Source of the DNA: an uncultured Candidatus Peribacteria bacterium
GTDB taxonomy: Bacteria > Patescibacteriota > Gracilibacteria > UBA1369 > LOWO2-01-FULL-3
Direction of reading: 5' to 3'
Length of the DNA: 39,838 nt
Assembly: GCA_964629065.1 (NCBI GenBank)
Contig: CAZVOZ010000001.1
Span: 26,472 to 66,309 of the forward strand
Under the pieces are notes generated by a model that saw only the letters and a list, made by a program, of their open reading frames with translations, searched no databases and had not been told where the DNA came from. Of the stretch, positions 1-39,838 are shown one piece after another; the first letter of the stretch is position 1; every line of letters starts with the position of its first letter. Made by a program: the position numbers and the translations under genes.

Positions 1-651
1 TGCAAGTAGGCAGACTAAACTGACCTCTTGTCCATTTCCGGCGGCGGCTACAATACTTTCTGCCCTAACTCTTACTAACCGGCCTTGGTCATAACAATCG
101 ATTTGCCCGCTTGGAGAATTAACACGAGTTGCTCTGATACTGATATCTGAGGGAATTTCGGCGTCAGGGGTTGCGTCGGGAATGATAGAACCGAAATCCG
201 ATTCGGCAGCGTCAATCATTGGAGCGGCAGCATCAGTTGCGGCATCGGGTGTTGCTGAATCAATTGTTGCTTGTGCATCTGATCCAGCGGCGTCTGGTGT
301 AGCAGCGTCAATCATTGGAGCGGCAGCATCAGCTGTTGATTGTGAGTCTGGGACCGGTGCGGCATCTTGTGCTGGGATAGTGGCATCCAATTGCGCTGCG
401 TCTAGTACTTGTCCAGCGTCTGGAACTGGGGTTGCGGCGTCTACTTGTGGAAGCGGTACACTTGTATCAGATAGCATAGCGTCAATTACTGTTACGAGTG
501 CATCGCGGGTGCCTTGATCATCTAAAAAACTACCATCAGAGATTACTCCTGCGTCTCTTTCCCGAGTTTCAGACGGTGGTGCTGGAAATTTATCAAGACA
601 TGCTCCTGTTGTTAGAATTGAGCTAAGTAAGACTGCGTGAGAAACTCTCAT
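1..651 (-). CDS. Putative secreted lipoprotein, Asp/Ala/Pro/Thr-rich low-complexity; C-terminus runs off the window
   Basis: Absent from the ORF track because it is open to nt 1. Checked by hand: ATG at 651-649 and no in-frame stop down to nt 1 (217 codons). The N-terminus MRVSHAVLLSSILTTGAC looks like a signal peptide with a lipobox-like TGAC. It is followed by D/A/P-rich repeats (DAAAPMIDAA occurs twice). Confidence 0.55.
   Translation of the reverse strand, partial: MRVSHAVLLSSILTTGACLDKFPAPPSETRERDAGVISDGSFLDDQGTRDALVTVIDAMLSDTSVPLPQVDAATPVPDAGQVLDAAQLDATIPAQDAAPVPDSQSTADAAAPMIDAATPDAAGSDAQATIDSATPDAATDAAAPMIDAAESDFGSIIPDATPDAEIPSDISIRATRVNSPSGQIDCYDQGRLVRVRAESIVAAAGNGQEVSLVCLLA
206..332. 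repeat. 31-bp perfect direct repeat (206-236 and 302-332), 96 bp (32 codons) apart, inside the lipoprotein CDS
   Basis: gcagcgtcaatcattggagcggcagcatcag is present twice. On the minus strand it encodes the repeated peptide block DAAAPMIDAA. Confidence 0.85.
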
Positions 652-708
652 GATACGATTTTTAAAGGTACTTGATTATACAAGTTATTAATCACAAGTC
701 AAGAGGTG

Positions 709-2454
709 TTACTTGTAATTGTCCATCACGGCGCCGGTGTTGGCGCTGGTCACATGTTGAACATAGCGACCGAGCCAGCCGCGAGTGACTTTCGGGATAA
801 ATTCTGGGAGTTTCTCGAGGCGGGCGGCGATTTGTTCGTCGGAGAGTTGGAGGTTCATGGTGCGAGCGTCGGTGTCGATGTCGATGATGTCGCCGTCTTC
901 GATGATGGCGATTGGTCCGCCGGAAGCGGCTTCGGGCGAAACATGGCCTATGCAAAGACCGCGGGTTCCGCCGGAAAAACGGCCGTCGGTAATAAGCGCG
1001 GCTTTGATGCCGGCGCCTTTGATCGCGGAAGTGGGCGCGAGCATTTCTTGCATGCCGGGGCCGCCTTTGGGGCCTTCGTATTTGATCACAACAATATCGC
1101 CGTCTTTGATTTTGCCGCCGAGGATGGCGGAGAGAGAGTCTTCTTGGGTATTGAAAACGCGCGCTGTGCCGGTGAATTTGTGCATATCGGCTTCGACGCC
1201 GGCAGTTTTGACTACGGCGCCGAGAGGGGCGATATTGCCGTAGAGAATTGCGAGGCCGCCGGTGGCGGAGAAGGCGTTTTCGCCGATGCGAATGATGTCA
1301 CCGTCTGGTTCGGGCGCGGGGTTGACCCAATCGCCGAGGGTGCCGGTGACGGTTTTTAGAGAGAGGTCTAGAGAACTGCGGCCATCTGTGACGACGGCTT
1401 TGAGGATTGCGGCGATGCCGCCGACGCGATGGACATCTTCCATGTGGACATCGGGGCGAGAAGGTGAAACTTTGCAGACATTTGGCGTGATGTTGGCGAG
1501 TTGGTCGATGCTTTCTTGGGAATAATCGAATCCGGCTTCGTGGGCGAGGGCGAGGGTGTGGAGGATCGTGTTGGTAGAGCCTCCCATGGCAAGGTCGAGA
1601 ATGAAGGCGTTGTCGATCGCTTTTGGCGTGACGATGTCGCGTGGGCGAATGTTGTTTTCGAGAATGTATTCGATGGTGTCGGCGGTTTTGGCGAGGAAGT
1701 CGAGGCGGTCGGGGTTTACTTTCCAAGTTTTGGTTTCTTTGTCGATCCAAGTGGCGGCGGGGATGGAGCCGTTGCCGGGCATGGCAAGGCCGATGACTTC
1801 GGCGAGGCAGTTCATGGAGTTGGCGGTGAACATGCCGGCGCAGGAACCGCAAGTGCGGCAAGATTTTTCGGCGATTTTTTCGAGTTCTTCGGTGGAGATT
1901 TTGCCGGCGGAGTGTTTACCGACGCCTTCGAAGACGGTGACGAGGTCGGATTTATCGTCGCCGGCGAGCATTGGGCCGCCGCTGACATAGAGGGCAGGCA
2001 CATCGAGGCGAACCATGGCGTTGAGCATCGCGGGAACGATTTTGTCACAGTTTCCGATGCCGATCCAAGCGTCACAAGGGTGTGCGCCAACGATCGTTTC
2101 GATTTGGTCGGTGATTAGTTCGCGTGAAGGCAGGGAATATTTCATGCCGAAATGGCCCATGGCGATTCCGTCGTCGACGGCGCCGCCGATATTGGCGTAC
2201 CAGACATTGTAGCCTTTCGCTTTGAGTGCTTTGACAACGACTTGTCCGAGTTGGTCGAGGTGGGCGTGGCCTGGGATTTGAGTGGTGTATGAATTGACGA
2301 CGGTGATGAATTTTTTGGCGCGGTCTTTAAGGCTATCGATGACACCGGCGGCCATCATTAAAGAAGCTGCTGGGAGCATGTGAGGGCCTTCAGCGACGAT
2401 GCGGCTGCCGCGTTTGTGGATTTCTTTGAAGCCAGCGTTGATTGGATCGGTCAT
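709..2454 (-). CDS. ilvD: Dihydroxy-acid dehydratase (IlvD/Edd family)
   Basis: 581 aa with family-typical blocks: [72 protein letters not shown]. Confidence 0.93.
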
Positions 2455-2634
2455 GGTAAGCTCTTTTAAAGAGTTCTATTTTTTCACAGAATTTCGGGAG
2501 TGGCAACCTTCTGGCCGTTTTGTTTGATTATTTTGGCGGGAATATCGAAGTTCACGATGAGCGAGGATCGGTTCAAATCCGCGGGCGGCGGGATCGTTTT
2601 TTTAGATGGCACGAATTTCCTAAATCATTGGGGA

Positions 2635-3405
2635 TTATTTTTTAGGAGGGAGGGGAAAAAATTTACTGACCCTTTTTTCGTACTCAGCGAATGCGGGATT
2701 TTGAGACATTTTTTTCTCAAGCATAGGAATTCCTGAAACTTTGAGAATTAAAAATGAAATTGTTAGTGGGCCGAGAAGACTGATCCAGCCGAGTGGGGTG
2801 ACAAGAGCAATGAGCCAAATCCCCCACCATTGAGTAACTTCGCCGAAATAATTTGGATGACGACTGTATTGCCAAAGTCCGGTGGTAATCAGTTTTCCTT
2901 TGTTGGTTGGTTCTTTGATAAATTGTTTCAATTGCCAATCACCAACTACTTCAAAGAAAAAACCAATGAGCCAAACTGTAATTCCGAGAAAATCGAACAA
3001 GCCGATCTCTGAACTGCCTTGGATATTAATGGCCAAAATTGGCAGTGAAATGATGAATAGAAATAAGCCTTGGAGAAGGTATATCTGCAAATATGAACGG
3101 ATATAAAACCATTTCCCCCATTGTTGGCGCCATGCGAGATAACGATAATCTTCGGGTTTGCCCTTGTTTCTTTTATAAATGTGCCAAGCAAGTCTCAGTC
3201 CCCAAATTGTTACTAAGAGATTGACGATCAGGCTACGAATTTCAAAATCTTGACTGAGAAAGATGGAGGTCCAAGCTAAGAGTACAAAGCCAATCCCCCA
3301 AGCGACATCGGCAAGGTCGTTGCGCTTTCTGATGAGCGAGAGCAGAAACCAAGCGTTCATGTATATGAACAAGGTGAAAGCGAGAAGAAGGAAATAATTG
3401 GTCAT
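2635..3405 (-). CDS. DUF1295 / steroid 5-alpha-reductase-like integral membrane protein
   Basis: 256 aa, polytopic. The C-terminal block GLWQYSRHPNYFGEVTQWWGIWLIA is typical of DUF1295. ATGA overlap with the upstream gene. Confidence 0.8.
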   Translation of the reverse strand: MTNYFLLLAFTLFIYMNAWFLLSLIRKRNDLADVAWGIGFVLLAWTSIFLSQDFEIRSLIVNLLVTIWGLRLAWHIYKRNKGKPEDYRYLAWRQQWGKWFYIRSYLQIYLLQGLFLFIISLPILAINIQGSSEIGLFDFLGITVWLIGFFFEVVGDWQLKQFIKEPTNKGKLITTGLWQYSRHPNYFGEVTQWWGIWLIALVTPLGWISLLGPLTISFLILKVSGIPMLEKKMSQNPAFAEYEKRVSKFFPLPPKK

Positions 3406-3797
3406 AGGAATTTAGCGGCAATTGAGTAAGTGATAACGCTGACTAAAGCTCCGAGAGTCGCACCCCATGCGAGATCAACGATTGTGACGAGCAAAGGCCA
3501 ATCTTTGAGAGTGGCTAGATTTGTGAGGTCATAAGTGGCGTAACTAATAAAGCCGAAGAGCGCACCAAGTAAAAGTGCTTGCAGCCAAGAGCCTTTGTCC
3601 ATTGCCGGCATGATAGCGAAAATCACAAGACCGACGATGAAGATCAAATAAAAGATAATTGCGGCGGCCCAGTTGATTTCAGTTTTCATCAAAAATCCAA
3701 TTTGCTGAGTGTAAAAATTTTTGGCGATCAGCCCAAGCCAGACCATGTCGATGGCGAAAAAAACAGGAAGTGCAATGAGGTAGAGTTTGAGGAACAT
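3402..3797 (-). CDS. DUF2177-like small membrane protein
   Basis: 131 aa with about 4 TM segments. The N-terminus (FAIDMVWLGLIAKNFY) resembles DUF2177. Translationally coupled to the DUF1295 gene by a 4-nt overlap. Confidence 0.6.
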   Translation of the reverse strand: MFLKLYLIALPVFFAIDMVWLGLIAKNFYTQQIGFLMKTEINWAAAIIFYLIFIVGLVIFAIMPAMDKGSWLQALLLGALFGFISYATYDLTNLATLKDWPLLVTIVDLAWGATLGALVSVITYSIAAKFL

Positions 3798-3807
3798 ATT
3801 TTAATGG

Positions 3808-4437
3808 TTATTTGATAAGGTCCGCCCATACTTCAAGCCGGCGCATAAATGGAGGTGTCCATGGTGGGTTGTAACCAGCCCAATAAACAGTGCCATATTC
3901 TAGCCCGTCGCGCTCGAGGTATTGTTTTAATAGTTCTTTTTTCTCTTCAATTTTCTTTTCGGAATAAAAACCACTGAATTGAAGTACGGCTACTTCTTTG
4001 CTTTCAACTTTCTTAATTTTCACTCTTGAATCGTTGGGTTCTGGGAGGTTTTCCAAAGTGTATTGAGATGGCATGACAAATGCGAAAACGCGCTCATCTC
4101 CTTCAGATTCGGTCGATAAAACTGGAGCTGTCATGGCGATTTTTTCGGACTCACTTTCGATAACTGGTCCGGTCATAGCAATACTTTCGCGTCGACGGTT
4201 GTCGCCAAAAATGTAACCGGCGAGGATATTGAATGAACTACCGCTGGCATCGTCAAAACTACCTTTGACAGTTGTTTCAGCAATAATGTGCTCTGGTATT
4301 TCTCTGATCTCGTATTCTTTATCGTTGCTTATGACAGTATATGGCAAAAGTTCTACGCGACTACCAAAATATCCGAAAGCAATCCAAGCTAGAAAAATCA
4401 CCGCAAGGATGATGAAAAATAACAATGTTCTATTCAT
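3808..4437 (-). CDS. SOUL heme-binding family protein with N-terminal membrane anchor/signal
   Basis: 209 aa with SOUL/HEBP-like blocks: YEIREIPEHIIAET, GYIFGDN, the duplicated IAMTGPV and IAMTAPV, and YNPPWTPPFMRRLEVW. Confidence 0.75.
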   Translation of the reverse strand: MNRTLLFFIILAVIFLAWIAFGYFGSRVELLPYTVISNDKEYEIREIPEHIIAETTVKGSFDDASGSSFNILAGYIFGDNRRRESIAMTGPVIESESEKIAMTAPVLSTESEGDERVFAFVMPSQYTLENLPEPNDSRVKIKKVESKEVAVLQFSGFYSEKKIEEKKELLKQYLERDGLEYGTVYWAGYNPPWTPPFMRRLEVWADLIK

Positions 4438-4519
4438 GAGGTTTAGGTAAGGGATAACCTCATGATATACCTATGTACTGCAGGTAGCAAATTTGTACCT
4501 ATTGGATCTAAAACTTTTC

Positions 4520-4612
4520 TGGCGGAGGGAGGGGGATTCGAACCCCCGCGGGAACTGAAGTCCCCCTACAGGTTTAGCAAACCCGCCTCTTCAGCCTCTT
4601 GAGTATCCCTCC
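4520..4612 (-). tRNA. tRNA-Ser (anticodon GCU), long variable arm, CCA encoded
   Basis: The reverse complement is GGAGGGATACTCAAGAGGCTGAAGAGGCGGGTTTGCTAAACCTGTAGGGGGACTTCAGTTCCCGCGGGGGTTCGAATCCCCCTCCCTCCGCCA. It folds by hand as a cloverleaf: 7-bp acceptor stem, anticodon loop TTGCTAA, T-loop GGGGGTTCGAATCCCCC. Confidence 0.9.
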
Positions 4613-4663
4613 GCGTTAAGCTCGGCTGAGCATATGCAATATAGGCAAAAGGCTAGGTCGCGT

Positions 4664-5215
4664 CTAGTGAAAATCGCAATCGGTGGTATGGTCATTTACG
4701 AGGCCGGCGGCTTGCATGAAGGCGTAGATAATTGTTGAACCGACAAAGTTCATGCCGCGTTTCTTGAGGTCCTTGGCTATTTGATCGGAGAGAGGGGTTT
4801 TCGCAGGATAGTCTTTGAGGGTTTTGAATTTGTTTTTGATTGTTTTGTGATCGACGAATGCCCAGATGTATTGATCAAAGCTGCCAAATTCTTTTTGGAT
4901 TTGAAGGAAAGCTTTGGCGTTTTGGATGGTGGAATGGATTTTGAGGCGGTTTCTGATAATGCCTTCGTTGTTTAAGAGTTCGTTGATTTTCTTTTGGTCG
5001 TATTTGGCGATTTTTTTGGCGTCGAAGTTGTCGAAGGCTTGGCGATAATTATCACGCTTTTTTAAGACTGTAAGCCAGGAAAGTCCGGCTTGAGCGCCTT
5101 CAAGAATGAGCAGTTCGAAAAGTTTTTGGTCATCATGGAGAGGAATCCCCCATTCTTCGTCATGGTACTTTTGATAGATTTCTAGGTCGGAAACCCACGG
5201 ACAGCGCTTAGTCAT
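4664..5215 (-). CDS. tag: DNA-3-methyladenine glycosylase I
   Basis: 183 aa. The block CPWVSDLEIYQKYHDEEWGIPLHDDQKLFELLILEGAQAGLSWLTVLKKR is the typical Tag N-terminus. Confidence 0.9.
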   Translation of the reverse strand: MTKRCPWVSDLEIYQKYHDEEWGIPLHDDQKLFELLILEGAQAGLSWLTVLKKRDNYRQAFDNFDAKKIAKYDQKKINELLNNEGIIRNRLKIHSTIQNAKAFLQIQKEFGSFDQYIWAFVDHKTIKNKFKTLKDYPAKTPLSDQIAKDLKKRGMNFVGSTIIYAFMQAAGLVNDHTTDCDFH

Positions 5216-5681
5216 GGAGGATTGTGTAATTGTGCGGAATTAATTCGAGGAATTTGTGGAAGGCTTGTTTTGTGAGTTCGAGGGTAGCGGTGTTATCGTT
5301 AGGATGGAAGCCAACAATTTCAGCACCGAGAACATCTTGGTGAATGTAGAATTCGACTTGTTGATCTGGATCGTTAAGGATGCAGAAAGGCGAAACGGAG
5401 CCTGGAGTTATTTTTAGTTTAGCATAAAGCTCGTTGTCTTTGCCGAAAGAGAGTTTGCTGGAGGTTTGGGCGATTTGGCGGAATTGTTTGAGGTCGAGGC
5501 GCTTGCTGTCGGGCATGATTACGAGGAAAGAGCGGTTTTTGTCTTGAAGAAACAAGCTTTTATATAAAAGGCCGGGGATTTTTTCGGGATGATTTTCGAC
5601 ATCTTCGCAGGTGAAAAGTGGTGGGTGTTCGTGTCTAATAAATTCGATTTCGTTGTCTGTGAGAAATTGTTCGGGATTCAT
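5208..5681 (-). CDS. YbaK/ProX-type aminoacyl-tRNA deacylase (prolyl-tRNA synthetase-associated editing domain)
   Basis: 157 aa with YbaK/PrdX-like blocks (KSLFLQDKN, KITPGSVSPFCILND). 8-nt overlap with tag. Confidence 0.7.
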   Translation of the reverse strand: MNPEQFLTDNEIEFIRHEHPPLFTCEDVENHPEKIPGLLYKSLFLQDKNRSFLVIMPDSKRLDLKQFRQIAQTSSKLSFGKDNELYAKLKITPGSVSPFCILNDPDQQVEFYIHQDVLGAEIVGFHPNDNTATLELTKQAFHKFLELIPHNYTILHD

Positions 5682-6148
5682 TTTTCGAAATAGGAGATGT
5701 TTGGATTGTAATTGCCTTGGTAGCTTTTGCCAATTTGTTTAAAGCCAGCTTTTTTGAGGGCTTGTTTGAGGCGTTCGTGGCCGGTGGTGGCGAATATTTT
5801 TTGATCGTCAATTTGGGTAAGCAGTTGGGTAGTCAACTGGCGATTTAGCCCTTTTCCTCGATGTTCTGGGCGTGTATAGGCGTAGCCGAGTTCAAGTTTG
5901 GGGATTTGGTGCGCGTCGGGAATTTGAGCTTTTTGTTTGATGTAATCGCGGTATTCGGCGTTGGGCTGTTTGATCGCAGCGAGGGAAATGATTTGATCAT
6001 TTTCGCTGACGATGGCGATTAGGTGGCAGTTTTGGATTTTTTGTGGAAGGTTTTCAGGTGAAACTTGTCCACCATCAAGAAGGAGTTGGTGAATTTGGTG
6101 GAGTTGATTTTGGCTAAGTTGGCTGGGTGGATGAAAGTGTGTTTCCAT
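5678..6148 (-). CDS. GNAT family N-acetyltransferase
   Basis: Acetyl-CoA binding motif RPEHRGKGLNRQLTTQLL. The track ORF extends to 6217, but the internal ATG (METHFHPPS, 6148) avoids overlap with the upstream ORF that ends at 6151. Confidence 0.7.
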   Translation of the reverse strand: METHFHPPSQLSQNQLHQIHQLLLDGGQVSPENLPQKIQNCHLIAIVSENDQIISLAAIKQPNAEYRDYIKQKAQIPDAHQIPKLELGYAYTRPEHRGKGLNRQLTTQLLTQIDDQKIFATTGHERLKQALKKAGFKQIGKSYQGNYNPNISYFEK

Positions 6149-6150
6149 CT

Positions 6151-6402
6151 TTACTGCCAAGGCATTGGGCCAAGGATGGTTGTGAGAATTGCAACGGCGA
6201 TGCCAGTAAAAACACAAAGAGCTCCGATTACTTTTGGAATTCGTTCTTTGACTTTTTCGGATAGAGCGTTGGATATTATTTTACCAACGCCACGAGCCCT
6301 GAATCGAAAGGGATTAAATTTTTGGGGCAAGAAAATACCGACGAGGCCAAGAATAAGAGTGGTCGCGGCTTGGATGTATTGAAGTTTTACTTGTGGATCC
6401 AT
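6151..6402 (-). CDS. Small hypothetical membrane protein (83 aa, 2 predicted TM)
   Basis: ORF only. Two hydrophobic stretches. Sits at the head of a co-directional four-gene string. Confidence 0.4.
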   Translation of the reverse strand: MDPQVKLQYIQAATTLILGLVGIFLPQKFNPFRFRARGVGKIISNALSEKVKERIPKVIGALCVFTGIAVAILTTILGPMPWQ

Positions 6403-6411
6403 AATAAAATA

Positions 6412-6510
6412 TTATTTATCAGCTTTTTTGAGTTGTTTAGCCTCTTTTCTTTCAGCCTTACTTTTGCCAACCTTTTTCTTTTCTTTTCTTGCTCCCGTTC
6501 CTTTTGCCAT
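6412..6510 (-). CDS. Possible 32-aa lysine-rich peptide (MAKGTGARKEKKKVGKSKAERKEAKQLKKADK)
   Basis: Hand-translated small ORF below the track cutoff, ATG at 6510-6508 and TAA at 6414-6412. There is no homology evidence and it could be noise. Confidence 0.2.
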   Translation of the reverse strand: MAKGTGARKEKKKVGKSKAERKEAKQLKKADK

Positions 6511-6525
6511 AGTTTATTTTTTTAG

Positions 6526-6543
6526 TGGCGGAGAGACAGGGAT
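6526..6543. repeat. 18-nt exact duplicate of the 3' end of tRNA-Ser(UGA) (att-like direct repeat)
   Basis: tggcggagagacagggat occurs at 6526-6543 and again at 6704-6721. The second copy is the acceptor 3' strand plus T-stem of the intact tRNA. Confidence 0.85.
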
Positions 6544-6669
6544 GGTCGCCTACGGCGACGGCAATCTACACTCGCTCGGAAATATTTCAGCAAGCTGATG
6601 CTTCGCTCGCTCGCTTGATTGCGCGAACTGATTTTGCTGAAGCAAAATGGTTCTCATCACTGCTCGAAA

Positions 6670-6703
6670 TTGAAAATTAATGGCCGGTGGCCAGAATTTT
6701 CAA
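6670..6703 (-). terminator. Hairpin immediately 3' of tRNA-Ser(UGA); possible terminator
   Basis: ttgaaaatt-aa-tggcc-ggt-ggcca-g-aattttcaa has 9+5 bp stems. On the minus strand it is followed only by a short TTT, so terminator function is uncertain. Confidence 0.3.
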
Positions 6704-6793
6704 TGGCGGAGAGACAGGGATTCGAACCCTGGGTCCCCTTGCGAGGACTATAGTTTTCAAGACTATTGCTTTCGACCGCTCAGCCATCTCTCC
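6704..6793 (-). tRNA. tRNA-Ser (anticodon UGA), long variable arm, CCA encoded
   Basis: The reverse complement is GGAGAGATGGCTGAGCGGTCGAAAGCAATAGTCTTGAAAACTATAGTCCTCGCAAGGGGACCCAGGGTTCGAATCCCTGTCTCTCCGCCA. Anticodon stem-loop ATAGT-CTTGAAA-ACTAT, canonical T arm. Confidence 0.9.
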
Positions 6794-6951
6794 GTATTTA
6801 ATTCTTGGTTCGCTGCGTTCAGAACCGGCAGAGCCGGATTCTTCACTTGCTCACGCTCGCGCCGTGCGCTCGCTGTGGTTTAGCGGTGAGCTCGCTGCGT
6901 CTAAACAGTACCAAAAATTCTGATTGTCAAATTTCCAGCTCGGCCAATATA

Positions 6952-9501
6952 TTACATCTCTTCAGCAACTTCAACACCAAGTAGGGAAAGTCCGGTTTTT
7001 AAAATTTGGCTGGTGGCTTCGACGAGTTTGAGGCGGGCGTGTTTTTCCTTTTGGTCTGCGATTTTCAGGATTGGAACGACGGCATATAGGGTATTGAATT
7101 TTTGGGCTAGTTCGTAAATGTAATTGCTGAGGAGGTTTGGTTTGTATTCTTCGGCGGCGATGATGAGTTGTTCTTTGAATTTCGTGAGGTGGCGTTCTAG
7201 GTCTTCATAGACAGCGGTGGCTTTAGGATCGAGTTCGGCGGTTTGGTCGCCGGCGGCTTCTTGTTTGCGCAAGATGCTTTTGGCGCGGGCGTAAGTGTAT
7301 TGGAGGTAAGGCGCGCTATTGCCTTCGAGCGAGAGGATTTTGTCCCATTCGAAAGTGACATTGGTGGTGCGATTTTGGGAAAGGATGGCGTATTTGACTG
7401 CGCCAACGCCGATGATGTGGGCGAGTTTTGTAGTGTCTTGAAGGTCGGGATTTTTTTCGGTGATCAGTTTGGCGGCGCGTTCCTCGGCTTCGGTGAGAAC
7501 TTCGTCGAGAAGGACCGCCGTTCCGCTACGCGTGCTCATTTTGCCTTCTGGAAGGCTCATGCGGCCGAATTTGACATGAACGGGTTGGTCTTGGCAGAGG
7601 TTCATTTTTCGGGCGGCGGTGAAGAGTTGTTCGAAGTGAAGGCTTTGGGCGACATCGACAAAATAGAGGATTTTGGCGGGTTGGTGATTTTTAATTCGAT
7701 AATCGATCGTGGCTAAATCGCGGGTAATATAAAGTGTTGTGCCGTCTTTTTTACGCACAGGAACTGTTGCGAGGCCCTCTTCTGCGAATTCCAAGACGAG
7801 CGCGCCTTCTTCACCTTCGGTGATAACACCTTTTTTGAGTCCGAGGTCGATGATTGCGGTCATTTTGTCTTCGTAGAAGCTTTCTCCGAGGATTTGGTCG
7901 AAATGAATGCCGCCGAGGTGATCGTAGGTTTTTTGTAATGATTTGAGGCTTTCGTCGACAAACCACTGCCAAAGCGCGCGATTTTCGCTATCTCCTTCTT
8001 CAAATTTGCGAAATTCAGCACGGCCTTCATCGGCGAGGGTAGGATTTTTCTCTTCTTCGTCGTGAAATTGGATATAAAGTTTCAAAAGTTCATTTACAGG
8101 ATCTTTTTCAATGGTGTTTTTATCGCCCCATTTTTTATAAGCGGCAATTAGTCGTCCAAATTGAGTCCCCCAATCGCCAATATGGTTAATGCTAATAACT
8201 TTAAAACCGAGGAGTTTGTAAAGGTTATAGATGCTTTGGCCAATCACCGTAGAAAGCAAGTGATGTACGCCGAGGGGTTTGGCGATATTTGGTGAGCTAT
8301 ATTCAAGGATGATCGTTTTATCGCTATTGTGTTGTTGGCCGTATTGATCTTTTTGCTGCAGGATTTCGTCGATTTCCGCTTGGAGGGTTTCTTTGGAGAG
8401 AAAGATGTTGATAAAGCCAGGTCCGGCGATTTCAGTTTTGGCGATTTCGGCTGAAGGTTCGAGCTTTTCGAGAATCATGGCGGCAATTTCTTGCGGTGGA
8501 ATGTTCAGGTTTTTACTGAGTTGGAGGGCGATTGAGCAAGCATAATCGCCGTGAGTACTTTCGCGAGGGTATTCGAGGTGGAGATGGATTTCGTGATCGG
8601 GGAAAGCGGCTTTAGCGGCCTTTTGAAGGATTGATTCCAATCTATGTTTGAGTAAATCGGCAGTGATAATTGAAGTGTCAGCAACTGGTTTTGGCTTAGG
8701 TTTAGTTTTTTGCTTTTCGGCAATGGCTTGCTGGACGATAAAGTGCGCTTTATCTTTATTGAGAACTTTGGAATCGTCGGCTTCGCTCAGGCCTTTTATG
8801 CCGAGGTCGATGGCAGAAGTTTCTTCGGTGATGATGTATGGTTCGATTTGGCCGCCGATGTATTTGATTGCGGCGTTTTGGAATTCTTTAATGATCGCAC
8901 CAAATTCGTCGAGATGGATTTTGCTCAAGTCTTCGATCAGAATGAGGGCGTTTTTGGTTTCGCTTGTGAATTTGCTGCGATCGCATTCACGGTGATTCCA
9001 ATAGCGGCAAGTAATACCGGCTTGATCGATATAAGCGATTTCGCCTTCTTTGGCTTGTTTCACTTCGATTTCGCCGATGGCGCGGAAGGGTTCGCCGCCT
9101 TTAGTGTAAGTTAATTCAAGGTCGCCATGGATTTTGTCGAGGTCTTCGCCGCCGACGGGAAGCAAGTGTTGAAGCGAGAAATGGTTATAAAGATCGACCA
9201 ATAAATTGATGTGAGAGATTTCTTTACCAGCTTTGATGCGAGTAAGTAGAGCGGCGATTGCAGGTGGATATTTGTTTGGATTAACGCCGAATTTAGCATA
9301 GGCATCGGCCCAAGGTCGAACGGTGGGCAAATTGAGAATATCAGTGTCGGCAAACTCTTTCGCTCGGCGAGCGCAAATACCGCGTAAAAGGCTATCGACT
9401 GTGGAGAGTCGACGTTTGTTATCGATGCCTTTTAGAAGGATAACGCCGATTTTGAGATCGGGGTTTTGTTGAAAAATTTTTGGATCAACGCGTAATTTCA
9501 T
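6952..9501 (-). CDS. argS: Arginine--tRNA ligase with an N-terminal B3/B4 (PheRS-beta-like, COG3382-type) domain fusion
   Basis: 849 aa. Residues from about 285 to 849 are a full ArgRS: Add-1 N-domain, class I signature PLGVHHLLSTVIG, HIGDWGTQFG, GKMSTRSG, and a DALR-type C-terminus (APYLQYTYARAKSIL). Residues from about 1 to 235 match standalone B3/B4-domain proteins (LVDLYNHFSLQHLLPVGGEDLDKIHGDLEL, RYWNHRECDRSKFTSETKNALILIE). A K/P-rich linker (KQKTKPKPKP) joins the two parts. Confidence 0.9.
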   Translation of the reverse strand: MKLRVDPKIFQQNPDLKIGVILLKGIDNKRRLSTVDSLLRGICARRAKEFADTDILNLPTVRPWADAYAKFGVNPNKYPPAIAALLTRIKAGKEISHINLLVDLYNHFSLQHLLPVGGEDLDKIHGDLELTYTKGGEPFRAIGEIEVKQAKEGEIAYIDQAGITCRYWNHRECDRSKFTSETKNALILIEDLSKIHLDEFGAIIKEFQNAAIKYIGGQIEPYIITEETSAIDLGIKGLSEADDSKVLNKDKAHFIVQQAIAEKQKTKPKPKPVADTSIITADLLKHRLESILQKAAKAAFPDHEIHLHLEYPRESTHGDYACSIALQLSKNLNIPPQEIAAMILEKLEPSAEIAKTEIAGPGFINIFLSKETLQAEIDEILQQKDQYGQQHNSDKTIILEYSSPNIAKPLGVHHLLSTVIGQSIYNLYKLLGFKVISINHIGDWGTQFGRLIAAYKKWGDKNTIEKDPVNELLKLYIQFHDEEEKNPTLADEGRAEFRKFEEGDSENRALWQWFVDESLKSLQKTYDHLGGIHFDQILGESFYEDKMTAIIDLGLKKGVITEGEEGALVLEFAEEGLATVPVRKKDGTTLYITRDLATIDYRIKNHQPAKILYFVDVAQSLHFEQLFTAARKMNLCQDQPVHVKFGRMSLPEGKMSTRSGTAVLLDEVLTEAEERAAKLITEKNPDLQDTTKLAHIIGVGAVKYAILSQNRTTNVTFEWDKILSLEGNSAPYLQYTYARAKSILRKQEAAGDQTAELDPKATAVYEDLERHLTKFKEQLIIAAEEYKPNLLSNYIYELAQKFNTLYAVVPILKIADQKEKHARLKLVEATSQILKTGLSLLGVEVAEEM

Positions 9502-9519
9502 GGCGGCATTGTAATCTAG

Positions 9520-9548
9520 TTGCGAAAAAAAGACAAAAGATGTAGATT
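9520..9548 (+). promoter_or_regulatory. Sigma70-like promoter candidate (TTGCGA-17-TAGATT)
   Basis: The hexamers have 17-nt spacing and lie 24 nt upstream of the 9572 start. Confidence 0.35.
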
Positions 9549-9571
9549 TGGGAAAGTGAATTTAATCAACT

Positions 9572-10810
9572 ATGGATCCTGACATATTGCTCCTGGTGGG
9601 CATGGTATTGTTCTCAGCAATCTTTTCTTGTAGTGAGACCGCATTTCTTTCGGTCAGCCAGTCGAAGGTTGATGAGCTAGTATCAGAGAATAGACGCAAT
9701 GCAAAGCTCTTAAAGAGCATGAAGGAAAATCCGAATAAGACTTTGATTACGGTCTTGATTGCGAATAATTTGATCAATATCGCCGCTTCGGCTTATGCGA
9801 CGGTGATTTTTAGTGAAATGTTTGGATCGTCTGGGGTTGGTGTGGCGACAGGTGTGATGACTTTTTTGATTCTAGTTTTTGGTGAAATTACGCCGAAAGC
9901 TTTTGCGCATGAACATTCGGCGGGAATTTCTTTAGCTTTGGCACGGCCTCTTTATCTTTTGCAGCTAACTCTTTTTCCCGTAGTTTGGTTTTTCGAAAAA
10001 ATGGTCCAATGGATTACTGCTTTGGCTGGTGGTAAAAAGGGCTATACGGTGACTGAAGGTGAATTGATGGCGATGTTGAATATTGGCGCAAGTGAAGGAG
10101 CGATTGAAAAACAAGAAAAGGAACTGATCGAGAATATTTTGGAATTTAATGATATCGAAGTGGATGAAGTAATGACGCCGAGAGTCGAGATTGATGCTTT
10201 GGATTGTGAGATGACTTTGAATGAAGCGGTGGATTTCGCGCTGGCTCATTCACATTCGCGCTTGCCGATTTATGAAGGGAATATGGATAAAATTATCGGG
10301 ATGATTTCGATTAAAGATTTGTTGAAGGCTTATCATTTGTCTTCGACGACGAAGAAAATTAAGAATTTGAATTTTGCCGTGCCGATGGAAGTGCCGATGT
10401 CAAAGAAGATTAATAAGTTATTTCGGGAATTTCAAAAGAAGCATGTGCATATTGCAATTGTGATCGATGAATATGGTGGGACGGCGGGCTTGGTGACTTT
10501 GGAGGATTTGCTTGAGGAGATTGTGGGTGAAATTCAAGATGAGCATGATTTTTCGGAAGTGCCGATGGAAGTGGTGGATTACGATAATATTATTGTTTAT
10601 GGTGATACGGAGCTGGAAGTGGTGAATGATTTCTTCCAAGTGGATTTTTGGGAAGAGGAGCATGATACGGTAAATAGTGCGATTACGGATCATTTGCATC
10701 GTTTTCCGCGCGTGGGAGAAATTGTGGATTTTCCGCATGGGACAGTGAAAATTTTGAAGATGAAAAAGAATGTGGTGACGAAAGTACAGATCACAAGAAA
10801 ACGCTCTTAA
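9572..10810 (+). CDS. CNNM/HlyC-CorC family transporter (DUF21 + CBS pair + CorC_HlyC domain)
   Basis: 412 aa. N-terminal TM DUF21 (GEITPKAFA), a CBS region (MTPRVEIDAL..., SRLPIYEG) and HIAIVIDEYGGTAGLVTLEDLLEEIVGEIQDE. Confidence 0.85.
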   Translation: MDPDILLLVGMVLFSAIFSCSETAFLSVSQSKVDELVSENRRNAKLLKSMKENPNKTLITVLIANNLINIAASAYATVIFSEMFGSSGVGVATGVMTFLILVFGEITPKAFAHEHSAGISLALARPLYLLQLTLFPVVWFFEKMVQWITALAGGKKGYTVTEGELMAMLNIGASEGAIEKQEKELIENILEFNDIEVDEVMTPRVEIDALDCEMTLNEAVDFALAHSHSRLPIYEGNMDKIIGMISIKDLLKAYHLSSTTKKIKNLNFAVPMEVPMSKKINKLFREFQKKHVHIAIVIDEYGGTAGLVTLEDLLEEIVGEIQDEHDFSEVPMEVVDYDNIIVYGDTELEVVNDFFQVDFWEEEHDTVNSAITDHLHRFPRVGEIVDFPHGTVKILKMKKNVVTKVQITRKRS

Positions 10811-10831
10811 GAATTTTTAGTAGTTGGAGAC

Positions 10832-10860
10832 TTGCGATGGCGAAGCTTTTTTGCTATAAT
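10832..10860 (+). promoter_or_regulatory. Sigma70-like promoter candidate (TTGCGA-17-TATAAT)
   Basis: Consensus -10 hexamer at exact 17-nt spacing, 28 nt upstream of the ATG at 10889. Confidence 0.5.
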
Positions 10861-10888
10861 GTTGGGAAATAAAAATTAAAAAAGACAA

Positions 10889-12325
10889 ATGAAAAAATTA
10901 ATTTGCAGTTCTCTAGCTACTTTAATGGTTTTAGCAATGCCGATGACGGCTTTTGCAGCCGACACGAAAGCACCGAGCGATGTGGAAGGTGTACGCGCCC
11001 AAGCTTTGAATAAATCGGCAAAGATTAGTTGGGAGGCGGCGACGGATAATGTCGATGTCACTGGATATCAAGTGCATTATGGTCTTTCAGCTGTGGACGA
11101 TGTAGGCGAAAGCTTTGATGAGATGAAAGATGTTGGGAAAAAGTTGTCTTATACGGTGAGTGGTTTGGATAATGGTAAAGAATATTTCTTTGCGGTAGTA
11201 GCCTATGATGCAGAAGGTAATGAAAGCGTTAATTGGTCTTCTCAAGTTTCTGCGACACCTGGTGGTGCAGCGGGCGAAGACGATGAGTCCCCTACTGTGG
11301 CGGACGCAGAAGCGGTTGATAAAATTACTGTGAAAGTAGAATTTTCAGAAGCGGTTGTGTTGCCAGATGAAGACGCTGAAGATGCTTTTGCAATTGAAAA
11401 TGATGAAAGCTTTGAGCCATTGAATGTAGTGGCGGCAGAGTTGGATAGCGAAGATGAAGATGGAAAAACAGTACTTTTGACAACTGATGCGCAAGAAGAT
11501 GGAGTGGATTACACTTTGACAGTCGGAATTGATATCGAAGATGAAGCTGGAAATCCGATTGTGAGCGGAACTTCTGACACGGCAGCCTTTGTTGGAAGCG
11601 ATGCGGAACATGTGGAAGCGAAGGAATTTAAAGTATTGAGTGCAGAAGCGGTCGACAATACTCATGTTACTGTTACTTTTAATAAATCTGTTTTCTTAAG
11701 TATTGATCCTTCGGAAGATTTCGAAATTGTGGCGAAGGACGAAGAAGCAGTGAAGCTTGAAGTCCTTGGCGTGGAATTGGCGGAAAGTGAAGATGGTATG
11801 GAAGATGCTTTAGCGATTATTACAACTAATGAGATGGAAGATCGCCAATATGAAGTGCGTGTGAAAAATGTGATGGATGCTGATGATGTGGAGATTGGTG
11901 AAGATGCGGCAGTTTTGTTTAGAGGCGTAGTTGGTGGCGAAGAAATTGAGGACATCATCCCTCCTGATGATGTAGCAAAATTCTTAGCTAAGCAGTTAGT
12001 GAATGTGGAAAAAATGTCAGTGAAGTTGACTTGGGAAAAGGTGCAAAGCGAGAATGCTGATGCAGTAAAACAAACTGTCTACACTAGTAAAAATAAAGGT
12101 GTGGAATATGAAAAAACTGCCGAATTGGACGCTGATGCCTTGGAATATGAAGTGAATAATTTAGAAGCGGGAGAATATTGGTTCAAGTTGACGCAAACTG
12201 ACACTGTTGGGAACGAAAGTGAAGGTAAAATTGTCAAAGTTGTTTTGTCTGAAACTGGCCCAGAGCTCATTGGCTTGCTAGCTTTGTCACTTGGATTTGG
12301 TCGGATGTTCCGCCGAAAAAAATAA
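10889..12325 (+). CDS. Acidic secreted surface protein with fibronectin type III domains and a C-terminal sortase-like sorting signal
   Basis: Signal peptide MKKLICSSLATLMVLAMPMTAFA. Fn3-like blocks at both ends (SWEAATDNVDVTGYQVHYG...GKEYFFAVVAYDAEGNES and LTWEKV...GEYWFKLTQTDTVGNES). C-terminus is LSETG-PELIGLLALSLGFG-RMFRRKK: motif, hydrophobic segment, basic tail. Confidence 0.7.
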   Translation: MKKLICSSLATLMVLAMPMTAFAADTKAPSDVEGVRAQALNKSAKISWEAATDNVDVTGYQVHYGLSAVDDVGESFDEMKDVGKKLSYTVSGLDNGKEYFFAVVAYDAEGNESVNWSSQVSATPGGAAGEDDESPTVADAEAVDKITVKVEFSEAVVLPDEDAEDAFAIENDESFEPLNVVAAELDSEDEDGKTVLLTTDAQEDGVDYTLTVGIDIEDEAGNPIVSGTSDTAAFVGSDAEHVEAKEFKVLSAEAVDNTHVTVTFNKSVFLSIDPSEDFEIVAKDEEAVKLEVLGVELAESEDGMEDALAIITTNEMEDRQYEVRVKNVMDADDVEIGEDAAVLFRGVVGGEEIEDIIPPDDVAKFLAKQLVNVEKMSVKLTWEKVQSENADAVKQTVYTSKNKGVEYEKTAELDADALEYEVNNLEAGEYWFKLTQTDTVGNESEGKIVKVVLSETGPELIGLLALSLGFGRMFRRKK

Positions 12326-12371
12326 TGTCACATTTTAGAAAAATTTAAGAATCGTTTGTTAGGGTGGTGTC

Positions 12372-13220
12372 ATGAAGACATCACCCTTTAAAATTTCGGC
12401 GATTTTCTTACGCATTTGGACTGTGACAGTTTTGAGTCTTGGTGTGGGGAGTTTTTTTGCGTGGCGCGAATTGCCATTGGGTGAGTTTAAGATGTGGTTT
12501 TTAGATGTGGGTCAGGGTGATAGTGTTTTGATTCAGACGGCGGAAAATCATCAGATTTTGGTCGATGGCGGCGACGGCGAACGGATTATTGAAGAATTAT
12601 CTGCAGTAATGCCGTTTTTTGATCGTAGCTTAGACATGATTGTATTGACTCATCCACATGAAGATCATGTTGGTGGTTTGGTTGAGGTATTGAAAAAGTA
12701 TCGCGTGGAGAATGTTTTGTTGACTGGAGTTAATAATAGGAGCGGAATTTATAATGAGTTTTTGAATGAGATAATTGAAGATGATGTGGAATTTTTCATT
12801 GCGGATCAATTGATGGATTTTCGTTTTGGCGAAGTACTTTTAGATGTCTTGTATCCTTTTGAACCTTTGCTTTTAGAGGATTTTGATAATTTAAATAATT
12901 CTTCGGTTGTAATTATGGTTCATAATGAGGAGGAACGGATTTTACTAACAGGTGATATTGAAGAGGAAATTGAAGACGCCTTATTGGCGAAGCGGGTGGA
13001 TTTGAGAGCAGATGTTTTGAAATTGGGGCATCATGGGAGTAAAACTTCCTCTAGCTTGAAATTTTTAGCTAAGGTGAGACCAAAAAAAGCGGTAATCCAA
13101 GTGGGTGCTGGAAATAGTTATGGACATCCAGATGAGAGAGTTTTGCAAAATTTGGAAGCAGTTGGTGTGAAAGAGATTTCTAGGACGGATTTAGACGGAA
13201 GAATTGAACACCCTCCTTAA
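12372..13220 (+). CDS. ComEC/Rec2-related metallo-beta-lactamase domain protein (MBL domain plus one TM only)
   Basis: 282 aa with FLDVGQGDSVLIQT, LTHPHEDHVGGL, LKLGHHGSKTSS and YGHPDERVL. The polytopic Competence domain of full-length ComEC is absent. Confidence 0.8.
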   Translation: MKTSPFKISAIFLRIWTVTVLSLGVGSFFAWRELPLGEFKMWFLDVGQGDSVLIQTAENHQILVDGGDGERIIEELSAVMPFFDRSLDMIVLTHPHEDHVGGLVEVLKKYRVENVLLTGVNNRSGIYNEFLNEIIEDDVEFFIADQLMDFRFGEVLLDVLYPFEPLLLEDFDNLNNSSVVIMVHNEEERILLTGDIEEEIEDALLAKRVDLRADVLKLGHHGSKTSSSLKFLAKVRPKKAVIQVGAGNSYGHPDERVLQNLEAVGVKEISRTDLDGRIEHPP

Positions 13221-14521
13221 TCCTCAATGATGCGTTCGATATCAGCTCCGAGCGAACGGAGTTTTTGCTCGAGATGTTGATATCCCCGATCAATATAATT
13301 GATATTCGAGATAATTGTTTCGCCGGTAGCGATAAGTGCGGCGATGACCATGGCAGCGCCAGCTCGAATGTCGAAGCTGGAAATCGGCATTGCCTTTAGT
13401 TTGCGTGGTCCGATGATAATTGCTTGATGAGGATTTAGAAATTCGACATGAGCCCCCATTAGCTCAAGCTCAAAAAGATAGTTAAGGCGTCCTTCAAATA
13501 AAGTCTCGAAGACCTTACTGACACCATTGGCTTGGGTAAGGAGAACTGTAAAAGGCGCTTGAAGATCCGTGGGAAATCCAGGATGAACACTGGTACGAAG
13601 CATGGCAACAGCTTTGAGTTTGCCTTTTGGGGCGATTATCTGGACTTGATTATGTTTGATAATGATTTCGGCACCAACTTCTTGTAGTTTCTGCCAAACG
13701 CTATTTAGATGATCAGGATTAATTCCTTCGAGCGTGACATTTCCTTTAGTAGCGACGGCAGCAACAGCAAATGTGCCGGCTTCAAGATAATCTCCGGTGA
13801 CTGAATAGGTGCACCCATTAAGTCTGCTGACGCCCGTGATTTTCAAGGTTGTAGTTCCAATACCAGAAATTTTTGCACCCATCTTTTTTAGAAAATTGCA
13901 AAGATCCTCAACGTGTGGTTCGCAGGCAGCGAGGTGAATTTCAGTATGACCTTTAGCCATAACTGCAACCATAATGGCATTTTCGGTGGCAGTAACGCTC
14001 ATTTCCGAGAGAATGACCTTTGAACCGATGAGAGATTTTACTTTTATGTGCAAGCTACTTTCGTCATCAATCGTCTGACAACCAAGTTGTTCAAGAGCTG
14101 AGGTGTGAGTAGAGACTGATCGTTTTCCAAGAACACAGCCACCTGGAAAAGCCATTTTTACTTCACCTAAGCGTGGCAATAGAGCACCGAGAATCAGAAT
14201 GGAGGCGCGCATTTTTTTAACAAGATCTTCTGGAGCGGGCTTTTTTACAAGCTTCTTTGCTTCAATCGTTAAAGTACCATTATTGAATTCCGTTTTTGCC
14301 CCAAAATGTTCGATAATTTTGTTGATCGAATGAATGTCAGCGATATCAGGAACATTCTTTAATATAACTGGCTGATCGGTCAGCAATGCGGCGCAAATAA
14401 TTGGCAAAGCAGCATTCTTGGAACCGCTAATTTTTACGCGACCTGTGAGTTTTTTTCCTCCTCTAACAATGAATTTTGACATTTGTGGAAGATTATAACC
14501 TTTTAAAGTGTTGTTGGCCAT
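13217..14521 (-). CDS. murA: UDP-N-acetylglucosamine 1-carboxyvinyltransferase
   Basis: 434 aa with KFIVRGGKKLTGRVKISGSKNAALPIICAALLT and the EPSP-synthase-like fold throughout. An alternative start at 14482 (MSKFIVRGG) matches the canonical N-terminus better. Confidence 0.93.
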   Translation of the reverse strand: MANNTLKGYNLPQMSKFIVRGGKKLTGRVKISGSKNAALPIICAALLTDQPVILKNVPDIADIHSINKIIEHFGAKTEFNNGTLTIEAKKLVKKPAPEDLVKKMRASILILGALLPRLGEVKMAFPGGCVLGKRSVSTHTSALEQLGCQTIDDESSLHIKVKSLIGSKVILSEMSVTATENAIMVAVMAKGHTEIHLAACEPHVEDLCNFLKKMGAKISGIGTTTLKITGVSRLNGCTYSVTGDYLEAGTFAVAAVATKGNVTLEGINPDHLNSVWQKLQEVGAEIIIKHNQVQIIAPKGKLKAVAMLRTSVHPGFPTDLQAPFTVLLTQANGVSKVFETLFEGRLNYLFELELMGAHVEFLNPHQAIIIGPRKLKAMPISSFDIRAGAAMVIAALIATGETIISNINYIDRGYQHLEQKLRSLGADIERIIED

Positions 14522-14537
14522 ATTCTTTGGTTTAGAA

Positions 14538-14566
14538 TTGATTTTTAGGCTTATAGATGGTATAAT
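14538..14566 (+). promoter_or_regulatory. Sigma70-like promoter candidate with extended -10 (TTGATT-17-TATAAT, preceded by TGG)
   Basis: Hexamers at 17-nt spacing, 24 nt upstream of the ATG at 14591. Confidence 0.5.
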
Positions 14567-14590
14567 TTGGGGATTTAAAATAAAAATAAA

Positions 14591-15790
14591 ATGCAGGGGA
14601 AAAGGTTTTGGTATTTAAAGTCGATTGGCGCTCTTGCTCTGGTTATTTTTGGTGGCCAATTCTTTTTCCAAGTTCAGGATGATTATAGTGTTTTATCGAC
14701 TTCACTTTTGACACCTTTGAAAGAAATGGCAGAAGAAAGGAGAGAATTGACTAGTGATTTAGTGATTGAGGATGTGCGTTTGAAGTTAATGGCGGAACCG
14801 AAAGAGTTTTTTAACTTTTATCGATATAAGGCTGATGTATTGATTAAAAACTTGGGCGGAGCTTTGGAAGATGGTGTCATTACAATAAAAACAGGTAATG
14901 ATGGTGAAAAGATTGTATTGAAAGAAATCGATCTAGCGAATGGTGGGAATTATTTGTTGGAAGATTTGGAGGTTTTGGTTGATGGAGAATGGAATTCGCA
15001 AAAGATAAAGATTGAGGTTTTTTTACACAATAGGCATGAACTAGTGAAAACTAACAATAGTTATGAAACTGAAGTGTATGGTTTTGCTAGTAAAATAGAG
15101 ATCTCTAAAAAAGCTTTGGAAAAGGCACGATTGAGCGGTTTGGAAATTTGGTATAGCGATAAACTGGAGGCGAGAAAAGAAAATTATCGTGAAAGTTTAG
15201 AAGATGGTTTGGTGGAATCTTATAGTGTGATCGAGATGAGTGGAGAGGTTTTGAAAGATGATAATTTCAAAAAACTAAGTGTATTTACTGAAAAGGAAGG
15301 GTTTTATTTTTTGAAGGAAGAAGGTTCGGAAAGTGATAAATCTAGAGTTTCGGACATTTTACATTTCACTAATGACGAAATTTTGACTAGAGGAGACTTT
15401 GCTGTTTTGTTTTTGGAAGAAATGAGATTGAAAGCAGAGGTTCCGGAAGTGGAATTTTTGAGTGATGTGGGTTTGGATGACGAAAGAGCGGCGGAAATTT
15501 ATACGATTTATGGATTGGGGATTTTGAAAGATGAAGAAGGCTTTTTGCGACCGGAAAAATTGATGACAAGAGCAGAGGCTTTAGAAGCGATTTTTGATTA
15601 TTTCGATGTGGAATTTTCGAGTGAAGAAGAAGTGGCGGAATTTAGTGATGTGGAAACTGATAGTCCTTTACAAAATTACTTAGCAACTCTGGTTTCGGAT
15701 GAAAATTTTTCTTCTTTCGGTGAAGAGTTTCGTCCAGATGATCCGGCGAGTAATAGTTTTATAAAATTTTTGATTAATGAATATCGCTAG
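14591..15790 (+). CDS. Membrane-anchored hypothetical protein with C-terminal SLH-like repeats
   Basis: 399 aa with an N-terminal TM. Two SLH-like motifs at the C-terminus (FLSDVGLDDERAAEIYTIYGLGILKDEEGFLRPEKLMTRAEALEAI and FSDVETDSPLQNYLATLV...FRPDDPAS). Confidence 0.5.
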   Translation: MQGKRFWYLKSIGALALVIFGGQFFFQVQDDYSVLSTSLLTPLKEMAEERRELTSDLVIEDVRLKLMAEPKEFFNFYRYKADVLIKNLGGALEDGVITIKTGNDGEKIVLKEIDLANGGNYLLEDLEVLVDGEWNSQKIKIEVFLHNRHELVKTNNSYETEVYGFASKIEISKKALEKARLSGLEIWYSDKLEARKENYRESLEDGLVESYSVIEMSGEVLKDDNFKKLSVFTEKEGFYFLKEEGSESDKSRVSDILHFTNDEILTRGDFAVLFLEEMRLKAEVPEVEFLSDVGLDDERAAEIYTIYGLGILKDEEGFLRPEKLMTRAEALEAIFDYFDVEFSSEEEVAEFSDVETDSPLQNYLATLVSDENFSSFGEEFRPDDPASNSFIKFLINEYR

Positions 15791-16409
15791 GATTTTTCAT
15801 GTGTATTTTGCTTTCATAATGGTTTTGTCATCCTTTGCGTTGGCGAGTTACCATGGTGATGTATGGCACTATTTTCAAAATGGTTATGTCAGTGTGATTG
15901 ATGTAATGGATTTACGAGAGACTCATCATGGAGATGAAGGAGAGGAGATGGCGGGGAAAAAGACTTTGGATCGGCGCGGAGAAGAATTGTTAGAGGCTTT
16001 TAGTGGTGAGTTGATGCTGAAAGAAAATGTTGATTTTCACTATCTTGGCGAAAATGTGTTTGAAGGTTTATCGATTATGGTTGGTGGGAAAGGTCGATTG
16101 GAAGGTTTACGAATTGAAATGAGTGGCGATGATGTAGTGAAAGAGGCTGAGTTAATGATTGGAGATAAAATAGTGAAAGGTAAGGTGGAAAGAGATGCGT
16201 TAGTTTTTAATAATCTGAAGATTGAGCTGGAAAGTGTGAAAGAAATGAAAATAAAATTGATGATGAAAGAATCAGCAATGAGTGGTAATCGTGTGGGGCT
16301 TCGTATTCCTAGCAGTGCGTTTAAGGTTGCTGGTGGAATGAATTATTATTTTTTCCCGCTGGAAGATCAGGAAAAATTATATTTCTCGATTGTTGGAAAA
16401 AAGCAATAA
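15777..16409 (+). CDS. Hypothetical protein with N-terminal signal/anchor
   Basis: 210-aa ORF, 14-nt overlap with the preceding gene. No recognisable domain. Confidence 0.4.
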   Translation: MNIARIFHVYFAFIMVLSSFALASYHGDVWHYFQNGYVSVIDVMDLRETHHGDEGEEMAGKKTLDRRGEELLEAFSGELMLKENVDFHYLGENVFEGLSIMVGGKGRLEGLRIEMSGDDVVKEAELMIGDKIVKGKVERDALVFNNLKIELESVKEMKIKLMMKESAMSGNRVGLRIPSSAFKVAGGMNYYFFPLEDQEKLYFSIVGKKQ

Positions 16410-17120
16410 GAGGTATTCTTGATTTCCGCTTTTTCCGGTGATTGGGGATGGGGTTTTTTGGGCGATGTGAAAGTGATTTTCGGTGCACCAAGTGTAGAAT
16501 TCTGTCAGAAGTGTTTCGGTAATTTGGGGATCTTTGATGACACCGTCTTTTGGAGTGAGTTTAGGCCCAGCTTCAAATTGAGGCTTAAATAAAACGACAA
16601 TTGGGGTTTCTGCATTTTCTATAAATCTTGAAAGATGAGGTAAAATGAGACGGAGTGAGATATAGGAAAGATCGGCGACGATGAGACTAACTTTTTCAGG
16701 CAGAGTTTCGAGCGTGCGAATGTCGGTTGATTCGAGATTGATCACTTGAGGGTTTTTGGCTAATTTTTCGGCTAATTGGCTGTGGCCGACATCAATGGCG
16801 TAGACTTTTTTGGCGCCATTTTGAAGTAAATAATCGGTGAATCCGCCGGTGGAAGCGCCGATGTCGGCAGCGACGATATTTGTTGTGTTGATGCGGAATT
16901 TTTTGATGGCGTGCTGAAGTTTTTGGGCGCCGCGGCTGACATAATTTTCGGTCGTAAGGATTTCAATGTGTGCGTCAGGAGAGGTGGCGGCGCTGGGTTT
17001 GGTTTGCAGTTGACCTCTTACTTTGACAAGGTTTTGGAGAATTAAATCGCGGCCACGGGAGCGGCTTTGGCAAAAACCTTTTTCGTAAAGGAGTTGATCA
17101 AGTCGGATTTTTGTTTTCAT
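16377..17120 (-). CDS. tlyA: TlyA family rRNA (cytidine-2'-O)-methyltransferase (S4 + FtsJ-like domains)
   Basis: RLDQLLYEKGFCQSRSRGRDLI (S4 domain), VSRGAQKLQHAIKKF and AADIGASTGGFTDYLLQNGAKKVYAIDVGHSQL. The ATG at 17120 is preferred over the track's TTG start at 17150. Confidence 0.85.
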   Translation of the reverse strand: MKTKIRLDQLLYEKGFCQSRSRGRDLILQNLVKVRGQLQTKPSAATSPDAHIEILTTENYVSRGAQKLQHAIKKFRINTTNIVAADIGASTGGFTDYLLQNGAKKVYAIDVGHSQLAEKLAKNPQVINLESTDIRTLETLPEKVSLIVADLSYISLRLILPHLSRFIENAETPIVVLFKPQFEAGPKLTPKDGVIKDPQITETLLTEFYTWCTENHFHIAQKTPSPITGKSGNQEYLLLLFSNNREI

Positions 17121-17646
17121 GAAGAGTTTTAAATAAGATTGGGTAGCCAACTGGGTGCGGGACGAATTGTGGATCGTTTTGGGCGATTTGCTCTTTGAGT
17201 TCGGTGATTGAAATCCATTTTAATGCAGTAATTTCACTGGGAGGAAAGGTAAATTGATCAAGGGAAAAATTGCAAGGTAAGAGGTATAAGTCTTTGAATT
17301 CGTTATTGATGTAGCGGCCTTGATCGAGAATTGCAGGCTCAAAAAATCGTTGAACGAATTGGAATTCAGTGGCATTTGAGGTAATTCCAAGCTCTTCGTT
17401 TAGTTCGCGCAAGGCGGCTTCCAGAGAGGCTTCGCCACTGTCAACATGGCCAGAACATGATACTTCCCAAAGATTTGGATGGGAGTCTTTGTTGGCAGAG
17501 CGTTTTTGAATGAGGAGTTCATTGTGATTATTAAAAAGCCACACCTCAATCGCCAAATGATAGTCACCGTCGCGATGAATATCAGCTCGCGATTTGTGAG
17601 TGCCTGTTTTTTGGCCATGAATATCCAGAATGTCGATGATTTCCAT
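17098..17646 (-). CDS. NUDIX hydrolase
   Basis: 182 aa with the Nudix box GHVDSGEASLEAALRELNEELGI. Confidence 0.8.
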   Translation of the reverse strand: MEIIDILDIHGQKTGTHKSRADIHRDGDYHLAIEVWLFNNHNELLIQKRSANKDSHPNLWEVSCSGHVDSGEASLEAALRELNEELGITSNATEFQFVQRFFEPAILDQGRYINNEFKDLYLLPCNFSLDQFTFPPSEITALKWISITELKEQIAQNDPQFVPHPVGYPILFKTLHENKNPT

Positions 17647-17717
17647 AGAGAGATTCTAGCATAGGATTTTTTTTCATGTTAGGATGGCGCGGCGTGAATA
17701 ATTAAACTCCTATTTCT

Positions 17718-18122
17718 ATGGTGCACGATAAAATTGCGGTTCTTTTGAAAGATTTGGCGACTTTAAGAGATAAGTTAAAGGAAGTTAAAAAAGACATGAA
17801 GTCGGAAGAGAAGATTGAAACGGAAGATTATTTGTCTTTGAAAAAATCTTTGGCAGATCTGAAAAAACAGGTGAAGGATTTTGAAGATGACTATAATGAA
17901 AGTTTGAAGAAGGATAGTTTTTACAATCAGTTGCGGGAAATGAAGTTAAAAGCGGAGGAAGAAATCGCTTTGGCAAATGAAAAATTATTTGCTTTGGTTG
18001 AAGAGTTGCCACAGAAATTTTTTGAAATGGATGTGGATTTGGAAGCGGGAAGAGTGAAGGTGCAAATTCAGCCGGAGATGAGGGTTTATCTAAATGGCAA
18101 AGAAGAAAAGAAAAGAACTTAA
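17718..18122 (+). CDS. Hypothetical coiled-coil protein (K/E-rich)
   Basis: 134-aa ORF with heptad-like charged composition. No recognisable domain. Confidence 0.45.
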   Translation: MVHDKIAVLLKDLATLRDKLKEVKKDMKSEEKIETEDYLSLKKSLADLKKQVKDFEDDYNESLKKDSFYNQLREMKLKAEEEIALANEKLFALVEELPQKFFEMDVDLEAGRVKVQIQPEMRVYLNGKEEKKRT

Positions 18123-18242
18123 AAAAGGCTGAAAAAGCGATCTGCGGCGTCAAGATCGTCGCTCCCTCCTCATCGTATAAAACGATACGTCTCGTCGGTC
18201 GCTCCTTCTTTCCTTGCATCTCATTATTTTCAGCTTTTTTTT
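18121..18242. repeat. 122-bp palindrome-ended element, copy A (MITE/RPE-like)
   Basis: Arms are aaaaaaggctgaaaa ... ttttcagcttttttt (one mismatch or offset). The core aligns with copies B and C. Central CGTAT-aaaacg-ATACG hairpin at 18174-18189. The element exactly fills the gap between the stop at 18120-22 (+ gene) and the stop at 18241-43 (comM). Confidence 0.8.
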
Positions 18243-19734
18243 AGGTGAGCTTGGGGCGGCGGAATTGGATTGCTTCCATGATGTGATGGGTTTGGATTTT
18301 TTCCATCGCGTCGATGTCGGCGATGGTGCGGGCGATTTTGAGAATTTTGAGGTAAGCGCGATTGGAAAGGTTGAATTTTTCGACGGCTTGAAAGAGGAGT
18401 TTTTGTGATTCGAGTGAGATCTCGCAGTACATTTTGAGGTCTTCGATGTCGAGTTGATGGTTGAGTTTTCCTCTTTGGAGTTGAATAGTCCGAGCGCGTT
18501 CAATGTTTTCGAAGATGCGTTGGGTGGCGGCATGGTCAGGTTTTGTGAGTTTCTGGATTGGGCTGCGGGTGATGTGAACGAAAAGGTCGAAGCGATCGAT
18601 TAGAGGTCCGGAAAGCTTTTTCTGATATTGAGCAATTTGATGAGGCGTGCAGATACAGCGGATTTTACTGTCGGCAAGATTGCCGCAAGGACAGGGGTTC
18701 ATAGTGGCTAAAAGAGTAAAATCGCAGGGGAAAGTCGTGGTGGTTTGGTTGCGGCTGATTTTTACTTCACGATCTTCGAGTGGTTGGCGGAGGCCTTCAA
18801 GAGTTTTGTGGTTGAATTCAGCGATTTCGTCAAGGAAGAGAATTCCATTGTGGGCGAGGGAAATTTCACCGGGGCGAGGCGGCACTCCCCCACCGATCAA
18901 AGTGGAAAATGATGTGCCGTGGTGAACTTCGCGGAAGGGGCGGGATTTGATGAATTGATTCAAACCTCCAAGCAAACCGGCGATGGAAAATATTTTGGTG
19001 GTTTGGAGCATTTCTGTTTTCGTGAGAGTAGGTAAAAGTGAGCGAAAACTGCGGCAAAGGACGGTTTTGCCGCAACCGGGACTGCCGTAAAGTAAGGCGT
19101 GATGCGAGCCGGCGAGGGCGATTTCCAGAGCACGCTTCCCCTTTTCTAACCCGATTACTTGAGAAAAAGTAATCGGGCGCTGACGCAAGTTGATTCCGAC
19201 TCTTTTAGTGGGCTCGATAAGCTTTCGTCCGCTGATGTGGTCCAATAACGCTTTTAGATTGGAAACAGGAAGAACCTTTATTTCACTAAATAAGCTGGCC
19301 TCCTGAGCGTTGTCCACTGGCAAGAAAATTTGCTTGAAACCTGCTTTTTCAGCGGCTTCGGCGAATAAAATAGCCCCTCTAACTGGTTTTACTTCGCCGT
19401 TCAATGCTAATTCACCTACTAAAATCGAGCATTCAACATCATTGAATCGCACTTGACCACTAGCAATCAACAAACTCATAGCAATCGGTAGATCAAATAG
19501 CGTACCGTGCTTGCGCAGTTGTGCCGGTGCGAGATTGATAGTTTTACGGATAGGTAAGAATTTCATGCCGGAGTTTTTAATGCTTGAGCGAATGCGCTCT
19601 TTTGACTCCTGAACGGAGGTATCGCCTAACCCCACGATATTAAATGCCGGCATACCTTGACTGATGTCCGCTTCAACTTCAATGATTTGGCTATCGAGCC
19701 CACTAAAGGAGCAGGAAAAAACTTTTGCTGTCAT
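18241..19734 (-). CDS. comM: YifB/ComM family Mg-chelatase-like AAA+ ATPase
   Basis: 497 aa with the N-terminal Lon-protease-like ChlI domain, Walker A LLYGSPGCGKT, GILFLDEIAEF and the C-terminal Mg_chelatase_C block. Confidence 0.9.
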   Translation of the reverse strand: MTAKVFSCSFSGLDSQIIEVEADISQGMPAFNIVGLGDTSVQESKERIRSSIKNSGMKFLPIRKTINLAPAQLRKHGTLFDLPIAMSLLIASGQVRFNDVECSILVGELALNGEVKPVRGAILFAEAAEKAGFKQIFLPVDNAQEASLFSEIKVLPVSNLKALLDHISGRKLIEPTKRVGINLRQRPITFSQVIGLEKGKRALEIALAGSHHALLYGSPGCGKTVLCRSFRSLLPTLTKTEMLQTTKIFSIAGLLGGLNQFIKSRPFREVHHGTSFSTLIGGGVPPRPGEISLAHNGILFLDEIAEFNHKTLEGLRQPLEDREVKISRNQTTTTFPCDFTLLATMNPCPCGNLADSKIRCICTPHQIAQYQKKLSGPLIDRFDLFVHITRSPIQKLTKPDHAATQRIFENIERARTIQLQRGKLNHQLDIEDLKMYCEISLESQKLLFQAVEKFNLSNRAYLKILKIARTIADIDAMEKIQTHHIMEAIQFRRPKLT

Positions 19735-19775
19735 GCCAGTATGATGACAGTCGATTATTAAATTTTTCTAAAATT

Positions 19776-20720
19776 TTAGAGGGAAATCTGAAAATTGGTG
19801 TCGCCGGCTTGAAAGTAGAGTAAGTTCTCCAGATTAGAGTGGCTTAGGTTAGATGGAATATCGGTCAATTCGCCAAAATCGCCGATCAGCTCGAAGTTTC
19901 CGCTCTTTGGATCGTAAGTGGCGAAAAGATAATTGGATTTTTTTAATGAGGTGAAAGTGATTTGATTTAAGCCATTTGTTGTTTCTTGTTCGCGACTAAA
20001 ATCATTATTTGTTGCGAAAAGAATTTTTTCGTTGTTTAGCCATATAAATTGACCACTTTCGATAGGAGAATTGGGGATAATAATGTCAAAAGTATGAAAG
20101 GGCGATTTCAGTCCGGTGATTTTTAAATTGCCTTCAATGGACTGAGCGAGGAAGTTTCCTTGAGGTGAAATGAGCGACTGATTGGCGGTGACGATGTTTT
20201 GGCTAAGAGTAATTCTCTTTTTGGTGATGTGGTCCACAAGGTAGTTTTGATCGCTGGTAAGGAGGAGGGTGAAATTTTTATTACTGATGATTTCGTTTGG
20301 CGTGATTATTTTGGGAAATACAGCTACTGTGCTGCCGTTTTGATCGGTGAGAGTACGATTGTTGAGCTCCGCCGAAATTGATTTAGTTGAGGGATAATTA
20401 TCGATGCGAGTTAGTTGTGGCAGTTCCTCAAAATTAAGAGCGATTTCTTGTGATGAAAACGTTTTAATGGAGAGAGGAAGAAGGATGGGTCGAGACTTTT
20501 CTTTTTGAATTATTAAAGTGTGATTTCCGATGGGATAGCGGATTTTGCATGGATCTTTGAGGCAATTTTTTGTTTGACTACCCAACTCGTTGACTTGATA
20601 AGGCGGCGGGCCTTGGAGGTTTACAGTTCCACTAAAAATGCTCGCCCGGAAGACAAAGATCGCGAATAAAATTGCGAGAACAATGAAAAAGAAAATTAGG
20701 CGTTTGAAGTTGGGATTCAT
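19776..20720 (-). CDS. Hypothetical membrane-anchored extracytoplasmic protein
   Basis: The track ORF extends to 20801. The ATG at 20720 (MNPNFKRLIFFFIVLAILFAIFVF) gives an ATGA overlap with the yraN stop and a clean N-terminal TM. Confidence 0.5.
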   Translation of the reverse strand: MNPNFKRLIFFFIVLAILFAIFVFRASIFSGTVNLQGPPPYQVNELGSQTKNCLKDPCKIRYPIGNHTLIIQKEKSRPILLPLSIKTFSSQEIALNFEELPQLTRIDNYPSTKSISAELNNRTLTDQNGSTVAVFPKIITPNEIISNKNFTLLLTSDQNYLVDHITKKRITLSQNIVTANQSLISPQGNFLAQSIEGNLKITGLKSPFHTFDIIIPNSPIESGQFIWLNNEKILFATNNDFSREQETTNGLNQITFTSLKKSNYLFATYDPKSGNFELIGDFGELTDIPSNLSHSNLENLLYFQAGDTNFQISL

Positions 20721-21085
20721 AGGTTGAGAGAAGGGATGTGAAGGATGGATTGTAAGTTTCCGTGTGTATTTAATTTTAGGGCAATCGCGTCTATTCTCCA
20801 ACTGTACTTTCGAAAGCGCGGATGTTGTTTGAAAAATTGATAAATTGCTAAAAGAATTTTACGCACTTTGAAGCGAGTAATTGATTCTTGTGGTGAACCA
20901 AAGGTGTCGCTGGTGCGAGTTTTTACTTCGGTAAAGACTATTATTCGGGTGTTTTTTTCAAAGGTTATAAGATCGATTTCGCCTTGTCGGCAATGGAAAT
21001 TGCGCATTATAAGAATGTGTGATTTATGTAATAAGTAGTTTAAGGCTTTTTCTTCGCCAATTTTGGCAATTTGTTCTCTGAGCAT
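20717..21085 (-). CDS. yraN: YraN family (UPF0102) endonuclease-like protein
   Basis: 122 aa with GEEKALNYLL...GEIDLI...VFTEVKTR. The yraN-comM neighbourhood is typical. Confidence 0.8.
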   Translation of the reverse strand: MLREQIAKIGEEKALNYLLHKSHILIMRNFHCRQGEIDLITFEKNTRIIVFTEVKTRTSDTFGSPQESITRFKVRKILLAIYQFFKQHPRFRKYSWRIDAIALKLNTHGNLQSILHIPSLNL

Positions 21086-21126
21086 GTTTTGATTGTAGGG
21101 GGTGAAGTTAAAATTTTTCTAAAAAA

Positions 21127-21155
21127 TTGAAAGTAAAAATCAGTTGAGCTATAGT
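21127..21155 (+). promoter_or_regulatory. Sigma70-like promoter candidate (TTGAAA-17-TATAGT)
   Basis: 17-nt spacing, about 33 nt upstream of the dnaB ATG. Confidence 0.45.
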
Positions 21156-21188
21156 CTCGGGCACAAGGGCAATTTGTAACTTTTGTTT

Positions 21189-22547
21189 ATGGCTGAAAGT
21201 GGCTCACTAGTGCCGCCTTATAGTTTGGATGCGGAACGCTCTACTTTGGGCTCGCTGTTGATTGATAAGGATTCGATCGTAAAGATTTCTGACTTTTTAA
21301 TGGCAGATGATTTTTATCATGATGCTCATAAAATGATTTATCAGGCGGTTTTGGATTTGTTTGACCGAAGGTCGCCGATTGATTTGGTGACTTTAACGAG
21401 TTTGTTGGAGGATCGTGAACAGCTGAAGTTGGTGGGTGGAGCTTCATATATTGCCTCATTGGCTGGAGATGTGCCTTCGGCTAGTCATATTTTTCAATAT
21501 GCAACGATCGTAAAGGAGAAGGGAATTTTGCGAAAGTTAGTGATTGCTGGTGATACGATTAAGGGCTTGGGATACCAAGAAGACGAGGAGTTGTCGGAAT
21601 TGATCGATCAGGCAGAGAAGAGTTTGTTTGGCGTTTCGCAGACATTTATGACGGATAAGTTTGTGCATGTTCGGGATATTTTGACGAAGACTTATGAGAA
21701 GATTTCCGATTTGCACGATCCAGAAGCGAAGGAGAAGTATCGTGGGATTTCGACAGGCTTTAAGTCTTTGGATCATATTTTATCGGGATTGCAGCCGGCC
21801 GATTTGGTAATTTTGGCGGCGAGGCCTTCGATGGGAAAAACCGCTTTGGCGTTGAATATTTGTCAGCATGTGGCGAAAGCTGGATATAGCGTAGGTGTGA
21901 TTTCGCTGGAAATGTCCAAAGAGCAATTGGTGGAGCGGATGTTTTGTAGTTTGTTGTCGGTGGATTCGTGGAAGATGCGTACGGGTCAGTTGAGCGATGA
22001 AGATTTCGGGCGAATTGGGAAGGTGATGGATGAGATGAATTCAATGAAGATTTTTATTGATGATTCGTTGGGGAATTCAATTGGGGAATTGAAAGCGAAG
22101 GCAAGAAGATTAAAAATGGAGCATGGGCTGGATATGCTGATGGTGGATTACTTGCAGTTGATGAGCGGTAGTGCGAAATATAGTCAGAATCGAGTGCAGG
22201 AAATTTCAGATATTTCGCGCGCCTTGAAGTCGTTAGCACGGGATTTGAGGATTCCGATTTTGGCTTTATCTCAGTTGTCACGGGCGGTGGAAATGCGTCC
22301 GAATAAAACGCCTCAATTGTCTGATTTGCGTGAATCGGGTGCGATTGAGCAAGATGCCGATGTGGTTTTGATGATGTATCGTGAGGATTATTATGAAGAA
22401 GATACTGAGCGGAAAGGGATTACGGACATTTACATTCGCAAGCATCGTAATGGTCCAATCGGGCATATTGAGCTGGCTTTCCACAAATCACAGTTAAAAT
22501 TTGTGGAGCTGGAAAAAAATAGGCGGATAGAAGAGTATGCTATATAA
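21189..22547 (+). CDS. dnaB: Replicative DNA helicase DnaB
   Basis: PPYSLDAERSTLGSLL N-terminal domain, Walker A ARPSMGKTALALN, LSQLSRAVE, RESGAIEQDADVV. Normal length, so no intein. The ATG at 21189 is preferred over the TTG at 21183. Confidence 0.93.
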   Translation: MAESGSLVPPYSLDAERSTLGSLLIDKDSIVKISDFLMADDFYHDAHKMIYQAVLDLFDRRSPIDLVTLTSLLEDREQLKLVGGASYIASLAGDVPSASHIFQYATIVKEKGILRKLVIAGDTIKGLGYQEDEELSELIDQAEKSLFGVSQTFMTDKFVHVRDILTKTYEKISDLHDPEAKEKYRGISTGFKSLDHILSGLQPADLVILAARPSMGKTALALNICQHVAKAGYSVGVISLEMSKEQLVERMFCSLLSVDSWKMRTGQLSDEDFGRIGKVMDEMNSMKIFIDDSLGNSIGELKAKARRLKMEHGLDMLMVDYLQLMSGSAKYSQNRVQEISDISRALKSLARDLRIPILALSQLSRAVEMRPNKTPQLSDLRESGAIEQDADVVLMMYREDYYEEDTERKGITDIYIRKHRNGPIGHIELAFHKSQLKFVELEKNRRIEEYAI

Positions 22548-22554
22548 TTGATTT

Positions 22555-24138
22555 ATGACTGAGGGACACAGTGAATATCATGATCGGTTGCAAAAGTTAA
22601 AGCTGATTGAAGAAGGCGGTGTCAGTGCCTATCCTGAGCGATTTAGGATAAGTGCGAAGGTTGCAGAAAGTTTGGAGGCAGCGGAGGGTTTGGATTTGCG
22701 TGAAGTGAAGGAGATAGTGGAAAATGGTGTGAAAGAGGATTTTCGTTTGGCTGGAAGACTGATGTCTTTCCGTCAACATGGGAAAATCAGTTTTGCGCAT
22801 CTGCAAGATTTTTCTGGGAAGATGCAGATTTGTTTTATGGAAGATGTTTTGGGTAAGGATCTTTATAAATCTCTGAGAAGGTTTGATACGGCGGATCATG
22901 TGGGGGTGGTTGGCGAGTTGTTTCGAACGAATCACGGGGAAGTGACTTTGATGGTGAAAGAGTTTGTATTGCTATCAAAAACTTTACGGCCGTTGCCAGA
23001 AAAATGGCATGGTTTAAAGGATAAGGAAACGATGTATCGCCAAAGATATCTAGAAACAACGACGAATCGTGAAACGATGAATCGATTTATTTTCCGCAGT
23101 GATCTTGTGCGGATTTTGCGGGAATTTTATTGGGCGGAAGGTTTTATTGAGATTGAGACGCCGGTTCTAGAAACTATTTCTTCGGGCGCAACGGCTTCGC
23201 CATTTATGACTCATCATAATGCTTTGGATATTGATGTTTATTTGAGGATTGCTGGCGGTGAGTTATGGCAGAAAATGGCCTTAGTGGGAGGTTTTGAAAA
23301 GACTTTTGAAGTAGCGCGAGTGTTTAGGAATGAAGGGATTGATCCGAGTCATTTACAGGAATTTACGATGGTGGAGCATTATGCCGCATATTGGAATTAT
23401 GAGGATAATATGGATTTTACTGAAAGGATGTTTCAGTTTCTGTTTGAGAGATTGGGGTTACCAACGAAAGTGAAAATTATGGATCGTGAAGGTGAACTAC
23501 GGGAAGTCGATTTTAAAGCGCCTTGGCCGCGAGTGAAATTTACGGATTTGATTAAAAAGGATTGCGGTATTGATGTTTTGGAGCACGATGAAGAGAGTTT
23601 GAAGAAGGCGATTAAGGAGAAGAAGATTGCTGTAGAGGGCTTGGAGGAATTAGGATATGGCAATTTGGTGGATCATCTTTATAAAAAGGTGTCGCGGCCG
23701 AAACTAATTGAACCGACTTTTGTGATTCAACATCCGGTGGATATGAAGCCTTTGGCGCGCAGAAGTGATGAGGATCCACGGCTAGCTGACACTTTTCAGC
23801 TATTGGTGAATACTTGGGAAGTGATTAATGCTTATGGGGAGATTGTCGATCCGCGTGATCAGAGAGCGCGTTTTGAGGCGCAATCTTTGGCGAAAGCTGG
23901 TGGTGACGCAGAGGCGATGATGATGAATGAGGAATATTTATTGGCGATGGAGCATGGGATGCCTTGTATGTCAGGTTGGGGCATGGGGATTGATCGTTTG
24001 GTGACTTTGCTGACGGGGCAGGATAATTTGAAGGATTGCGTGATGTTTCCTTTGATGAAGCCTCTGGATGAGATAGTAAAGAAGCAGGAAAATTTGATGA
24101 AAAAGATGAAAGAAAAAATTAAAAAATCTAAGAAATAA
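22555..24138 (+). CDS. lysS: Lysine--tRNA ligase, class II
   Basis: 527 aa with an OB-fold N-domain and class II motifs (FRNEGIDPSHLQEFTMVEHY, GWGMGIDRLVTLL). Lys-rich C-terminal tail. Confidence 0.93.
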   Translation: MTEGHSEYHDRLQKLKLIEEGGVSAYPERFRISAKVAESLEAAEGLDLREVKEIVENGVKEDFRLAGRLMSFRQHGKISFAHLQDFSGKMQICFMEDVLGKDLYKSLRRFDTADHVGVVGELFRTNHGEVTLMVKEFVLLSKTLRPLPEKWHGLKDKETMYRQRYLETTTNRETMNRFIFRSDLVRILREFYWAEGFIEIETPVLETISSGATASPFMTHHNALDIDVYLRIAGGELWQKMALVGGFEKTFEVARVFRNEGIDPSHLQEFTMVEHYAAYWNYEDNMDFTERMFQFLFERLGLPTKVKIMDREGELREVDFKAPWPRVKFTDLIKKDCGIDVLEHDEESLKKAIKEKKIAVEGLEELGYGNLVDHLYKKVSRPKLIEPTFVIQHPVDMKPLARRSDEDPRLADTFQLLVNTWEVINAYGEIVDPRDQRARFEAQSLAKAGGDAEAMMMNEEYLLAMEHGMPCMSGWGMGIDRLVTLLTGQDNLKDCVMFPLMKPLDEIVKKQENLMKKMKEKIKKSKK

Positions 24139-24141
24139 TTT

Positions 24142-25941
24142 ATGGATAAGATTGCAATTTTGGATTTTGGAGGACAATACGCTCATCTGATTGCCAATAG
24201 GATTCGTCGATTGGGTGTTTATAGTGAGATTTTTGATGGCGAAACTCCAGCGAAAGACTTATTAGGCTATAAAGGTTTTATTTTGTCGGGTGGGCCGGCG
24301 AGCGTGAATGCTGTAGGGAGTGCAACTTGTGATCTAGGAATTTTCGAAATGGGTGTACCGATTTTGGCGATTTGTTATGGGCATCAATTGGTGGGCAAGG
24401 TGCTTGGAGGTGAAGTTGAAAAAGGAAAAGTGCGAGAATATGGCAAGGCTCAATTGAGATTATCTAGTAAGCCAGGGATTTTGGGAGATTTAGAAATGGA
24501 AGAAACGGTTTGGATGAGCCATTTTGACCAAGTGGTGAAGGCGCCGGAAGGGTTCAAGGTAGTAGGTTCGACTGAGGACTGTCCAATTGCGGCAATGGTG
24601 AATGAGGAAAAGGAAATTTACTGCGTTCAATTCCATCCAGAAGTAACGCATACGCCATGCGGAATGAAAATTTTGACGGATTTTGTGGCGCTGACGGGAG
24701 CAAAACGCGATTGGGATTTGGATCTTTATATCGAGCGAATTGTGGCGGAGATTCAAGAAAAGGTTGGTGAGCGAAAAGTGTTTTTAATGATTAGTGGTGG
24801 CGTGGATAGTACGGTGGCGTTTTTGCTGCTAAAGAAAGCTTTGGGTAACGATCGTGTTTATGGGCTTTTGGTCGATACCGGTTTGATGCGGATGAATGAA
24901 GCAGCGGAAGTTACGGAGGCGTTGAAACGAGTTGGCGTAGATAATTTGCATGTTTATGATGCCGAGAAGGAGTACTTGGAAGCTTTGCGTGAGGTTTATG
25001 AGCCGGAAGCGAAAAGACAGATTATTGGTGATTTGTTTTTGGATATTAAGGATAGAGTTTGCGCGGATTTGGGATTGGACTCCGAAGAATGGATTTTGGG
25101 GCAAGGCACGATTTATCCAGATACGATTGAGACGGGCGAGAGTAAGCACGCTGACAAGATTAAAACGCATCACAACCGCGTAGATAAGATTCAGGAGCTT
25201 TGTCGTCAAGGAAAGGTGATTGAACCTTTAAATCAATTGTATAAGGATGAAGTGAGGGCGGTGGGTGAGAAGTTGGGCTTAGAAAAGAAGATGGTAGAAA
25301 GACATCCATTTCCGGGTCCAGGTTTGGGTGTGAGAATTCTGTGTAGTAAAGGTGAAGATTATCCGAGTAATTTGGAAGAGGTTGAAAAAAATGCCGGAGT
25401 TTTGGCAGGAGAACTGGGTCTTGAAGTGAAGGTTTTACCTATAAAAAGTGTGGGAGTTCAGGGGGATGAACGCACATACCGACACCCGGCTGTGGTCTAT
25501 GGAAAGACAAAAGATTGGGATGGCCTAGACAGGTTGTCTACCCGTTTGACTAATCAAGTCCCGGAAGTGAATAGGGTGCTTTTGAGCTTATACCCTAATG
25601 ATTTAAAGGTTTTGAGTAGTCGAAATTGTTGGATTGATAAGGCGCGAGTTTTGACTACCCAACATGCCGATAAGATAGTTATGGACTTTGTTTGCGAGCA
25701 CGGTCTTGACAAAAACATTTGGCAGTTTCCGACGGTATTAATTCCAGTTGGTGTGGATGGTGGGGAAGAGGCAATTGTACTGCGGCCGGTGGAGAGCTTA
25801 GAAGCAATGACAGCAAATTTTTATCGCATGGATTTTGATTTGTTGGAGCAGTTGGTAGAGAAGCTAAAAATGGTACCAAATGTTTCGGCGGTGTTTTATG
25901 ATATTACGAATAAGCCGCCGGGGACTATTGAGTGGGAGTAA
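24142..25941 (+). CDS. guaA: GMP synthase (glutamine-hydrolysing), long form
   Basis: 599 aa with a GATase domain (ILDFGGQYAHLIANRIR, CYGHQ), the ATP-PPase P-loop SGGVDSTV, and a C-terminal dimerisation domain that is longer than the typical bacterial form. Confidence 0.93.
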   Translation: MDKIAILDFGGQYAHLIANRIRRLGVYSEIFDGETPAKDLLGYKGFILSGGPASVNAVGSATCDLGIFEMGVPILAICYGHQLVGKVLGGEVEKGKVREYGKAQLRLSSKPGILGDLEMEETVWMSHFDQVVKAPEGFKVVGSTEDCPIAAMVNEEKEIYCVQFHPEVTHTPCGMKILTDFVALTGAKRDWDLDLYIERIVAEIQEKVGERKVFLMISGGVDSTVAFLLLKKALGNDRVYGLLVDTGLMRMNEAAEVTEALKRVGVDNLHVYDAEKEYLEALREVYEPEAKRQIIGDLFLDIKDRVCADLGLDSEEWILGQGTIYPDTIETGESKHADKIKTHHNRVDKIQELCRQGKVIEPLNQLYKDEVRAVGEKLGLEKKMVERHPFPGPGLGVRILCSKGEDYPSNLEEVEKNAGVLAGELGLEVKVLPIKSVGVQGDERTYRHPAVVYGKTKDWDGLDRLSTRLTNQVPEVNRVLLSLYPNDLKVLSSRNCWIDKARVLTTQHADKIVMDFVCEHGLDKNIWQFPTVLIPVGVDGGEEAIVLRPVESLEAMTANFYRMDFDLLEQLVEKLKMVPNVSAVFYDITNKPPGTIEWE

Positions 25942-26063
25942 GGGAATGCCGAAAAAGGCGATCTGCGGCGTCAACTTCGTCGCTCCTTCCTCACCGTATT
26001 AGCACATACGCCTCCTTCAGTCGCTCCTTGTTTCCTTGCAGCTCATCCTTTTTCGGCATTCCC
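25942..26063. repeat. 122-bp palindrome-ended element, copy B (MITE/RPE-like)
   Basis: Perfect 17-bp arms: gggaatgccgaaaaagg (25942-58) and cctttttcggcattccc (26047-63). Central CGTAT-tagcac-ATACG at 25995-26010. Starts 1 nt after the guaA stop and contains the murI stop codon. Confidence 0.85.
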
Positions 26064-26882
26064 AGCCCGAAGGGAGACTTTTGCGGGCATGGCGATTTTG
26101 AGGGCAAAATTTTTCTGGATGTAGGATTGAAAAGTAGCGGGGTCTTCGGTGGTTAGGAATTTGCGCGTGCCGCCGGTGGTGAGTTTTTCCGCGATTTCTG
26201 GATGACGAAGGAGGTACGATTCAAGACTTTCGGCAGCGGATTGGCCGGATTCAATAATTTGGACGCGCTTGCCGATGATTCTTTGAAATTGCTTACGCAT
26301 GATGGGGTAATGTGTACAACCGAGAATTAATGTGTCAATATTGGCATTTTTCAATGAGCGGAGGTATTTTTTGAGGATTGAGGTTGCTTCGGGCTTGGTA
26401 TGCCAACCTTCTTCAATAAAAGGTACAAGCAGTGGGCAAGCCTTCGAAGTGATATGAATGTCGGGGTTAATTTTGGCGATTTCTTGATTGTAGACGCCGG
26501 AATTGACGGTCGCTTTAGTGCCAACAAGACCGATGCGACCGGTTTTGGTGATGGCGGCAGCTTTTTCGACGGTGGGAATTAAAACACCGAGAATTTTGCG
26601 ATTCTTTTCGTCTGCGCCATTGAGGTATTTTTTTTGAAGACTGCTAAGTGCATTGGCTGAAGCGGTATTGCAAGCGATGATGACAAGTTTCACACCACGA
26701 TCGAAAAGGTGGTTGACGGCTTGTTCGGTGAATTGGAGGATGGTTTCGGCGCTGTGGTTTCCATAAGGCGCGCGGGCATTATCGCCAAAATAAATATAAT
26801 CATATTGGGGAAATCGTTCTAAAAACGGCTTTAGAACTGTGATGCCACCATAACCTGAATCAAAAAGTCCAATCATATGCAA
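26043..26882 (-). CDS. murI: Glutamate racemase
   Basis: 279 aa with GLFDSGYGGITV, IIACNTASA and LGCTHYP. The last 6 codons (GNAEKG) and the TGA stop lie inside repeat copy B. Confidence 0.9.
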   Translation of the reverse strand: MHMIGLFDSGYGGITVLKPFLERFPQYDYIYFGDNARAPYGNHSAETILQFTEQAVNHLFDRGVKLVIIACNTASANALSSLQKKYLNGADEKNRKILGVLIPTVEKAAAITKTGRIGLVGTKATVNSGVYNQEIAKINPDIHITSKACPLLVPFIEEGWHTKPEATSILKKYLRSLKNANIDTLILGCTHYPIMRKQFQRIIGKRVQIIESGQSAAESLESYLLRHPEIAEKLTTGGTRKFLTTEDPATFQSYIQKNFALKIAMPAKVSLRAGNAEKG

Positions 26883-26890
26883 AGCTTAGA

Positions 26891-26919
26891 TTGAAGAACT
26901 GGCCGCGGTCAACTATAAT
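26891..26919 (+). promoter_or_regulatory. Sigma70-like promoter candidate (TTGAAG-17-TATAAT)
   Basis: Consensus -10 at 17-nt spacing. This argues that the DUF881 gene starts at the ATG at 26933 rather than at the track's TTG at 26891. Confidence 0.5.
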
Positions 26920-26932
26920 TCAACTAATTTAT

Positions 26933-27652
26933 ATGAAAGACTACAGGAGTTTAATTATTTTCGTGTGCGTTGGTGGGCTGATTGGACTGTTTTTAACTTT
27001 CCATTTTCGGACAGCTTTACCAGTAGAAAGCACTGTACCAATTGATGAGCTAGAAGCGAGAGAGGCGTTACTGAAGCAGTTTTTGGACGAACAATCTTAT
27101 TTACAAAGCAGGATCGTAACTTTGCGTAAACAGATTGAGGATGCTCAAGGGAAAATTGAAGCTTCGAGTGAAGATGTCAATCTAAGCCTTCTGGAAAACT
27201 TGAAGAGTGATATTGGGCTCACGGAAGTGTCAGGAGAGGGGCTGGAAATTTCGTTGAATGACAGCCCTTTTGCGGCGAAGGTAGACATAGAAGATAGCGA
27301 GAAATATCGTGTTCAAGCTTCGGATTTACGTGATTTGGTGAATTTACTCAATGCCGCATCTTCAACGGCGATTGCGATCAATAATCAAAGAGTGATTTCT
27401 AATTCAACGATTTCAACAGTTGGAAGCACGATCTTGATCAATAATACACATACCGCACCACCATTCACGATTAGCGCCGTGGGAGACGCTGATTTGATGC
27501 TAGAAAGGGTTTTGAATAAGGGGCTTCTGCCCTCTCTTTATGCGAAAAAGGCTGACACTAATTTAACCTTCAATATTGTAAAGAAGGGACGGGTGAATGT
27601 ACCTATTTATAATGGCGATTTAAAGGTGGAATATTTAAATTTGGTAGAATGA
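26933..27652 (+). CDS. DUF881 domain protein (division-associated family), paralog 1
   Basis: N-terminal TM, a coiled coil, then SGEGLEISLND...ASDLRDLVNLLNAASSTAIAINNQRV...PFTISAVGD. Confidence 0.75.
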   Translation: MKDYRSLIIFVCVGGLIGLFLTFHFRTALPVESTVPIDELEAREALLKQFLDEQSYLQSRIVTLRKQIEDAQGKIEASSEDVNLSLLENLKSDIGLTEVSGEGLEISLNDSPFAAKVDIEDSEKYRVQASDLRDLVNLLNAASSTAIAINNQRVISNSTISTVGSTILINNTHTAPPFTISAVGDADLMLERVLNKGLLPSLYAKKADTNLTFNIVKKGRVNVPIYNGDLKVEYLNLVE

Positions 27653-28269
27653 AAAATTGGAAAAAAATATCGATACTTTTATTGGCAGGCGCTGTCGGTT
27701 TTGTCTTAGTACTGCAAATAAAATCATTTAAAGACATTGATGTAATGTTACGAGACAAGCAAACGAATGTATTTCAGGAAATTAAGATTCTGAAGGATAA
27801 AAATGAAGCTTTGAAGCAGGAAGTGAGTTCTTTAGAAGAGACGGTTGTGAAATTGGATGATCAAGAATTGGCGTTGTCGGCAGTGGAAGATGAGATTGCT
27901 AAATATAGTAAATTGAGCGGCAAGAGTTCGATCTATGGGACAGGATTGACAGTAACAATTGATGGCTCTATTTCGACTTTTTGGATGATTGACTTAATAA
28001 ATGAAGCTTTCAACTCTGGAGCGCAGGCAGTGGCTATAAATGGAATAAGAATCACTAATAGTACAGTGGGCTTTGACACTTTGCCGCAAGGTCAGATTTT
28101 ATTGAATGGGAGTATCTTAAGCGCGCCTTATCAAATTGAATTGATTGGTGAACCAAAGATTCTAACAGAAATTCTGACAATCAAAGGTGGCATTTTGGAT
28201 CGACTGAAAGAGCAATTTCCGAATGTGAAGATTGAAGTGGTGCAGAGAGAAATCATTCAAATGATTTGA
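27649..28269 (+). CDS. DUF881 domain protein, paralog 2
   Basis: Same architecture (TM, coiled coil, GTGLTVTIDG...LINEAFNSGAQAVAINGIRI...PYQIELIGE). 4-nt overlap with paralog 1. Confidence 0.75.
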   Translation: MKNWKKISILLLAGAVGFVLVLQIKSFKDIDVMLRDKQTNVFQEIKILKDKNEALKQEVSSLEETVVKLDDQELALSAVEDEIAKYSKLSGKSSIYGTGLTVTIDGSISTFWMIDLINEAFNSGAQAVAINGIRITNSTVGFDTLPQGQILLNGSILSAPYQIELIGEPKILTEILTIKGGILDRLKEQFPNVKIEVVQREIIQMI

Positions 28270-28762
28270 GAAGCCAAAGAGGCTGAAGAGAAAGGATTGT
28301 GAGTAATATGAGAATTAAAACCCATTTGGTAATGGTTTGGTTTTGGATTTTTTCTTTTTGGTGTTCAATCAAAGGAATACTGGATTTCAATTGACTTTCG
28401 AGTTGGCCAACACGATAATTTGCCATTTCCAGGCGCTGTCTTTGCTCTTTCAATTCTATTTGCAGCTTATTGTAGAGCTTTTCAAAAACATCATCTTTAC
28501 TAGGAGTAGACAAAGTCTGGACAATTTCGGAAACATTGTCTACTTCAGAATGAAGCGCATGACCAGTAGACAAACTTGACACCTGTTGACTAGTCAAACC
28601 AACTACATCAGCTTTTTTAAGCCAAATATCACGGTTCACCTTGTGACTAGACAATTTTCCACTACGAATATATCTGTCTATTGTACGGACAGACACATTG
28701 AGTAATTCTGCAGCTTGAGCTCTAGTTATATTACTATTTTTGTACTTCAAAGATGTAGACAT
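28253..28762 (-). CDS. Membrane-anchored helix-turn-helix DNA-binding protein (excisionase/MerR-like HTH_17 + coiled coil + C-terminal TM)
   Basis: ITRAQAAELLNVSVRTIDRYIRSGKL is an HTH. The middle is a coiled coil and the C-terminus WVLILILLTILSLQPLWLL is hydrophobic. Confidence 0.6.
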   Translation of the reverse strand: MSTSLKYKNSNITRAQAAELLNVSVRTIDRYIRSGKLSSHKVNRDIWLKKADVVGLTSQQVSSLSTGHALHSEVDNVSEIVQTLSTPSKDDVFEKLYNKLQIELKEQRQRLEMANYRVGQLESQLKSSIPLIEHQKEKIQNQTITKWVLILILLTILSLQPLWLLKSFE

Positions 28763-28841
28763 AGCATTGTCTATAACTGATTTTATTGTCTAGTAGACAG
28801 TAGACGCGCTGATAGTAGACAAATAAATGAGTGTTGTCTAC
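28755..28841. promoter_or_regulatory. Operator-like cluster of GTAGACA/TGTCTAC motifs in a divergent intergenic region
   Basis: Exact heptamers at 28755-61, 28793-99, 28815-21 and 28835-41. A 13-bp perfect palindrome TGTCTAgTAGACA at 28787-99. An inverted pair GTAGACA-N6-TGTCTA spans the HTH gene start codon. Confidence 0.4.
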
Positions 28842-28850
28842 ATGAAGATC

Positions 28851-28879
28851 TTTACAGCGTGACACCGAAAGAAGATAAT
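28851..28879 (+). promoter_or_regulatory. Sigma70-like promoter candidate (TTTACA-17-GATAAT)
   Basis: 17-nt spacing, 29 nt upstream of the GTG at 28909 and directly downstream of the heptamer array. Confidence 0.4.
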
Positions 28880-28908
28880 TACTTTACCTTCATTTCATTT
28901 TAAAAATC

Positions 28909-30957
28909 GTGAGAAATACTCTCTATATAAGTATTTGTTTGATGTTTCTTATTGCACTTAGCGAAGAGAGCTTTGCGGCGAGAGAGATTTATCAAGCGCG
29001 AGTGGCGGAAGAGATAATTGTCGCCTCTTTTTCCGGTGAAGTTGGTGAGCAATGGGGGGAAGAGATTGTAAAAGGTGATTTTAATGGTGATGGGATTGAA
29101 GATTTAGCTTTTTCGGCGCCTTTGGCTAGTATGACGGATAGAAAATGGAATGGTGAGGTAAAAGTTTTATTAGGCAGTAAAGACCGCAAAGCTAATACGA
29201 TATCGATTTTTGGTGAAGCAGGTGGCGATCAATTAGGTAGGGCTTTAGCAGTGGGAGATTTTAATGGTGACAAGGTGGATGATTTAGCGATAGGCGCCCA
29301 TAATGCCTACAATAAGGGAGAAAGGCTTGGTAAGGTATACATTATTGACAGCACGGTTATTTCGGGTAGTCAGAATCTTGATCTGGCTTTAGATAAGACT
29401 ATTTCGACTGTTCATGGCTTGGAGGAGAACGAAGCTTTTGGTCTGGAAATTGCGGTGGATGATTTGGATTTAAACGGTAAGGATGATTTGGTTGTGGGAG
29501 CGCCTTTGGCCGGATTCAGTGGTCAAAATCAGTCTGGTGCGGCTTATTTGTTTTTGAATTTCGGGAATAGTTTTGGTGTACCGAGAGTGTTTTTGGGTAA
29601 TCAGGAAAAGGAGAGATTTGGCTCGGCCATTACGACTGGACAGTTAATGGGGGATGACTACCCAGAGCTTATTATATCCGGATATAAAGCCAAAAACGGA
29701 CTGTCTACTCAGAATGGGGCTGTCTACATTTATAAGGGCGAAAAGAGTTTTCCTCTTGAGGGAAAAAGAGTTTTTCAAACACTGAGTGGTGAGAATGAGG
29801 GCGAGTGGTTTGGGTTTGCTTTGGCGACTGATGATGTGAATGGTGATGGTTTTGAAGATTTGGCGGTGAGTTCGTTTCCTTATTGGGAGGGCGGGGATAA
29901 TGGGGGAATTGAAGTTTTTGAAGGGAGTTTGGAAGGGATAAAAAACGAAGCGTTGATGAGTCTGAAGGGGAGTGAAGGTGATCGAATGGGGGCTTATGAT
30001 TTTGTGATTGAGGATTTTAATGCCGATGGGGTGAAAGAGTTAATTTTTGGGGCGCCTGGAGTGAATATGGTGGCGAAGAGTGATTATGAAGGTGCGGTGT
30101 ATTTTGCGGATTTGCAGAAGGGTGATTTTGATTTAAATGCACGGGATTATCGAGCGGTAATGTATGGTGCGCAAGCGGATGATTGGTTTGGTAGTAGTTT
30201 GGTGGTGGGGGATTTTGATGGCAATGGTTTGAAGGATTTGGTGGTGGGAGCGATTTATACAGATGGTGATTTTGCTGATAGTGGTGAAGTTTATGTGATT
30301 TATGGTGATGGTGGATATTTTGGTTTAAAGGGGGAATTTATTGATCCCGAAAAGGAAGTGAGTCGGGGAGCTTTGGTAAAGGAGGTGATTGATGGTTTTG
30401 AATTGAGGGAAAGTAAGAAAGAGAAGATTGCAGAATGCTTGGAGTTTGCGGAGTTTTGTTTGTTTAATTTTTCGGCGGCTTCGAATTTTGATGAAATGGA
30501 GATTGGCGAGAGTCTGGTTCTTTATCCGGATGTGCGACCGGGGAGTAAGTATTATGAAGAAGTAAATTTGGCGACGATTTTAGGGATTATTAATGGCTAT
30601 ATGCGTGATAAGGATAGTCCATTTCGTCCAGAGGGTCCGGTGACGCGAATTCAGGCTTTAAAGGTTGTTTTGGGAGCGACGGATTTGGTGAAGTTTAAAT
30701 ATCAGTTTGAATTGATTAAAGAATTGGGGTCTTATGAGGCTTTGAGTGGGCAAAATTCGGGCTTTAGTGATGTGAGTGGAGATATTCCTTATATGTGGTG
30801 GTATCCGCGTTATACGCGCTTTGCTTTGGATAATAGCTTGATTGATAATACTTTACTGTTTAGGCCGGATGAATATATTAGCAAAGAGGAGTTGGCGGAC
30901 TTGATTAAGCGCACGAAGGAGTTTATAAGTGCTGAAGATGAAGAAGATAGCAAATGA
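28909..30957 (+). CDS. Secreted FG-GAP (integrin-alpha-like) repeat protein with C-terminal SLH domains
   Basis: Signal peptide MRNTLYISICLMFLIALSEESFA. Repeated GDFNGDGIEDLA, GDFNGDKVDDLAIGA, DDVNGDGFEDLAV and GDFDGNGLKDLVVGA motifs. SLH-like C-terminal motifs (YPDVRPGSKYYEEVNLATILGIINGY...FRPEGPVTRIQALKVVL and FSDVSGDIPYMWW...FRPDEYISKEELADLI). Confidence 0.8.
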   Translation: MRNTLYISICLMFLIALSEESFAAREIYQARVAEEIIVASFSGEVGEQWGEEIVKGDFNGDGIEDLAFSAPLASMTDRKWNGEVKVLLGSKDRKANTISIFGEAGGDQLGRALAVGDFNGDKVDDLAIGAHNAYNKGERLGKVYIIDSTVISGSQNLDLALDKTISTVHGLEENEAFGLEIAVDDLDLNGKDDLVVGAPLAGFSGQNQSGAAYLFLNFGNSFGVPRVFLGNQEKERFGSAITTGQLMGDDYPELIISGYKAKNGLSTQNGAVYIYKGEKSFPLEGKRVFQTLSGENEGEWFGFALATDDVNGDGFEDLAVSSFPYWEGGDNGGIEVFEGSLEGIKNEALMSLKGSEGDRMGAYDFVIEDFNADGVKELIFGAPGVNMVAKSDYEGAVYFADLQKGDFDLNARDYRAVMYGAQADDWFGSSLVVGDFDGNGLKDLVVGAIYTDGDFADSGEVYVIYGDGGYFGLKGEFIDPEKEVSRGALVKEVIDGFELRESKKEKIAECLEFAEFCLFNFSAASNFDEMEIGESLVLYPDVRPGSKYYEEVNLATILGIINGYMRDKDSPFRPEGPVTRIQALKVVLGATDLVKFKYQFELIKELGSYEALSGQNSGFSDVSGDIPYMWWYPRYTRFALDNSLIDNTLLFRPDEYISKEELADLIKRTKEFISAEDEEDSK

Positions 30958-31468
30958 GGAAATTCAGAGGGAGAAGCCTTCGGTGGAGGAGGTGCGTGGG
31001 ATGAAGCGCAATCCGATTTATGTTGTGCTAAATAATGTGCGCAGTCTTTATAATGTGGGGGCATTTTTTCGAACTTCGGATGGGGCGATGGTAGAAAAGA
31101 TTTTTTTGTGTGGGATTACGGGGGTGCCGCCGCGAAATGAGATCGCGAAGACGGCTTTGGGAGCGGAAGAAGTGGTGCCATTTGAATATTGCGAATCAGC
31201 GAGAGAAGCGATTGATGGTTTGAAGGCGCAAGGCGTGGAGATTGTGGCGGTGGAGCTGATTCATGGCGCGGAACGATATGATGAGGCAAATTATAATTAT
31301 CCGGTGTGCTTTGTGTTTGGGCATGAAGTTAATGGAATGGACGAAGATTTGTTGGATTTGTGCGATCGCGCGGTTTATGTGCCGATGTTGGGGCGGGCGA
31401 ATTCTTTGAATGTTGCGAGTTGTTATGCGATTATTGTTTATGATGCTTTAAGAAAACTGAATGGCTGA
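30929..31468 (+). CDS. SpoU/TrmH family RNA 2'-O-methyltransferase
   Basis: NPIYVVLNNVRSLYNVGAFFRTSDGA, FVFGHEVNGM, IPMLGRANSLNVASCYAIIVY-like blocks. The start is uncertain (GTG at 30929, ATG at 30938, or a later one) and it overlaps the end of the preceding gene. Confidence 0.8.
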   Translation: MLKMKKIANEEIQREKPSVEEVRGMKRNPIYVVLNNVRSLYNVGAFFRTSDGAMVEKIFLCGITGVPPRNEIAKTALGAEEVVPFEYCESAREAIDGLKAQGVEIVAVELIHGAERYDEANYNYPVCFVFGHEVNGMDEDLLDLCDRAVYVPMLGRANSLNVASCYAIIVYDALRKLNG

Positions 31469-32438
31469 TAAAAAGTGGTTTTGGCGCGGGTTTTGGATGG
31501 GGATTTTGGCTTTGATATTTTTAGGTTATTATTTGACGATTGGTTTTTCGTTGGGGCGTCATGGGAGTTTTTATAATAGCGGACATAATGCGGTTTGGTT
31601 GGGGCATGAATGGGTGGGAGAGTTCAAGAGTGAGGCGGAGATTCGCGAATTGGTGGAGCGGCTGGAATGGGCGGGAATGGATACGATTTTTGTGCATAGT
31701 GGGCCTTTGGATGAGAATGGTTTAGTGAGTGCGGATTTGTATCCTTATGCAAAGCGGTTTTTGCGCATTGCGAAGGGGATTGAGCCGACGATTGAGTATC
31801 AAGCGTGGTTGGGGCAAGTGCGTAGTCGGATTCGTTTGGAGGATGTGGAGGTGCGGGAGAATGTGGCGGCAAGCGCTTTGATGATGGTGGAGGAAGTGGG
31901 GTTTGATGGGATTCATTTTGATGTGGAGCCGATTTGGGATGAGGATATGGAGTTTATTGATGTTTTGCGTTTGACGCGCGAAGCATTGCCAGAAGCGAAT
32001 ATTTCCGTAGCGATGGCGGAGTTTATTCCGAAGTTATTGATTCGGTTAACTGATGATAAAAAGGAGTGGCAAAATTATAATAGCGAGGTGAATTATGAGA
32101 ATGTGGCGAAGTATGCCGATCAGATTGCGGTAATGGTTTACGATACGCGTGTGAAGACGGATTGGTTGTATCGTTTGTTGATGCGCGAGCAGGTGATTTG
32201 GTTGAGTGATTTGTTGGAAGGAAAGGAGTTGTTTGTGGGTGTGCCGGCTTATGAAGATGAGACGCGTGATAGTGATCCGAATGTGGAAAATCTGGAAAAT
32301 GCGTTGAGAGGTATGACCGATGGGTTGAATAATTGGCGCAGTGATCGCGATAATTTTGCGGGTGTGGCGATTTATGCTTTTTGGGAAATTTCGGATGATG
32401 AATGGGAAGTATATGATAAATATTGGCGACATGATTGA
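31461..32438 (+). CDS. Membrane-anchored hypothetical protein, possibly a TIM-barrel glycoside-hydrolase-like fold
   Basis: 325 aa with an N-terminal TM. GFDGIHFDVEP resembles the GH18-type DxxDxDxE region, with His replacing the second Asp. This is weak motif-level evidence only. Confidence 0.35.
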   Translation: MADKKWFWRGFWMGILALIFLGYYLTIGFSLGRHGSFYNSGHNAVWLGHEWVGEFKSEAEIRELVERLEWAGMDTIFVHSGPLDENGLVSADLYPYAKRFLRIAKGIEPTIEYQAWLGQVRSRIRLEDVEVRENVAASALMMVEEVGFDGIHFDVEPIWDEDMEFIDVLRLTREALPEANISVAMAEFIPKLLIRLTDDKKEWQNYNSEVNYENVAKYADQIAVMVYDTRVKTDWLYRLLMREQVIWLSDLLEGKELFVGVPAYEDETRDSDPNVENLENALRGMTDGLNNWRSDRDNFAGVAIYAFWEISDDEWEVYDKYWRHD

Positions 32439-32883
32439 TTTTTGTTTTCGCAAAGAGGCGAAGGTGAGTTATGGCAAGTCTTTGTTTGAGCCGTTTTTGC
32501 GTCGAGGGGAGAAAGTTTTGGCGGCGCGGTTAAAGGAATTGCTTGGTGGAAAGCGAGGGGAATTAAATTTGATTTTGGTGGATGATGGGGCAATGCGCGA
32601 AGTGAATCGGGAATATCGTGGCAAGGATAAGCCGACGGATGTGATTTCGTTTGCGTATTTTGATGGCGAGCGGGTGTTGGGCGAACGGATTGTGGTGGGG
32701 GATATTTTCATTTCGGTGGAGACGGCGAAGCGGCAGGCTTTAGAGCATGGTGTGAGTTTGAAGCGGGAATTGGAAATGCTTTTTGTGCATGGGTTTTTGC
32801 ATTGTTTGGGGTTTGATCACAATGATGATAGGGAGGAGGAGGAGATGGAGGAGTGGGCGAGGAAGGTAAGGGGTAAGAACTAA
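32431..32883 (+). CDS. ybeY: rRNA maturation endoribonuclease YbeY
   Basis: Zinc motif HGFLHCLGFDH plus TDVISFAY. The ATG at 32431 (8-nt overlap with the upstream stop) is preferred over the track start at 32341. Confidence 0.88.
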   Translation: MIDFCFRKEAKVSYGKSLFEPFLRRGEKVLAARLKELLGGKRGELNLILVDDGAMREVNREYRGKDKPTDVISFAYFDGERVLGERIVVGDIFISVETAKRQALEHGVSLKRELEMLFVHGFLHCLGFDHNDDREEEEMEEWARKVRGKN

Positions 32884-33653
32884 GAACTTTTTAGCGATTT
32901 GGCGGATTGCCAACAGAGTTTGTACATAGAGCGATGGAATTCGGCGATTTCGGTGGATTCGATGATGATTGCCATTTTTTCCCGCCAAGAGGTATAAAGG
33001 ACTTTGTTGTCATAGATACTCACTTCAGGGGTAAAATTATACTCTGAAAAAGGAATTAAAATCATTTCACGATTTTCCTTTTTATCAAGCTTCTTCCGAA
33101 TCATTGCTTTTGAACTATTTGGAGCTATGCATTTTATGTGTATTCGTTTTTCAACTGCTCTGCGAGCATAATATTCAGGAAAAAAATTTGGCAAGACCTT
33201 ATCTAATTCCTCAACATTCACATAGGCAAGAATGTCGCTAGAAGAACTTAAAGTGTCCTCATAAGCTTCTCTTAGACCTTTTTCTCCTTCGAAAAAAGTC
33301 ACTTTTGGCTTAGTGCTTTGTGGGCTTTCAAGAGAAATTAAAGCTGGGAGGATTTTTTCGATTTGTTGTTTTTGCTTTTCGATTTTTTTGACTAATTCGC
33401 GCTTTTCACGCTCGAGATAATCGATGAGATTGCGAGGATCAATTGCTTTAAAGTGAGTAAAATTTTGGTGTTTAATTGAGGCAACAAGTCCTTTTTTAGC
33501 AAGACTCTTGATTATATCATATATATTTGTACGATTGATATCCGAGGCTTTAGCTAAAGAACTAGCACTCTGAGCCCCGAAACGAATCAGGTGAATATAA
33601 ATGATTGACTCCTTCTGACTGAGTCCCATTTTTTGAAGTGATTCCACAATCAT
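32880..33653 (-). CDS. TrmB family transcriptional regulator
   Basis: 257 aa. N-terminal winged HTH: LQKMGLSQKESIIYIHLIRFGAQSASSLAKASDINRTNIYDIIKSLAKKGLV. A coiled-coil linker and a TrmB-type C-terminal domain follow. Confidence 0.8.
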   Translation of the reverse strand: MIVESLQKMGLSQKESIIYIHLIRFGAQSASSLAKASDINRTNIYDIIKSLAKKGLVASIKHQNFTHFKAIDPRNLIDYLEREKRELVKKIEKQKQQIEKILPALISLESPQSTKPKVTFFEGEKGLREAYEDTLSSSSDILAYVNVEELDKVLPNFFPEYYARRAVEKRIHIKCIAPNSSKAMIRKKLDKKENREMILIPFSEYNFTPEVSIYDNKVLYTSWREKMAIIIESTEIAEFHRSMYKLCWQSAKSLKSS

Positions 33654-33792
33654 AGTGTTGTCAAATTATTTTCGACATCTAGATATTCTATACTATAAAA
33701 ACGCTTTTAAAACAATTTATTTGTGCGTTTGATCTTTCTCGACAAAATGCAGCGTAGATATTATCGTGAATTCTTGACATATGAAAATCAAA

Positions 33793-33825
33793 AATGACAT
33801 TTTAATGACATTTTGTCCTAGGACA
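33793..33825. promoter_or_regulatory. Operator-like motifs: tandem 11-bp AATGACATTTT x2 followed by the 12-bp perfect palindrome TGTCCTAGGACA
   Basis: Direct repeats at 33793-33803 and 33804-33814. Palindrome at 33814-33825. A further TTGACAT at 33774-80. All lie in the AT-rich divergent region between the TrmB regulator and the methyltransferase gene. Confidence 0.35.
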
Positions 33826-33886
33826 TAGACTTTTACATTGGTCGTGCTATTGAGTAAAGATTCAAAAATTTATAACCATCCATACA

Positions 33887-34807
33887 ATGATACAATTAGA
33901 ATGTTGTCCGCAACGATGTACCAGAGAAAATGGAGACGATAAAATCCAAATTTTCCCATCTTTACTAACATCAGTAAGCGGGATTGGTCTTGGGGTTGCT
34001 GATAGAATCAAAATGAATCTAGCTTTAAATTCAGCCCCAAAGCTTGAAATCAGCAGAAGGTTTTCTGGCATACTGCGTGCTACTGGTATAGATCAAGAGG
34101 ATGCCGACACAATTGGAAACGAAATCGCGTCTGATATCGCAAATGCTTCCTTGAATGAATTGCCTCTAATAGGAACAAAGTGGTTAAAATTTCTACAAGA
34201 AAAACAAATTACAGAATCAATAGACCATATTTTAATGCAGAGAAACTTATGGGTAGCAGGGGTGATAGCTTCGAGGCTATTAACAGGTACTGTGCTGGAT
34301 CATGATTCGGGAGATTCTTATGTGGCAGATGAGATTCAAAAACAGAGGTCGGATATAAACGTAAAGACTTGTGATTCTTATGATTTTAGGAGAGATGTGC
34401 AGGATTTACCTTTCGCTCTCTACGAATATGATAAAAAGGAATTACCTTATATTGAAGGTGAATTTGACAATGCAATTATGGCAACTGTTCTTCACCATTG
34501 CGATGAACCAGAACAAATGTTTGATGAAGTTGTAAGAAAAGTGAGAAGTGGTGGGCGAATATTTGTTCTGGAAAATACTTTCCACCAAGGCGATAGCGAT
34601 GAACAAAAACTAAATGTTATTTTTGACTGGATTTTTAACTCTATAATTCATGAAACAGTGTTACCCTTACCATTTAGCCATTTTTGCATGGAGGAATGGG
34701 AATATTTTCTGACTAGTAAAGGACTAAAAATAATGGAAAAATTAGAAATGGGTCACCATCCTTCCATTCCTTTAAACCACGTCCTATATGTTGTCGAAAA
34801 GAGATAG
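33887..34807 (+). CDS. SAM-dependent methyltransferase-like protein (Methyltransf_11-like C-terminal half; atypical motif I)
   Basis: 306 aa. FDNAIMATVLHHCDEPEQMFDEVVRKVRSGGRIFVLEN is typical post-motif II/III. Motif I reads VLDHDSGDS instead of VLDxGxGxG. The N-terminal extension of about 120 aa is unassigned. Confidence 0.55.
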   Translation: MIQLECCPQRCTRENGDDKIQIFPSLLTSVSGIGLGVADRIKMNLALNSAPKLEISRRFSGILRATGIDQEDADTIGNEIASDIANASLNELPLIGTKWLKFLQEKQITESIDHILMQRNLWVAGVIASRLLTGTVLDHDSGDSYVADEIQKQRSDINVKTCDSYDFRRDVQDLPFALYEYDKKELPYIEGEFDNAIMATVLHHCDEPEQMFDEVVRKVRSGGRIFVLENTFHQGDSDEQKLNVIFDWIFNSIIHETVLPLPFSHFCMEEWEYFLTSKGLKIMEKLEMGHHPSIPLNHVLYVVEKR

Positions 34808-35663
34808 CGTGATTGGCATTTTTGCTGGACTGGTCACCGCGGCGGGTTGGGGCACTATTGGATTATGGATAAAATATTTACCTATAGATAGTCTACTACT
34901 TGTTGCAATAAGGCTAGTTTTTGCAGGACTACTATTTAGTTTCGCTATTCTAAGAAAAAAAACAAAAATGACTCTTAGAATGGCTTTAGCTTCTTTCGTT
35001 TGTGGTGCTGTCCTATACTCCCAATTTCTTGTTACTATTGAGGCATTTCAATTACTGACTGTAAGCCAAGCATCTTTACTAACAAACTTGCAGATAGTTT
35101 TTTTAGTAATTTTTAGCCAACGTAGATTTTTACATATTTTACCTTTATGCATTTTACTAGTGGGACTCTTATTCTTCTTTAGCCCTTCAATAAATTTAAA
35201 CATATTCAGTATTTTTTTGGGCTTACTCTCCTCTTGTCTTTTTGCCGTCTACACTATTTGTCTTGATAAATTATTTGAAAAAAATTCTTTCGACTATTTG
35301 CCGATTATTTTTTTGACGGCGTTTATTATAAGTTTAATTACTCTGTTAATATTTGATACTGATATGACTTTAGATTTTACGAGTGTGGCATGGGGGCCAC
35401 TTTTGGGTCTGCTGTTATTTTCAACTGCTTGTGCTCATTTTGCCTTCTCGGTAGCTGTGAGTACAATTGGCAACTTCAAAGCAACTGTCATCTCATACTT
35501 TGCAATTGTAGTTGGCTTTGTAGTAGATATATTTTACGGCCATGAAATAACAATAACATCTGTGCTAGGGTTAATATTATGCATGTACGCATTAAACAGA
35601 ATGCTAAGAATAGAAACCTTCTACAATAACAAAATCCCTACTAATAAGCTCCGTAGCACTTAA
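34788..35663 (+). CDS. EamA/DMT superfamily transporter
   Basis: 291 aa with about 10 TM segments and a two-fold internal arrangement typical of EamA. 20-nt overlap with the methyltransferase gene. Confidence 0.7.
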   Translation: MLSKRDSVIGIFAGLVTAAGWGTIGLWIKYLPIDSLLLVAIRLVFAGLLFSFAILRKKTKMTLRMALASFVCGAVLYSQFLVTIEAFQLLTVSQASLLTNLQIVFLVIFSQRRFLHILPLCILLVGLLFFFSPSINLNIFSIFLGLLSSCLFAVYTICLDKLFEKNSFDYLPIIFLTAFIISLITLLIFDTDMTLDFTSVAWGPLLGLLLFSTACAHFAFSVAVSTIGNFKATVISYFAIVVGFVVDIFYGHEITITSVLGLILCMYALNRMLRIETFYNNKIPTNKLRST

Positions 35664-35692
35664 AACCAATGATGTAAACTACGAATCACCAT

Positions 35693-36064
35693 TTAGAAGA
35701 GGTCTTCTAGGTCGATGACTTGCCAATTTTGATCGTAGGGAGATTTTTTGTGCAAGGTCATGTGGATTTTTGGGGGAATGTTGTCTTCGAGGTGCTTTTG
35801 GCGGCCGTCACCGCTGAGGCGGAAGTTTTCGGTGGTGCGGATGAGGCGGTAGTCTTCTTTGTTGATATGGAAAAGGATGGTGCGGCGCGTGCCGATTTCG
35901 TATTCTTCGTCGCCGATTTCGATGTAGTGGGGATTTTCTTGGTCGCTAAATTCGGTTGCTACGGATTGAATACGCGCGACGACTTCTTCGAAACTATCGT
36001 CGCGGGAGGAGCCGCGAGTGTCATCGATTTCACGCATGTTTGGTTTTTCGCCGCCGACGCCCAT
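35693..36064 (-). CDS. Hypothetical protein
   Basis: 123-aa ORF with no recognised domain. An alternative start is at MREIDD (36037). Confidence 0.4.
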   Translation of the reverse strand: MGVGGEKPNMREIDDTRGSSRDDSFEEVVARIQSVATEFSDQENPHYIEIGDEEYEIGTRRTILFHINKEDYRLIRTTENFRLSGDGRQKHLEDNIPPKIHMTLHKKSPYDQNWQVIDLEDLF

Positions 36065-36117
36065 GGGGAGACAAGTTAGAACTTAGAACTGATGATAGTT
36101 TATGTTACTATTGGCTT

Positions 36118-36732
36118 ATGAGCAATAAGAAGAAAGCGAAGGTTTATTTGGCGGAGGAGGGTTATGATTTGTATGCGGGGCATTATGATCGGACTTTGGC
36201 GCATTTGGATAGTTTTGAGCGATATGATTTGTTTGAGATGTTGGGCGATGTGAAGGGGAAGAAGGTGCTGGATTTGGGCTGTGGGACGGGGCGGATGACA
36301 ATGAATTTGGTGAAGTTCGGGGCAGAGGTGGTGGGCATGGATGTGTCGGAAGAGATGTTGAATTTGGCGCGGAAGAAGTGTCGCGCGGCGGAATTTGTGT
36401 TAGGTAATAGCGAAAAATTGCCGTTTGAAGAAGGGAGTTTTGATGTGGTAGTGGCGAGTTTTTTGATTGTGCATTTAAAGGGTTTGGAGAAAACTTTTGA
36501 TGAGGTTTATCGTGTATTGAAGCCGGGCGGGGTTTTTATTGTGACGAATGTGAATCAGAGGAAGGCGCCGAAGTTGTCTTTGGATAAAGGTGAAATTGTG
36601 ATTATTTCTTTTTATCATCGGCCGGAAGATGTGCTTTCGGCGATGGAGGAAAGTTTTTTTGAGGTGACGGAGGAGCGGTTTGTGAAGGAGGAGGGCGTGT
36701 GGATTAATCAAATTTTAAAAGGGAAAAAATGA
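36118..36732 (+). CDS. Class I SAM-dependent methyltransferase
   Basis: Motif I VLDLGCGTGRMTMNL, plus FDVVVASFLIVHL and LKPGGVFIV. The ATG at 36118 (MSNKKKAKV) is preferred over the track start at 35956, which overlaps the divergent gene. Confidence 0.8.
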   Translation: MSNKKKAKVYLAEEGYDLYAGHYDRTLAHLDSFERYDLFEMLGDVKGKKVLDLGCGTGRMTMNLVKFGAEVVGMDVSEEMLNLARKKCRAAEFVLGNSEKLPFEEGSFDVVVASFLIVHLKGLEKTFDEVYRVLKPGGVFIVTNVNQRKAPKLSLDKGEIVIISFYHRPEDVLSAMEESFFEVTEERFVKEEGVWINQILKGKK

Positions 36733-37304
36733 TTATTCAGGTTGCGGTGCGGGGGTTTGATCGGAATTTTAGTTATTTTGTAGTGAGTGGAAAGGAGGCG
36801 TTTGTGGTTGATCCGAGCGATGTGCCGCGGCTTTTGGAAGTGGTGCGGGAAAATGATTTGGTTTTGAAAGGGATTTTGATTACGCATGGGCATTTTGATC
36901 ATGTGGCGGGCGTGGCGGAGTTGGTTTCGATGTTTGGCGTGCCGGTGTATAGTCGGGCGAATTTGGGGGATGGAGAGGAGTTAGTTTTGGGGGATGTGCG
37001 AATTCGCGTTATTTATACGCCAGGGCATTGTGATGATGCGATTTGCTTTTTAGTTGATGAGACAGCTCTTTTGACCGGCGATACTTTGTTTGTGGAGCAT
37101 ATTGGGCGGGCGGATTTCGAGAATAGTAATATTGAGGATTTTTGGCGAAGTTTGGGGAGATTGAAGGAGTTGGGTGATGGGGTTTTGGTTTATCCCGGGC
37201 ATGATTACGGCAGTAAGCCTGTTTCAACGATTGGGTATGAAAAAGCGCACAACCGGTATTTGTTGTGCGCTGATTTTGAAGAGTTCAAACGATTGAGACT
37301 TTAG
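36729..37304 (+). CDS. MBL-fold metallo-hydrolase (glyoxalase II-like)
   Basis: ITHGHFDHVAG, TPGHCDD and YPGHDY. 4-nt overlap with the methyltransferase gene. Confidence 0.85.
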   Translation: MIIQVAVRGFDRNFSYFVVSGKEAFVVDPSDVPRLLEVVRENDLVLKGILITHGHFDHVAGVAELVSMFGVPVYSRANLGDGEELVLGDVRIRVIYTPGHCDDAICFLVDETALLTGDTLFVEHIGRADFENSNIEDFWRSLGRLKELGDGVLVYPGHDYGSKPVSTIGYEKAHNRYLLCADFEEFKRLRL

Positions 37305-38071
37305 CGAACGCGGTAAGTGAGGGTGACTGTGAGGCTGATTTCTTGTTCGCCTGGTTCGATAGTTGGTGCAGTGACGGAAACATTGGCTTCGGGAGAGGCC
37401 ATGACGGCTGATTCGGCGTAGAAACCACCTTTTCCGTAGTCCGAACCACCTTGGTATTCGTAGAAGTTCAATACTTTGCCGAGGGAAAGTCCAGATTGTT
37501 TAGCGATTTCTTTGGCTTTTACTTTGGCTTTAGCGATTGCTTCTTCGCGCGCGAGGGATTTGGCGGATTCGATGTCGTCGACAGAGAATTGAACGCCGCC
37601 GAAGATGTTGGCGCCGGAATCAGTTGATTTGGCAATCACTTCACCAACTTTGTCGAAGTCGCGAACTTTGACGATGACGCTATGGTTGAGGAGGAAGCCA
37701 TTTTGTTTGGTTTCGCTGTTGGAATAATCGTAGTTTGGACCGAGGTTGTAATAAGAGGTTTTGATGTCTTTTTCTTCGATGCCGAGTTTAGTGAGGGCGG
37801 CCATGACTTTGTTCATGGTTGCGCTATTTTGTTCGACGGCTTGGTCAGCTGTGTCGGCTTTGACATCGAGACCGAGAGTGATTTCGGCGATGTCTGGGAC
37901 GACATAGGCTTTGCCGGTGGCTTCGACGGAGATTTCGCGTGGATAGTCGCCGCTGACGCCTTGCCAAGCGCTGATACCCATGAATACAGCGAAACCAGCC
38001 GCTGCGATCACGAAAACTGTGAGGATCGCGAATAGGCGATTGGAAAGATCAAATTTACCTTCTTTGGACAT
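37301..38071 (-). CDS. SIMPL/DUF541 domain protein with N-terminal anchor
   Basis: 256 aa with ISVEATGKAYVVPDIAEITLGL..., LARE(E)AIAKAKVKAKEIA and GEQEISLTVTLTY, typical of SIMPL (26-kDa periplasmic immunogenic protein family). Confidence 0.8.
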   Translation of the reverse strand: MSKEGKFDLSNRLFAILTVFVIAAAGFAVFMGISAWQGVSGDYPREISVEATGKAYVVPDIAEITLGLDVKADTADQAVEQNSATMNKVMAALTKLGIEEKDIKTSYYNLGPNYDYSNSETKQNGFLLNHSVIVKVRDFDKVGEVIAKSTDSGANIFGGVQFSVDDIESAKSLAREEAIAKAKVKAKEIAKQSGLSLGKVLNFYEYQGGSDYGKGGFYAESAVMASPEANVSVTAPTIEPGEQEISLTVTLTYRVR

Positions 38072-38093
38072 AGGGTGAGGGGTTAGATTTCAA

Positions 38094-38169
38094 TGGTCGG
38101 GGAGACAGGGCTCGAACCTGCGGCCTCATGGTCCCAAACCACGCACTCTACCAACTGAGCTACTCCCCG
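38094..38169 (-). tRNA. tRNA-Pro (anticodon UGG), CCA encoded
   Basis: The reverse complement is CGGGGAGTAGCTCAGTTGGTAGAGTGCGTGGTTTGGGACCATGAGGCCGCAGGTTCGAGCCCTGTCTCCCCGACCA. It folds as a cloverleaf with anticodon loop TTTGGGA. Confidence 0.9.
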
Positions 38170-38219
38170 ATTTGGACAGAGGTACTTTAAACAATTAAAT
38201 GGTTTATGTTAAGTGATTT

Positions 38220-38741
38220 TTGTATAATTGTTTTATGGAGGTGTTATTGAGCAAATTAGTACGCACTTTGGTTTTTGACGATGAGGGTCGTCCTTTTACG
38301 AGTGTGGTGGATTTGATTATTGAACCGAGTGGTGGGAAGCTGGTGGGAATTGTGGTAGGTGGAAGCCGTAATTTAATGATTAGCCCGATGGATGTAGAGG
38401 TGTTTTCGGCGGAGAAATTGGTGGTAATTGATCGCGATGTGGTGGCGGAAATTGATGATGTGGTGCGAGCGCGGGAGGTGGCTTCAAAGGGTTTTTATTT
38501 TTTGAATTGTGCGGTTTATGACAAAGAAGGGGTGTATTTGGGGAAGGTTTTTGATTATGCGGTGGATATGAATGGGTTATGTTTGAAGTGTATTTGGGTG
38601 GCGAAGGGGTTTTGGAATTTGGTGCGTTATGATAAGCGGCGATTTGATTGGGAGGATATTTTTGAGGTGAAGCCGGGGAAAATTGTGGTCGAAGGGATGA
38701 GGAAAGTATTTGAAAAAGAGCCTCAGCCAGTAGTTGGTTGA
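38220..38741 (+). CDS. Hypothetical protein, possibly tandem PRC-barrel-like domains
   Basis: 173 aa. VVDLIIEPSGGKLVGIVVG and GKVFDYAVDMNG resemble PRC-barrel (YlmC-like) strands. This is a weak call, and the start may be the ATG at 38235. Confidence 0.35.
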   Translation: MYNCFMEVLLSKLVRTLVFDDEGRPFTSVVDLIIEPSGGKLVGIVVGGSRNLMISPMDVEVFSAEKLVVIDRDVVAEIDDVVRAREVASKGFYFLNCAVYDKEGVYLGKVFDYAVDMNGLCLKCIWVAKGFWNLVRYDKRRFDWEDIFEVKPGKIVVEGMRKVFEKEPQPVVG

Positions 38742-38766
38742 GACTCTTTTTAGTGTTTTGGGAAGT

Positions 38767-39153
38767 TTAGACTTCGACTCCGGTACCGGCACCGAGAACG
38801 GCTTGAACGATAACGAAGGATAGTAATACGATAATCAAACCAACGACGGCGTAAGTAATGATTTTTTTGGCATTACCCATAGCATCTTCATTACCGGCTG
38901 ATCCTGTAAGTTGGACACCACCGTAGATGATCATAATGACGGCGAGGATTCCGAGGAAACCGAGGCCATAGTTCACAATACGCAAGATAAGAGCCCGAAG
39001 CGATCCTTCACCACCGGTTGCGGCGGAGACGGACTCAGGAACATCACCAGGATTGAGAATTGAGCTGGCTTCGACGAGGCCATGGCCAGAGAAGAGAACG
39101 AGAGCAACTGACATGAGGCCAAAGCTCAAAGCAAAGTTTTTAAGTGCTTTCAT
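38767..39153 (-). CDS. Small secreted/membrane protein resembling TrbC/VirB2-type (T4SS pilin-like) proteins
   Basis: 128 aa starting at the ATG at 39153: signal peptide MKALKNFALSFGLMSVALVLFSG, then two hydrophobic helices separated by a short loop (GGVQLTGSAGNEDAMGNAKK). The longer track ORF (to 39666) is antisense to murB and was rejected. Confidence 0.55.
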   Translation of the reverse strand: MKALKNFALSFGLMSVALVLFSGHGLVEASSILNPGDVPESVSAATGGEGSLRALILRIVNYGLGFLGILAVIMIIYGGVQLTGSAGNEDAMGNAKKIITYAVVGLIIVLLSFVIVQAVLGAGTGVEV

Positions 39154-39224
39154 AGGATTTGAGAGGTTATTTGATTTTTGAAAAATCTGGTTATATTTTA
39201 GCAGATTTTGGCTTTTGGCGCAAA

Positions 39225-39838
39225 TTAGAGTGGGTGTTCGGGGATGATCTGAACTTCGGGGGTAAGGTCGATTTGGAATTTTTCGTGGACGGTTTTTTGG
39301 GCGTGGTGCATGAGGTCGAGGATTTCGTTTGCGGTGGCGCGGCCTTTGTTGATAAAGAAGTTGGCGTGTTTTTCGGAGATTTGGGCGTCGCCGATTTTGA
39401 AGCCTTTGAGGCCGGCTTGGTCGAGGAGGATGCCGGCGGGTTTTTCGGGGAAGGGGTTTTTGAAGAAGGAGCCGGTGGTGAGAACGCCGAAGGGTTGTTT
39501 TTGGAAGCGGTCTTGGCGAAGAGAGGTGATTCGAGTAGCTTGGGCTTCTTTGTCTTGGCAAGTTGTGATGCGGAATTTGGCGGAGAGGACGATTTTGTTT
39601 GTGCCTTTGAGGTTGCTGTGGCGGTAGTGGAGGTCGAGGTCTTGAGGGGACATTTGAAAAACGCACCCTACTGTGTCAACTGCGTCACCTCTTCCTCGTC
39701 GTATAAGGCCATACGCCTCCGTCAGAGGTTCCTCGTTTCCTTGTATGGGATCGTTTTTCAAATGTCCCTGGTTGTTAGCAGTAGGATCGAAGATTTCGGC
39801 GCTGATGAGGCAGTCTTTGGTTTCGAGGCCGCTGCAGC
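39225..39838 (-). CDS. murB: UDP-N-acetylenolpyruvoylglucosamine reductase, 5'-partial, carrying a 36-codon in-frame repeat-element insertion
   Basis: C-terminal MurB blocks: LHYRHSNLKG...ILSAKFRI, GSFFKNP, AGILLDQAGLKGFKIGDAQISEKHANFFIN. By hand translation the frame stays open from 39836 through the element (…AEIFDPTANNQGH-[LKNDPIQGNEEPLTEAYGLIRRGRGDAVDTVGCVFQ]-MSPQDLDLHYRHS…). Confidence 0.85.
   Translation of the reverse strand, partial: CSGLETKDCLISAEIFDPTANNQGHLKNDPIQGNEEPLTEAYGLIRRGRGDAVDTVGCVFQMSPQDLDLHYRHSNLKGTNKIVLSAKFRITTCQDKEAQATRITSLRQDRFQKQPFGVLTTGSFFKNPFPEKPAGILLDQAGLKGFKIGDAQISEKHANFFINKGRATANEILDLMHHAQKTVHEKFQIDLTPEVQIIPEHPL
39647..39768. repeat. 122-bp palindrome-ended element, copy C (inside murB)
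   Basis: Perfect 17-bp arms: gggacatttgaaaaacg (39647-63) and cgtttttcaaatgtccc (39752-68). Central CGTAT-aaggcc-ATACG at 39700-15. The core aligns with copies A and B. Confidence 0.85.

Follow-up and report, generated by a model that had tools for sequence, protein, structure and literature searches.

What are the three 122-bp, palindrome-ended segments that lie in one orientation in this Peribacteria contig, and how did they come to be there? The stretch of DNA analyzed here, called the window, has 39,838 nucleotides. A sequence-only reading of the window had described the segments as a family of non-autonomous elements, had likened them to ERIC and RPE repeats without recognizing a known family, and had suggested that one of them resembles a bidirectional terminator. 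It had also proposed searching Rfam and related genomes with covariance models and tallying orientation and genic versus intergenic location. The present study reveals that the segments are copies of a rod-like hairpin repeat family of about 120 nt. The family is genuine, as alignment, folds, and further copies attest.

Copies of the element in the window

The three 122-bp segments are present as described and align end to end, with a mean column identity of 76% over their full length. Covariance model R2 found exactly three copies in the window, scoring copy A at 83.8 bits and copy B at 97.3 bits, and a repeat finder also picked up A, B, and C (as families D2, D4, and D6). They are spaced 7.8 and 13.7 kb apart, amid housekeeping genes. 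Each has an outer stem of 14 to 17 bp, folds far better than shuffled sequences (z −3.5 to −8), and carries at its midpoint the mini-hairpin noted earlier. The common orientation was borne out, and it extends to a fourth copy, D, located 0.5 kb past the window end (L001:4358-4481). The features are as follows.

18121..18242, minus (folding strand, purine-rich): copy A, between the stop codons of a 134-aa plus-strand gene and comM (minus)
18142..18152, minus: copy A, lower internal loop, 3′ strand; CTGCGGCGTCA on the plus strand, UGACGCCGCAG on the folding strand
18174..18189, minus: copy A, apical hairpin P3, CGTAT-N6-ATACG
18210..18218, minus: copy A, lower internal loop, 5′ strand; TTCCTTGCA on the plus strand, UGCAAGGAA on the folding strand
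25942..26063, minus: copy B, between the guaA stop (25939-25941, plus) and a racemase gene (minus)
25963..25973, minus: copy B, lower loop, 3′ strand; UGACGCCGCAG on the folding strand
25995..26010, minus: copy B, apical hairpin P3
26032..26040, minus: copy B, lower loop, 5′ strand; UGCAAGGAA on the folding strand
39225..39838, minus: C-terminal part of murB, host gene of copy C, running past the window end
39647..39768, minus: copy C, within the murB coding sequence, with in-frame read-through
39668..39678, minus: copy C, lower loop, 3′ strand; UGACACAGUAG, the A-U variant of a covarying pair
39700..39715, minus: copy C, apical hairpin P3
39737..39745, minus: copy C, lower loop, 5′ strand; UACAAGGAA

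Copy A fills the gap between the stops of two convergent genes, at 17718-18122 (plus) and comM at 18241-19734 (minus), just as had been claimed. Copy B supplies the final six codons and the stop (26043-26045) of the minus-strand racemase gene.

Copy C is the only one that lies in a long ORF; the reading frame that is open in copy C is closed by UGA in copy B. The full murB gene (L001:4839-5834) encodes 331 aa with domains PF01565 and PF02873, and the peptide contributed by copy C reads approximately ...GHLKNDPIQGNEEPLTEAYGLIRRGRGDAVDTVGCVFQMS... The corresponding segment is missing from the MurB homologs P0002-P0005 and P0014. In an AlphaFold model, the insert falls between strands 138-145 and 186-190, with pLDDT below 50 at residues 151-170 and 176-178. 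Thus, copy C is predicted to form a disordered loop in MurB. The intragenic position of this copy, the minus strand as the structured strand, and the spread over many phyla had all escaped the sequence-only reading.

Folding strand and conserved architecture

With 118 G.U/U.G cells against 29 A.C/C.A cells, the purine-rich strand (the minus strand of the window) is identified as the folding strand. The summed folding energy was −2763 kcal/mol for the purine strand versus −2396 kcal/mol for the other strand. Relative to the gene that the element follows, the purine strand is antisense in most loci, and in most it is antisense to both neighbor genes. Therefore, an RNA intermediate would need antisense or convergent transcription.

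From its base, the hairpin begins with an outer stem, P1, in which the sequence is free and the pairing is kept: within a single genome, the P1 arms of different copies diverge by about 30% and remain complementary. The ‘terminal inverted repeats’ described earlier hence hold as pairing ends, but not as conserved ends of the transposase type. A tandem G.A step follows P1 in most copies, and the distance from the outermost P1 pair to the lower loop is most often 23 to 24 nt on the folding strand. Next comes a 3-bp helix of U-R-C paired with G-Y-A, then a conserved asymmetric loop with AA opposite R-N-N, a G-C pair, and an invariant tandem G.A step; the internal loop as a whole reads 5′ U-R-C-AA-G-GA on one strand and GA-C-RNN-G-Y-A on the 3′ strand. 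The variable stem P2 comprises 12 to 16 bp, and in the window subfamily it is itself made of GGAGCGAC/GGAGCGAC with a tandem G.A. A purine-rich junction leads to the apical hairpin P3 of 5 to 6 bp. The core size is fixed at 66 to 70 nt. The two arms of the element are not inverted copies of each other, one carrying UGCAAGGAA and the other UGACGCNGCAG, and neither is self-palindromic.

The three stems covary strongly across the family. Alignment A2 holds 50 homologs, drawn from 55 loci of species-representative genomes; 84% of its cells are paired, versus 62% in shuffles and 30 to 42% in slid controls, and its covariation score of 0.545 versus 0.166 was matched by 0/500 shuffles. Alignment A4 (75 sequences) takes in copies from a pattern anchored solely on the lower loop, and gave 90% paired cells versus 68% in shuffles and a covariation score of 0.582 versus 0.181, with all five P3 pairs covarying. 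The pair at columns 24-104 is GC in 28 sequences and AU in 21. In the 3′ strand of the lower loop, UGAC and G..A show no variation among the aligned homologs (50/50 and 75/75), and these positions had not been imposed by the first search pattern.

The loop bears only a partial resemblance to a kink-turn: the GA/GA step is invariant in 75/75 sequences, but the non-bulged strand has four extra nucleotides, C-R-N-N, separating the GA from the helix, whereas in a kink-turn the GA would lead straight into the C helix. SRP-like and hairpin-ribozyme readings of the loop were word-level resemblances with no Rfam support. The element matched no family in Rfam 15, which covers TD-1, TD-2, lacto-2, and known ribozymes, in keeping with the earlier failure to recognize it. 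The whole window gave no match at gathering thresholds, copy A gave nothing at E ≤ 10, and L058 and L037 gave only chance matches far below threshold (E 3.7 to 7.5). In Treponema vincentii, the sole Rfam match, TD-2, adjoins the element and does not overlap it. The lacto-2 RNA motif is restricted to Lactobacillales (Weinberg et al. 2007, PMC1950547); neither this nor any other Rfam model matched any copy tested.

Distribution and search for a mobilizing partner

Two independent pattern scans and two covariance models together recovered more than 200 copies, with hosts among Patescibacteria, Omnitrophota, Treponema, Clostridia and Bacillota, deltaproteobacteria, Myxococcales, Planctomycetota, and many metagenomes. 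Carriers include the closed genome of Treponema vincentii OMZ 806 (NZ_CP050497.1), the Saccharimonadales contig JBEKOJ010000001.1, and the Planctomycetota chromosome CP070790.1, and metagenome sample Ga0265295 contains dozens of nearly identical copies. The hairpin family is thus multi-copy, occurs in many bacterial phyla, and is not private to this Patescibacteria lineage. Of the 50 first-set copies, most are intergenic and only 1 is clearly intragenic. Orientation relative to GC skew is strongly biased in the first set (36 to 4) and weakly in the second (51 to 29). Copies are found between 23S and 5S rRNA genes (the L041 rRNA spacer) and, in both orientations, within a tRNA cluster; L054 and L154 hold tandem arrays. 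Copies therefore tolerate transcription within rRNA and tRNA operons, and one tolerates translation within murB.

The first pattern returned 0 viral matches and the second returned 20, among which only L190 has true copies. The other 19/20 are conserved coding sequence of T4-like phages near phoH, thyX, gp32, and gp59, with no hairpin. Full-text literature searches found no description of the family.

As the sequence-only reading had stated, the window holds no transposase or integrase: none of these, nor a reverse transcriptase, was found among its 29 ORFs scanned with Pfam or in the gene tables. All-against-all BLASTP over 55 and then about 190 loci yielded neither an autonomous version nor a specific shared neighbor gene, and no RAYT (Y1 transposase) gene was seen in about 1.7 Mb of clustered flanking sequence. 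Between the L154 arrays lies an ORF for an AAA_14/DUF4143 ATPase, close to an IS3 transposase; this ORF does not accompany the element consistently.

Empty sites and insertion junctions

A sister genome of about 91% nucleotide identity lacks all four copies, A to D, at syntenic sites, and its empty sites are clean at A, B, and D. This presence/absence polymorphism indicates recent insertion of elements. At copy A, the site in the sister (L064) is empty with a 6-nt gap and reads AAAAA|TTT, the net gain here being 112 nt. The copy B site is empty in both L064 and the outgroup L061, with a net gain of 130 nt, and copy B is flanked by the direct repeat AAGGGA plus 7 nt of filler. At copy C, 133 nt here correspond to a 25-nt stretch in the sister, so that a net 108 nt (36 aa) have been added. 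Because B is absent from the outgroup L061 and C from all close MurB homologs, both are gains in this lineage. Copy A, on the other hand, may represent the ancestral state, with precise loss in the sister, since L061, a relative at 84% identity, has an element at this site, after comM, as well. Deletion may hence explain some of the absences.

One end of each insertion shows microhomology, namely AAAAA (A), AAGGGA (B), GGGG (C), and TAG (D), while the opposite end shows filler, duplication, or deletion. Comparison of filled and empty sites revealed no target duplication for A, 6 bp for B, a target deletion for C, and 3 bp for D. Duplications as inconsistent as these (0, 3, and 6 bp) fit no known bacterial transposase; they could reflect repair-mediated capture or later mutation. 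The flanks of 11 copies of the window subfamily have no constant tetranucleotide in common. Among truncated copies (about 6 to 7 versus 3), an excess of 5′ truncation is not clear, and these counts carry ascertainment problems.

Contact with stop codons

As a rule, the base of the hairpin coincides exactly with the end of a gene carried on the other strand. In 27/53 set-1 copies, the stop of the pyrimidine-sense ORF lies 13 to 31 nt from the loop, and set 2 shows the same sharp peak at 23 to 29 nt. Purine-sense stops, on the other side of the element, are scattered over 5 to 88 nt. A stop triplet stands at the P1 base in 30% of copies without a preceding ORF versus 47% of those with one. Since the enrichment in copies without a preceding ORF is weak, the stop triplet is at most a putative intrinsic target.

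Comparison with known repeats

ERIC/IRU elements are imperfect palindromes of about 127 bp. The hairpin element is of almost the same size and likewise consists of a single long, imperfect hairpin. Like ERIC, it lies in transcribed intergenic regions near gene ends, encodes no transposase, and varies in presence between close relatives. However, the two have no sequence similarity, and ERIC is confined to Enterobacteria and Vibrio, whereas the hairpin family occurs in many phyla and differs further in its conserved asymmetric internal loop with tandem G.A and its sharp, polar contact with stop codons.

REPs are units of 20 to 40 bp with an unpaired GTAG or CGTC tag, REPINs are symmetric doublets of these, and both are mobilized by RAYT. 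The hairpin element shares with them clusters, tandem arrays, compensatory pairing, and a non-autonomous nature. In contrast, it is one asymmetric 120-nt hairpin with no RAYT gene near any copy, and its arms differ (UGCAAGGAA versus UGACGCNGCAG) and are not self-palindromic, unlike REP/REPIN units. REPs are distributed as extragenic hairpins downstream of genes, much as the hairpin element is (PMC3733652).

RPEs, palindromes of about 100 to 150 bp, insert in frame within housekeeping genes and add a peptide loop (PMC10969869). Copy C in murB similarly adds an in-frame peptide loop. The earlier comparison with ERIC and RPE was apt in this respect, and also in view of the insertion polymorphism against the sister genome. 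RPEs, however, are found only in Rickettsia, are mostly intragenic, and conserve the encoded peptide, whereas the hairpin family conserves nucleic-acid structure and is rarely intragenic. Membership in the RPEs is contradicted by the lack of mostly in-frame insertion, copy C alone lying in a long ORF and the frame being closed in copy B. Classical MITEs (Correia, IS630 type) have terminal repeats of conserved sequence, which the divergent P1 arms are not, and a fixed-length target duplication (e.g., TA), which did not appear in four filled/empty comparisons.

REP, ERIC, RPE, and Correia repeats are usually private to a genus or family. The present family keeps its architecture and invariant loop across Patescibacteria, Omnitrophota, spirochaetes, Firmicutes, deltaproteobacteria, and others. 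Its fresh insertions in an ultra-compact genome and its polar stop-codon contact further set it apart from private hairpin repeats.

Mobility and alternative explanations

Taken together, the family is probably a non-autonomous, mobile, structure-dependent interspersed repeat of the ERIC/RPE/REPIN kind, and not a terminator. We propose a route, built on four junction pairs, in which the purine strand, single-stranded as RNA or DNA, would be copied in a polar manner into new sites. A target 3′-OH with 3 to 6 nt of shared microhomology would prime synthesis, beginning at the purine 3′ end, and the target would often contain a stop codon (TAA or TAG). Untidy resolution of the far junction would follow, by filler, short duplication, or target deletion. 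A candidate trans-acting enzyme might recognize the conserved lower loop. Selection in compact genomes would retain only those copies that start at a stop codon or lie in tolerant protein loops.

A wider proposal is that the family represents a previously undescribed, cross-phylum class of structured single-strand mobile elements of about 120 nt, with the G.A-rich loop as the handle for a widespread enzyme and microhomology-primed polar copying that prefers stop codons (‘stop-codon homing’). We put this forward tentatively, and in its full form it is unlikely to hold. If true, bacteria would have an analogue of SINE-like retroposition, distinct from both cut-and-paste and Y1 transposition.

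The position of the element relative to genes could alternatively suggest a host-beneficial, cis-acting RNA at gene 3′ ends that would block 3′ exonucleases, provide a site for RNase processing between cistrons, or work as a device coupled to translation termination, and whose spread would be secondary. Such a reading resembles the roles proposed for REP and ERIC elements. For a sizeable fraction of copies, the upstream stop coincides exactly with the P1 base, 19/48 copies lie between co-directional genes, and pairing is maintained, including at the L017 and L059 sites. These two copies, both downstream of phoH, are apparently orthologous, and their compensated P1 changes may reflect selection acting on resident copies, which would imply a host function. 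However, it is the pyrimidine strand that is transcribed along with the abutting gene, and this strand loses the G.U and G.A pairs favored by covariation, its version of the conserved loop being C/U-rich mismatches. Furthermore, the sister genome manages with none of the four copies, whose sites are at housekeeping genes, and copies also sit within rRNA/tRNA operons and murB. We consider a cis-acting role rather unlikely as the primary explanation.

Strong stem covariation, loop nucleotides invariant across phyla, and a core of fixed size would also suit a purine-strand RNA that acts in trans, binds a protein, or cleaves itself, with the asymmetric loop as the functional site. The purine strand is indeed the sense strand in the L041 rRNA spacer and, relative to a gene, in all four copies of the window genome. 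Its antisense orientation to both neighbors in most loci makes this improbable, as do the absence of any own promoter or terminator signature and of a match to an Rfam ribozyme or RNA family. The same applies to the widely varying copy number, the tandem arrays, the presence or absence between close relatives, and the in-frame translation of copy C.

A single-stranded DNA recombination site, like attC or the ends of IS200/IS605, in which a recombinase or HUH nuclease reads the shape and a few extrahelical bases, is similarly doubtful. DNA, too, accommodates stable G.T and tandem G.A pairs, the element conserves shape rather than sequence, with asymmetric unpaired bases, and its orientation is biased relative to GC skew. 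Like attC, it would offer any recognizing enzyme a folded single strand with unpaired bases, follows stop codons directly in a fixed orientation relative to the ORF, and falls within about 60 to 140 nt. Unlike attC, it has no R/L box consensus and no integrase, and its neighbors are scattered housekeeping genes. The alignments contain neither of the core sites, R″ (RYYYAAC) or R′ (GTTRRRY), and show a variable P1 base, and the window copies, lying kilobases apart, form no ORF-attC cassette array with intI; nor were an integrase, a Y1 transposase, or cassette arrays seen near other copies. The folding strand lies on the C-rich strand, opposite to the IS608 rule, and an IS200/IS605-derived palindrome would show no duplication and would have a constant left-flank target of 4 to 5 nt, which the 11 window-subfamily copies lack at their junctions.

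The bidirectional intrinsic terminator suggested for copy A, with its A-tract, stem, and T-tract between convergent genes (the context of 10/48 copies), is highly improbable: these tracts derive largely from the target AAAAA|TTT and are absent from B, C, and D, so that the GC-rich stem with U-tract of an intrinsic terminator is not seen; a consensus scan found no terminator-like site at A or B; and a general role of this kind is unlikely because copies lie between 23S and 5S and, in both orientations, in a tRNA cluster, besides the one in murB.

The distinctive features of the family make several questions testable: which enzyme, universal or horizontally spread, recognizes the loop, whether the route runs through RNA or single-stranded DNA, and how streamlined genomes tolerate the elements, including an extra loop in MurB, an essential enzyme. 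In practical terms, the element interrupts metagenome assembly and yields spurious ORF calls. Assemblies break inside copies of the hairpin, the flanking genes are carried only by short contigs, and an 82-aa ‘gene’ was called over copy D.

Copies of the element and their context

The three 122-bp repeats noticed in the sequence-only reading are real. Copies A, B and C aligned end to end in MAFFT with a mean column identity of 76%, were picked up independently by a repeat finder (families D2, D4 and D6), and each folded much better than its dinucleotide shuffles (z = -3.5 to -8.0). Furthermore, extension of the window with L001, a contig of the same organism that is 100% identical over 4 kb, added a fourth copy, D. 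The common orientation claimed for A, B and C holds for all four.

Copy A, 18121-18242: fills the gap between the stop codons of a + strand gene (17718-18122) and comM (18241-19734, minus strand), which confirms its reported position between convergent genes
Copy B, 25942-26063: begins directly after the guaA stop and holds the end of the convergent racemase gene, its final six codons plus the stop
Copy C, 39647-39768: lies within murB with in-frame read-through, as seen on the L001 extension
Copy D, on L001 beyond the window: lies between ilvN and a tRNA gene

Pfam scans of 29 window ORFs found no transposase or integrase, as had been stated from the sequence, and no reverse transcriptase. 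The window contains a T4SS_pilin gene, typical of candidate-phyla bacteria; its nearest relatives bear the labels Candidatus Gracilibacteria or Peregrinibacteria. In public annotation, an 82-aa gene crosses copy D on the pyrimidine strand, which is poor in stops (L001:4341-4589, minus strand); it is without a Pfam match and is very likely a spurious ORF produced by the element. The AlphaFold model of MurB is confident (mean pLDDT 89.5) and places the copy C insert in a low-confidence loop between two strands. As modeled, copy C is consistent with a surface insertion that the protein tolerates, as has been described for Rickettsia palindromic elements (PMC10969869).

Presence, absence and insertion junctions

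The sister genome GCA_017999295.1 is syntenic at ~91% nucleotide identity and is without all four copies; the covariance model R2 of the element gave zero matches in its loci.

Sites of the four copies in relatives and in the window genome, with the nucleotides shared by target and element at the junction matching the 3′ end of the purine strand (window minus strand)
Copy A: empty site TAA-AAA-TTT-CTA, with a 6-nt gap; window genome +112 nt, no duplication; shared AAAAA
Copy B: empty site a 17-nt guaA/racemase overlap; +130 nt, direct repeat AAGGGA, 7 nt of filler; shared AAGGGA
Copy C: empty site 25 nt of murB; 133 nt instead, net +108 nt (36 codons); shared GGGG
Copy D: empty site clean; +139 nt, TAG duplicated, 11-14 nt of filler; shared TAG

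Copy B is also missing from a more distant relative (L061) and copy C from all close MurB homologs; thus, both are gains. Copy A is ambiguous, since an element with a 9-nt spacer and an outer stem (P1) different from that of copy A follows comM in L061. Either the sister genome could have lost an ancestral copy, or two insertions could have hit one position. Since GGGA...TCCC termini recur in several subfamily copies, they belong to the element. At the purine 3′ junction, 3-6 nt are shared between target and element, and the opposite junction shows filler, a short duplication or a deletion.

Distribution of the family

The element family is widespread and not private to the window lineage. A first pattern, combining the apical hairpin and one loop strand, retrieved 55 loci from species-representative genomes, against an estimated ~3 by chance. 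Host genomes belong to Patescibacteria, among them many Saccharibacteria; Omnitrophota, in which a MAG holds several copies; seven species of Treponema, one of them T. vincentii with its complete genome; Clostridia and Bacillota; Smithella, Desulfobulbus and Myxococcales; Planctomycetota; and one gammaproteobacterial MAG. A second pattern, anchored solely on both strands of the lower loop (the conserved asymmetric internal loop), retrieved at least 120 metagenome loci. Within the fetched loci, covariance models R1 and R2 gave 74 and 121 matches, respectively.

Two copies, one degenerate, occupy a 23S-5S rRNA spacer in the Bacillota MAG contig JAMCWA010000070.1 (L041:7393-7641, minus strand), where the purine strand is sense with respect to the rRNA, and one tRNA cluster houses two oppositely oriented copies. 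Tandem arrays were found in L054 (four units) and L154 (five and three units, period ~120-125 nt). The L154 arrays (metagenome Ga0265295_1009763; 3138-3825 and 5242-5594) run head to tail on either side of an AAA_14/DUF4143 ATPase gene; in some units the 3′ half is swapped for an unrelated GTGAATAGTGAATGG-rich insert, and PIN toxin genes and an IS3 transposase lie nearby.

Viral contigs yielded one true locus (L190), the remaining 19 matches being T4-like phage coding sequence. A ~85-nt stretch in about 20 T4-like phage contigs (L191-L209, L101, L134), with phoH, thyX, gp32 and gp59 as neighbors, is an exact match to the loop-anchored pattern. It does not form the hairpin and was rejected as a copy; it is therefore conserved coding sequence mimicking the motif words.

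In Treponema vincentii OMZ 806, a full-length TD-2 RNA motif (RF03162, 79.7 bits; L049:1179-1275, minus strand) directly adjoins a copy, and the flank AAAAGGCTTACGG is common to Treponema copies, which suggests a composite repeat in this genus. In Saccharibacteria the element is followed, immediately 3′ on the purine strand, by another hairpin that is itself conserved and covaries, GCGCCAGC-GGUGCGG-CCAG-UUAA-CUGG-ACGGCAG-GCUGGCGC (L037:2150-2210; equivalents in L010, L015, L016, L024, L043, L050, L055 and L057). As the flanking genes of these loci are non-homologous, this is a longer element variant rather than one orthologous locus.

Secondary structure, covariation and folding strand

On the purine strand, the element forms a single long hairpin. 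Its parts are, in order, stem P1; in most copies, a tandem G.A step; a 3-bp helix pairing U-R-C to G-Y-A, with covariation at the middle pair (GC 28, AU 21); an asymmetric loop in which AA faces R-N-N; a G-C pair and then a GA/GA step, both invariant; the middle stem P2; a purine-rich junction; and the apical hairpin P3. The core length is constant (66-70 nt), and P1 most commonly has its outermost pair 23-24 nt away from the lower loop. A canonical kink-turn was rejected as the identity of this loop.

In a 50-sequence alignment, 84% of cells were paired, against 62% after column shuffles and 30-42% with slid partners. The covariation score was 0.545 against 0.166 and was matched by none of 500 shuffles, although the invariance of CAAGGAA, CGTAT and ATACG in this alignment is imposed by the search pattern. 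The loop-anchored set frees P3 from this bias, and there P3 changes by compensation (CGUAU/AUACG, UGUAU/AUACA, CGUAC/GUACG, UGUGC/GCACA, CAUAC/GUAUG). In the combined 75-sequence alignment, 90% of cells were paired and the score was 0.582 against 0.181; covariation was seen in each of the five P3 pairs. On the 3′ loop strand, UGAC and G..A were invariant in the first set even though the pattern did not demand them.

Read as the purine strand, the alignment holds 118 G.U/U.G cells versus 29 A.C/C.A cells, and G.A mismatches are commoner than C.U mismatches; summed folding energies were -2763 kcal/mol for this strand and -2396 kcal/mol for the other. Taken together, these values indicate that the purine strand folds. 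Either RNA or single-stranded DNA would satisfy these data; G.T pairs and tandem G.A pairs are also stable in DNA.

Polarity relative to genes and GC skew

Along the pyrimidine strand, read 5′ to 3′, a long ORF terminates right at the P1 base. The stop codon starts 13-31 nt ahead of the loop (mostly 22-29 nt) in 27 of 53 first-set copies, and the second set has an equally sharp peak at 23-29 nt; a minor peak corresponds to a TGAAAA motif within P1. On the opposite side, the stops of purine-sense ORFs are spread from 5 to 88 nt. By flanking GC skew, a measure confounded with gene orientation in most loci, 36 of 40 informative first-set loci had the pyrimidine strand on the G-rich strand, and the second set split only 51 to 29. 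The window + strand has a uniform and very strong skew, between +0.11 and +0.55 in each 2 kb over 1-38000, regardless of gene strand, and copies A-D are all consistent with it.

Identity of the element and a possible mode of insertion

We class the element among the bacterial interspersed hairpin repeats. The earlier likening to ERIC and RPE stands as far as a non-autonomous repeat is concerned; the proposed terminator role and the nature of the ends do not. A general terminator, bidirectional or not, is rejected, as some copies occupy an rRNA spacer or a tRNA cluster and one lies within murB. The ends, read as terminal inverted repeats, vary between copies with inconsistent duplications, which also rejects a classical MITE. 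REP/REPIN (the arms are asymmetric), an IS200/IS605-type element (the flank is not constant) and an attC site (no R boxes, no integrase) were likewise rejected. No family in Rfam 15 matches the element, and our literature search found no description of the family. Among hairpin repeats it is unusual in its distribution across phyla, in the conserved asymmetric loop rich in G.A, in touching stop codons in a polar manner and in insertion junctions that are both heterogeneous and polar.

The asymmetry of the junctions, with microhomology on one side and filler, duplication or deletion on the other, suggests polar copying. We tentatively propose, from four insertion events and with low confidence, that a single-stranded purine-strand template would be copied in polar fashion, primed by microhomology at a target 3′ end and completed untidily at the far junction. 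Elements with TAA- or TAG-matching termini would land at stop codons, where insertion would be harmless in a compact genome. The analysis turned up no mobilizing enzyme, and ORF clustering over ~1.7 Mb of flanks found no shared partner gene.

Other features of the window

32868-35691: a 2.8-kb segment with a TrmB-like regulator, a methyltransferase and an EamA transporter, missing from the sister genome (L060) and one same-population contig (L003)
6952-9501 (minus strand): an 849-aa arginyl-tRNA synthetase with an N-terminal B3/4 domain (PF03483)
12332-12375 and 19731-19774: a 44-nt inverted repeat (I1), 77% complementary
19187-19219 and 19692-19724: a 33-nt inverted repeat (I2), 85% complementary, within the comM CDS, arms 472 nt apart
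206-239 and 302-335: a 34-nt direct repeat (D7), 97% identical, 96 nt apart, within the unannotated ORF 182-517

Since the more distant relative L062 has methyltransferase and EamA genes at the matching position, the 2.8-kb segment is an indel polymorphism, and its absence is probably a deletion. The B3/4 domain normally belongs to the PheRS beta subunit. The I1 arms overlap the start codons of divergently placed genes at 12372 (+) and 19734 (comM, minus strand), and this repeat could represent a promoter or 5′ leader motif common to both.

Follow-up and report, generated by a model that had tools for sequence, protein, structure and literature searches.

Near the right end of the window, by which we mean the whole 39,838-nucleotide stretch that was analysed, which comes from an uncultured ultra-small bacterium, the gene murB contains a run of codons that reads through without a stop and yet resembles a dispersed repeat, and the question raised by this locus is what the segment is, how it came to lie within a conserved gene and whether it is made into protein. 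The best explanation, to which we assign a probability of roughly 0.7, is that it is a copy of a non-autonomous mobile repeat (copy C) that is tolerated as a translated loop, predicted to lie at the MurB surface, and that it resembles the Rickettsia palindromic elements (RPEs) in its working. The gene and the segment are as follows.

39225..39838, minus strand: the 203 C-terminal codons of murB (UDP-N-acetylenolpyruvoylglucosamine reductase), which continues past the window end.
39654..39761, minus strand: net insertion of 36 codons, stop-free in the murB frame, LKNDPIQGNEEPLTEAYGLIRRGRGDAVDTVGCVFQ, corresponding to MurB residues 154–189.

The full MurB, read from an overlapping contig, has 331 amino acids. 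The insertion of 108 nt is flanked by the codons CAT (His, plus-strand 39762–39764) and ATG (Met, 39651–39653), and nine residues separate its end from the invariant Y199-R200-x-S202 motif; the coordinates, flanking codons and open frame are those claimed by a sequence-only reading that preceded this work. In an alignment of 110 sequences, the 36 insert columns are empty in 109 of the 109 homologues, and the span from E133 to Y199, 66 residues long here, measures 29–30 in all of them, bearing out the earlier claim that the spacing of MurB fits only when the 36 residues are taken away. MurB minus these residues has exactly the length of its orthologue, and close relatives lack the insert as well, including the orthologues with 92.5% and 78% DNA identity. 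NDPIQGNEEPLTEAYGLIR and GDAVDTVGCVFQMSPQDLDLHYR are predicted insert peptides of MurB.

That the inserted material is a copy of a repeat, as had also been proposed, is evident from its alignment with intergenic copies of the same repeat, copies A, B and D. Together with copy C they make four copies in ~45 kb of this genome.

18122..18241, plus strand: copy A, filling the entire spacer between two convergent genes.
25942..26063, plus strand: copy B, 122 bp, beginning right after the guaA TAA stop codon.
39647..39768, plus strand: copy C, a complete 122-bp palindromic element inside murB (covariance model R1, 96.7 bits, E 1e-24).
4358..4480 of L001, an overlapping public contig: copy D, just past the window end.
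39647..39663, plus strand: left terminal inverted repeat of copy C, GGGACATTTGAAAAACG, a perfect complement of 39752–39768.
39672..39677, plus strand: left internal-loop motif GTGTCA (family consensus GYGTCA), conserved and outside the search pattern.
39700..39715, plus strand: apical hairpin CGTAT-N6-ATACG, part of the conserved family core, co-varying as CGTAC/GTACG, TGTAT/ATACA and CGTAG/CTACG.
39738..39744, plus strand: right internal-loop motif TTCCTTG, conserved, with variants; this motif was in the search pattern.
39752..39768, plus strand: right terminal inverted repeat of copy C, CGTTTTTCAAATGTCCC.

Copy C equals copy B in length, and sequences homologous to its left terminal repeat stand at the ends of copies B (GGGAATGCCGAAAAAGG) and D (GGGAGATGCTGAGAAAGG). 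The arms of copy C pair perfectly over 17 nt, where 0.31 matches would be expected by chance even allowing 3 mismatches; folding z-scores are −6.6 and −8.0, and the murB sense strand of the element folds at −55 kcal/mol (z −8.0). The C/T-rich ‘+’ orientation of the element coincides with the plus strand of the window and runs antisense to murB. The figure of 108 nt given by the sequence-only reading is correct for the net insertion and must be replaced by 122 bp (39647–39768) for the repeat unit, whereas the 14-bp palindrome GGGACAT|ATGTCCC, regarded there as what would be left after removal of the 108 nt, proves to belong to the element's own terminal repeats. Since the 122-bp unit brings this 14-bp palindrome with it, ~14 nt of murB were lost or rewritten; placing these by alignment of the flanks with the orthologue gave ambiguous alignments. 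The host codons on both sides are also altered.

39769..39795, minus strand: rewritten host codons on the upstream side, DPTANNQ versus HPENAKI in the nearest orthologue.
39632..39646, minus strand: rewritten host codons on the downstream side, PQD versus PET in the nearest orthologue.

In 30-nt windows, DNA identity to the nearest orthologue is 52–59% upstream of the element versus 85–100% across the remaining murB, and half of all non-synonymous differences from that orthologue fall in 16 codons around the insert. The rewriting of the murB flanks goes beyond what simple insertion explains. The ends of copy C are CA...CT, with no TA, and the orthologous murB sites are also without any TA; on the upstream side of copy C, a TA would create an in-frame TAG. 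Insertion of the copies into pre-existing palindromes was considered and rejected, because the copies share homology in their outer arms (GGGA.ATGC...), which hence belong to the element, and no further short palindromic scars were found in the window.

The same junctions bear on whether a repeat copy was simply misjoined into murB during assembly. This is a metagenome assembly of a genome with several similar copies, and the second record with the insertion, JACCDN010407099.1 (GCA_013558295.1), which shows 0 mismatches over 4067 nt, possibly derives from the same reads. An artefact is nevertheless extremely improbable: murB stands on both flanks with junctions in frame, a chimera through a repeat would join two loci and not contain a unique copy in its entirety, the identity of copy C to copies A and B is only ~69–74%, and the host flanks are specifically diverged.

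Copies within genes were sought in other genomes as open frames spanning an element, a search that is blind to copies splitting a gene. One lies in EPSP synthase (aroA, L053), in frame and stop-free, adding ~44 residues in the same element frame as in murB (I-Q-G-N...E-x-Y-x-L-I-R-R), and another in TsaD (tsaD, L057), likewise in frame and stop-free, adding ~42 residues in a different element frame. All genic copies seen have the same orientation relative to the host gene. In the frame used by murB, 24 of the 79 copies in the family are stop-free, and depending on the frame this share ranges from 10 to 49%, so that the family shows no special adaptation to coding. The sister copies B and D have a TGA at the exact site of a CGA in copy C.

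Purifying selection acts on murB apart from the loop, with a dN/dS of 0.20 versus the nearest orthologue. Every invariant MurB residue is retained, the reading frame runs unbroken through 331 codons, and the gene order matches that of relatives having a single murB at this position. In the AlphaFold model of the protein (pLDDT 91, pTM 0.87), the MurB fold is preserved, with S. aureus MurB 1HSK as the closest structure (TM-score 0.89, normalised to the target); the insert appears as a low-confidence excursion (pLDDT 45–51) at a β-hairpin turn, between strands 138–145 and 186–190, and on this model it is predicted to be exposed at the surface, in line with the surface loop first suggested. It might be argued that this murB is inactive or dispensable, either as a recent pseudogene or in the presence of a second murB, and that the open frame through the element is mere luck; consistent with this, ~30% of the copies in the family lack stops in the murB frame by chance, and outside the loop 6 amino-acid changes occurred in the window lineage versus 2 in the sister lineage. 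Such a loss of function is nonetheless unlikely in view of the low dN/dS, the retained residues and frame and the gene order, and also of the recurrence of the same pattern in aroA and tsaD of other genomes.

A different objection accepts an active MurB and supposes that the element is taken out ahead of translation or in the course of it, as a tiny intron-like segment or by ribosome bypass, giving a protein without the 36 residues. Bypass has precedents in the gap of phage T4 gene 60 and in the mitochondrial ‘byp’ elements, and the high stability of the hairpin formed by the murB sense strand, the maintenance of this structure by compensatory changes across phyla and the like orientation of every genic copy relative to its gene would all suit such a process. 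However, the three clear genic copies all add a multiple of 3 nt and are stop-free, a constraint needless if they were excised, and since 122 is not divisible by 3, exact excision of the 122 bp would put the codons that follow out of frame. Moreover, at 108–122 nt the element is much smaller than any self-splicing intron known, and no Rfam family, ribozyme or intron was matched: the whole window gave three tRNAs only at gathering thresholds, and permissive searches with copies B and C (E up to 10 and 1) gave noise. We therefore judge removal very unlikely, even somewhat more so than an inactive gene.

Translation as a tolerated loop remains the preferred reading, and the following course of events may be envisaged. 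A long imperfect hairpin of 122 bp with 17-bp terminal inverted repeats would have landed in the codons for the β-hairpin turn of MurB, with a net gain of exactly 108 nt and with ~14 nt of host sequence lost or rewritten in the event. The gene reads the purine-rich strand of the element, in which this copy is stop-free in the murB frame, and it is proposed on that ground that the copy is transcribed and translated together with the gene. With no removal at the RNA or protein level, the insert would add a hydrophilic, probably disordered loop of 36 residues at the surface, and the enzyme would tolerate it. Intragenic copies may survive only under these conditions, likewise those in aroA and tsaD elsewhere. 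In the mRNA, the hairpin of the element could impede translation or attract RNase III. We infer that the element was mobilised in trans by a putative transposase that recognises its ends and either duplicates TA or cuts beside TA.

A close parallel in working is provided by the RPEs of Rickettsia. Genes containing RPEs have been shown to be transcribed. Like the present family, RPEs are short (~100–150 bp) multicopy palindromes lying in frame in conserved housekeeping genes of small, reduced genomes, and in-frame insertion into conserved protein genes is found here in murB, aroA and tsaD. RPEs add tolerated peptides inside conserved housekeeping genes (PMC10969869). The present family differs in occurring in Patescibacteria and many other phyla, and also in the TA flanking the inverted repeats of many copies, its orientation tied to GC skew and its mostly intergenic copies. 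Intragenic ERIC sequences and in-frame MITE fusions are comparable as small mobile repeats with open frames that occasionally lie in frame within genes (PMC10969869); these belong to other sequence families with other hosts, and here the genes entered (murB, aroA and tsaD) are essential and presumably single-copy.

The intergenic copies of this genome show how the element sits beside genes. Both convergent genes next to copy A draw part of their stop codons from the TAs that flank it (18120–18121 and 18242–18243), and a convergent gene of the Asp/Glu racemase family has its last codons and stop (26043–26045) inside copy B. For copy D, the orthologous empty site contains a single TA (AAAATC-TA-AAAGG), while the filled site has a TA on each side and an extra 12-nt palindromic remnant. 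A pattern that fits copies A, B and D specifically was scanned against metagenomes; it recovered only the overlapping contig and no further copies from this organism. A 96-residue insertion in GuaA was also considered as element-derived and rejected, since it has no model match and looks like a folded domain.

A covariance model built from these and other copies gave 84 matches at 65 loci in 38 genomes, or 83 matches once the copy shared by the window and L001 is counted once; the family alignment behind the features described below was gathered with a fixed pattern. The hosts include Patescibacteria (Saccharibacteria among them), Omnitrophota, Nitrospirota, Verrucomicrobiota, Trichlorobacter and others. 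Copies are 118–135 bp long, with some variants of ~190 bp, most carry terminal inverted repeats of 15–25 bp, and no element has a long open frame inside it. Most are intergenic, and up to 5 copies occur in single 8-kb loci of other genomes. TA, CTAG or other TA-containing repeats stand at the palindrome ends in ~17 of the 52 copies with clear ends, the others being degenerate. TA being self-complementary, it could also be the base pair that closes the inverted repeat on the outside. The core pattern had no match in viral contigs, nor had copy B in a plasmid collection searched with sensitive blastn, and the literature search yielded no paper joining miniature inverted repeats with these phyla and none on orientation-biased MITEs. 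The repeat family is large and apparently undescribed.

How the family spreads is a separate matter, and a single-stranded stage would be compatible with a translated insert in murB. Two kinds of mobility can be considered, one in which the elements are ordinary double-strand cut-and-paste MITEs, and another in which the hairpins are mobilised or maintained via a replication-linked stage as single-stranded DNA, as in REPIN/RAYT or IS200/IS605-derived palindromes. In favour of the latter, compensatory changes maintain the hairpin (paired cells 88% versus 62% in shuffles; covariation score 0.588 versus 0.147 in shuffles and ≤0.16 with slid partners), the conserved internal loops are asymmetric and one strand folds better in 66–70 of 79 copies. 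Agreement between orientation and GC skew holds for 67 of 83 copies, 52 of 65 loci and 32 of 38 genomes (p 1e-8 to 2e-5), even where the neighbouring genes point the opposite way. The placement is REP-like, downstream of genes; among copies with a called gene on each side, 1 of 57 lies between divergent genes. As an indicator of the functional strand, G–T versus A–C pairs across the family (83 versus 63) are mixed. On the other side, TA at both ends and symmetric CTAG/TTAA-like targets are the signature of an IS630/Tc1-mariner-type transposase, no Y1/HUH transposase was seen among the commonest families of neighbouring proteins or in the window, a conserved GTAG motif is lacking, and the orientation bias may instead reflect faster loss of copies whose more stable strand is on the lagging-strand template. 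Weighing these points, we regard the single-stranded stage as a serious possibility that is somewhat less probable than its absence.

Comparison with known repeats divides along the same line. IS630/Tc1-mariner-type MITEs, such as the Correia/NEMIS elements of Neisseria and the eukaryotic Stowaway, share with the family a length of 100–160 bp, terminal inverted repeats, the lack of a transposase, multiple copies and the capacity to form a hairpin in transcripts, and further, in many copies of the family, a TA at both ends and, for copy D, a single TA at the empty site (PMC10969869). In contrast to such TA-duplicating MITEs, it is the inner core and not the ends that is conserved across phyla here, with co-varying helices, and there is a strong orientation bias with GC skew and no parent IS in the loci examined. 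Specifically, no locus contains a second pair of ends 0.6–2.5 kb apart that would mark a full-length IS with matching ends; no transposase domain was detected by Pfam in the 30 window proteins, the 148 element-adjacent proteins matched 133 families whose 25 commonest include no transposase, and no gene is enriched near the elements. REP/REPIN sequences with RAYT and the IS200/IS605-derived palindromes are alike in being hairpins downstream of genes or between convergent genes, with structure conserved beyond sequence, and from single-strand mobilisation a polarity relative to replication would be expected. The present element differs from a REPIN in not consisting of two inverted REP units and, in many copies, in having a TA on each side, and its core is common to several phyla, whereas REPINs are lineage-specific; the family alignment shows no conserved GTAG/CTAC, and no RAYT/Y1 was seen in the window or in the frequent neighbouring families. 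More speculative still, and in our estimation less probable than not, is the wider proposal that the family is an undescribed cross-phylum mobile hairpin in which the folded single strand (DNA or RNA) and not the ends alone is selected, whose insertion or survival is coupled to replication direction, and which shapes the small genomes of Patescibacteria and Omnitrophota by providing gene 3′ ends, keeping stop codons intact and creating new loops in essential enzymes such as MurB, AroA and TsaD.

If copy C is translated as we infer, selfish DNA translated inside essential genes, best known from Rickettsia, would extend to the candidate phyla radiation, with three essential enzymes affected in three genomes, and odd protein insertions in these organisms should be annotated with the caution that they may be mobile repeats. 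For miniature transposons, a core common from Saccharibacteria to Nitrospirota and Trichlorobacter, co-varying helices and an orientation following GC skew are unusual, and the mobiliser, the single-stranded stage, the spread between phyla sharing groundwater or sediment and a role as 3′-end hairpins can now be tested. Integron attC sites were rejected as a relative, since the R''/R' boxes (RYYYAAC ... GTTRRRY) are not conserved in the family alignment as judged by eye and the copies are dispersed among housekeeping genes. Part of the family core may resemble the interior of the Correia element (ACAAGG..GCGAC..GAAG).

murB carries, in frame, one copy (copy C) of a multi-copy, non-coding inverted-repeat element that is bordered by TA in many of its copies; three further copies (A, B, and D) lie in the same genome, all four sharing one orientation.

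39225 to beyond 39838, minus strand: murB, running past the window end
39647-39663: left terminal inverted repeat of copy C, GGGACATTTGAAAAACG, 17 bp, with its perfect complement at 39752-39768
18122-18241: copy A, taking up the entire gap that separates two convergent genes
25942-26063: copy B, following the TAA of guaA
360 nt upstream of murB, on L001 (the contig overlapping the window end): copy D

As the sequence-only reading had described, the segment 39654-39761, bordered by the codons CAT (His) and ATG (Met), comprises 108 nt in the murB frame, that is, 36 stop-free codons encoding the peptide LKNDPIQGNEEPLTEAYGLIRRGRGDAVDTVGCVFQ, and it lies just upstream of the YR(x)S motif, ending 9 residues before the invariant Y199-R200-x-S202. 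The full-length MurB has 331 aa and 2340 homologues in a search of 5.8 billion proteins. In a 15-sequence alignment, repeated with 110 sequences, the 36 insert columns are empty in every other MurB (0/109 homologues with a residue there), and E133 and Y199 stand 66 residues apart here versus 29-30 in 109/109 others, bearing out the claim that the canonical spacing fits only without the 36 residues. The insert is likewise missing from the close relatives, namely from the nearest orthologue (P0002), encoded with 92.5% DNA identity and in the same gene order in the Gracilibacteria-class genome GCA_017999295.1, and from the murB of the next relative, with 78% identity. The insertion site corresponds to a D-P-x-T-G-x turn in a β-hairpin.

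By analogy to the Rickettsia palindromic elements, copy C would be translated together with murB and tolerated as a surface loop of the protein, the alternatives to this reading being less likely. Excluding the rewritten loop, murB shows a dN/dS of 0.20 relative to the orthologue, and all invariant MurB residues are kept. AlphaFold predicts the MurB fold with confidence (mean pLDDT 91, pTM 0.87; TM-score of 0.89 to S. aureus MurB 1HSK, normalised to the target), the sole poorly predicted part of which is the insert (pLDDT 45-51), between strands 138-145 and 186-190. Together, these findings support an enzyme carrying a floppy extra loop at the hairpin tip. That murB is dead or redundant is improbable in view of the purifying selection and the conserved gene order, and an assembly artefact is hardly credible, since murB sequence is present on both flanks and the sequence of copy C is unique.

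The outer seven bases of copy C share homology with the ends of copy B (GGGAATGCCGAAAAAGG), of copy D (GGGAGATGCTGAGAAAGG), and of copies from related genomes ((TA)GGAACTTCTGAAAA...). They hence derive from the element rather than the host, so that copy C, spanning 39647-39768, is as long as copy B (122 bp) and longer than at first read. Accordingly, the 14-bp palindrome reported to remain after removal of the 108 nt does exist, but consists of the inverted-repeat tips of the element, not of host sequence. As the gene grew by a net 108 nt, it must have had about 14 nt of its own sequence lost or overwritten, which fits the divergence seen locally: in 30-nt windows, murB and its orthologue are 85-100% identical in DNA over the rest of the gene and 52-59% identical across about 27 nt on the upstream side and 15 nt on the downstream side of copy C, where 16 codons account for about half of the non-synonymous differences (22.7 of 44.2). 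Because copy C has no flanking TA, the orthologous murB site has none either, and an in-frame TAG would arise from a TA at the upstream border, the insertion into murB probably involved extra repair or rewriting; reconstruction of the event from alignments was unsuccessful.

In the two relatives, the syntenic regions (20 kb and 14 kb) carry no copy of the element. On L001 (GCA_013558295.1; 0 mismatches to the window in 4067 nt), copy D occupies the site AAAATC-TA-GAGACATGTCAC-TA-[GGGAG...CTCCC]-TA-AAAGG, with TA on either side of the element, the orthologous empty site being AAAATC-TA-AAAGG. The extra 12-nt near-palindrome between two TAs beside copy D (L001 4344-4355) is missing at the orthologous site of the relative's locus L002; compared with the copy C tips GGGACAT...ATGTCCC, it looks like a deletion scar, in which the ends of a copy-C-like element would have collapsed through loss of the hairpin. 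No further such scar was found within the window. The TAs flanking copy A (18120-18243 inclusive) finish the stop codons of both convergent genes, which would overlap in TTAG if copy A were not there. A convergent Asp/Glu racemase-family gene (26043-26882, minus strand) has its last codons and TGA stop inside copy B (26043-26063), and the C-terminus of its product is therefore encoded by the element.

A scan of 185,579 species-representative genomes for the core pattern CGTAT-N6-ATACGNCTC-N14-19-TTCCTTG returned 68 loci versus about 6 expected by chance (our own estimate); five are chance matches, and the majority of the others hold a full-length element. A covariance model trained on 60 copies and searched against the gathered loci gave 84 matches (83 once the copy shared by the window and L001 is dropped), including copies outside the core pattern, with up to five copies per 8 kb. 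The hosts are Peregrinibacteria/Peribacteria, Saccharibacteria, and other Patescibacteria, Omnitrophota, Nitrospirota, Verrucomicrobiales, Trichlorobacter, Gemmatimonadota, Myxococcales, and others. Compensatory changes preserve the hairpin: 88% of cells are paired versus 62% after shuffling, covariation scores 0.588 versus 0.147 when shuffled and ≤0.16 with slid partners, double changes occur in 17/21 pairs, and the apical stem co-varies in copies found by the model only (CGTAC/GTACG, TGTAT/ATACA, CGTAG/CTACG). The inner loops, GYGTCA (nearly invariant though outside the search pattern) opposite TTCCTTG, are conserved and mutually non-complementary. About 17 of the 52 copies with clear ends terminate in TA...TA, CTAG...CTAG, or another TA-containing repeat. 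The element matched no Rfam family (whole window at gathering thresholds, copies B and C permissively), viral contigs (core pattern), or plasmids (blastn with copy B).

Most copies are intergenic, and a screen for open frames spanning an element, which would miss copies splitting a gene, revealed two more that lie clearly within essential genes, both in frame and stop-free.

L053 3756-3887 (JACPLZ010000005.1, Peregrinibacteria): copy in aroA (EPSP synthase), about 44 extra residues
L057 2163-2294 (JBAXUT010000001.1, Saccharibacteria): copy in tsaD, about 42 extra residues

The solved enzyme 5XWB lacks any equivalent of residues 355-399 of this EPSP synthase, and residues 222-266 of this TsaD align to 3 residues of the solved protein. 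The aroA copy is read in the same element frame as that in murB (..MQGS....EPYLLIRRA.. versus ..IQGN....EAYGLIRRG..), and the tsaD copy in a different one. In any one frame, just 8-39 of 79 copies are free of stops, and copies B and D have TGA at the CGA position of copy C; the family is thus not built for coding, and selection retains only compatible copies within genes. Removal of copy C at the RNA level, or its skipping by ribosomal bypass, is very unlikely, because the in-frame, stop-free state of the three genic copies would then be needless, and no ribozyme or intron match was found.

Plus-strand GC skew is 0.11-0.55 in 2-kb bins across the window (1-39838), uniformly positive whichever strand carries the genes and far above that of most bacteria. 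The C/T-rich element strand lies on the G-rich strand in 67/83 copies, 52/65 loci (p 1e-6), and 32/38 genomes (p 2e-5). This polarity is more than co-orientation with genes, since the skew is positive in the element's orientation for 40/55 genes opposing the element, and 6/7 copies follow the skew where it conflicts with the flanking genes. Intergenic copies sit downstream of genes (by crude gene calls, 32 tandem sense, 17 convergent, 7 tandem antisense, and 1 divergent). The polarity accounts for the antisense placement of the genic copies within their host genes: murB is located opposite the G-rich strand, and its mRNA thus carries the purine-rich element strand, which encodes hydrophilic residues and gives the more stable fold in 66-70/79 copies. 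In L017 (a Moraniibacteria locus, JAGQLW010000028.1), five copies share one orientation within 5 kb (2471-7568).

As to mobility, the TAs at either border and the symmetric CTAG/TTAA-like sites speak for a possible IS630/Tc1-mariner-type transposase acting in trans, while the co-varying hairpin, asymmetric conserved loops, and skew polarity speak for a single-stranded stage, as with REPIN/RAYT or IS200/IS605; the latter features could alternatively stem from preferential loss of copies in one orientation. No transposase turned up among 30 window proteins scanned or the 25 commonest of the 133 families matched by 148 neighbouring proteins, and no locus holds a second pair of matching ends 0.6-2.5 kb apart. 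The element would work like the Rickettsia palindromic elements; it resembles TA-duplicating miniature transposons, e.g., Correia elements, in its border features, and REP/REPIN elements in placement and structural conservation, membership being established in none of the three. The in-frame murB insertion adds a further case to a phenomenon already known; the combination of a cross-phylum core, compensatory changes, and skew-tied orientation in one family was not found described in the literature searched, nor was any paper tying miniature inverted repeats to these phyla.

Directly downstream of murB, 38767-39150 (minus strand) encodes a small pilin-like membrane protein, assigned to Pfam T4SS_pilin on the overlapping contig; T4SS_pilin is also the commonest neighbour of elements in other loci (4/148 proteins). 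The GMP synthase gene guaA (24142-25941) has a 96-residue insertion (25486-25773) relative to the best-matching solved enzyme 5TW7, placed after the GD.RTY motif and ahead of the C-terminal dimerisation segment; the insertion does not match the repeat model and has the look of a folded domain. The relatives are labelled Gracilibacteria at NCBI, yet the genes of the window and L002 read with the standard bacterial code; with long open frames in both and no in-frame TGA in murB, the UGA=Gly code present in some Gracilibacteria seems not to operate in this lineage. Two near-identical 34-nt segments, 96 nt apart at 206-335 within the open frame 182-517, suggest a tandem repeat in a small protein. 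The arginyl-tRNA synthetase (6952-9501, minus strand; 849 aa) begins with a B3/4 domain, of the type present in the β-subunit of phenylalanyl-tRNA synthetase, and looks like an unusual fusion.
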